Positions 1 to 64,000 of a stretch of DNA of 64,000 nt are shown piece after piece. How positions within the stretch are numbered: position 1 is the first letter of the stretch; each line of letters starts with the position of its first letter. Position numbers and translations under genes: made by a program. The notes beneath the pieces are model-generated. The model ran no database searches and had not been told where the DNA came from. It worked only from the letters and a program-made list of their open reading frames with translations. This DNA is from Amoebophrya sp. A120 (lineage: Eukaryota > Protista > Dinoflagellata), in NCBI GenBank assembly GCA_905178155.1, contig CAJINV010000013.1, positions 1,044,344-1,108,343 on the forward strand. The letters run 5' to 3'.

Positions 1-262
1 AGGATGATGAACTGGAGCTCGTTGCAGAAGATGAGCTTGTGCTGGCGTTTCCTTTTACTGCAGACGACGAGGACGAGTCTGCAGCGACGACCCCGGATCG
101 CTGTGGTTCGGTAGCGTAGTACTGGTCTTGCTGGCGTTGATCAAAGGCAGCAGCCAAACCCATTCGAGAGCTCTTGCCGGTTCTTCCCGAAGATGACAAT
201 CCGTCCGCGGTCACCGCAGAGGACGAAGAAGCGCCACCGCGCTGCTCGTTTCCTGTTGCCAT
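1..262 (-). CDS. 5' part of a hypothetical Ser/Ala-rich protein (runs off the window)
   Basis: ATG at 262-260, then an open frame MATGNEQRGGASSSSAV... to position 1. Same strand and style as the other genes. Confidence 0.6.
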   Translation of the reverse strand, partial: MATGNEQRGGASSSSAVTADGLSSSGRTGKSSRMGLAAAFDQRQQDQYYATEPQRSGVVAADSSSSSAVKGNASTSSSSATSSSSSS

Positions 263-1301
263 CGGGTAGTTATTAGACACGATGTTTGTGACAAATTGTA
301 GATGTAAGTCAGCGTAACTGAAAGAACGAGATTGGTACTTTGACAACAGGCGGGCCCCTACGCAGCCACGCCTGCGCCTTGGCGATGTAGACAGCTTGTT
401 GGCGCTCACTGATTTCTACCAAAAAGGTGAAAACGATCGCGTTTCTTCACGTGCGTGGTGTAGTGCTCAACCACACTCACATGATCCTTTCGTTCACCGG
501 TTAATGCAAGTACTTACTCGTCGGGTGCTCATTCGTAAAGAAGAGCTCTTTGCACTTTCGTCAACTTCCCAAGTCAGATGTTAAGGGATCAAAAACGATC
601 TCAAAACAGAACGCACTTCATTTTTCCGTGCATTTGCGCCTGTCCTCCCGTGAGTGCATGCATGAAGGGGCCTGCCGAAATTTCTATCCTGCTCTCTCAT
701 CATCAACCAACAGTAAGTGTTGGTTTGGGCAACTTCACGCCGCTGCCTGCTCCTCGTGTCGAAGATACCACGACACATCGTAATCGTTCTCTTTATTATG
801 CAGTGAAGAAGATCGTAATCTTGCTCGGTCACGACGGACGAACACGCCGGAGGAAGAGGAGAGGACCGCAGCTTTTTTAGCGGTACAAACAAGAAGTCTT
901 CTCCCGTGGACACCAGTAGCAAGGCGTGCTTGTGTTATTTCAGAAGAATCAGAATCATCATCTTGATCTTCCTCAAACGTTGTAGTTTCATACATCGGAT
1001 ACAATACATTGATTCTGCAGACCACGGGCTGGGTGTCGGCTGCTCGTCAATCTTGATTATACATCGGTCTTCTAACCACGCGCATCAGCACAGGTATTAA
1101 AGCAAAAGAGAAAAAATATCTCGCACGAGCGAGCTCGTTGTTACATTTTCCAAGAGTGCATTAGGCTTGGTACATTCATCTGATTCAAAAAATTTAAATT
1201 AAGTAGTCTCACTTGAATACTGTTCTAGAGCAGTAGCACTATCATTTGCAATTTTTCCGCACAATGCGGAGTCCGTGTGATCAATCTTAACGGCTCGTGT
1301 T

Positions 1302-1317
1302 GTACGTACAACATCAA
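1302..1317. repeat. Left copy of the LINE target-site duplication
   Basis: GTACGTACAACATCAA, identical to 8832-8847. Confidence 0.9.
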
Positions 1318-1861
1318 CCCTTTGCTCGCCTCTTATGGCCTGCGAGTAACTGTCTGACATATACAGCTAAAGAATCCTGAGAGTAAGTCCTTTGCGAAAG
1401 CTCGAGAGAGCTTAGGCACTACAACAAGACCAAACACCACCCGTTTTAGCGGTGAACGACCTAGCGTAGGGAGTCGCACAGTTTGGATGAATCCGAGAAC
1501 TCACTGCTGCTGTGCTTCAGATAAGCTTCACACTACCACCTCATCCGTGTGAGCAGATCAACCTCCAAAGAGCCGCCAGTGCTGAACAACCCGCCTCACG
1601 TGCTCAACCTGACGTCAAACCGGATCCAAGAACCACAGCGCTACCAAAGGTCTCGCTGACTCTCCAACCACCGGAGCGGAAGGAGAGGTATACCGACGCC
1701 ACCGGGGGCCACAGGAAAACACGGAGTTATGCCCTGCGCCGCCAGTTACCACCGCCTAGGCTTGGAGCCTTGCCTTTTCTTTTGTTGGGATTTTTTTCCC
1801 TTCCAGCTTGGCGGGTGCTGGAAGGCGGCGCTGTTCTTTCTTTTACTGTTTTGCGCTCTTG

Positions 1862-1896
1862 TTTTTTTTTTTTTTTCCCTTTTTTTTTTTTTTTTT
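1862..1896 (-). repeat. Internal A17-GGG-A15 tract in the LINE 3' region
   Basis: T15-CCC-T17 on the plus strand, about 540 nt inside the 3' TSD. Confidence 0.85.
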
Positions 1897-2509
1897 CTTC
1901 ATGGCGACTCGCGCTGCTCAGATGCAGTTCCTCCTCAATCTAGCCTGCAGGAGCGGGCTGAGCTATGCTTCAGTACGGTCTTAATTCAACTGCAGGCCGT
2001 GTTTGGTCTTAGAATATGGAAAAAGAAATAGAAAAACGCTTTTATTGTGAACCCTTCTGCTCCTGTCTAGAATGGGCGGGACTCTTCATTTTTCTGGATC
2101 TTTACCTAAAGGCTAGGAGGTCACTTTCTATAAGAAAAGTCAGCTTTTGTTCGTCTTTAGATAGGCCGAGACTCTCATTTTTCTGGAACTTTCAAAACAC
2201 TGCCTGTGGCTGAGGTGAGCTGAGTTTGTAACAACAGCAGTACATCCCGGCACTGTTTCTTTACTTGATCGCCGGAAACTTGCTGAGGTCTGAGTTTTAC
2301 AGTTATTTTTGGTCGGTAAACTCTGTACTAATAGCGTGCTTGAACGTGAGCTCTGTACAGCTATTGCGTTTGAAACGTGAGAGAAACTGATCCTGGGTAG
2401 CACGCGTCGCTGTCGGATCTTCTCTTTTTGGAACTGAAAACACACAGTAAAACTAACGCGGGTCGAGCAGGAACAGTTAGATTGTCAAAAGAAAGGAGAC
2501 ACAAAATGT

Positions 2510-5500
2510 CTATTCTCCTCTCTGTCTTTTAGCTAGAGCTTGCTGCGCCTCCTCATACCACACCACTGGATTACTTTCTTTTTCCTCTTCTCTAGTCGGC
2601 TTGTCCCGTGTCGCCCTGTGAGGCCAGTTGTGGTCTGCTGGTATCTGCTCATCTGGCATCTGGACCGCTTGGAGGAGTCTGTTCAGCTGGTTCTTCGGCT
2701 TCTTTTTGATGCAGTCGATGGCATCGCGGCCCTTGTGCGTAGCAGCTTCTGGTACTGCTGGGCATTCTACGAGGAGATGATCGACGATCCTCGTAAAGCA
2801 CCTCACGTCAACTCCATCTTCCTCTTTCCCTTCTCGGATCCACGCACCACCGTTTACTCGCCTCACTTTCACATCCCCACTGCAGAGCCGGCAAACTGGT
2901 CTCCCTGCTTCGTCCCTCCTGACTGCAGTGACAGGGAGAAAAGATTCTCCTGACCAGAGGGACAAAGCTGCACGCTCCTGTTGGGGGGTAAGGCCGGCAA
3001 GAGGGACGCGGCCGAGCTTCTTGATTCTTTTCGCCCGGTGCAGGGTCGTAACATCTCGATCTGCCCCTTCATCATCATGCTGCTGCTTTCTTCGCCTTGA
3101 TTCTCGCACCAACATCTTCACTCGGTTTTTCGTGAGACTGGTTTCTTCTGGTGCTTCTGGATCCTCGTCGTATTCCGCTAGGCAGTCCGCTATGACGTTG
3201 AGGCGGAATCCTCTATGCGAGGGCACCCAGCAAATGACTATTTCTGCTGCGGGGAAAGCGTCGAGGATCTTGTTGATGAGGGTGCGGAGGCTGTGCATCG
3301 TCTCGAGCCTGCTGCAGTCGTTCGCCAAGGCCTGTAGCACTCCGTTTGCGTCGGTGAAGATTTTGATCGTGCGGAGACCAGGGTGGATGTGCTCTGGTAG
3401 GATCCTCAGCAGCTGGTCCAGGGCGATCGCTTCGACGTCAAACTGTGGGAAATCTGACCAAACTTTGTAGGTCGTCCCGAAAGAATCATCTGCAGTTTCC
3501 ACATAGCAGTTTGCCCGCTTGGCCTGTGACCCGTCCACATCATGCTGCTGGGCCGGAGCTTGGCCCCCGTCCGCACTGGCCCGCAGTTCATCTTCAGGCA
3601 CCGGCAAGGCACAGTATGACTGCGACATTTTAGTTGCTAGCTCTTCCTCCTCGCCATGGGTGACGCCGAACTCTTTGTACATGTCCGCAGCAGTTTTGAT
3701 CGTTATCCTCCTCTCGTCACTCCATTCCGGTTGTTTGTGCAAATCTCCTCTGGAGACGTTCTTTCCCATTGCTGAACCGGCAAGGAAATATTCCATCGTG
3801 TCCCGCTCATCCTGCAACACAGAGATGGGATCGTCCATGCCGACCAGGGCGAAGGATGCCTGGACTGGGAAAGTGGGCGAGAGCCCCATTACTGCCCGCA
3901 CTGACCGCGCAACCACCGATCGCAGCTCGTCTTTCTCGGCCTTGTTGTTCTCAATGCCTTCGAATAAGGCTGCTGCTCCGTAGTTCAGCAACGATCTGCA
4001 CTGCTCGTTGAAAAATTTCAGGTCATCTGCAGGCGTCCGCTCAGACGGTGGGACAGCTGGCCTGCTTTTGGTCTTTGCGAGAATCTTCAATCTCCTCTTC
4101 GCTGATTCTCGCGCGGCGCTCCCACAGCTTTGGAGGATGAAGCCGAGGTAGTCGAAGCAGGTGCTGTCCCTCGCCCTCCCGCCTGTCGCCCGCATCCACT
4201 CGGTTTTCGAGAAGACCAAGCCAGTGCGGGATTGCCAGCCGGTGACGTACTCCTCTGCTTTTTCCCGCTGGGTGTCGGCTGCTTCGTCCTCGAATTCGAA
4301 CAGCAGCAGGATGTCGTCCGCGAAGATTTCGGGCATGTGGGTAACAATCGTCCTGTCTAGAAGCTCCACCGCTTCTGACAGGTACACGACCCACAATGCC
4401 GGTGGTAGGCGTGGGCCTTGGCCCATTCCTACCACCGGCGTCCAGCGTATCAGGATGTGTCCGTCGACCAAGACAGCGTGGACGCGCTCGCGTATCCAGC
4501 AGTACAGCTGGAACGCGAGCTCCCGGGAGGCGCCCCGGGCGATGAGTCTCTTCATGAGGGATGAAAACAACACATTTTCAAAACCCCCTTCCACGTCCGC
4601 TTTTCTCGCGAACTTGACGCGGCCCGGGGACTTGCGGCGGAAGAATCGCACCACCCGGAATAGGGATGCGTCGGCACTGCGGCCCGGAAGGTATGCATTC
4701 GCCTCAAGCACTTCCTTCGCTACGGAAAAAAGCTCTTCCAAAAGCAGTCCCTCTGGGACTTTGTCGCACGCCTCCGGCAGCGCCACTGGTCGCTCGTTCT
4801 CCACCAGTCCCAGCTTCTCCAGCACCTTGGGAATGGCGGAAATCAAGTTCACCTTGACGAACTTCATGGGCCGCATTGCGTTGTAATCCTCCACCTGCTC
4901 ACCTAGCCACTTGCTCCAATAGGCTTGCGGCACCAGTTTGATGGACTCGGGCCGGGTGCCTGACATCCCTGGTGACCGTTTGGGGAAAACAGCAGCAAGG
5001 GCCCTAGCCATCGCGCCCGATTTCCACGCGACTTTTTTGCTGGGTGCTTCGTAGATGATGCGCAGGATGTCTAGGTGGCTCACTGGATCGCCGCCTTTTG
5101 GCTCCTTTCGCCGAAAGCGCCGCTCCCTTGATTTTGCTATTTCCATCGGATCCACCATGATCTTCCCGGCGGCAACGTCCATGAGAATAGCTCTCCTTCT
5201 GGACTTTTTCCCCGCTGTCTTTGTGATCCCCGCCTTGCCCAGGGCTGCTGTGACGTCCGCCTGTAGGTCCAGCCGGCTGCTGTGGTCCTCGCTTCTGTGT
5301 TCCAGCGCCTCGACAAATGCTTTCTCCTGGCCCGCGGTCAGCTGCACTGGTGCTCTCAGCCTTGGCTGTGACTCAGAAGGAAATTTCGGCGGCTTCACCT
5401 TCGTGTAAGCGGACTGCTCGATGGTGACCCAGACACCTTGGTGGTCGGAGGAGATGTAAATCGGCGGCTCCACCTCGGCCGTCAGCGTCTTGTCTTGCTT

Positions 5501-6508
5501 GTCCCGGACGAAAGCGACGTCGGGCCTCGTGCGGGATTCCGCCGTAACCCGCGAGGGGGTGTCCGGCAATAGGTCCTCGATGGTGTCACTGTGCTCTTCA
5601 TGCCACCGCCTCACCTTCTTCTCGTTGTTCCAGTCACCTGTTGCTATTGCTGTTCTCCCGCTGAAGCCGCTCTCCATCAGGTCCAGCACCACCTCGAGCT
5701 CGTCTTTTCTTCTGTCGATTTCGGAGGCCCGTCGTCCTTGCCCGCTTGGTGGTTTAACGTAGCCCGCAACGACGGATATGTTGTTTACTACTAGTTGGAA
5801 CATGGATCGCGTGCTCCCTACTTGCTGGATGATTTTCCCCTTGTCATCTTTCCCGTAAGTTTCCCCGTGCGCCAGGGCAAAAACTACTTCATCAAACTTG
5901 ATCACTTTGTAGTGGTCGTCGAGTGCTGCCTTGAAACGTTTCCACGGCTCCTCGTCTTCCGGTGGAAATTTGAAGTCTATCAGCGCACAGACTCGTGGCG
6001 CCAGTGACAGCACTTCTGCTGCCGCTAGCAGTTCCGGACGGTAGTCTTTGCCAGGTTTTCCGGATCGGAAGCCCCTGGTATTCAGGACGAAGAGGGTGAG
6101 GGGAAACCTCTTCTCATCGCTTTTGACCTCTATGAGCGGCGGCTGGATGCAGCGCTGGTCTAACTGTTCCGTAATCTTCTGGCTGGTTGATTTCCAATCC
6201 ATCTCCTCGAAGCGGGTGCGTATCTGTAGTCTCTCGTCGTCGCTGATGGAGGTTACTACTTCATGGTGCTGTTGCCACCAGCCTCCTTTCGTGGTCCTCG
6301 AGATGGCGAAGGGCAGGCCTTCGCGCCAGAATATGCTGCCCTTGTTGACTGCTTCCGCCAGCTCAATCTCCTCCTGCTTCTTCACCTGCGACTTGATCAG
6401 TTGGAGCGGCGCGGCCTTTTCCCGCTCTGATAGCTCCACCGGGGGGATCCAGAGAGGGTGAGAGATGAAGCCTGAGAGCGGCCCCGATCTAGAGCGACCA
6501 GCATCCAT
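2510..6508 (-). CDS. LINE ORF2 polyprotein (APE endonuclease, reverse transcriptase, RNase H, C-terminal Cys/His motif), 1332 aa
   Basis: APE motifs LNTRG, TGDWN, RPDVAF, SSDHQGV. RT motifs ERPVAL, ADVEGGFENV, GMGQGPRLPP, FADD, YLGFIL. RNase H motifs ADGG, EAIAL, IFTDA, WVPSHRGFRLNVIAD. C-terminal CRLC...HLLVEC. Confidence 0.95.
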   Translation of the reverse strand: MDAGRSRSGPLSGFISHPLWIPPVELSEREKAAPLQLIKSQVKKQEEIELAEAVNKGSIFWREGLPFAISRTTKGGWWQQHHEVVTSISDDERLQIRTRFEEMDWKSTSQKITEQLDQRCIQPPLIEVKSDEKRFPLTLFVLNTRGFRSGKPGKDYRPELLAAAEVLSLAPRVCALIDFKFPPEDEEPWKRFKAALDDHYKVIKFDEVVFALAHGETYGKDDKGKIIQQVGSTRSMFQLVVNNISVVAGYVKPPSGQGRRASEIDRRKDELEVVLDLMESGFSGRTAIATGDWNNEKKVRRWHEEHSDTIEDLLPDTPSRVTAESRTRPDVAFVRDKQDKTLTAEVEPPIYISSDHQGVWVTIEQSAYTKVKPPKFPSESQPRLRAPVQLTAGQEKAFVEALEHRSEDHSSRLDLQADVTAALGKAGITKTAGKKSRRRAILMDVAAGKIMVDPMEIAKSRERRFRRKEPKGGDPVSHLDILRIIYEAPSKKVAWKSGAMARALAAVFPKRSPGMSGTRPESIKLVPQAYWSKWLGEQVEDYNAMRPMKFVKVNLISAIPKVLEKLGLVENERPVALPEACDKVPEGLLLEELFSVAKEVLEANAYLPGRSADASLFRVVRFFRRKSPGRVKFARKADVEGGFENVLFSSLMKRLIARGASRELAFQLYCWIRERVHAVLVDGHILIRWTPVVGMGQGPRLPPALWVVYLSEAVELLDRTIVTHMPEIFADDILLLFEFEDEAADTQREKAEEYVTGWQSRTGLVFSKTEWMRATGGRARDSTCFDYLGFILQSCGSAARESAKRRLKILAKTKSRPAVPPSERTPADDLKFFNEQCRSLLNYGAAALFEGIENNKAEKDELRSVVARSVRAVMGLSPTFPVQASFALVGMDDPISVLQDERDTMEYFLAGSAMGKNVSRGDLHKQPEWSDERRITIKTAADMYKEFGVTHGEEEELATKMSQSYCALPVPEDELRASADGGQAPAQQHDVDGSQAKRANCYVETADDSFGTTYKVWSDFPQFDVEAIALDQLLRILPEHIHPGLRTIKIFTDANGVLQALANDCSRLETMHSLRTLINKILDAFPAAEIVICWVPSHRGFRLNVIADCLAEYDEDPEAPEETSLTKNRVKMLVRESRRRKQQHDDEGADRDVTTLHRAKRIKKLGRVPLAGLTPQQERAALSLWSGESFLPVTAVRRDEAGRPVCRLCSGDVKVRRVNGGAWIREGKEEDGVDVRCFTRIVDHLLVECPAVPEAATHKGRDAIDCIKKKPKNQLNRLLQAVQMPDEQIPADHNWPHRATRDKPTREEEKESNPVVWYEEAQQALAKRQRGE

Positions 6509-7618
6509 CCTGCAACTCTTCTTTTGCCAGCGCTAACGTAATGTGAAAAGCAGACTTTCTACCAAAAACGGTCGCAATTTTTAAATTTTAATTGGAAACC
6601 TCGTAGTACCTGGGTCAAAAAGATACAAAATTACAAAAATGGCCAGCGTTTTGGGTGGTAAAGAGTCATATTATCTTACTTGTTTCGATCTGTAACCCAA
6701 TGGAGAAGCTATATCGTTGTGCTTAATCCTTGCCCCGGTCCCTCTTCTACCCTGGCCCAAGAAAGAAAGAAAGAAAGTAACCGAACTTCTCACACGAGCT
6801 GCGAAATCGGAGATCTCCGCGACCGACAAGTCAAGTCCTGTTCCTTGTGGGGAAACCTATGGCGGCTCTTCACAAAAACGACCTCTTGTCTACCGACGTT
6901 CATCTGAGCGGGAGTCGCTGTCTCATCACCAGGCACAGAAAAGAATATACCGATCACCCCCTGGTCCAGTCGGCTTTTCCGAGCGGACTTATACTTTGAT
7001 CTTTTCTCCTGTCGCGCTGTCTTGGAGCATCTTCGAATCAATCTCCGAAAGCAAAGCGTGAACTTTTGAACCTCGAGGCGAGCACTGGTGGACACTACCG
7101 ACACTGCCGACTGGCAGCCTAGGGGACAGGAAGAAACGAAAAGAAAAAGCTGCAGGTCCTATATCTATCCACTTTGCAATGCTTATCTCCGGCCCATTTT
7201 CGTCCTTCATTCTGCATTGCAAAGTGGGAAGCATGATAATAGAGGAAGTGCCTCTATCTCATCCTGTTCTCTGAGTAAACCACTACGCAGCGGTGTCTTT
7301 GCTGTCTTTTTACATTTACTTGCGTCTATTCAAAATTTTTAGGCTTGTGATATCGTGAGCATGGAAGTGTACAGGGAGTAGTCTTCGAAAATTGCATCAT
7401 TCAAATTGTAAATAGATATAATCCGTCGTAACTAGAATAATGAAAACTTTGAAAAGCCTTTAGATTTATAGTCTTGTAGCTAGTGAATAGGTCTGTCTTT
7501 CTCTTCCTAGTAAATAACTCTTTTGTGGTTAAAGTCTCCTTTGTAAATTTTGATTTTTCTTGAGTTCTCTACTCTCGCCCTGTGCATCTCCTCCTCGCAC
7601 CTGCTCGGAAAATCCAAG

Positions 7619-8383
7619 CTACTCCTCCTCCTTCTCCATTTTCACTTTTTTCGGTTCCGGCACCTTTTTCTCTTCCTGATCCCAGACTCCCTCGACCCAC
7701 TGTCTCCACTCTTGCGAGGAGTAGGTCTCTCCCTGCCCGTTCTCGCCTTCATCCGCTGGCCGCTTGTTGGACGTCATCGAGGGGACGCTACTTTCTGCTT
7801 GGTGGGCGGGCATCTGCATCTGGAAAATGGAGTGGGCACTGGGTGTCCCGCAAAGCTGCTGCTGCGTCATGTTGTTCATCATCATGTTCTGCATCGTCAT
7901 CGGGATCCCGAACATGTCCGTCATCATCAGGCCTTGCTGGTAGCCTGCGCCCATCATCGGTAGCATCGGGCGCGGGAAGTGGTGGGTGTCCTGGATCTTC
8001 GGAATTGGCGCCGGAATACCGCTCAGGAAGTAGTCAACTTCTTCCTCTGCTGGGGACTGGTCCTGTATTTTCTTTGTCTTTTTACTCCAGATGGTCGCAT
8101 TTCCCCCCTGCCATTCGTCTAAGAAGGTGGCTACTTTCAGCTCCTCGATGCTGACGTTCTTGTGCTCTCCCTCTCCCTTGATGAAGTCGCGGAGCTTGTT
8201 GTAAGTGGGTTGGACTACTACTGTTTTCTTTTTGGTGTCGTACAGAATCAAGTAATGCACTGCGCCGGATTTTAGTTTGATCGTCCACCGTTCCTCGGTT
8301 CCGCTTTCCCAGCTAGTGACGCTATCTAATGCCACTGCCCTGGCAATGGCAAAGAGCCTGTCTCGCCGGTAGTCATCGACCAT
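7619..8383 (-). CDS. LINE ORF1 candidate, 254 aa
   Basis: ATG-initiated intact ORF inside the TSD-bounded element, upstream of ORF2. Globular-looking first ~100 aa, Met/Gln-rich middle, basic PKKVK tail. Confidence 0.75.
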   Translation of the reverse strand: MVDDYRRDRLFAIARAVALDSVTSWESGTEERWTIKLKSGAVHYLILYDTKKKTVVVQPTYNKLRDFIKGEGEHKNVSIEELKVATFLDEWQGGNATIWSKKTKKIQDQSPAEEEVDYFLSGIPAPIPKIQDTHHFPRPMLPMMGAGYQQGLMMTDMFGIPMTMQNMMMNNMTQQQLCGTPSAHSIFQMQMPAHQAESSVPSMTSNKRPADEGENGQGETYSSQEWRQWVEGVWDQEEKKVPEPKKVKMEKEEE

Positions 8384-8831
8384 AGTTTTTGTTTTCCTTT
8401 TATTTTTTTTTGAACTATGAGACTACAACCACTTAGGGTGTAAGAAGGAGACAACACGTCATCAGAATACACAATCACTATACCCCTTCTCTGCCCTATC
8501 CCCTCTCTTTCCTCCCTGAGAGGCGAGGAGAAAACAAAAACAGAAAAGAAAAGGCCCTGGTTCCCACTCTCCTCCCCCCCACGATGAGTTAGATTCTTGC
8601 TTCCCCCAGGAGAGACAGAGGCAGTAAGAATGCTGTAGTCCTAATCTCTCGGTCGGTAAAGAAAAACGACTCTCTCTTCCCAGAAAAGAAAAACGAGCGG
8701 TAGAATAAAAGACGATGGCCGATGGTTGATTCTCTCTTTTGCTGGACTACCTTTACTACCTGGTTTGTGGCCAGGCATTACAGGCATTCTAGCGGAACAC
8801 TGTCAAGCTTCATGAAGATGTAAAACATTCG

Positions 8832-8847
8832 GTACGTACAACATCAA
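8832..8847. repeat. Right copy of the LINE target-site duplication
   Basis: GTACGTACAACATCAA, identical to 1302-1317. Confidence 0.9.
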
Positions 8848-8893
8848 AGATTCTACTGCTCCGTTCTCGCCGTTCTCATTCCCACCGCGTTTT

Positions 8894-10162
8894 TTATTTC
8901 TCCATTTTCTCTAACTTTTGCAAAAACGCCGCCGTGCCGCGCAGGTTTCCGCGGCGGGGAGTAGCGGAAGAGGAGCGTGGTGTCGAGGCCGGACTGCTGG
9001 CGGAGGAGGAGGCGCTGGTGGGGGTCGTTTCAGCGTCCGATGGACTCTTCAGACGAGACGACATTTCCGGTTTCTCGGGTGACGTACTCGTTTTTGAGAC
9101 CGAACTTCTTGAATCAGCGTGAAGATCATCCACCGGCCGCTGTTGTTCTCTTTCTGCAGCTTCGTCACCGCGAGTTCTATCTTTGCCGCCTTTATCAGCA
9201 GACAACTCGTCCTCATAGTTGTCATTCGAGACGGTTTGTCCGTCCTTTGCGTGCTCCTCGTCGTCCTGCGTGACTTGCAGATTGGAAGACGCAGAGGGCA
9301 ACTCCTCGGTCACCTTCTCCTTCATCAGGGGTGCACTTGTTTTCGTGTTGCTTCCCTGAGACTTCTTCACATCTCCGTGGAGGTCCTGCGTCTTGCCGGA
9401 GCTCTTCTCGCTCTTCGTGGTCCCATTCTTGTTTTGTTCCCTCCTGGCGGCCTTCAGTGCCCGCCGCGCACCCAGTGCAGCTCCGCCCACCGCTGCAACC
9501 GAGCCGGCGACAACCGCCGCTTCGCCTGCGTGCTGCTTCACGGTGTCAGCCACAGGGGCCATTTTTGAGGTTAAGCTCGTTGCAAGGGAGGCAGGCGATG
9601 CTGGCGCAGGGGAGGCGGAGGATGCGGATGTCGTCTCGTCGGGTGTAGAAGTAGTTTGGCCACCCCGTTCTTCCCGTGCAGGAGATGGAGCAGGTGTGGC
9701 TCCATGGCGGCTACTGGGATGCGGGTGGTGGTGGTGGTGGTGGGAACGATGATGACTTTGGTGACCGGCATCGTGTTGATCATGGTGGTGATGATGCGTC
9801 GTTGCAGCATCATGACCATGCTCGTGAACGTGACTGCGTCCGCCGTGCTGTGAAGAACTGTGGTCGTCCTCGTGTTGCGACGCTGCTGCAGCGCCGTCCG
9901 GCGCAGGGGCGGACTCATGGTCTTGGTCGTGGTCCACCGCAATTGGGTCTGGGACGTGCAGCGGATCTCCTGATGTTTGCTGGTGATTGTCGTCGAGCAC
10001 CAAAGTTGGCGCGTACTCCGGGCGGGTCCTGACGGACTCGGTTCCGCCGTGGACATCGAAGAACTCGTGAATATTCATGTCCGTATGCCGATCCGTGTCC
10101 TGCCCTGTAACCAAGCCGAGGTGGTCCCCATGCTGATTCAGTCCTGCCAATATTTCGTTCAT
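8894..10162 (-). CDS. Hypothetical His-rich low-complexity protein with one Ala/Gly/Val hydrophobic segment (5' exon unresolved)
   Basis: 422-aa ORF with poly-His tracts and AAVVAGSVAAVGGAALGA. The frame stays open about 60 nt upstream, to a TAG acceptor near 10213. Confidence 0.75.
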   Translation of the reverse strand: MNEILAGLNQHGDHLGLVTGQDTDRHTDMNIHEFFDVHGGTESVRTRPEYAPTLVLDDNHQQTSGDPLHVPDPIAVDHDQDHESAPAPDGAAAASQHEDDHSSSQHGGRSHVHEHGHDAATTHHHHHDQHDAGHQSHHRSHHHHHHPHPSSRHGATPAPSPAREERGGQTTSTPDETTSASSASPAPASPASLATSLTSKMAPVADTVKQHAGEAAVVAGSVAAVGGAALGARRALKAARREQNKNGTTKSEKSSGKTQDLHGDVKKSQGSNTKTSAPLMKEKVTEELPSASSNLQVTQDDEEHAKDGQTVSNDNYEDELSADKGGKDRTRGDEAAEREQQRPVDDLHADSRSSVSKTSTSPEKPEMSSRLKSPSDAETTPTSASSSASSPASTPRSSSATPRRGNLRGTAAFLQKLEKMEK

Positions 10163-10907
10163 ACTAAGCAGGGCCTGCGTATGAACCCCAGGTGGCTCGG
10201 CCCAGGACTGCTCTACAAGAGTGATTTATACAGCAGTGCAAACATGTCTTGGCGCGGAACCAAATTTCAAAAAATGCAAGAAAGAAACAGCAACGCGGTG
10301 TCAAGAGTTTCTTGGTGTTGATTTCCAGAAGTTCTGAAATTCATGCGAGACTATCAGCCTGATCATACTCTCGCATGTTGCGAATGATAGCCACTTCAGT
10401 GGCGTCAATATTATTGCTGCCACTCTTCACTGAAGTGGTGGCCTTATCTTGATTATCTATACTTGTTTATGAGATCACGGCAGCCTCTTTGGGTGCGCGC
10501 ACCCACCCACAGACTCCTCGGATCGGCGCGTGCAAAGGTCGAGCGCGCGGCCACACGGAAGTGTTGCACTTGCTCGGTACAAATAAGTAAACGTTTTTTC
10601 TCCGTGTGCGTCATACCCTCACGCTCAAGCGTATGCATCCTCCTACCAGAAGGCCGACAATGTCGGCCGTCTCCGACCGCCGTGAATTTTATTTTGCTGC
10701 CCCTTTTTACAGGCGGGAAATCGCAAGAATCTACGAAGGCGGGTCTCCCAGAAGTCCCAAAAAAGCGCCATTTTTGCTTGCAGGTCTGCGTCCATGGGGT
10801 CGCGCATATCAACATTTCATACGCAAAAGCGATCAGAAATTGCAACGAACTCTATCTCGTCTATGTAAAAAAAAAATAGCTGCATATGAGTACTAGATTT
10901 GAACGCT

Positions 10908-24426: not shown

Positions 24427-25326
24427 GCTGATTCTGATTCTACTGGTTGTCGTTGAACTTTGAAATACTTCTTGGTTCTCCTGGTGGCCTCCAACTCACC
24501 CAAAAGATAGAACAAGTGGAAACAATGAAAAAACCAGCGCTAAGGCATTCGCATTGCACCGAAAGTTTATTCGAAATTTACATGGTTGTGAATGTGATTT
24601 CGGATTTTAAGACGATTCCTTTTGTTGAAGACGCTACTGTTTTTTCAACGATCATTATATCAATCACAACCTTCACGAAGGAATAAGAATTCGAATTGTC
24701 AAAACGATTTTGTAGACGAATCCTTTTGCCTCCCTCTGTGACAACACATAGTCTTAGTCACGGCGACCTAATTAGCTACATATTATATCCACGATTTTCG
24801 GATGACCATGAGACGACCACGATGGACGACAGAGTGCTTCTTCATTGGCCGGTGACCAACTTGCGAAGTATTGAAGGCTGAGGCGTATCTATGCAATGTC
24901 GCTGTTCTACGCCGACGAGCTACAACGAATTGATAGAACTACATACGTCAGCACCAAGGGGCCACGACACCGAGAACTTTTTTCGTCGAGAAAACTGATA
25001 ATTGCAAGGCTTGTCCCTTTTTATTCCACTCGTGACGAAGATATTTCCCGGCGGTGAACCTGCTTGTTTGACTTCAAGCCGACGAGTCGACACCACAACC
25101 GATGTGACGAACACAAACCGGGCAACGTTCCTAGTGGAAAAGACCACGAATAAACTCCAGTGGCATAATTTTTGTGCGATGCAGTTTCTGATGTTTTGAA
25201 CCTGAATATAGAAGCCAGGGGATGTGATCACATTTTTATCGTCGAATGTATTGAAAGTGGCGTGATTCCGATGTTCGTTGTTGTACGTCGGGGTTCTATT
25301 AGCTCCCCCGTATCAATTTCATCGTC

Positions 25327-27229
25327 TTACACCTCGTACATGGGGAACCTGGCTTCCACCGGGTTTTTCAGTGCGTGGAAAAACATCATGACCCCGGCGC
25401 AACCCTCGAATAATGACAGCGGTCTATCCGGCACCCGGTCGAACCCATCGGCCGCCTCGTTCTGCATCACCACCCGCGCGAAGCAGTGCGCGCGTCGCAG
25501 CCAGAGCTCGTCGTTCAGTTTTCTGTACAGACTGAGGAAGAAAAATCCGTTCCCCGCGATCCCATGACACAGGGACGCGGATTTGGTCAGCAGCCCGTAC
25601 TTCCAGCAACACTCGCCACACTTGACCGCCTGCTGCAGGTACTTCTCTTTCTCATTCACAAAAATCTCGCTGCACAGGATGAAAAGCGGGATGAACCCCG
25701 GCGCGCCGTGGCAAAATTGGACCAGTTTGGTGTCCATGGAGGTGAGTTTCGACCCGTAGTTCCCGGTGGCCGCGTCGTGGCAGTTGAGCATCAAGAAGTC
25801 GATGGACTGCTTCACCTCGGCAAGCTCGCTGTTGGTCAAAAATTCCCGCGCTTGCAACAGTTGCAGGAATATCCCGGCGAAACCGTGAGCGCCGCCGGTG
25901 TACTTCTTCATGTGCCACTCGTAACACAGCGCCGGTCTGGCCGCACGGGAACCGCCGTCGTTGTAGCTGCGGCCGGATTCCAGAATTTCCTCGACCGTTA
26001 TGCGAATTTTTGTGTTGAAGTCACCGTGTAACTCGCGGGCCAGGCCCGGGGTCGCGAAACCGCCCTGTTTTGTTTGAGTGGTGTAATCAGTGGTTTTGAT
26101 GAAGATGGCAAGGAAAAGCGTTGCAGAGCGCAAGCGATCCTTCTGCCTCCTGCTAAGCAAAAACCCACAGAGCAAGAATCACCACAACAACCGGACCAAA
26201 ATTGGAAACGAAGACTGACAAGAAAAGCAAAAACAATACCTTCGTCTGAAACTGTTTTCTGACGAACAGCAGTGCGAACAGAAACCCGGCTCTTCCGTAC
26301 AGCCACTCGTCCGATTTGCATTTTGACGAATCTACCTGCAGAAACCGGTTCACGCCGCCCAACAACACTCCCTCCAGCATCACAAAGTTATCGGGGGACT
26401 CCCCGTCGTACTCCACTACCCGTTTCCCTGACACTTGTTGCGCCAAGGTCCCCGTGCTCCCGCCCGAACTCGACCCCTTTTTCAGTAGCCCCCGGAGTTT
26501 GCTCAACCCGGTGGAACCGCCCGCGCCCCCGGACGCGGATTTTGGTCGTAATTGACTCAGTACACTGGACCGCCGTTGCACTTTCTCCGGCGGGGAAGAT
26601 GAGGGTGACGCGTTTGCTCCTCCTCCTTCCCCGTCGTTCTCATTTTGGTACTGAGGCCCGGCTTCACCCGCAGTACCACCTCCGTCCTTCAATTCAAACA
26701 TCGGATCGCTGTCTCTTTGCCTATTCAGTTCCTTCACGTGCTCGTTCACAGCGGAGTCTTTGATTTTCTCCAAATGTGCCGAACTCGTCATCTGCAACGT
26801 CTGCCCCATCGACGGGCGCTTCGCGGACCCGTGGCCCCCGTGGAGGGATTGCGGGTTCTTCTTGTGGTTCGCGAAAATGTGGTGTAACACCACGATACTG
26901 TAGAACAAGCCTGTCGCCAACCCGCCCCCGACGGCAACTGCGTGCGTCTCGACGCCCCGCTTGCCGTCCTTGTCGGCCCAGGACTGGTTTTTCTCGTTGG
27001 TCAAGAAGTACTCCGCCTGCTTCACGTCCTGTAAAACCCAGAGGGAAGCGAGGCCGGCCCCCGGTCCGCCGGAGTAGATACTGCCGGACTCGTTCGCGTG
27101 GGACAAGTCCTCGGAGATTTGCAAATCGTACTTTGCAATCTGCGCGTTGAGCTCGTCGACCGTGAGGAGCAGCGTCGTTTCATCGTCCAGGGTATTGGGG
27201 AAACAACGCGTCGCGATGGTGTCGGCCAT
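25327..27229 (-). CDS. LANCL: LanC-like protein (lanthionine synthetase C-like family), about 575 aa, two exons
   Basis: Motifs SIYSG, WLYGRAG, GGAHGFAGI, QFCHGAPG, SLCHGIAGNG, SLFEGCAG. Canonical GT-AG intron 26239-26065 joins the two ORFs in frame. Confidence 0.92.
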
Positions 27230-28626
27230 TTTTTTGGCGAGTTTCTGGAAAGGAGAAGTAAAAGGCTAAGATAAAGGCTGAGGCATAGTGTACGTGTAGT
27301 GTAGGTGTAACGCGGTCATGCGTTAGATGAATTGCGTGAAGACGTTTAGGAAGGTACTGTAGGAAGAAGAACAGAGGAGAAAGTCCACCGGCATAGTACT
27401 ACCTAGGCTCCTCGGGACGAGGCCATTTTGCGATGGGTGCCTATGTTGTAAGGCTAATTTACACTTGCGCGCATGCATTTTCATGGGTCCTGTCATGCAG
27501 ATGAGCGTATGTCTAAGTACTCTTTTGGATCTACTACGCGGAAATGTAGGGACGATGAGTGGACACAGAGCTCGTGTCTTGAAAGAGCCGAGCGCGAAGC
27601 TGGCGATGCTAGAGAAGAAACCGAACGAAGGTAGACGCGTGCACGTGATGCAACGGCCGTACGAAAACCGACCGGAGTGCTTGCTCCAGATGCAGTGATT
27701 AGTACGACAAGGCCAAAAATGCACGAAAACCGAGACGAGAGGGCGAAAATGAACCGAGAGGCAATGCCGCAATCATGAACAACCGAGGTTGGAGAATTAT
27801 TCGTCTGGTGAGAACCGAGTGCTTCTTCCGGTCAGCTGATACGAGCAGCAAGACAGGCACGAATGCCGATGAAAATAGTGTACACAAAAGAAATGTAAAT
27901 GAAGTGCCTGAAACGTTGAAGTTGTAGTTCTTGTCACACAAAGCTATTAGTATTACCCGATAAAACTATGAATGCTGTATGTAAGAAACAAAGCTACTTT
28001 CAATGAAAAATGTTACAGTTGCTAAATCAAAAAAGTAAGACCATGAGAAAATTGCTGTGAAAGTGGAACCCAAAAAGTTGTTGTAAATCAGGGAGAACGT
28101 TGAAAAGTTGCGAGTTAAATCCAACTATTTTTTCGAGAAAACATGATGCATGCTACAATTCTAGTGTAAACGATGTCACCTACCCTTTAATGTTTGTCTG
28201 ATACTAGGTATTGAAATTTTATTGCTTTGCGATAATGATAAACTCAAAATGCGAAACGAAAATTACCATATTGACATAGAAATTTGATTCGGTACACTGT
28301 TACGCTTCCTCTGCCTCTGGTGTCTGAAACTAGAACGAATGCGACTCAAAGTCAAACGAGATTTTTCTGAATCTGAAAGAAACTCAAATACAAAGTGCTA
28401 TCTTCGATAAACTGAATCAATGCTACTTACTTCAAATAAAAACCGTACTTCTATACTACTTGCTACCATGCGCGAACGCCTCGTCGTCAGAACCAAATTT
28501 ACGTCTACTAGATTGTGGAGCTGATTTAGAGACAAGCCGCGTTGTATTCTAGCCGACACCTATCTTATGCTTATCAAAACCCTGGCTCGCTCCTACCAGT
28601 AGTACGAAAAAACTTTCGTGCCTTTC

Positions 28627-31600
28627 CTACAGCACATCCGAATTCGCCGCCTTTTCCAATTCCGTCTGCGCTTGCAACACCGAAGACGAGATCGCCTTCA
28701 CGTTTTCCCTCTCCTTCCTCGGCGGAGCAGCAGTCGCATCACCGCCCGCTTTTCTCTGCAATTCGAGTTTGAAGTTGTCTTTGATCGGCGAAGAAAGGGA
28801 CTGCTTGGACGGTGCAGATGAGTTTTGCTCTCCGCCGACCACAGTAACTTTCTTCAACACTCCGCTTGCACCACCATTATCGTGCTCCCCGCTAATCCCT
28901 CCAGCAGTGCCAAAAGCAACCGCTTCTACCGCGGTATTCCGGTCCATGATCCCCTGGCTTTTCTCCTCTTCCTGCACCCGGCGCATGAATCCACTCGGCG
29001 TCGCGGCCCGACTGTTGTTCCGACTCCCATGGTAATCCATCACCGGGGTTTGCGCCCCATTCGCATTCCCACTACTCGACGTTAAAATGGAGTTTCCAAC
29101 CGTGACCAAAAACCCCTTCTTAGGGCTCAGTGCCGCGGCTTTCCGGTCGGAGACCGTCATGATGCCCTGCGTCGCTTGCCCGCGCTTCGGCTTGATCGTT
29201 CGCATGCTGTGCGGCGACATGGGCTCGCGAATGTTGTTGTGGAAGACAATGTCCCCGACTTTGTCGTGCACAACGCCGAGCAGCTCGTTCTTCTTCAAAT
29301 CCGAAGCCGTTTTCATCGCTGATTTCGGTTCCGCAAACCAACCGACGCAGGTCGACGCGCGCCGTGGGTGCGAGGACTGCGCTCCTGCGGACGTCGTCGC
29401 AGTTGAAGCTGACCCAGCAGCTGCATTTAATGTTCTGCCACCACCGTTGTTGAAAACGCCACCTCCGGCTCCCTTCCCCGTCTGTCCTATCGTCGGCAGC
29501 GGCATCAGAGTCAGGGAATTTTGGTGTTGCCCGTTCTGCACCACGGAACCGTACTTCTGCTCGAGTTCTAATTGCAGCAGTTGATGTTCCTTATGATCTG
29601 TGATCGGTGCATTGGAATACTTCAGCTTTTTGATCAGCTCCCTTCGATGCTGCACGTCCTCCGACCACTTATTAGAAATCTGCGCGTTGCTGCTATTCTG
29701 TAGCTCTTGTTCTTTATTCTTGTTCTTCGACGGGCTCTGGCTCTTCATAGGCGACGTGGAAGTTGATCGAGTCGTTCGCTTTTTCTCTACCGAAAACATC
29801 TTCGCCGCAGAGGTGTGCATCATCGGGTTGGCTTGACTTGCAAAATTATCCACCGACGAGCCGTACAGAGACGCTTGTTGACCAAAAGTAGAGCCAGCGC
29901 CAGGCGCCGCTGCACCGCCTTCCGCTGCTCCAGCAGAAAAGAATTCCGTACTGGACGGAGCCGCTGCGGGTTCCCGGAAAAACGCCCGTTGATCCTCGTC
30001 CTGGAGGATCTGCGAAAAAGCGCCGAATGAGGGCTTGTACACTTCATCACAACTCTCGCCAGTCTTATTACCAATTCCGTGGAGATTTATCTGGTCGAAA
30101 GTTGTCGAAGCGGACGACACATCAACTCCACTTCCTGGCGCAACCAGATGCGGCAGCGTGACCGACGACTCCTGCCCGCCAACGTTTCCCATCAGTTCCA
30201 AGGAAGATCCGGAGGCGGAGCCGGAGTCCAACTCCAGGGACGTCTGTGACCGGCTGTCAAACAACGTCGTGTCGTCCAAAGAGGGCTCCTGTAGTCCGGG
30301 GTGGTCGAGGAAGAGACTACTCGCTCCCGCATCTTCGAAACTCCCCTCGTTCTCCTGCTCGGAAATGGTGGGGAATGTCAGGGGCAACAGATCCGTTTTG
30401 TTGAACATCAGAGACGATCCAGTAGTAGCGTTATTCATATTCATCGAGTTTTTATTTGTCGTCGGCTGCAGAATCAAGGAACTAGACCGCCTCTTCCCGC
30501 CCTTGCTGTTCGTCAGCACCCGTTTTCCGTCGTACTTGGACTTCCGACAGTCCCGCTGGTCGAATAAAACTAAATCCCGTAGTTTCTTCGACGCACTTCC
30601 CGACTTAAGAGAGTTCTGCCCACTATTTGATGTAGTTGCTCCATTTCCAACTTTAGGCGGAGAATAGACCTGTGCGTCACTCAACGGCTGCTTCTGACGC
30701 TCGATCAAGTACTCCCTTTTTTCCTTTTGCGTCCACTGTGAGGGCGTGCGGGGGACGACCTGCTGGTAATTATTCAAGTTCTGTGCTGCAATTATCGCCT
30801 GCTGTTCCGCGGCCAGTTGCCTCTTCTGCACGGCAGCGGAAACCGAGGTCGTGCTCATGTTGCGCAACAAATTTGAGGATGAACTAGTGCTGGAGGTAAA
30901 AGCGCCACTGTTCGTCGTCGCACGGGACGTCGGTACGGAGTGCGCATTCCGAGCCTGTTTCGGTGCGCCGCGAATCAAGGACCCGGTGGTAGTGCTGCCA
31001 GTAGTTGTACTTCCAGATTTGCCATTGTTTCCTTTATGCTTATCATCCTTCATCTTCCCAATACTCGTCCCGCCAGTTTTGCTGTTGTAGAAATCGTTCA
31101 TGCTGGTGGTAAACCCGCTCTCCGCCCCTCCTCCGTAGAAACTGCTGCCGTCCTGGGACCAGAAGGAGCTCCCCGTGTTGTTCATCACGGAATTGTTTGC
31201 GCTATGGGGGTGATTATAGCCACCAGCGTGCATGACACCGCCGGCGACGAAGTTGTCGTAGAAGCTGCTGTTCGCGAACAACCCGTGGACGCCGGACATC
31301 GGGGGCGTAGTGTAGCAATTCTCGCTCGTCATGTCGTCGTTTTGGAGTTCTTGTTGGAGGAGTTTTTTCTTGTGCAACAACCTCTCCTCCTCTTCGTTGG
31401 CGAGAAGGAAGTTGCCCGACTGGACAAACTGCTCCGAATTGTGCGTGTACTCCTCCTCGATCAGTTGCTGATTTTCTCTCAGCGGCGTGTTGATCACGCT
31501 CGGGCGGTTTTGGTTCAGTTCCAGACCGCTCTTCAATAAAGTGTTCGACGAAGCACTGGTTGTGTTGTTCATCATAGCATCAGCACCAGTATTGTTTTTC

Positions 31601-34600
31601 ATCCGCATGTTTTTCAAAAGCGATCTCGACATCTGCAGGTCGGATAGGCTGTAAGAATTTTTGTGCGGTGCGGTTTGACTACGGAGGTTCGACATTTTGC
31701 TGATCTGTTCCTCGGCGGCTTTCGCCGCTGCGAGCATTTCTGGCGGTAGGTTGTCGTTTTCGTCAGGAAGTTTGTTCAAACAACTGCCTTGTCCAGCACT
31801 GCTGCCGTCAAGCGTCGGACTACTCGCGTTGTCCAAGCCCTGGAGGAGCATCGGCAGCCAGTCGGAAACGACACCGAACGGCGTGTGGTACTTGCCCGTG
31901 GGATTATTGAGTTTTGTGGTGGCCAGCAAGTCACCAGTTTTCGTCGGGGATGTCTGGCACCGCGGTGAAAGAGCAGCAGTTCCTGCGCCTTCGGACAGTT
32001 GTCCTCGTCCCGTGGATGCATTATCAACCCCTTCTCCGTGGTTCCCTTCGATCGTATCAGCCACGGCTTTCTCCACACCATCCACGATCGCGCGGGCAAT
32101 CGACCCCGCGTCGCTTCTCTTTGCATCATCGGGCTGTAAATTATCCGGCATTTTTGCCTTTTCGTTTTCCAGCTCCTCCAGCGTTTTTTCGATGCTGTTC
32201 CGCAAGTCAATGTCCAAATTTGCCATTTCCGACTGGTGCTCCTCAATGGACTTCAAAACCTCCTGTTCCCGGAGATTTTTCGTTGTTTTGAAGTCGTTGT
32301 CGTCCAGCAAATCACTCACGTTAAAGGGCGTCGGGGTCGTGCTCGGCCGGTAGCCCTGCGCACTGCCCATCCGGAGAATCGGGTCCGATTGCAACAAGCT
32401 GGTGGTCGAATGCCGGGAGTTTTGCCGGCTGTTCCGGTAGCTCGGGGCTTTGTTGCTGCCCGGAGTGCGCAACTCGGATTGTTCGCGGAGGAACGTCAGC
32501 AGGTCTTTCCCGGCAAAGTTCAGCGACATGGCGTTCTGCTTGTCCTGCTCAGACATCGGCTTATCGGCGGTGGAGGGGTTGGTGACATTTGTTCCGCCAG
32601 AAGGCGTGTTCTTCCCCCCAGAAGCATTGTTGTTTGCCTGAAGATCGTCGTCAGTCGCGGCTCCCGCTGCTGCTCCAGAAAGCAACTGCCGTCTGCTGGA
32701 CCCGCCGGTGCTCGACTTGCTGGCCTCGCCGACGTTTTGGCCGGCCTGCGCCTTCCGGGCCGCGGCGAGGTTCACAACGTGCGAGTTGGCCTCCTCCAGC
32801 ATTTGCACGACGGACTCCATGAACGGAGACAGCGGCCGCTTTTCCTTCGCGCTGTTATTGAAAAACCCTACTGCGGCGGACACCCGCGCCCAGTCGTCGT
32901 CGTAATTCTGCAGCGTGTATCAAATGCAAAAATGTCTGGGTCTGGAAACTTGTGATGCTGGGTGGCGTCTCATGATGAGGCCACAAGTGCTGGCTCAGCA
33001 TGACAAGTTTCTGAGCTTCTAGGAAGGTGTAGGTGTTGCCTATTCTGCATGACACACTGCGTTTCTGCATCACAGAAAAACGCAGCTCTTGGGTAACGTG
33101 CATGACAGATTTAAGAGTCATGCCAGACAAGCATGACAAACATGCATTCTTCCAGACCCAGACACTTTTGCATTTGATAGCGTGTTCGTGGTCCCGTCTT
33201 TCGTGATCTGCGGCGCGGCGGGAAAGATGCTTTCTTGCGAATGATCCCCAATCAGACTGTTTGCACTGTTTTGATGCCCTGCATTCGCCGCGGAAGTAGA
33301 AGTTCCCATGAAGCTGTCCAGGCTCATAGTGCCATGCTTATTGTTCGTCTTCTCGTCGAAAGAGTTACTTTCGTCTTTGTCTTTGTCATGCTGCCCACCC
33401 GCACCCGCCACCTCCTTGACCACCTTCCGGGAGACCGCGCCCTGCCCGGTTTCCAGGGCGTTTTGGCGTCGCCGCCAGGTGACGGACGTCTGCGAGCCCC
33501 AGGCGGGGAAGAAGGCGGAAGATGATCCTCCAGCTCCTCCCGAGGGGGTGTGCAGATCGGACGCGGAGTTCCCGCTTGCACCTCCACCCATTTGGATGGA
33601 GCTGGGCCGGCTGCCGTTGATATCGTGGAAGTCGCGCAAATTTTGCTCCGCCTGCAGCGAGACCTGTGCAAACATGTCATCGGGGTCGATCTGGATACTC
33701 TTCTGCTTCAGCGTTGTCTTCTCCGCGGTAGATTTTCCAGTCACTATTCCTGGCTCGCCAGCCGTGGACTTTCGGCTCTTGTTCGACGCGTTTGCAGCTT
33801 CGGTTTTGCTCGCCCCAGTCGCGGCAGATTTCTTCGTCAGGGAATAAGTCGTCTTCGTGCTCTTCACGTGTAGGCTGGACGCTAGGCCGAGCGAAAGTTT
33901 TCGGTCGCGAATAGATTTCGTGTCCTTGACCGGGGAATCGGGTTCTCCTTTGGAGTTCTTGTCAACAGCAACTGAGCCGTCTTCTTGCTCCGGCGCGTTT
34001 CCCTCAACTGCTGTCTCAGCGCTGGTACCTGAAGAAGCCGCCCCCGGGGTGGCCTCCTTCTCTTTCTCCCCCCCAACTTCCTTTTCCAGCAAGGTCGATG
34101 CAGTGACGGACGGTGGCTCCGTACTGTCTGCAGCAGCAGCGCCATCAGCCCCCGCAGCTGCCCCGCCTGGCGGTAATTTCGTCCACCCTTTCGGCGGTTC
34201 GTCTTGCGGCAGAAGTTGCAAATCTAGTTGTTGGTCATTTCCGCCCGTCAAGGTCGTACAGGACTCGGTTCCGGACGCGGTCTGGTCCTCCTCTTGCGTT
34301 TCCTCATTCGCGAGAGTACTGGAAGAATCTTCGTTGGCAGCATCGGCTTCTGCTTGCTTGTTTTCAACACCGATTTTTTCCTCGTCCGATCCCGTAGCAT
34401 CACGCCCCGCATCCTTCTTCTCTTGATCCTCAGCCACGGGACCGAGTATCCCCGCAGGAGCAACATCGGTCATCTCTTGGGAGATGACCACAGCCTGACT
34501 CATGACCTCTGTCTGTGCAACGATTTGTGCTGCAGCCTCTCCAACCGGAAGCGCGGTATCTTCTCGTGGACGCTGCGAAGCTAGAACATCACCAGCACTT

Positions 34601-37600
34601 CCCTCTACCACAGCCGCTAGAGCCTGCTTCTCGAGATCTGCAGCGAGGACAAGTTGTTCGTCCCCTTGCGGAAGATGAGCATCAACCTCGGCCTCGTTAA
34701 ACGTGGACAGTTCCACCTCCGGCGGCTCAACTTCCAACACGTGCTGCTGCTCCTGCTCCGGGCCCTGGGACAGCTTCCGGCACAGATCAGTCGCGACGTC
34801 CGCGGCGAAGTCGATCGCGTTGCTGCCCGGCTTGGGGTTCATCACCGTTTTCGAGGGGGACGGCGTCGCGTCCTTGGTGCGATGCCCTCTTCTCAAAAAC
34901 GTGCCCCGCATCACCGGGCCGTGGTTGGCGTCGAGCTCAACAGAGTTGTGTCGGGAATTCGTACTCGTTGGCGCCGCGAGGGACATCATCAGGCTGTTGC
35001 TGTTCACGTTCTTCGCTGCAACGTGTTTGTTGTTTGCTGTACTCGTGTTCGTACCCGCCACGGCATGTGGTCCATTTTGATCAAGCGCAGCAGGAGCTGC
35101 AGTAGAACTACTGTTCGTGGTCCCGCCATGGTCCGTCGAGCTGGTTGACAAGATCTTCTTCCGCGCCGGCAACCCTGGTTTCGGCACGAACGACGGAATC
35201 CTCGTCTGCTGCTCCGCCTTCTTCTGCACCTGTTGCAGCAGCGGACTTGTCATTTGGTGCAATTGCTGCTGCGCTCCTCGCCCCGGAGACAGCATCCCCT
35301 GCTGGTGCTGTTGCATCAAATAGGACTGCGGCGAATACGTTTGGTTCAAGTTCGGCGATCTCGCAAGCTGGTCCACGACATTGATCGGGGAAACATGGTA
35401 GAGATTGTTGTTCAGTTTGTTGTTCAACTCCCTCGTTTCCAAGGCGTTTTTCCTCGCCAGTCTCAAGCTCATCGAAGCAATTTGCTGGTTGCTGTAGAGC
35501 TGCTGCTTTCCGGTTTGGTCGTCACCGGGTCCCCTTGTTGTTCCCACCTGATGCTCATCTACTCGCCGCTGCGCGTTGTGAACTGTGACTCCCTTGACCC
35601 CTGCGCCAGAAGCGGCCACGGTTCCGAATTCAGAGTACATGGTCGTGTATAGCGGCGTCCTCACCCGACTGGTCGTCCAGCTGGTCGTTGTGGTCGGGCG
35701 GGATTCGCTCTGGCCTGTCTTGTTGGAGAAAGAGGTTCCGGGGGGGATATGCAGTAAGTCGTGCTGGTACTGGTAGAAAAACCCGTCTTCCTCCGCGTTT
35801 TTCCCCCCGCCGATGAAATCGTCCTCCAGGAAAGTTGTGGTCGTCACATTTTGGCTGTCATCTTCACACGAAGCCAGAGCGGAGATGTTTGCCGTGTCCA
35901 CCGCGACCGCGACGGTTGGTGTGTCCTGGAGACCTACCACAAAATTGCTCATTCCGGCCGTGTTGGACAAAAATGACTGCGTCGTGGTTTGCATCGCCGA
36001 CTCCACGTACGTACCCGTGTCATCATCGGTCTCAACAGGAGCCGCAGCCGCGTTGCTGGGGGTATTGATATAATTTCCGGCAACTACAGCCTGCCCCTCA
36101 GTAGCTGCAATGACAGCTCCGTCGTTAATATTCGTTGCGAGATTGAACGACGCACTCCGCAACTGGTTGTTCGTCCGGCTGTTCGCCATCTCGCTGAGCG
36201 AATTGTCTTGCACGATGCCCAACGCCGAGTCGTTTGCGCTCGTGCACGAGCTCATCATCTGCAGGTTGGTCGTTGATGCTGCACCGGACGCCGAACTCTT
36301 CAGAACACTATTGTGCCCTTCCGTCGCGGACTCCTGGATCGACTCCAAGTTGGTGTTCTGGTGCACAAACCCGTGGGACGGCTTATCCGGGAAGTGGTTA
36401 ATAAAAGAACTCGACATATTTTTGTTGGTCGTGGTCCCGTATTCAAAAGAGCCCCCAAACCCGTCGGTGAACGTGGACGAGTAGTTCATGTGGTTGCAGC
36501 TCGTCGTGCTGGCTCCATAGTTGTTATTGCCGAAAATCCCGCCACCAAGACCTCCTCCGTAGTTGCTTGCCATGCCGTGCGCACTGGTCAAATTCTCTAA
36601 ATCGACATCATACTGATCCTCCTCGACAATGACATCACCAAAGTGCCACTCCCAGTACTCCCGTTCAATTTGCTCCTTGAATTCCTGCACGGACACCTCC
36701 GGGTGCTGCTTCAGGCAAGCCAGGTAGAGGAGAAACGCTTCCTGCTTTGGCGGTTTGGAGTTGGATGGGGGAGCAGATTTTTGTGGTGATTTTTGGTCCG
36801 CTTTCGCTTGTTGTTTCTCGACCGCATCTTCAGTGGGAGCAGTTGTGCTCTCTACAGGTTGAACTTCCGTCTTTGTAGTGGTCTCATGATCTGCGGGCGC
36901 AAGAACTTCTTCTGTGGTTGCAACTACTGCGGAAGATGAAGCTGGCTGTTGTTGTTCGCCCTCCACTTCGTCCTCCTTGAAAGCTTTGACCAATCTTCTG
37001 TAAAAGAAATCTTCGATCAGCGGGTTGCCAAAATCCAACCTCTCCACCATCGTGGTGTGGATCTTCTGGCTTGCCTCGTTCTGCTGATGTTGAGCAGATC
37101 CTTGATGCTGTAGTCGATCCGAAGATGCTTGCAGTGCTGGCGACCTTGGGGGAGAGCAACTGCTTCGCTGCATCGAATTCGCTTGAAGCTGTTGTTTTCC
37201 TGGCAAAGATGGTGCTGTTGCAATCGAAGAAGCCTGCTGCTGCTCAAATAACGACTGCTGTCCAGCATTCTTCATCGGTGAGTGTCCAATAACCGCGACG
37301 GACTCGTCTCCCCCCCTCCGCCAGTCCAAGTACTTTTTCTTCGCCTCAAATAGCAACCTCCGCCAAATCGACTGCGCAGACGACTGCTGCGGCGTCGCGG
37401 CCCGCGAATCCGGGCGCCGGATCGGTAAGCCAAAGGGGTTGATTTTGGACTGCTCGTTATCAAAAATGGAGCGCATGGAGGTGGTCGCCGGGGCGGTCGT
37501 GAGGCCGAACCGGGCGGTGGCATCGGACGAGGGGTCGTAAGAATGGTCTTGGTATGATTCTGGCATCTTTGCAGCGGAGGGCTCGATGTGGATTGAACTG

Positions 37601-40600
37601 GAGTTACTCTCGTTGTTTGTCATCTGCAACGATTGCTGCTCTTGATCCAATAGGCTCTGTTGCATCGTGATCGTCAAAGACGACGTCAGAGATTGTTTCG
37701 AGGTGCTCGTTACCATCATGTCGGCCGCTCTCGCCTGTTGCAGTTTCATCGACGCGTTGCTCAGCATCCCGTTGCGCGCCGCTTTCGTTGGGGAAGAGAG
37801 TACCAAAGAGCCCCGAGGTCTCGCTGGGCTCAAGGACTTATTGTTCGAAGAATTATCTTGATTTTGTTGACCACTGGAGAATTTTTTCTTCGCCCGCACG
37901 GGCGAGTGCGATGCTCTCTGCTCCTGCTGGTCGTGGAAAAAGTTGTTCCCGGACAATTCAAAACTATCTCCGGCGCCCCGAGGACCCGTTTGCTTCACCA
38001 TATTACTTTCGCCGTGGTGCAGTAAATTGCTCGTCCCAGCAGGAGCCCTATGATTGTTCCCCACATTCTGCATCTGCGCCGCCGCCATCGCCGGCTTCCG
38101 CGGGATCCGGAGTAAAGTGTTAACAAAAGCTCTACGTATCTTCGCCACTTCTTCCCTCGTCAACGCGGTTTCTTGGTTGTCAATAGAAGTGGTTTTGTCG
38201 AAACACTTCTGCAGCAAGCTCGCGACCTTGTCTTCCAACTTTTCGAATAGTTTCCGCCCCTTCAGCTCCTCCTCGTGGTGGAGGATGATTTGCTTGGTCA
38301 AATTCTCAAACCCCTTTTGCAGCGAGCCGTTCCACTTTTTTTTCGGGTTGTGGTCGAGTAGCAGCGAATGCGTCTGGAGGTTATTTCTCTGAAGATTATT
38401 TCTCCTCGTATTTTTCCGCGTGGCCGCCGGGACCGGGCTGGAAGAGCGGGCATTGCGCTCAACATGGATGGAGTTTTTTCCTGCCATGGTATGCTGGTGT
38501 AGTAGTTCCTGCAAGGACGCCCCGTCATTTACAGCATTGTTCGTAAGATTGTGCATTCTGGCCCGAGGGCTGTGTCCCTGCACGTGCATTTTTTCCGCTT
38601 GGCCAGCAGCATCTGGACCACCCAGCGCAGTACTACTAGCCTGTTGGTTTTCCGCCTGCAGGCTCCTTTGCGCGGCCAACCCCAAGTTGTCCTTGTTTCC
38701 CTTTCGCTGGTGCTGCCGATCATTCATTCCCCTGGAACTCGGCAACTCAAGTTGGTCATAGCTGTGCCCTCGCTTGGATGTCAATATGCCTCCTCGCGTC
38801 CGCGGACTCAGCGACAGACTGTTGTTGTTCGAATTCAGATCATCGTCGAACAGGACGGAGTCCAGCGAGACCCTGGGTCCGAGCCAAACGCTGGAATTCG
38901 TGGTCACGTTGAAAACGTCGTCGGCTTGATGCTTTCTAGAAGTACTCTTATGCCTCCTCCTGTTTTTTCTCGCATTTATTTTGCGATCTCCAGCCGCGTG
39001 TTCATCAACGATGTGATCGTCTACTTCATCTTCTTCAAAATCCTCGTCGTGGTCATGATGCGCAACTCCGTGAAGAAGATCGCCGTCGTTATCGTCTCTA
39101 TCCGTGGAGAAGAACAGAGAGTCGTTCTCCAAATTGCTCAGCGAATTTTCCAGAAAAAGGCTATCGGAGATGGACTTCGCGGTGGTCAATGGACCGTTCC
39201 GCCCCCGTGGATTCAGCTTGCCCGGTGGGGAACTTGGCCCGTTTCGCCGGCTGCTGTTCATATTAGTACCCGCCTGCTGTTGCATGGCCAGCATGCGCGG
39301 GGAAACCCCGATCGTGGAGATGGTGCTTGGGTTGGGGTCCAGAATGTTCACTCCCAAAGGCCCCAAAGACAGCTGCGCGAACTCCGCGGCGCGGGGGTCG
39401 GTTTCCCGACCCAGCGTATGGGCCGCTGTGGTCGCTTTGTCCAGCGTGATCTGCTCCCGCTGGTGTTTCGGGATGAATCCATTCGTGGTTCCACGGGTCG
39501 TGCGATTCATCGCCGCGGGCTTGAAATTTGGCTGGTTCGCCACAGAGGATCGCCGGTTGTTGTTTCTCGTGTGGTTACTGTGCGCGTTGTTCGTAGAAGA
39601 CGCTGATGCTCCCTTCGTTGTTGCATTTGTATTAGCTCCAGCACCACCAGCTGCTCCTTTCGAAGTACCGGCCTCCTTCCTGTTCGCATTCACGTGGTGA
39701 TACACCGTCAGCGCCTTGCTCGGATCGATGGAAATCGGCTCGCCATTTGTGTTTTGCATCGTGCTCGAGTCAAAAGTCGTGTTCGTGAACGTATGCTCCA
39801 TGGTGGACAGCGTTGAGTCCACGGACTCGTGGTGTTTTTGGTTTTGGTGGTAACTATCCGTTACCTCTAGCATATTCGAAACGTTTGTCCGCCCCAACAT
39901 CATGGTTGTGTGCATCAACCCGCTCTCCTCATTCTCATTTTCGAAATCTGTCGAGTTGTTGTGGTGGTTGGCGAAGGCAAACGCATCGCTATCCTCGTGG
40001 GAACAATAAAGCGTGCCGCCAGGTTCCAGCTGCAACTCTGCGCTTGCGGTCAGGACAGCCTGGTTCGGTTGGTGTTGCAAGATGTCGCTGCTGCGCAGCG
40101 CATGCTCGCGGTCTTGGTCCTGCTGATGGGAGGACTTGTTTTTCTGGAAAAAGCTCGTGGCGGTCGACAGAGGTGATTTATTGCTGCTACTTGCCTTGAA
40201 GGTGCTTGCTTGATTCTGTTCGGCTTCCTTACTGGTCGTGCGAGCCCCGCGGTGAACTTTGCTGCCAGTGGAAGACGCTCTGTGGTCGAGTAAATTCAAA
40301 TACTTGAACTCATTACTGTGACTATCTCAGAGAACAGTTCGGAAATAAACATGACTTGATTACTGTAGCAAGAACTCGCGAACTGCTAGACCGGAGCTAC
40401 TGGTCGTGTTTACGTCCACGATGAACCAGTCAGAGATTGCTCTAGAAACTTCTAGAAGGCTACGAATTTTCCTCACATCAAAACTAAACAAGTACTTTCC
40501 CAAACTCGTGTTTGTGTTCCTGAACTGGTCTTCTCCACCATCCTTATTGCTCGCCAGAGCCGCTCCTTCCACCCCTTGCGGCGATTTCTGGTCCACCTCC

Positions 40601-41457
40601 GGAAACGCGTTCGTGTCCCGACAAAGGAACGTGTAGTCCCCGGACTCGGGTTCGAATTGGTAATCTAACCTCTCCGAATCCGTGCTGTTTGGTGAGTGCG
40701 GCGGCTGCACGATTTCATTCGACATCCCCGTGGTTGACGCAGCGCCGTGGAGGTACAACGAACCATGATCAAGGAAATTATTCTTCACAAACACCAAGTC
40801 GTCCGTCGTTTTCTGCAGCTTGTGCTTCAGCATCCGCCCAGCCCCAGCCAGGTGCGCTTTCGCGGCGGCGCTCGAAGAAGATGTCGACATCATCCCCTGG
40901 CTCTTAGAAGTACTTTTGCTGCCGCCCATCAGCATTTGTGACCTGGGTGCCCCGGAAAGGCCAGGCTGGTAAAAGGGATTCCGGCTCGACGTGGGAATCA
41001 GCTGCGTGGTCGCGGTTTTGTTAGATGCAGATGAAATCCCTCCTGGTGCGGGGGTGCGACTAGAGGCGCCGGAGAATGGTCCAGTAGTAGTTGCAGCCGC
41101 GCCTCCAGCAGCCGTGGGGGGTCCACCGCCTGCCCCGCCGACGAAAACCTGTGTGTGCGAGTGCTTGGAGGTCGAAAGAACCACTTTGCTGGCGTTGACC
41201 CCGGTCACTCCCAGCGGCCCATTGGAGGCAACATTGAGTGCAAAGCCTCTGTCTACTGGTAGCAAATCTGCGCTGCTTGAAGCTGATGTTCCATCGAGCG
41301 CAGATGCGTGGTCTTTGCCAATAACATTGTTCGCCTGCTGGTGACTCGCGTTGTTTTTCGCTTTGTGCAAAAGGTTCCGTCGCAGTTGCGAACTTTTCAG
41401 CTTCTCCCGCTTCGCCTCTTTCGGGAGCAGGTCGTCCTCACTTTCAGATGAATTCAT
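28627..41457 (-). CDS. Giant low-complexity (S/N/Q/T-rich) hypothetical protein, about 4,127 aa
   Basis: Exons 41457-40496, 40315-33180 and 32912-28627 total 12,384 nt in frame, using a GT-AG intron (40495-40316) and one TIR intron. No recognisable domain. Confidence 0.75.
32918..33179. mobile_element. TIR intron element, family A
   Basis: TATCAAATGCAAAAATGTCTGGGTCTGGAA with an inverted copy. Perfect GCGTG TSD. Removal gives GTTNTLQNYDDDWARVSAAVG. Confidence 0.95.
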
Positions 41458-42763
41458 TTTGATGTTGCTGCTTACTATACTCGTTCAAATGAAGTACAAG
41501 TCAATTGATCTTGCTGTAATTGATGCGTAGCAAGTTGTGAAGGCTCATTGATAAAATGGTCGATATCGATAAGAAATCTCGTATACCAAATAAGAATATT
41601 GCTGTCTTGAGGTAGGATGGAATTGGAACAGCTTTACGGTACGCAAGACAATGACACACTAGAAGGAAAGCTCAGAATACGGTGGCCACTCCCGCCACAG
41701 AAAAAAAAACGAGCATCAACACTGCGGACGAATGCATGAGACTGACAATGATGTTGAAGGTGCGGGGAAAGTCCGTTTCCGATCGACGTAACGCATGAAA
41801 ACAGAATGAGAATCACGACCACGAGAAAGCGATACAAGTGAAACGAAGGGCGCTGGCTACTGCAACGACTTCTGTCATTCTAAATCGTTGCACACGAACT
41901 TCAGACCACCACGAAAATGGAGCTTAAGGTAGTTGCCACGGCGACGATTAGAGTTAGAAACAGCACTAAAGTGTAGGAATTCTATTTTTGACGTTTTCTA
42001 TTCATTACGATCAGATGATCAGATGATCACGAAACAGAAAAAGCTTGTACTAGCTGAATACTGACATGATTGCCCTCACCATCATCAACATCAAGGAAGA
42101 TAGTTTCACATTTACACACCACGACGATCCATCCACGAAGTTCTGTTTTTTCCAGGACGCTCCTGTACGCGAGTTGCAGAAAAGCTGCCGGCGCACCGGA
42201 GTGAAAGTTCTTGACACCATTTTGATTTTGTTTTCTGTTTGTAGAAGCATCAACTCTGTGCTGGGTTTGTGTTGTTGAGGTCCTTATATTTTCGCTGTAG
42301 TTCTTGTTCACCTGGATTCGGATTCCGATGGATTGGTACGAAAACGAATGCAAAAACCCGGATACTCTTCTTGAACCGTCGCACTGTAGAAGTTTGCTCA
42401 AAGAGTTCTCGCGGGCACGGAAAAGGTGTATTCTCAAGCAAAAATTGTAAAAACCGCATGAAATTCTTCTAGCCAAGTAATATTTTTCTACCAGCCAACT
42501 TACTGCAGTGCATCGAAAAGAGGCACGATGTTGTATGCCCTGAAAAAGTTTCATAATGTCGCCAAGTTTGAACTAAGTCTAAGTACTGCAAAAACGTGTG
42601 AATGCCAAAAAGTAATGTCGTCAAGTTCGAGTTCGTTGAGTTTCTCTGTTTCATCCGATTTCATCATGTATACAGCCAAATTGCAGCTGCTTTGTCAAAT
42701 TCTGACGTTGTCGTTGCCGCGAATGACAGCGCCCAAAATTTTGACATCGTCTCGACACCTCGT

Positions 42764-45700
42764 TCATTGCTTTTGCCCACCACGGCGACCCTCTTCCCTG
42801 CTCTTCTCATCCTCCTCCTTCTGAATTTGCTCCGGCGTTTTGCCTCGTCGCCTATAACAGTGCACAACTCCCCCTCCCCCTCATTTGTGTAGCATGAACG
42901 GCAATACAAGCATCAGCAAGAGTGCCGGTTTTGCATGACAAATTTGCACTGAATTATACATAGTGCTATTCGGGCTACCAGAACTTGTCATGCAAACAGT
43001 GCCACGATGCAAAGGGTGGATTGGGTATTTTGCATGACAAATGAGGGGGAGGGGGAGTTGTGCGCTGTCATATCGCCGTTGCTTCGTGTTGAAGTACTGC
43101 ACCGCCCGGACGAAGTCGTCCGCGTGGTAATCGGGAAAGTACTATGCATTGCAAATATGTCTGGGTCTGGAAGGTTGCAACTTGTGATGCAAATTTCACA
43201 CAACACAAAGATCTGTGATGCATGAACAGCAAATGCGGCCCAAAACTTGGCCCAAAAACAGCGAATCTGTCATGTGGATCAGGCATGGGGATACCTTCTC
43301 AAGACGTGTGATGCTATGGCTTGCATGCCAGACCTCCTAGATCATGCAAGAGCAGCATGGCAAATATCTGGACCCATCCAGACCCAGACATATTTGCATT
43401 TGATAAGTACTTGGACTCGAACAGAATCTCGGCGTAGCGCAACTGTGGTAGACAAAACTCGGACAGCCGCTGCTGGTCGCCGGTTCTGTTGTAATCAAGT
43501 GCGTGCGATAATTAAGCTCGCATTCTTATTTCTCGAGCGCATTAGTTAGCACCAAAACTGTCTTTCGACCAGTGCACAGCAGGTGGCGCAAAGCAGTTCT
43601 ACCTGTGCCTGCTTGTGCTTCTTCGATTATGTTTATGACCTCACTACAAACTACATCATGATAAAAACCAACCTCTCCAAAAAAAAATACCTGACGAGGA
43701 GATCAATCTCTGAGTCGATGCCCATGAAGGACATCAACTTTTCGAAGTCCCAATCCAAAAATTCTGCATTTTTCTTTATCAGGTGGTCCTGGTGCATGCG
43801 CTTCATCGCCTCCTGGAGTTCCCAGCTCGAACTGTACGAGAGCAAAATGTTCAGCCGCATTTTCTTGTGCTTCCGCGTGCTGGTGTGGATCTCCTGAATC
43901 AGAGCCCGAAATTTCTGCCGCTCCTCGGTGGAAAGCTGGTAGACGAGATCGGGTTTTTTGTTATCAACATCGTGGTTAACCTGCTTCTTCGTCTCGTTTG
44001 AAGATCTTCCATCCGCTGCTGGTGCTCCCGCTGCGCTCTGCTCGCTTTTTTGTCGCTGGAATTCCGCGTTTTGCATCACTTGCTCCGTTGTCAACTGCCG
44101 CTGCTGATCCGCTTGCGCAAGCGAGTCAATCGACTGGCCGGAGGAGGACTTGGACCTGACTCCGGATAATTCTGTGTTGAGTTGTAGTCCCGCAGCAGTT
44201 GCAGTGGACGGCGCACCTGCATCTTTATTCCCACTCGACGTCCCAGTGACTTGCCTTTCCGGCGTGGGGCTCCCTCCTGCTTCCGCCTGCTGCTCTATCA
44301 AAAGGAAAAATCCCCCCTCCCCATATCAAAACGAGATTTCTGATGCTGGATTTGGGTACACAAATCAAATTTGTGTTGCAGTAGAGGAATGCACAGCACA
44401 GATCCTGAGCCTGGGCGGGGGCCATTTGGTGTAGGCGCCTAGCATGGTAAACGGCTATCCTGTAGGCCTTACAGCGTTACAAATCGCCTGCATAGCGTGC
44501 CGGACAACCTGAGCGCGCCTTCTTGCAAGACAGACCCCATTTGTGGTCACAAATCACCAGCACAAATTTTCGGAAACATACCTTTTCGATATGGGAAGGG
44601 GGGATTTTTCCTTTTGATATGCTCGCCCCGAATGTCTTCCTTGATGGAACTGGCGTTCGACGCCCTGCCGGGGGAATGATACCGGAAAAACCCACCGTGC
44701 ACGGGTGTCGGGGTGCTCACGGCACTGAAGTTGGGGAGCTGCTGTTGATCATGCCCTTGTGGTCTACAACTGCTCCCTTGGCCGCCTATAATCAACGACG
44801 AGTTGTCTCCACCGCCTGCAGGTCCCGTGGCAAGGGGCCCTCCCAATGCAGCGGTGCTCATTGCAGACAGTTGCAACGGCTGCGGCCGCAGGAGAGGGAA
44901 GGCGGCTTTCTGCTGCAGCAACCTGGTCATAGAAGACGTTGGCGAAGCAGAGGATAGTGGTGCTGGTGCCCCACCACAAACTCCTCCTGCTGCAGAAGAG
45001 ACCACAGGCTGCATGGTCGTGGCTGATCCAGTTGTACTAGAGGCTCCTCCTGTCGCGGTACAACTACTTTGCAGCTGCCCTCGTAGTTGCTGTCCACCGG
45101 CCGCGCCCAGGAGGTTCATCTGATTCATCTTCGCGCACAGCGCCTCGTGCTGTTGCGCTTGAAATTCTTCTTTCGCTTGCGAGTTCCATACCACGTTGCA
45201 CCAGGAGGGGGATATCGACCCCGCCTGAATTTGCTGGAACGAACTACTCACCCCGGAGAAGAGCGAGCCGCCGGATTCCGAGGGTTGCTTCAGCGTGACC
45301 GACGAAATGGTCGAGGCCAGTGTATCCGGCGAATCGCTCCGCTGGGGCAGGACGCCTGTGGGCGGCACCGGGAGAAAGCTCTGGGCCGCCTGGTCCGCCG
45401 CAATCGGACCGGCGGTAGGTGGAGTGAAGGGTTTATGCAAGTAGAGAAAAACTGTGTTAGTCTGATGAAGAAATAACAGATGCGCGGCCCTTTACGTTTA
45501 TTTCACACTTGTCACGCCGGATGGTGATCTTGGTACCGTCAGAGCGGCTTTCCATGGTTTTAACAAGGGACTCCGCGTACTTCTAGTGGCGCACGTTATC
45601 ATGCTGCTCATCGAAAAATGTACTTATTTTTACACCAAACACAGACTAAACTAAAACTTTTTTTTTGAATAGGGAGGTGCGCTGCTCTGCTGCTCCAAAG

Positions 45701-47903
45701 CATTTCCTTGGACCACTACACCTGTATTAGTACTACGCTGCCCGTCTTCCCGCTGATGGTCACCACCTTGTCCCTCGACCATAACTCCGTCCTGCTCCTC
45801 CTCCTCGTCTTCTCGTGGCGAGTTCCTGCGAGAGCTCAAGTTGCTGCCATCACTTACCGGGGTGGGTAGGTGCTCGGAGGAACTGGTATCCAACACGTGC
45901 GGCTGTCCTTCCTCGGCATTATTTCCGGGCGGTTTGCCGAAGCCCTTTCCCTGTGAAGATCCACGGCGCGCGGACGACTTCGAGGTTGTGTCCGACACAA
46001 CCTCGAAGTCGTCGAAAGGGGGCGAAAGATCGCCGATCACGCGAAGCTGAATTTCGTTGTCTTTCAGCTGTTTTCGGAGCTCCGGATCGGTCAAAAAGTT
46101 CGTGAACCTAGCCATTAAGTGCTGCACTTCGTCCTTAGGCCGCTTCCAATTGTCCGAACCTTGAGGACGTAGAAAAAAAGTCAAGTCATGTTATCAAGGA
46201 GCTTTTCCACAGATGCATGGAACAAATAAGAACAAATTAGAAAACCAGCACGCCTCGTATCTTAAATTTTTGTGGTTCAAAAACCTTAAGCTCCGAACAG
46301 GTCACTTATGAAAAATGAGAAAGTAATTGAAAAAATTGTATACTGAAAGCGTATAGCGTCAGTTGCGGAATGCCAATTTTCGCCGCCGTTTCGATCAACT
46401 CGCGGACATTTTTCTCCGCCTCACTGTGCCCCGCAGATCGGTGGAACCCCCTTGAAGACGCCCAGCGCCCGTTCCCGTCCATCACTACACCCACGTGGTT
46501 GGGGAGCTCAAGTGGACCGCGTTTTGCCAGAGGTTTCTTCTCCGTATCCAGCTCGTGGGTGACTGTCGGGTAAAACGCGAGCAGCTGGTCTAGCGTAAGC
46601 GGCTTGGTAAAAACCGTCCCACCCGTCGAGGAGGCTTGTTCCGCAGTTTTCATATTCACTTTGGTCAGGAAACTTGACGCTGGACTGTTGCTTTCTGCAG
46701 CCTGTCCGCTCGACGTCGTGGCTCGGTCAACATTCAATGAGTGATTGTTCCACCAGAAATTTTTGCACTTGAAAAAAAAATCCTCCGGCGTAGTTGCCGC
46801 TTCAGTAGCGGAGGCTGACGTCGTCATCTTCGTGCTGGTGCCCATCAGGCTAGTACCACTCAAAAGAGGATGCGCTGCCCGCGCCCAAATCGAGGTTGGA
46901 AGCAGAGAGGAGTAGTAGATTGGCGCACCACCTCCAGCAGGTTCTTTATTTTGTGAAGATCCGGCTACAACTACTTCCCGCTGCATTTCCGCCTCATACT
47001 GCTGCTTCCGCAGGGTCAACGCCTCCTCGAAAGTGGGGATCTGGAACGACGGGGGAGCGAAGTTGACATTGACGGCGGGGGTAGAGACCAAATGCATGCC
47101 GCGCTCAAAATTAGTGAGCGACCAGAAGGGCGCTGCATTCAAATTCATTGGCGTCGTGCTGCTGCTGGCCGCTTCTTCGCATGAGAGAACCGCAGGTCCG
47201 TTGAGTTTATCGACTCTTGTTCCTGCTCTACCAGTAGATGACGGCGTTGCTGAATTTTTGCAACTACTAGCCAATGACCCGGACTGCTGGCCACTAGGGA
47301 GGACGGAAGAGGAACTAGTACTGCTCTCTCGACGAGCGACATCGTCCTCCACTTGGGTCACCTCCTGCTCCAGGGGGAACGACACCGTCTTCGCATATCG
47401 TGAGGAAAAATCCCCCCTCTCCACATCAAAAAGGGATACTTCTGAAAATTTGCGATGCTGATTTGTGGCCACAAATCGTCTCTGTATTGCAAGAAGGCCA
47501 AGCCAGAGACTCCGCCGCATTTTGCAGGCGGTTTCTGATGCTATGGGGCCTACAGAGTACACATTTGCCATGCTACGCGCCTACGTCAAAACCCTTCTAC
47601 TTAGGCTTGGTATGGGCCTGCAGTCCTCTACTGCAAGACAGACCCGATTTGTGTACCCAAATCCAGCATCAGAGACTTCCTTTTGATATGGGGAGGGGGG
47701 ATTTTTCCTTGTGATATCGCAACCGCCGTTTTCTGGTGCTCAAAGAGCTTGGCTCGGCCAATCGTCGACGCAATCGTGGAGGCAATAGCGGTGCTGCTCA
47801 CCAAGAGGAGGTGACAAAGTGGCTGCACCCATTTTTTCGGTACAGGGAGAGGAGATCTCGAGAGACGAGTTCTGGTAGAAGACACGGGGCCGCAATTCGT
47901 CAT
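42764..47903 (-). CDS. cis-prenyltransferase (UPPS/DHDDS family), about 1,119 aa, eight exons
   Basis: Motifs PNHVGVVMDGNGRWA, GH, YAFSSDNWKRP, RVIGD, LNILLSYS, DLLVRTGDQQRLSEF, YAEILF, FPDY and QRRRG are assembled from exons 47903-47717, 47390-46344, 46159-45672, 45428-44620, 44290-43691, 43485-43406, 43137-43073 and 42847-42764 (3,360 nt). Confidence 0.9.
42853..43072. mobile_element. TIR intron element, family C
   Basis: TATAACAGTGCACAACTCCCCCTCCCCCTCATTTGT with an inverted copy. Perfect TCGCC TSD. Removal restores the C-terminal RRRG motif. Confidence 0.95.
43143..43405. mobile_element. TIR intron element, family A
   Basis: TATGCATTGCAAATATGTCTGGGTCTGGA with an inverted copy. Perfect AGTAC TSD. 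Removal gives ESKYFPDY. Confidence 0.95.
44296..44619. mobile_element. TIR intron element, family B
   Basis: TATCAAAAGGAAAAATCCCCCCT with an inverted copy. Perfect TGCTC TSD. Removal gives IRGEQQAEAG. Confidence 0.95.
45434..45671. mobile_element. Probable aged TIR intron element
   Basis: TATGCAA...TTGAATA ends, flanks GGGTT/GGGAG. Removing 243 nt gives SAPP|FTPP. An alternative GT-AG intron (about 45721-45452) also keeps frame. Confidence 0.55.
45973..46013. repeat. Perfect 41-bp palindrome inside coding sequence
   Basis: GACGACTTCGAGGTTGTGTC-C-GACACAACCTCGAAGTCGTC. Confidence 0.95.
47396..47716. mobile_element. TIR intron element, family B (opposite orientation to 44296-44619)
   Basis: TATCGTGAGGAAAAATCCCCC...GGGGGATTTTTCCTTGTGATA. 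Perfect TCGCA TSD. Removal gives TAVAKTVSFP. Confidence 0.93.
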
Positions 47904-48446
47904 TTTCAGTGATTGATGTGAATGGCAGTCGTGTTTTTCTCAATCGGTGTCAACGTAGCTGCGTCAGGATGGAAACAGCAGGTGGAAAAAAATGATTTGT
48001 CTCACAGCATGGTCTACTTACGCAGAAGGTGAAGCACAAAAACATACAGCGGATAGCAACCAAATTAAGACAACATCGGCGCATTGGCAAGGCACAATGG
48101 GAGCAATAAAACTATCCATCATGATACGTATTCAATTTTTTTGCAGCTGTTGATCTTTACGCAGAGCAAGACAATAAAGCAATTATGCTCTTTGTGCATA
48201 CTTTGATCAGGATCGAGATCCACAACCGCCCTGATACCATCGTAACACAATCACAACGAACTAAACCAAAGCAATTGCCCGCTGCAGGAGAAAAAACAAA
48301 AAGAAACGCGGCGTAGGCGTTTGGACTACTTAATAAAAAAAATTCGACCAGCATGAATGTTGCTCCTCGCTCAACCTGAACGTGAACACGATACAACAGG
48401 CTCGAATTTCATAAATCTACTTCTTCATCAAAACTAGATCGGAATG

Positions 48447-49672
48447 CTACCTTCGACCACGACTTGCGGTTTTTTCATTATCAGGAAAAACTTCTTGTTC
48501 AGACGCGTGCACAACCACGGCTGAAGATGTTCTGGAAGCATTTTTCGTGTTGCGTCCTGGAGTCGCTTTGTTCCGGAGTGAAGTCCGTTTATTGACGCGA
48601 CCTCCTGATGCACCTACAACCTCTAAATCCTGTTGGAAAAACAGCTGATTTGGCGAAAAAATCTCAAGAACTTCTTGTGCGGAAGAAGTTTTTCTTTCCA
48701 TCTCCTGCTGCAGCTCCCCCGCCGCTCTAATTTTTGCAGCTGGCATCCCGTAATTGCCTTGTCGTACAGACGGCACAAATATCTCTCCTGTTCCTTGTGT
48801 GCCCGTAGTTGGTCCACGAACGACTTGGCGCCCAGGCGCATGATACGGAAAAAGGCTAGCATAGTAACAGCATATTATTCATTATAATATTGGAAATGCA
48901 AAAATAGTAGAAAAATCTGTCTACACTATGCAAGACAGACTTTAGTATTTCATCTGCGCGCTTATTTCTGCATAAACAGATTACACATGTGATTGTAATG
49001 GGGTAAGTAGTAATAGCTTTTTCCTGTGCGATAATGCGTCGACCGTGTCGGATTCGGTCGGGAGCGTGGGGGTACCGGTGCGCTGTGCGTCCCGGCACGG
49101 CCGAGCCGTAAAAATCTCGTCGTACTGTCGTCCTGATCCGCGAAGAAGCTCACGCCGGCGTCTTCCTGCGTGGCGAGCAGCGACGCGAGAGACCCACCAA
49201 GCGGGTCAACAAATGAGCCGGTGAGGCTTAGCTCGTTTGCGGTGTGGATTGAACCAACTGCTTCGTGCTGTGATGTGGGATTCTTATTGTGCTCGATAGC
49301 TCCTGCGCCGGATGTTGACAGCGCACCAAGAAAACTGGCAGCAGATTGCTCCTCGTGCGCGGCCCGGAAATTCTTCAGCGCGAGCATGTAACGCATATCA
49401 TCGGACGTATACCTGGTTGCGTGAGAAAGGCTAGAATCTGAGGCCGGGCCGAAGACGCCGCTTGTGCGATCCGCTGCAGACGTTGCTGGTGAATTTATTT
49501 TCGTCCCGATCACGTTGACGGAAGTCCACAGGGTGGTGCCATCGTTTTGATGGTCTGCATCACCCGCCGCAGCTACGTCACCCACGAGATCGCATGGGCC
49601 ATTTATTTTTGTGCAGCTCTGCTGGTAGCCACGGGCGTCCTCCAAACACTTGCCTGTTAGCAAGGCGCCCAT
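48447..49672 (-). CDS. Hypothetical protein (ends uncertain), split by one TIR intron
   Basis: ORFs 48962-49672 and 48447-48776 join in frame (RSTH|GRQVVRG) when 48834-49033 is removed. Confidence 0.6.
48839..49033. mobile_element. Aged TIR intron element, family D
   Basis: CATGATACGGAAAAAGGCTA vs TATCGCACAGGAAAAAGCTA. Flanks AGGCG/ATGCG. Termini resemble 52928-53119. Confidence 0.75.
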
Positions 49673-50674
49673 GTGTTTGGTCTCGTGTCCTGGCCGCTGG
49701 CTGGGTGGTGCCCTCTTTAAAGCACAAGTAGCAGAAACAGACTTTATTTCCTTTACCTATTGTGACCACTGCGTGGGAACAGAACGCACACTAGTAGGTC
49801 ACTCTCCAAACCAAAAAAAAATCACTGAAGAGCGTGCATGATATCGGAGAGCTACCGGCAGGACGTCCGTGCGGCTGCGGCCTTCTACTAAAAAATCAAT
49901 AAAAAGAGAGAAAGTCATATTTCAATCGTAGGAGTGCGTAACAGAAGCAATTATCTAAAGAGTAAGTATGTCTCTTCTATTGAATAGATTATTGTCTGCT
50001 AGCTGAAACTACTTTTACCACACGTACACTCCTGATCCTGCTGATGCTTTATGTGTAACTAATGGTATCTTGTGCCTCGCGCCACCCTTCTCTCCACAGG
50101 CACAGACGTACGAACGATCTCTGACGTTAAACCTGATAGTACTGCGGCGAGCCAAACCTCGAGCGTCCTCTGTCGAACCGGAAGCATATGGCCTCTCTTA
50201 CCTCACTCTTAACATGACAACAACAAATTGCCGTGTACTAGAAGATCGATATCCAGACATGATTATGATATTTGCATTATGCATATGCGACGAAAACAAG
50301 CGACGCGACCCAAGCGATGCAGACCGATCTGGGAAGTTCGGTCTAGCCGGTTAGAAGCATCAATATTTATGAAGATGATCGCACACGCGTTTAATACGAA
50401 GCGAAAACTTAAAACATAATGCCACAGAGGCCTCGGAAAGCACGCTGCCGCCCCCTCTGGCAAGACAGAGCAAAGCTGATTTGTATGCACAAAGAAATCA
50501 GCGGCAGCAGCATGATCGATCCATGTTGTTGAGTAGAAATGTCTACTGTAGTACCTTGGCAGTCTGTGAAGGAAAGATTTTTTTTTCATGCTTACAAAAA
50601 AATATGTCCGTCAAAGATGATTTTCTCACTCCGCCTAGGAACAGGTGGACACAAAGCAGCCGATTTCATTTCTC

Positions 50675-51039
50675 TATACATTGCAAACATGTCTGGGTGG
50701 TCTGGAAAGATGCAAAGTTGTGATGCTTAAAATGACTTGTGATGCTCGTAGTTGTCCGTGTTAACACACAAAAATCTGTCTTGCAAGACTCGGAAAAGTA
50801 CCCATTTTAGGGCATGTTGCTGTAGTGCTTGTAGCCATGTACATGTTGACAGTGCACTTCTCCTACAGGATAGGCATCGCATAGACCCTGCTAGATCTGT
50901 GATGCTAGGCCCCACATTTCAGACATCGTGGGGGCGGGGCTTGCAAAACGAAAACCTTCACCTGCATGGCAAAGATCTGCATCTTTCCAAATCCACATCC
51001 AGAGCCAGGAATTCTATTTCTAAGTATTTGCATTTGATA
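50675..51039. mobile_element. Degenerate family A TIR element
   Basis: TATACATTGCAAACATGTCTGGGT...TATTTGCATTTGATA. Flanks TTCTC/TTCTT. Insertions within both TIRs. No clean frame restoration. Confidence 0.8.
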
Positions 51040-51049
51040 TTCTTTTCTA

Positions 51050-51776
51050 CTACGGTTGAGCTACTAGCACTGGCTCTCCAATGTTCGGATTCTGGTTCGG
51101 GTCGAGGTTCTGGTACCACCAAGAAAAATTGGATGTGCCAAGCTTTTGTGGACAGTGGCCTTGGTCCCCCGGCACGATGTCCCAAATAGTTCCACAGGGC
51201 AAGTTTTTATTGCTTTCGTCGCTAGAAGCTTCTAAACTTGTTATCCTCGCCTCACCAAACCAGAAATCGTGCTCTTGATACCAGTACCCAGAAACGACGT
51301 CCCCGATCGGGAGTTGTGCACTCAACATGTGCGCTTGTTCATCATTCTGGGCATAATCGGTCCAGGACGAGCTCATACCCCATTCGTGGTTTATCAAATG
51401 CAAATACCTAAGTATGTCTGGGTAAGGAAGACAACTGTGCCGGCACCCATTGGGCGACATGACAAGTACTAGTTGGGAAGTGGATTGCGCGCAGAAGCAC
51501 TACGGGTCTTCGTCTTGTTGCGAAATATTCTTCATGCATACCTACTTTTCCGCATGAGAAGTTCTCCTCTTGCATCGCAAAAAAGAAGCAACTATCCGTA
51601 TTCCCACGCCACACATTTATGTGCTGTTGAGATTTAGCATCACAAGGAAGTTGCAAACGCATCAATATTCCAGACCCAGATGACATATCTGCAGCGCATA
51701 TGGTTTATGCTCAGTGCTTGCAGGACCGGCAAAGAAAAAACCACGTATATCCGGAGTGGAAACGACGCCCTTGCCC
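51050..51776 (-). pseudogene. Possible gene fragment or pseudogene between two decayed TIR elements
   Basis: Removing 51387-51700 gives an open frame ...IYVVFSLPVLQALSINHEWG...VAQP, which stops at tandem TAG codons just before the next element. Confidence 0.35.
51392..51700. mobile_element. Degenerate family A TIR element
   Basis: TATCAAATGCAAATA(CCTAAGTA)TGTCTGGGT...TTCCAGACCCAGA(TGA)CATATCTGCAGCGCATA. Perfect TGGTT TSD. Confidence 0.85.
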
Positions 51777-52167
51777 CTACGTAAAGAGGGAAAAGTTTGC
51801 GCAGAAAAGTCTAGAGCTTTTGGGGCTCGCACGTGACAAGTTAGGCTTTGCAGTGTAGTCGGGCGTACTAGCTAGTCCAGACGCGGTACAAATCCTCTTT
51901 CTTATCCGTGTTACCGAAGCGCACGAAGACAGATTGAGGCTCTCAAGCACCACTAGAAAATGCCTCTCATGTTGGGAAGCCGATCATCATCATCATCATG
52001 TAGTGGACACCCGCTCCCAGCGCGACAGGTCAAGGAGCCGAAGCCGCAATCCAGCGTATCGAAATTTGCATGACAAGTCTGGGGTGTTTCTTTCATGTAC
52101 TGGAAATAAAATCCAAATAATTAAACTTAAAGCACAGAGAAGCTTGTTGGGGTGGGAACGTTTTTAC

Positions 52168-55100
52168 TCAGATGATAACGTAGATGCAGAGCACCTCCAG
52201 AACGAAGCACAAACGAGGCAGGAACAGGCTCCGTGTCACAGGCACAAGTGGGCCATCCGCACCACGACCAAGGGGGCCGTCCGCACCCCCTCCTGCGTCG
52301 TTCAAATTTCGCCGCCCACGATAGTTGTGCCACGCGGGCCGCCGTAGGAGCCGCCCGTACCCTAGCACCACAACAAAAGCAATGCACAAAAGCCAACCCA
52401 GAAGCACCGCCAGCGCGCGAAGGTATTGAGGGAAAATCAGTGATCTTGGGAAATGCTGCTACCCCTAAGAAAAATCGCAGCCTGTCATGCGGACCTGCTA
52501 TTTCCCTGTGTGTCGTCTCCTTTTCATACATGCGGGCGCAAAAAAGCACACCAGAAATCTCCTTTCCATTGCAAAAAGCGAACCAAATAAACTCACTCCT
52601 TTCCATGCGGTCTAGAGTGACTTTTCGTGGGCGTTTTGGTTTTCTTCGCATCTTCGCAAAGAGCCATTTATAGGCGAACCCGCGTCAGGCGCTGCCTTTA
52701 TTTTTCTTAAGACTAGCAGCAGTCGGGAAGGTCACTCATTTACCCTCCATAGAAGGGCTACCATGCGGTCGATATCTTCGCCGAGACGGTAACCTAGGCC
52801 CCGTTTCTGGCAATTATCCAATGGCAGCCCAGTTTTCGTGTGATAGAGCTGATGAGTTTTCCAGTTATAGAGCGGACCTCCTTCTGGGTAAACCGACACC
52901 TCGGCGTTCACGTCGTGCAGCGTTGTGTATCCCACAAGAAAAAGCTAGCAGCTTAATGCGAAAGCAAATACATAGAAAGTTCCGTCCTGAATAGCCTAAA
53001 CGCCACCCATGCTCTGGGCCTGGTGCCCATCATGAGAGGTCTTTTTGCCATTGCCTATTTACTTTTCTTGCATATAGATTCACAAATATGTTCCCTTGCT
53101 AGCTTTTTTCTGTGTGATATCACATTACTACCTTTCCCGAAGAGCCGCCATGCGTAGAAAACTGGGACGTTTTCCCCGAGGAAAATTTGCACCGTCTCGA
53201 ACAAAAGCATGAAAAACATCGAAACGGGGGCGCACATGTAATGGGCCCATCGCAAGTATTTCCGCGAGGGCCGCACGTGCCTTGCGAGGACCTCCTCAAA
53301 CAGCTCCACGTTCGATCCCGTCCTCGCTTCTCGCGCTTCTTCTTCGTCGTCGTCTTCGTTCGGCTCCTCCTGGTGCTCCTCGCGCAGCTGCAACTTTTTT
53401 TTCTCCTGGTCACTCGGAGACGAGTCCTCTGCCTTCACCTTCTGGACGTTTTCGCTTCTTGCGGAGGTCATAATTTTCTCGTGGTGTGTAATATCGTCGA
53501 TGGAGGGCAGGGCTGCAGTTAAAACGAAGCCGGTCGCGGGAAGGAGGAGCAGCAGAGCCCGGAGGCAAATATTCAGTGCAAATATGTCTGGGTCTGGAAA
53601 GGTGCAACTTGTGATGCTGCCTTTGGATTCTACATAAAATCTGTATTGCGTGAACAGTAGAAGAGGTCCAGTTGTTGCTACGCAAAGAGAGCAAATATCA
53701 TGCGGTAGGAGCATCAGAAAGCCCCCACAGAATCTGTGATGCTAGGGCATGCATCACAGACATAAGAAGTCAGGCAAAATGTGCATGACAAACCTTGCAC
53801 CGTTCCAGACCCAGAAACTTTTGCATTTGATAGCAAATCTCGGTGTACGACTGGGTCGCCGCAAATGTCAAACCCAAATTCTCCGAAAGACTCGGCTTCA
53901 TGAAGCACCAGGGCGAGTGCAGCGTAAAGGTGTGCCGACTCAGGATGATGCACACGCCAAAGAGGATCAAGCCCGTGGTGAACATAATGCCCTCCGGCGA
54001 GGTCTGCGACTGGCAGACGGCGCTCAGGGTCATGTTCTTGCAAAAATCCCCGGGTATCACGTAAAACTGCTCGTCATGGAAGCCACGGATCAAGTGCTCC
54101 CGCCCACTGGCAACGAGCTCCTCTCTGTGCCGGCGGGTCGGAAAGCGCCGCGGGCACAGGACCAAATGTACGGGCAGCAGCGTCGCACCCACGGCGGAGA
54201 TGTATGCGATCGTGACTATCAAATGTAAAAATGTCTGGGTCTGGAAAAGTGGAACTTGTAATGCTAGCTTTACATTCCTGGAAAATCTGTATTGCAGAAC
54301 CAACAAAAGTCGCAGCCACTTTTGTCATGCAAAAAGGCAGTTTCTCATGCGGATTGCGTATGAGAAAGCGTTCTGGAAAGTTGTCATGCTGGGCTGCGTT
54401 CGGAAGTAGTTCCGTCATCCACATTTTAGCATCACAGGTCTCCAGACCCAGACATATTTGCATTTGATAGTGACGAGTATGCTGCTAAACATGAAGTCGG
54501 ATCGCACCGTGCCAACCAAGAAGGCAAACATTTTCTGCAAAATGATGTCGGTGACCGCCCCCGCCTCGCGGACGCGTCCCAGTGCTTCCGTGGTGTTTTG
54601 GGCCAATTCGGCGGACCGTGCGGACAAAGCTGCATAAAAGTCCTGACCTTCTACTCCCTCATCTTCGTCCAAGTTGTAGCGAGTCTTGATCCCTTCGCTC
54701 GTCCTCTTCGCATCAGCTCCTGGTGGCGCGGTGGTGCCCACCATTTTGTTTCTGGATCCGGCCTTCTCGGTCGTACTAGTCCCGCTCACCCGCAGCTCCG
54801 TCGTCGCGGGTTCTCGTTCTGCTGGTGAGTTTTCATCATTTCGACCTGGTGCGCCGTTCTGGTTGGATTTCTCTACGTAGCTTTCGCCCAACGAGCTCGT
54901 TCGCGACAAAGAAGTAGATCTCCTCGTTGTGCGCTCTGGCGGCTCCTGCTGTCGCTCCTGCAGCTGGAGAACTAGCCACTTCAGCTCGTCCACCTCCCGC
55001 GCCATGCCCTCCATCTTCACCTGCATCGCTTTAGTGCCGTCAGTTGTCATCTCGGCATCTTCAGCTACTTCAGGAGATTCAACTTGTAGTTGCGCTTGCG

Positions 55101-55659
55101 CACCTGCATCTTCATGTTGAAACGGCGCGTCTGCTTGCTCCCCTTTGATTTCCTGATCCATCCCCTGCTCCACCTCTCTGACCCCGTCATTGTGGTGCTG
55201 CTGTCCAGCTAGAACTAGAAAAGATTCCTGGTCGTGCTCCGCTGCAGGACCGGCCTCCGCATGAAGATCCTCTTCGTCCAGTGGACTTCCACCCTCGCCG
55301 GCCACCGCCCCTTCGTCCTCGCGGCGGCCCGACGTTGTTGGAGTCTTGCCAGTGGGCTGCTCCTTATGTTCATCGTTCTTTGCCTTCAGCATCCGGACTG
55401 CCTCGAGCTCGCTAGGAGCAGCTCGTGCTGTTCTTTCCTCACCGTCGACATCGACCAGCGGCACCTCATTTGTTGCCAACACGACCGACACCGGCGTATT
55501 ATAATTGGGGAAGCACATGATCACGGCCGCGAGTTGTAGAAGTACTAGTGGAGACAGGACAAAAAGCAGAAAGCGATCAACAAATCCTCGTGATCCCAAC
55601 CCCGGCGCAGAAGAAAAAGAAGCAGGAGAGCGCGGCATTTGAGTCGGACGACCCTCCAT
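52168..55659 (-). CDS. Multi-pass membrane protein, about 811 aa, four TIR introns; C-terminal half loosely Frag1/DRAM/Sfk1-like
   Basis: Exons 55659-54470, 54211-53833, 53564-53120, 52922-52752 and 52418-52168 total 2,436 nt in frame. One N-terminal and about six C-terminal hydrophobic segments. LSAVCQSQTSPEGIMF and HYMCAPVSMF recall that family (weak). Confidence 0.75.
52424..52751. mobile_element. TIR intron element
   Basis: TATTGAGGGAAAATCAGTGATC vs TATGGAGGGTAAATGAGTGACC. Perfect GAAGG TSD. Removal gives MVALRALAVLLG. Confidence 0.9.
52928..53119. mobile_element. TIR intron element, family D
   Basis: TATCCCACAAGAAAAAGCTAGCA vs TATCACACAGAAAAAAGCTAGCA. TSD lost. Removing 197 nt gives GSNVTLHDVN. 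Confidence 0.82.
53570..53832. mobile_element. TIR intron element, family A
   Basis: Family A TIRs. Perfect GCAAA TSD. Removal gives YTEIC|LRALL. Confidence 0.95.
54217..54469. mobile_element. TIR intron element, family A
   Basis: Family A TIRs. Perfect GTGAC TSD. Removal gives SILVTIAYIS. Confidence 0.95.
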
Positions 55660-57486
55660 CGCATCGTTGGCAATATCGACTTCTGTTTAATTGGGTTTTT
55701 GTTTTTCGTTTTTTCTTTTTCTCATCTATCACAAATTTCTTCCTACATCCCTTCGCGCATAACAAACTACACAGTGCTCCTTGGGGTATCGATATGCCAA
55801 CTATGCGATACAAAGTACTTACCCTGTCGAGACGCCGCTTTCTTGTCCCCCTTCAGCCGCTTGTCGGTAAAGAACGGCATCCACAACGAGAACCAGAACA
55901 TCTCATCGGACGAAGCTTTATCAATGATCCCACATGTGCATATTATAACCTGCTCAGGTGATGTGACGATCTCAACGTTGACGATGCAACGCTAAAAGTC
56001 GTCCTCTGGAACCTTTGTTCAAAAGGTAGTTTTCTGTGAGGACAAGAGGTGAGATGATATACAAACGAAACTGCTCGTCATGGTTGAATATGCTCTCATG
56101 GACGGGCATAGCTGTTCCTGCGCCTGCCATACGCCGATCAGAGACACCAAAGAGAACACGAACAGGGGAAAATCGTAAGTACACGCGTCTCTCGCTCATC
56201 GCGGTACTCTACTCAATCAGTCCATTCCTGAGGATCTCGTCGTTGCGACAGATGTTATCTTGTACTCGTTGCCATTGATTGATAAAGTTAGTACCTCGCC
56301 GTCATCAACATCTCACTCGATGTAAGTACTTCACGGCTCGCCTATGGGAGATACGCGCGCTTCTACATTTTGATTCTCTATGCCTGTAGTTTCTGCATTT
56401 CCGTTTTGACTCTCGTACGTGTGGCTGTCGACCACATGGGTAATCCAGATTCGTGGATTTCGATACTGTGCCGCGTTATTTTATGCAGTTACCGCAGACG
56501 GGCCACCCAATGGATGGCCGCTCGGTGGGAGCAGTCCCCCACCGCGTCGTCGAGGCGCCCAGGGAGATGGAGCACCTGACCCGCGATGGAAGACATGGAC
56601 CTCTGTCACACCCCGTAAGAAAAGGGCGGCGCGAGGTCTTAGCGGCCCATCCGTGGTAACGTAACCACCTAGAAGCAAATGGGAGGGGGGGCGGGCGAAA
56701 CAAATACCACCCCGAAAGTCGGTGGGCTGTCCTGACTAATCTTCTCAAGTCCTGGCTACCGTAAACTAAGGGCTGAGGGCGGACACGGGCATAAAATACC
56801 GCCCGACCATCCTCAGCCTAGGCTCACAGGCTCGCTAGCCTGTTGCTACCCGGGCATACATTTTATGCAGTTACCGCAGACGGGCCACCCAATGGATGGC
56901 CGCTCGGTGGGAGCAGTCCCCCACCGCGTCGTCGAGGCGCCCAGGGAGATGGAGCACCTGACCCACCGGCGGAGGCCGGATACGCCGAAGCATCCCAAAG
57001 AACCCGCTGTGGCGCTTGCGGCCAGTAGATGAATTTGGGAAACCGGTGCGCCCCATCGATGAAGGCGTAGCAACGAACGACGACGGGCTGAAAAGTGGGC
57101 CGATAGACTAAGACGCGGGCCTATCAGAAGGGTCCGCCAAATAGAACGAAAAACCGCGATCGCCCAGGCTTAGCATAGCCCCATTACAAACCAATCGGAC
57201 GAGTCTCGGTCTCGCATAGCGATGGGAGGGGAAGTCCGGATATTTATCTCAAAGCAGATCCAACGAAGTCCAGCGCTCTAGTCAGGGAGAAAGTTCGCAA
57301 GGGTAACGGGTTCGAACCGCCAGTGCCAAACGACCCCTCCTCCCATCGCAAAGCGAGACCGACCGCCGTTCCTCGTCCCGAGGACAGAACGGCCAGACAA
57401 CACCTATCCCGCATAGATAGCTGGCAACGAGACGTTTCCGACCTTCGGAGTCCAAAATTCCCGCACAGCGGACCAAGCTAGACCTT

Positions 57487-57673
57487 CGGACAAGCGAAAG
57501 CCAGAACTTGCGAAAGGCGGAAGCCAAATTTCCCGACAAGCGGAAGCCAAAGTTCGAGGCTCCGAAAAAGCGGAAGCCAAAATTTCCGACAAGCGGAAGC
57601 CAAATTTTCCGACAAGCGGAAAGCCAAAATTTCCGACAAGCGGAAGCCAAAATTTCCGACAAGCGGAAGCCAA
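57487..57673. repeat. Minisatellite, about 8 copies of a ~23-bp unit
   Basis: CGACAAGCGGAAGCCAAAATTTC repeated in tandem. Confidence 0.9.
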
Positions 57674-57826
57674 ATCATCCGCAAAGCGGGCCAAACAATC
57701 ATCCGCAAAGCGGGACTAACGATCATCCGCAAAGCGGGCCAATCATCCGCAAAGCGGGCCAATCATCCGCAAAGCGGGACTAACGATCATCCGCAAAGCG
57801 GGACTAACGATCATCCGCAAAGCGGG
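57674..57826. repeat. Minisatellite, 7 copies of a 20/24-bp unit
   Basis: ATCATCCGCAAAGCGGG core with 3- or 7-nt linkers. Confidence 0.9.
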
Positions 57827-58114
57827 ACAAACGAGACTTACTACCAACGGCAGGGGCGTTACTCCCTGGGAACAAGAGAAGGCGAACAAATACCACCCCG
57901 AAATTCGGTGGGTTGTCCTGACTAATCTTCTCAAGTCCTGGCTACCGTACACTAAAGGGCTGAGGGCGGACACGGGCATAAAATACCGCCCGACCATCCT
58001 CAGCCTAGGCTCACAGGCTCGCTAGCCTGTTGCTACCCGGGCATACATTTTCGTGGTCTTTTATTTTTTGTTCTCAAGAAGTAAACACCTGACTAGATGA
58101 AGTAAGACTTTGTT

Positions 58115-61100
58115 TTATTGAATCATGTAGCAGATCCTGGGAAACTGCGGGATGACACTTCTTTCCAAGTAGAAGGGGTGCTGGCTTAGAAACGTCTGCA
58201 CCGCGCACCGCTCCTCCACTGTTAGCAGCGAAAGCCTCGTCGTCCGCCAAAGGTTTTCAAAGTGCACAATTGACCGGGCCACCGGGTGCCATTCCAAGCG
58301 GAGCGACAGAGGAAGGGCGGAGTCGTAGAACCGAGATTTCAGCAGGATGGAGGTTTGCTGGTCGTGGTGCGGGTCCTTGTGATGTTCTACTTCTTCTACT
58401 TCCGCCAATCGCCCTCGTCCTCGACTTTTTCTAGTTTTTTCCCCTCTACTACTTCGCTGAAGAGCCGGCCCACTGCTCCTTCCTTGGTACCCGAACTGAA
58501 ATTCCAATTCGTTTTCGTTCCTACCGTTCGGATCAACAAGTACATTCTTTTCGCTTTCGAAATTATTAAACGGACCACTGCGGGGCACGTAGGCGAACAA
58601 CACGCTCCACAAATGTTCGAAGATCATGCAGATGGCCTTGTTGTAAATTTTCGGCGTCGATGTGATGTCAACCCGGACGGAGACAAAATCGGTGACGCGC
58701 GGCCCCCGCAGCGCATCCGGCTGAAACATCGTTTTCGAAAGGCCTCTGTGCACCTTGTTGTGCCACGCGGCGCGGTAGAAGTTATTTGATGCAGTTCTGC
58801 TTCGGTCGCGGCGCCGTTCTTGTTGTGGTGCCTGTTGTTCAAATCCCGCACTTATCAAATGCAAAAGTGTCTGGGTCTGGAAGATTCTGAGATTTGTCAT
58901 GCATATTTTGCATGACCCAGGATGTCTGTAATGCACGACCTAGCATCACAGATTTTTAGAGGGCTTCCCAGCCAACTCCGCATGACAAATGCCCTCCCCG
59001 CGTAGCAGAAACGAACCCTCTCTTGCTGGTCATGCAATACAGATTTTTTTAGAGTCCAAAGTTAGCATCACAAGTTCCAACGTTCCAGACCCAGACACTT
59101 TTACATTTGATAGCACTACCGCTGAAAAACGCCTGCCACGTGTGCTCGACCGACTGCAGGCCAAACGCCACCTGCGTGTACCAGGAACGCGCCTTTGACA
59201 AAACAGCCGCTTTCGACAGGAGAAAGACCCCGTAGTCGTATCCGCCGAAGTGGTGTTGCGGCAGGGTGAACTTCTCTTGAAACAGCACGTTCCAAATTCT
59301 GCGGTGGAGCTGCAGCTCGTACGCATCCGGCAGGCGGTGGTACGTGGCTTCCTCGTAGTTGATTTTCCCGCGCTTGATCGGGTTCTTCGTCTTTGCGGCA
59401 TCGAAGTACTTCGATTTCACAAACGTGCGGAATTTCTCGAAGTAGGAGCGAGATTTCATCAAATGTTCTGGCTCATCTTCGTGAACTACTACAGGATCGC
59501 CGCTCGGTGCTGGCAAAAGTCTCTCTTCGACAAACTTCTGTATTCTGGCTTGCTTCATAACGGATTTCAGTCGCGCTTTGGCTTTGTCATCTACTGCACG
59601 ACGGAGTAGGGCGGGAGGCAATGGCACTTCTGTATTCTCTATCTCTGCACCGGAAAAACCAGCAGGGTCCGCCGCACCAGGTCCATCATTTTCATAATTT
59701 GGACTGATGGCGCCGTCGGGAGAAATAGGAGTTCTTGCGCTAGAAGATGTAGCGTCAACATTCTCGATCTCTTCGTACCACCCGTCGTCCATTTCGAAAT
59801 CCTTTTTGTTCAAGAAGTCGCCCATTTCCCCGCTCTCCAACCCGACTTGGTGGTACACAAACGTTTCGGGGGAAACGAAGCCGCCGAAACTTGCTGGTTG
59901 AGATACAACTGTGCCTGCGGTGCTGTGGCCGTTCTGGCCGTCAACTATTATTTCCTCGCCCGCTGAGGACAATCTTCCTTCATTCGTTTCTGTGCTGTCA
60001 CGACGATCAGCAACGTCCTCGCGGTCCTCTCTTGGCGGCCACATTAAAAGAGACTCGCGGCCCGCCCCCTCGTCCACGCTTCCACGAGATGAAACCACGC
60101 CAAATGCTTTCGACTCGTCCGACGCAAGGAATTTCTCCCGCAGTAATGAAAGGGGTGGAGGAGAGGACGTTAATGTTGCACCAGCATCGTGGTCTTCTTG
60201 TATGCTAGTTGTACTTCTTGTAGCGGCCTTAATGTTGCTCATTATCTTCCTGGTTGGGAACACTGGTTCGTGCAAGAGCGGTCCGTGCTGCCGTTTTCCC
60301 AAGTGCACCACGTCTGCCTTGATCTCCCGCTTCCACTCCTGCCCCCGCTCCAACGCTTCAAACAAAGCCTGCATGATGCCCGGCGTCGCGTGCTCCCGCC
60401 AATCGGGGTGGGCCATGAAAGTCACATCCGGCAGCTCGTCGTAATACTTCGCCAAGTGCCAGAACCGCACTCCCACGTCCAAAGTTCGCACGTCTTCCTC
60501 GTGCGAGTCGTCGAAAAACACGGAATCCGCACGAAACTTCGCGCAACGGTCGAGCAGGTTCGCCGCGAGCGGGTTTTGAAGGAATCTCTCCACTTCCTGC
60601 GCTCTCTTACTCTTAGTCTCTTCTGTTTCATCTCCTAATGAAGTTTTGCTGTCCAGTAGCTCCTTCGCGGAAAAAACCCGGTAAGTTTTGTCCGTTGCTT
60701 TTTGGTGAAACGCAAAGGAATTCGTGTCGGACGCGGTGGTGGGCATCTTCGACGTAGTTTCTTCGTTGATAGAAGTCCTTGATGCACTCCTACTTGGCAG
60801 GAACCGCCCGAACTCGCCGCACAGATCGTAGAAGAAAATTCGGCTCCAGCCGGGAAACACGGAAATGTCCAAATCTTCCACATCGGATTCGGCACAAACG
60901 GGCAACACAATGTCGATGGAAATGCGGTTTTTCCGCACGCTTTCAGGCAGCTGCGTCCGCCCGTTCCAGTACTGTTTTTGCACTTCCGACACGTTTTCGT
61001 CGCTCCAGGCGCCAATGTTCATCACGGAGATGCTGTCGGACCGCTCCGACAGCTGCGCCCCGCGGTAGTAGTGGTGCTCGCGGGGCTTCTTGTTCTCCTT

Positions 61101-64000
61101 TTCTGCATCCGAAAGCAGGGAGGCAAGCAGCTCGCCGACGGAAATCGCGGGCTGGTGTTCTACTTTTAGTTCTTGTCCTGAGCCTGACGCTGTGTGATCA
61201 GCAGTCTTGCCTTGTTCGGAATCTTCTTCATCCAGGCGGTCCTCACTGGATGAAGCGGAATGATGTTTATCTTTCTCCTGCTCGCGTCGAAAAGCGTCAC
61301 AAACGCAGTCTTCGTAAACCAATCGAGACCCGACTCCAAACTCCTCGCACGTTCTCCTCATGTAGGCATGGAGGAAGGACGCACTGGTGTTCGCAGAACC
61401 AGAAGCCCCCGACGACGTGTGGTCGAGAGCAGCAGTTCCGTGGTCGGGTATCTCAAACTCCAGAATGTGTAGCTCGAGGACCTGTTTCAGTTGTTTCAGC
61501 AGCGAGAGCTCTTCTTCTTCGACGTCCACTACTACTCGTGTTTTATTCCCTCTTGCGCCTTCAACACCCTTGCTGTTACGTCGACCATTGATGTTCGCGC
61601 CAGCGGTGCTGGTCCTAGTGCTTATTTCTTCTATCACGCTCTGCAGCCAGCCCCTGAGCTGCCAGGCGTACAGCTGCGCCCGGCAAAGACTCACCACCCG
61701 CAGCATCTTCAAGCGGATGATTTGCACCGCGACGGCCAACGGACGGGACAAGACCAGTAAAATGGGGAAGCCCATACGCTCCAGCCAGATCCAGTAGATC
61801 AAAAATTTCGACGGTAACTCGTTGCTCTTCGATTGGCGCGCGCGCTCCACGAGCCTCAAATACCGCTCGTGGCGATGCTCGTTTGTTTTTGGCGGTAAAA
61901 CCGCAGGCGGGTCAGTGTAACCTTCTTGTCCTTCCGGTTCAGGTAGATGATCCTCGTTGCGTTCATTCAGTATTGCGGCCAGCACATCTTCCTCCGGACC
62001 ATGATCCACCTCGACATCCACATCGTGTGGATGTGGACCAGTAGTACTCTTCCCGGTTCTCGAGTCGTCGCTTGAAACATCAATATGAGCGTCACGCTTT
62101 TTATTTCCATCGAGGAAAAATCGCACAACAATTCTGACGAAGTCAAACGCTGTGAAGTCAGCGTTTCTGGATACCACCCACTGTCGTATCTGCTCCTTCA
62201 CCGTGCGCGGCATGAAACGCATTCTTTCCGCCGCCAGAAAGTCCCCAGGGACGGACTCCTCCTTCGTCTGTATCACCTGCTGTTTCAGCTGCTCTTGCTG
62301 CAGGGTTCGGGTGATCTCTTTGTCGATATTTGCACGTTCTTCCTCTTCGTCAACATGACGTTCTTCAACAAGCCCCTTGTGCGGTTGCGCTCCCTCGTTC
62401 CGCTGGGCCTGGTGCTGCCCGTCTTCATCTCCTTCCTGCTCGTCGTATATTACTGCAGAACTGGCGCTCTCCACCGGCAGCGCAACAGCAGCACCAGAAG
62501 GAAAAACCCTATGCCTCAGCTCCTCTCTTGCCCGAAAATGCCGAATCACCTCCCAATTCCACACCTCGTCACGCTCCAGCAGCCAACTGCATTGAAATGG
62601 GTTATACGGTGCTGCAGGAGGAGGTGGAGGACCAGCTGTTGACCCGACTACTTTTTGTTCATCCGGCCGATGTCGCGGTGCCGCACTGGAAGCATCTGTT
62701 TTTGACTTTTCACCGCTTTCAGCACCCTTGTCAGAATTTCCTCCCGCGTCCGCGCGGTCTGCTACGAGGTCTTCGGGAATACCTCTCGGAGCTCCTGCTG
62801 CTGCAAAAGGTTTTCTCATACGCTTGCACTCCGCATACCCCGCGCCGTCGTCCGCCTCAAAGCTGTGCTGACAGTGGTACACGGTGCGCTCCGCCATCTG
62901 GCGTTCAATCCACGGCACGTAATCCGGCGTCAAAGGCGGTCCTTTATTCCGATACACTGGGTTCTCCGAATGCAGCTCATTTTCTTCGTCTTCTTGCTGC
63001 CCAGTTGCTTCACGTCTTCTATCTGCGCTACTTCTTGTCTCACTAACCAACAACCGCATGTCCTCCGTACTGTGGTAGAAAGGAGTGCGTTTCAGAGGGC
63101 CTTGCAACGAATCGAAGTCTTCCAGCAAACACGTTTGTTCCTGTAGCTGGTTCACCTCGAGAGACACCACCAGGTTCCAGAGAAAGGAAAGCGCAGGATT
63201 AGCCGTTCTAGAAGTATTCTGCGTAGAGACTGTTGCAAAAGATGGCCTGAGGCGAAGATCGGATGATCTGGAGTTCTCAAGTCGCGAACTGTAGATGATC
63301 TCGCTTTGTCCTTCCGCTTGCTCCTCACGAGTAGTCTGCTCGGTTCGTTCCTGATCCTCGTCGTTTCTATCGTTTATTCCATCTAGCTGCCTAACAGTGT
63401 CTTTACTGCCAGCAACCGCGTCGTGTCTGTTTTGCTCGTTCTCCTCCTCGCGTCTTCGCAATAGATACGTCTCACCATCTTCTCGGGCCTCCGGCCCGTC
63501 ATAATCGAGCACGGACTTCCCGTCGAACCACCACTGAAAATCATGATACGGTGAGCTGACTGTTTCATCGGCGTGGTCCGAGGGGTTGTTCTCAGGATCA
63601 TTTGCCGAGATGAATCCCCGGTCCCGCAGCCAGGGCATCAGGCTCGAGAGCCGCACTGCTCGCTTCCCGTAGTCCAACAAACTTTTGAGATGAAACAAGC
63701 CGCCCAGCTGCTTCCGGAAGACGACCCGGGCGTGATCGCCGTGGGGCAGCGAGATCGGAACGTGCTTCCTTTGCTCGTACTCCGGCGGCCACAGGGAGGA
63801 CGCATCATCGTCCCACGTGCTGCTGGGCTCGACCTCGAAAAACAGCCGGCCAAGCACGGGATGGGAACGGGAGGACAGAGTACTATTTTCATCATCATCA
63901 TCAGTTTTTGCGGCCGTGGTACTGGTCGTGTAGGAGTCGATACTGTCGGTGCTCGTGCTGCGTGGCCGTTCTAGTGTTTCTTCTTCAGGAGGTTCTGGTT
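58115..64000 (-). CDS. Large protein (5'-truncated by the window) with a dispersed DUF3431-like domain
   Basis: Frame is open from 64000 to 59113 and joins 58847-58115 after TIR removal. HLAKYYDELPDVTFMAH, FLLSKAAVLSKARSWY and IFEHLWSVLF match remembered DUF3431 motifs. Confidence 0.8.
58853..59112. mobile_element. TIR intron element, family A (opposite orientation to 53570 and 54217)
   Basis: Family A TIRs. Perfect GCACT TSD. Removal gives FSGSAGFEQQ. Confidence 0.95.

Follow-up and report, generated by a model that had tools for sequence, protein, structure and literature searches.

A Ngaro/VIPER-like split-repeat element of Amoebophrya sp. A120 that is absent from a spliced contig of its host gene

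The window analysed here is a 64,000-nt stretch of the Amoebophrya sp. A120 genome, whose own positions are used throughout; all seven of its frames longer than 600 codons lie on the minus strand. One gene of this strand (58115–63998, stop codon 58115–58117) is open over 1,872 codons when 58848–59112 is left out and over 1,649 codons when that segment is kept, and two of its frames were scanned with no match to Pfam. The segment holds a hairpin introner (58853–59112) with a perfect 5-bp direct repeat, which served as our control for splicing. Beyond the stop codon lies the likely 3′ untranslated region of the gene (56228–58114, minus strand), in which 63 nt lead from the stop to a short core motif, followed by the repeat element described below and by 250 nt to the end of the matching contig.

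Introners are frequent in the window. We found 14 inverted-repeat pairs with TAT…ATA ends, eight of them with a perfect 5-bp direct repeat and a geometry in which the removed segment exceeds the TAT-to-ATA length by 5 nt. These pairs, like the shared strand of the longest frames, accord with the published Amoebophrya genomes (PMC7789003). Besides the introner of the host gene, seven more elements of this published kind, all with TAT…ATA ends and perfect 5-bp repeats, lie at 32918–33179, 42853–43072, 43143–43405, 44296–44619, 47396–47716, 52424–52751 and 54217–54469; a related copy near 53570–53832 fell outside the filter. The family of the host-gene introner is very large, matching 7,910 contigs in DNA run X1, and several DNA contigs carry two of its copies only 25–39 nt apart, that is, separated by very short exons or spacers. 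Elsewhere in the window, a long imperfect palindrome of 11-nt units occupies 17577–17712. A LanC-like frame (25330–26178) and a cis-prenyltransferase (46309–47580) gave the sole Pfam matches among 20 long frames of the window; since both matches cover only part of the profile, the genes are likely split. The LanC-like protein had its best hits, at 45%, among unnamed and crustacean proteins.

The element (56478–58050, minus strand) has one ATTT core at each end, at 56478–56481 and 58047–58050, and its terminal triplets on the plus strand are TAT (56482–56484) and ATA (58043–58045). Read on the minus strand, its order is A1–internal part–B1–A2–spacer–B2. A1, the predicted 5′ repeat (57881–58051), has its copy in A2 (56694–56864), aligned in 172 columns at 97.1% identity (E = 1e-75). 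No difference falls in the outer 97 nt and all five lie in the inner 75 columns, a distribution with a chance of about 0.016 for a boundary chosen after seeing the data. B2, the predicted 3′ repeat (56478–56582), and B1 (56860–56964) are identical over 105 nt (E = 2e-48). A2, a spacer of 111 nt (56583–56693) and B2 together form a SIRE-like unit. A2 and B1 overlap in the ATTTT of 56860–56864, and around this overlap (56854–56870) the right end of the element is joined to its left end, with short palindromic arms flanking the core. By analogy with models for the DIRS order, the junction is a predicted recombination site. Repeat comparison thus confirmed the coordinates, the repeat order and the end-to-end junction given in the preliminary description of this locus, and both the order and the identities bear out the split-direct-repeat anatomy for which it had cited Ngaro-type elements.

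The internal part (56965–57880, 916 nt) differs in length between relatives and matches no Pfam family. It contains two minisatellite arrays, one of a 23-nt unit repeated 8.6 times (57485–57689) and one of a 24-nt unit repeated seven times (57674–57834), as well as a stem-loop with 31-nt arms (57206–57362) that is common to relatives. The stem-loop has a z-score of −3.5, computed on a stretch picked for its inverted repeat, and is likely a candidate cis-acting signal. Coding remnants were sought in 12 of the element's frames (25 reach at least 50 amino acids), none of which matched Pfam at E up to 1, in agreement with the earlier view that the element has no coding frame. A tRNA scan of the element found none, and a single Rfam match (E = 2) was rejected, its 18 bits falling far short of the cut-off of 55. 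A second arm with an inverted core lies inside A1 (57974–57984) and in A2 (56787–56797), and its complementarity to the left end extends over 14 nt. In a 1,611-nt contig of run X5 (likely RNA, depth 135.6), unrelated A/T-rich sequence is joined to the A repeat exactly at 57978, and two DNA contigs break at 56790, within the second-arm region of A2. Perhaps this arm is a further recombination or splice point.

We compared the window with contigs of several sequencing runs, of which X1 is DNA and X5, X6 and X7 are likely RNA from one sample that is distinct from the DNA sample and study. The latter three were judged spliced because they skip the introner of the host gene, RNA being the recorded type of none of the runs found to carry this sequence. 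The preliminary description had expected further copies with consistent ends, and the family bears this out, as regards the ends on the right side. In run X1 the flanks have a depth of 42–43 and contigs inside the element of 219–327, about five to eight times as much, contig depth being a rough guide. Relative to the flanks, the depth is 7.7-fold where B continues into the spacer and 7.0-fold where it continues into the internal part, which is near 1:1, and the 111-nt spacer recurs in other copies (the run X1 contig at depth 327 and a run X3 contig). Relatives in which internal pieces are missing or replaced account for seven further joints, five in run X1 and two in run X5. A single-copy DNA contig of 2,984 nt (run X1) has about 2.8 kb in place of the 216 nt at 57069–57284 and is either a longer family member or one with a nested insert. 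Summed contig depth in run X1 peaks at 57285–57362 (about 2,600–4,800), implying that this arm of the stem-loop recurs more widely, in additional copies or families, than the other parts of the element do.

At other loci the right end still reads C and ATTT before the sequences diverge, as seen in four contigs of run X1, one of run X5 and three of run X6. The shared core, first described as ATTTT, is accordingly common to both ends but one letter shorter: because right ends elsewhere match through 58050 only, the core is ATTT, and the fifth T, at 58051, belongs to the flank of this locus. Since the letters behind ATA are identical at other loci, with no variable target duplication, they argue for a recombinase and against a MITE; for this reason we discarded the idea of a MITE flanked by a 5-bp duplication.

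For the B1/A2 junction in other copies, no go-back joint was present among the 15 of 48 joints listed, and the sole sign of the junction elsewhere is a family contig that ends about 21 nt past it. In the metagenome and viral collections scanned with end and junction motifs, we found no coding parent, and the junction motif had no match in viral contigs; no reverse transcriptase, recombinase or circle turned up in the material compared. Three marine metagenomes share 0.07 of the words and carry no weight as evidence. One metagenome match to the 21-nt right-end motif was rejected as chance, the bacterial contig sharing only those 21 nt; the contig in question (L001, 1–5890), in which a bacterial permease region folds back on itself almost perfectly, is likely a sequencing artefact.

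One contig (run X5, 2,532 nt, depth 19.5) lacks the element. It joins 56477 to 58047, omitting the 1,569 nt of 56478–58046, with five letters that fit either side of the joint, and the joined sequence is exactly the empty site predicted beforehand. Across 1,339 aligned bases the contig has no other letter that differs from the window; it ends at 56228, past which DNA run X1 continues. The same contig joins 58847 to 59113, omitting the introner plus 5 nt, and because it also lacks this neighbouring introner we take it to be spliced and likely RNA. Runs X6 and X7 likewise skip 58848–59112, while contigs of DNA run X1 enter both the element and the introner at both ends, with no such joint among the joints listed. 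Our first reading of the 56477–58047 joint, as an empty DNA allele, was dropped because of the introner missing from the same contig. The predicted empty site was right in sequence, down to the letter in one contig, but most likely not in kind. The element is likely missing because splicing of the host transcript removes it as a non-canonical intron. The 1,569-nt skip has six equivalent registers with the same product, none of them GT–AG. The preliminary description overlooked that a host gene's likely 3′ untranslated region harbours the element, and that the joined form, coming from a spliced and likely-RNA contig, most likely reports splicing rather than an empty site.

The joint itself was seen in one of the three likely-RNA runs (X5). 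In run X6 the match begins at 58047 and is preceded by 249 letters, about as many as the left flank has in X5. In run X7 it begins at 58046 and thus includes the C of the element, preceded by 227 letters; the C could be a chance letter. If the X7 contig continues at 56476, the cut was made one base over, and no empty allele could give such a product. The word share of run X7 is 0.23, where 0.19 is expected for both flanks and 0.11 for the right flank alone; as pieces of relatives add to the share, it is a weak hint. Raw reads of RNA run X12, from a different sample, gave no alignment even to the flanks and have no bearing on splicing.

The ends of the element have the arithmetic of the window's introners. 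From TAT at 56482 to ATA at 58045 there are 1,564 nt, so that the skip of 1,569 nt again equals this length plus 5. We computed that cutting one base ahead of TAT and four bases past ATA restores the pre-insertion sequence on either strand, and does so too when the two halves are cut separately; restoration is exact because C and ATTT amount to five letters. Since the junction has the form arm–C–ATTT–arm, with ATA and TAT beside the core, every insertion acquires TAT…ATA ends and the 5-nt offset. The boundary direct repeat consists of ATTT at both ends, and the flanking 5-mers match at four of five letters. Terminal pairing is another matter: the ends of the element pair perfectly over 5 nt and at 11 of 30 positions, with a duplex energy of −28.4 kcal/mol (background −20.8 ± 5.3 kcal/mol), whereas those of the eight window introners pair at 21–29 of 30 positions with −34 to −69 kcal/mol. 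Because its ends pair over 5 nt only, removal of the element by the machinery that removes introners is not a given. The TAT…ATA end may be a lucky fit kept by selection rather than mimicry built from scratch, as TATG-type ends are known from CryptonS.

We favour, by a small balance of probability, the reading that the element is a non-autonomous recombinase retrotransposon of the Ngaro/VIPER type whose recombination site doubles as a splice signal. The preliminary assignment to the tyrosine-recombinase retrotransposons agrees with the split-repeat anatomy, the several copies and the constant right end; none of the 12 frames scanned matches a reverse transcriptase, RNase H or recombinase. A transcript would start inside A1 on the minus strand, near 57955, and be reverse-transcribed by a coding relative, and its missing outer ends would be rebuilt from the internal B1/A2 copy. 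A borrowed tyrosine recombinase could then insert a closed circle carrying the B1/A2 junction at an ATTT of the genome, and scar-free splicing would keep the cost of residence in transcribed DNA low. The confinement of the A1/A2 differences to the inner part of the repeats, together with the letters at 56843 and 56848, which both A repeats carry and in which they differ from most family contigs, is as expected if the outer part of A1 had been recopied from A2; the identity of A1 and A2 rests on the assembly, in which polishing could have evened the copies.

A bolder extension, which we hold to be doubtful, makes the attachment site itself the splice signal. TAT…ATA ends and the 5-nt offset would suffice without a hairpin, 1.6 kb would be removed scar-free in either orientation, and the cut could slip by one base, as in run X7. 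The excised intron would then be a full-length element RNA and a template for new copies, closing a cycle like that of group II introns from an element of the DIRS order and the host spliceosome.

The locus could also be built from two non-autonomous Crypton-like DNA elements lying head to tail, the second at a site recreated by the first, which would make the split repeats a local accident; either or both may be spliced. With the B repeat as X and the A repeat as Y, the units would run from TAT to ATA as X–spacer–Y (377 nt) and X–internal–Y (1,182 nt), and each half indeed has the same two ends and cores. Cryptons are described in passages of PMC3212892 and bioRxiv 10.1101/2022.05.23.493040 as having 4–6-bp terminal direct repeats, no inverted ends and non-autonomous families, with TATGG shared by the ends of CryptonS, and the same passages document target matching by a short terminal motif. 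That no junction of other copies was found among the 15 of 48 joints listed fits this arrangement as well. The near 1:1 depth of B–spacer (7.7) and B–internal (7.0) argues against it, as do the A repeats, which share the letters at 56843 and 56848 and differ only inside, unlike independent copies unless the assembly evened them. We therefore consider such a tandem unlikely. An assembly artefact, whether a tandem duplication or two merged loci, is far less probable still: no contig among the runs compared spans the whole element, and the support comes from data other than long reads, but single-copy DNA contigs join each flank to the element with no differences (56000–56505 and 58021–58879), the adjacencies B–spacer, spacer–A, B–internal and internal–A all occur in contigs, and A1 and A2 differ at five places.

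Other readings accept the split-repeat retroelement and dispute its splicing. If the insertion were recent, the joined form could come from RNA of cells that never had the element. The DNA and likely-RNA runs are indeed from different samples and studies, the joined form reproduces the predicted empty site letter for letter, and the element's ends have no long hairpin. Yet RNA contig and window show no differences over 1,339 bases, the C at 58046, which is part of the element, persists in run X7, single letters already set the copy apart from its closest relatives, and TAT…ATA plus 5 fits the introner geometry; taken together, these make an empty allele improbable. Template-switch artefacts at direct repeats are known, and the joint lies in a direct repeat, with five letters that fit either side, so the joined form might have arisen by a switch of the reverse transcriptase across the ATTT repeat during library making. 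The joint is nevertheless the only transcript form seen across the 58047 boundary in runs X5 and X6, a switch would have to skip 1,569 nt without a strong terminal hairpin, and it would not retain the C seen in X7. We give this last reading very little credence and prefer splicing of a split-repeat retroelement.

In the parts of PMC6681497, PMC8547959 and PMC9210276 drawn on here, Ngaro, PAT and VIPER are defined by split repeats together with a copy of the junction. The element resembles these and TATE in its A1…B1–A2–B2 order, in repeats of 100–200 nt and in the near-identity of each pair. Like SIRE of Trypanosoma cruzi, which corresponds to the A2–B2 part of VIPER, it has its own A2–B2 spacer, of about 30 bp in SIRE against 111 nt here; unlike SIRE and the solo repeats of Cafeteria, which comprise an A–B part only, it keeps the full four-repeat layout (same sources). 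As in the DIRS model, a short core marks the two ends as well as the junction; in that model ends are rebuilt from an internal copy and a circle integrates at a short core, although the part of the source drawn on (PMC7192593) found mostly linear single-stranded cDNA, and the circle could not be amplified. Removal from host RNA is unmentioned for Ngaro, PAT, VIPER or TATE in the passages of PMC6681497, PMC8547959 and PMC9210276 considered. Unlike Ngaro, PAT and VIPER, the element has no frame for gag, reverse transcriptase/RNase H or recombinase among the 12 scanned and is at best a non-autonomous derivative; with no coding parent, it is not assignable to any one of the three. TOC1 is a precedent for such non-autonomy.

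Introners in Amoebophrya A25 and A120 were placed among non-canonical introns by Farhat et al. 2021 (PMC7789003), who analysed them at 40–1,000 bp and whose definition rests on inverted repeats of 8–20 nt. Our element agrees with them in being gone from spliced contigs, in having no GT–AG register and in its short boundary direct repeat, which spans 3–5 nt in introners, and TAT…ATA-plus-5 geometry. It departs from those described in the parts of PMC7789003 drawn on in its 5-nt inverted match, its length of 1,569 nt, its fixed core in place of a variable duplication and its position in an untranslated tail. The main text of that paper mentions neither DIRS nor Ngaro nor a tyrosine recombinase.

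Introners derived from retrotransposons and Cryptons have been published (Gozashti et al. 2025, PMC12130899, in part); the types recorded there for Amoebophrya A120 are LTR, non-LTR and TIR. The recombinase types among them are VIPER/Ngaro-like and DIRS families of Polarella glacialis and Lasiodiplodia, as well as Crypton introners (PMC12130899). Polarella fam3, a dinoflagellate family of 1,709 copies noted as 'VIPER/Ngaro-like', is like our element a recombinase-type maker of introns; the sites of those families, in the portion of supplementary file 8 considered, are almost always GT/GC/GA…AG, unlike those here. In that portion, none of the three Amoebophrya rows matching DIRS, Ngaro, Crypton or VIPER is finally classed as DIRS, and the first 23 of the 106 termLTR rows of the supplement include none from Amoebophrya. 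Amoebophrya fam86 (1,619 bp, with satellites) was set aside, its 84-bp inverted ends being absent from our element. The element's family may be listed unrecognised among the other Amoebophrya rows; the rows considered give descriptions without sequence.

With Cryptons, as treated in the cited portions of PMC3212892 and bioRxiv 10.1101/2022.05.23.493040, the element shares a 4–6-bp direct repeat at both ends, the lack of inverted ends and a TATG-type terminus; it differs from them, since they have no long direct repeats, in its two long repeat pairs, unless these are read as a two-unit tandem. Leaving aside Roy et al. 2023, the supplement of Farhat et al., files 13–14 of Gozashti et al. and journals behind subscription, we saw in the literature searched no account of a non-autonomous element with split repeats that lacks a hairpin and is excised at non-canonical sites.

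More than 60% of Amoebophrya introns are without GT–AG signals and the mechanism of their removal is open, the published model leaning on terminal hairpins (PMC7789003, in the parts drawn on). If our element is spliced, a 1,569-nt sequence with the same end letters and offset and five paired bases would mean that removal can proceed without the hairpin. A single letter tells the flanking 5-mers of the element apart, the very one that separates a −1/+4 from a 0/+5 cut, which offers a natural test of the splicing rule and its precision. If true, our preferred reading would give recombinase retrotransposons, which make no target duplication, a way to become scar-free introns. The element is real; it works like a non-autonomous Ngaro/VIPER element and falls outside the published introners on the hairpin by which these are recognized.
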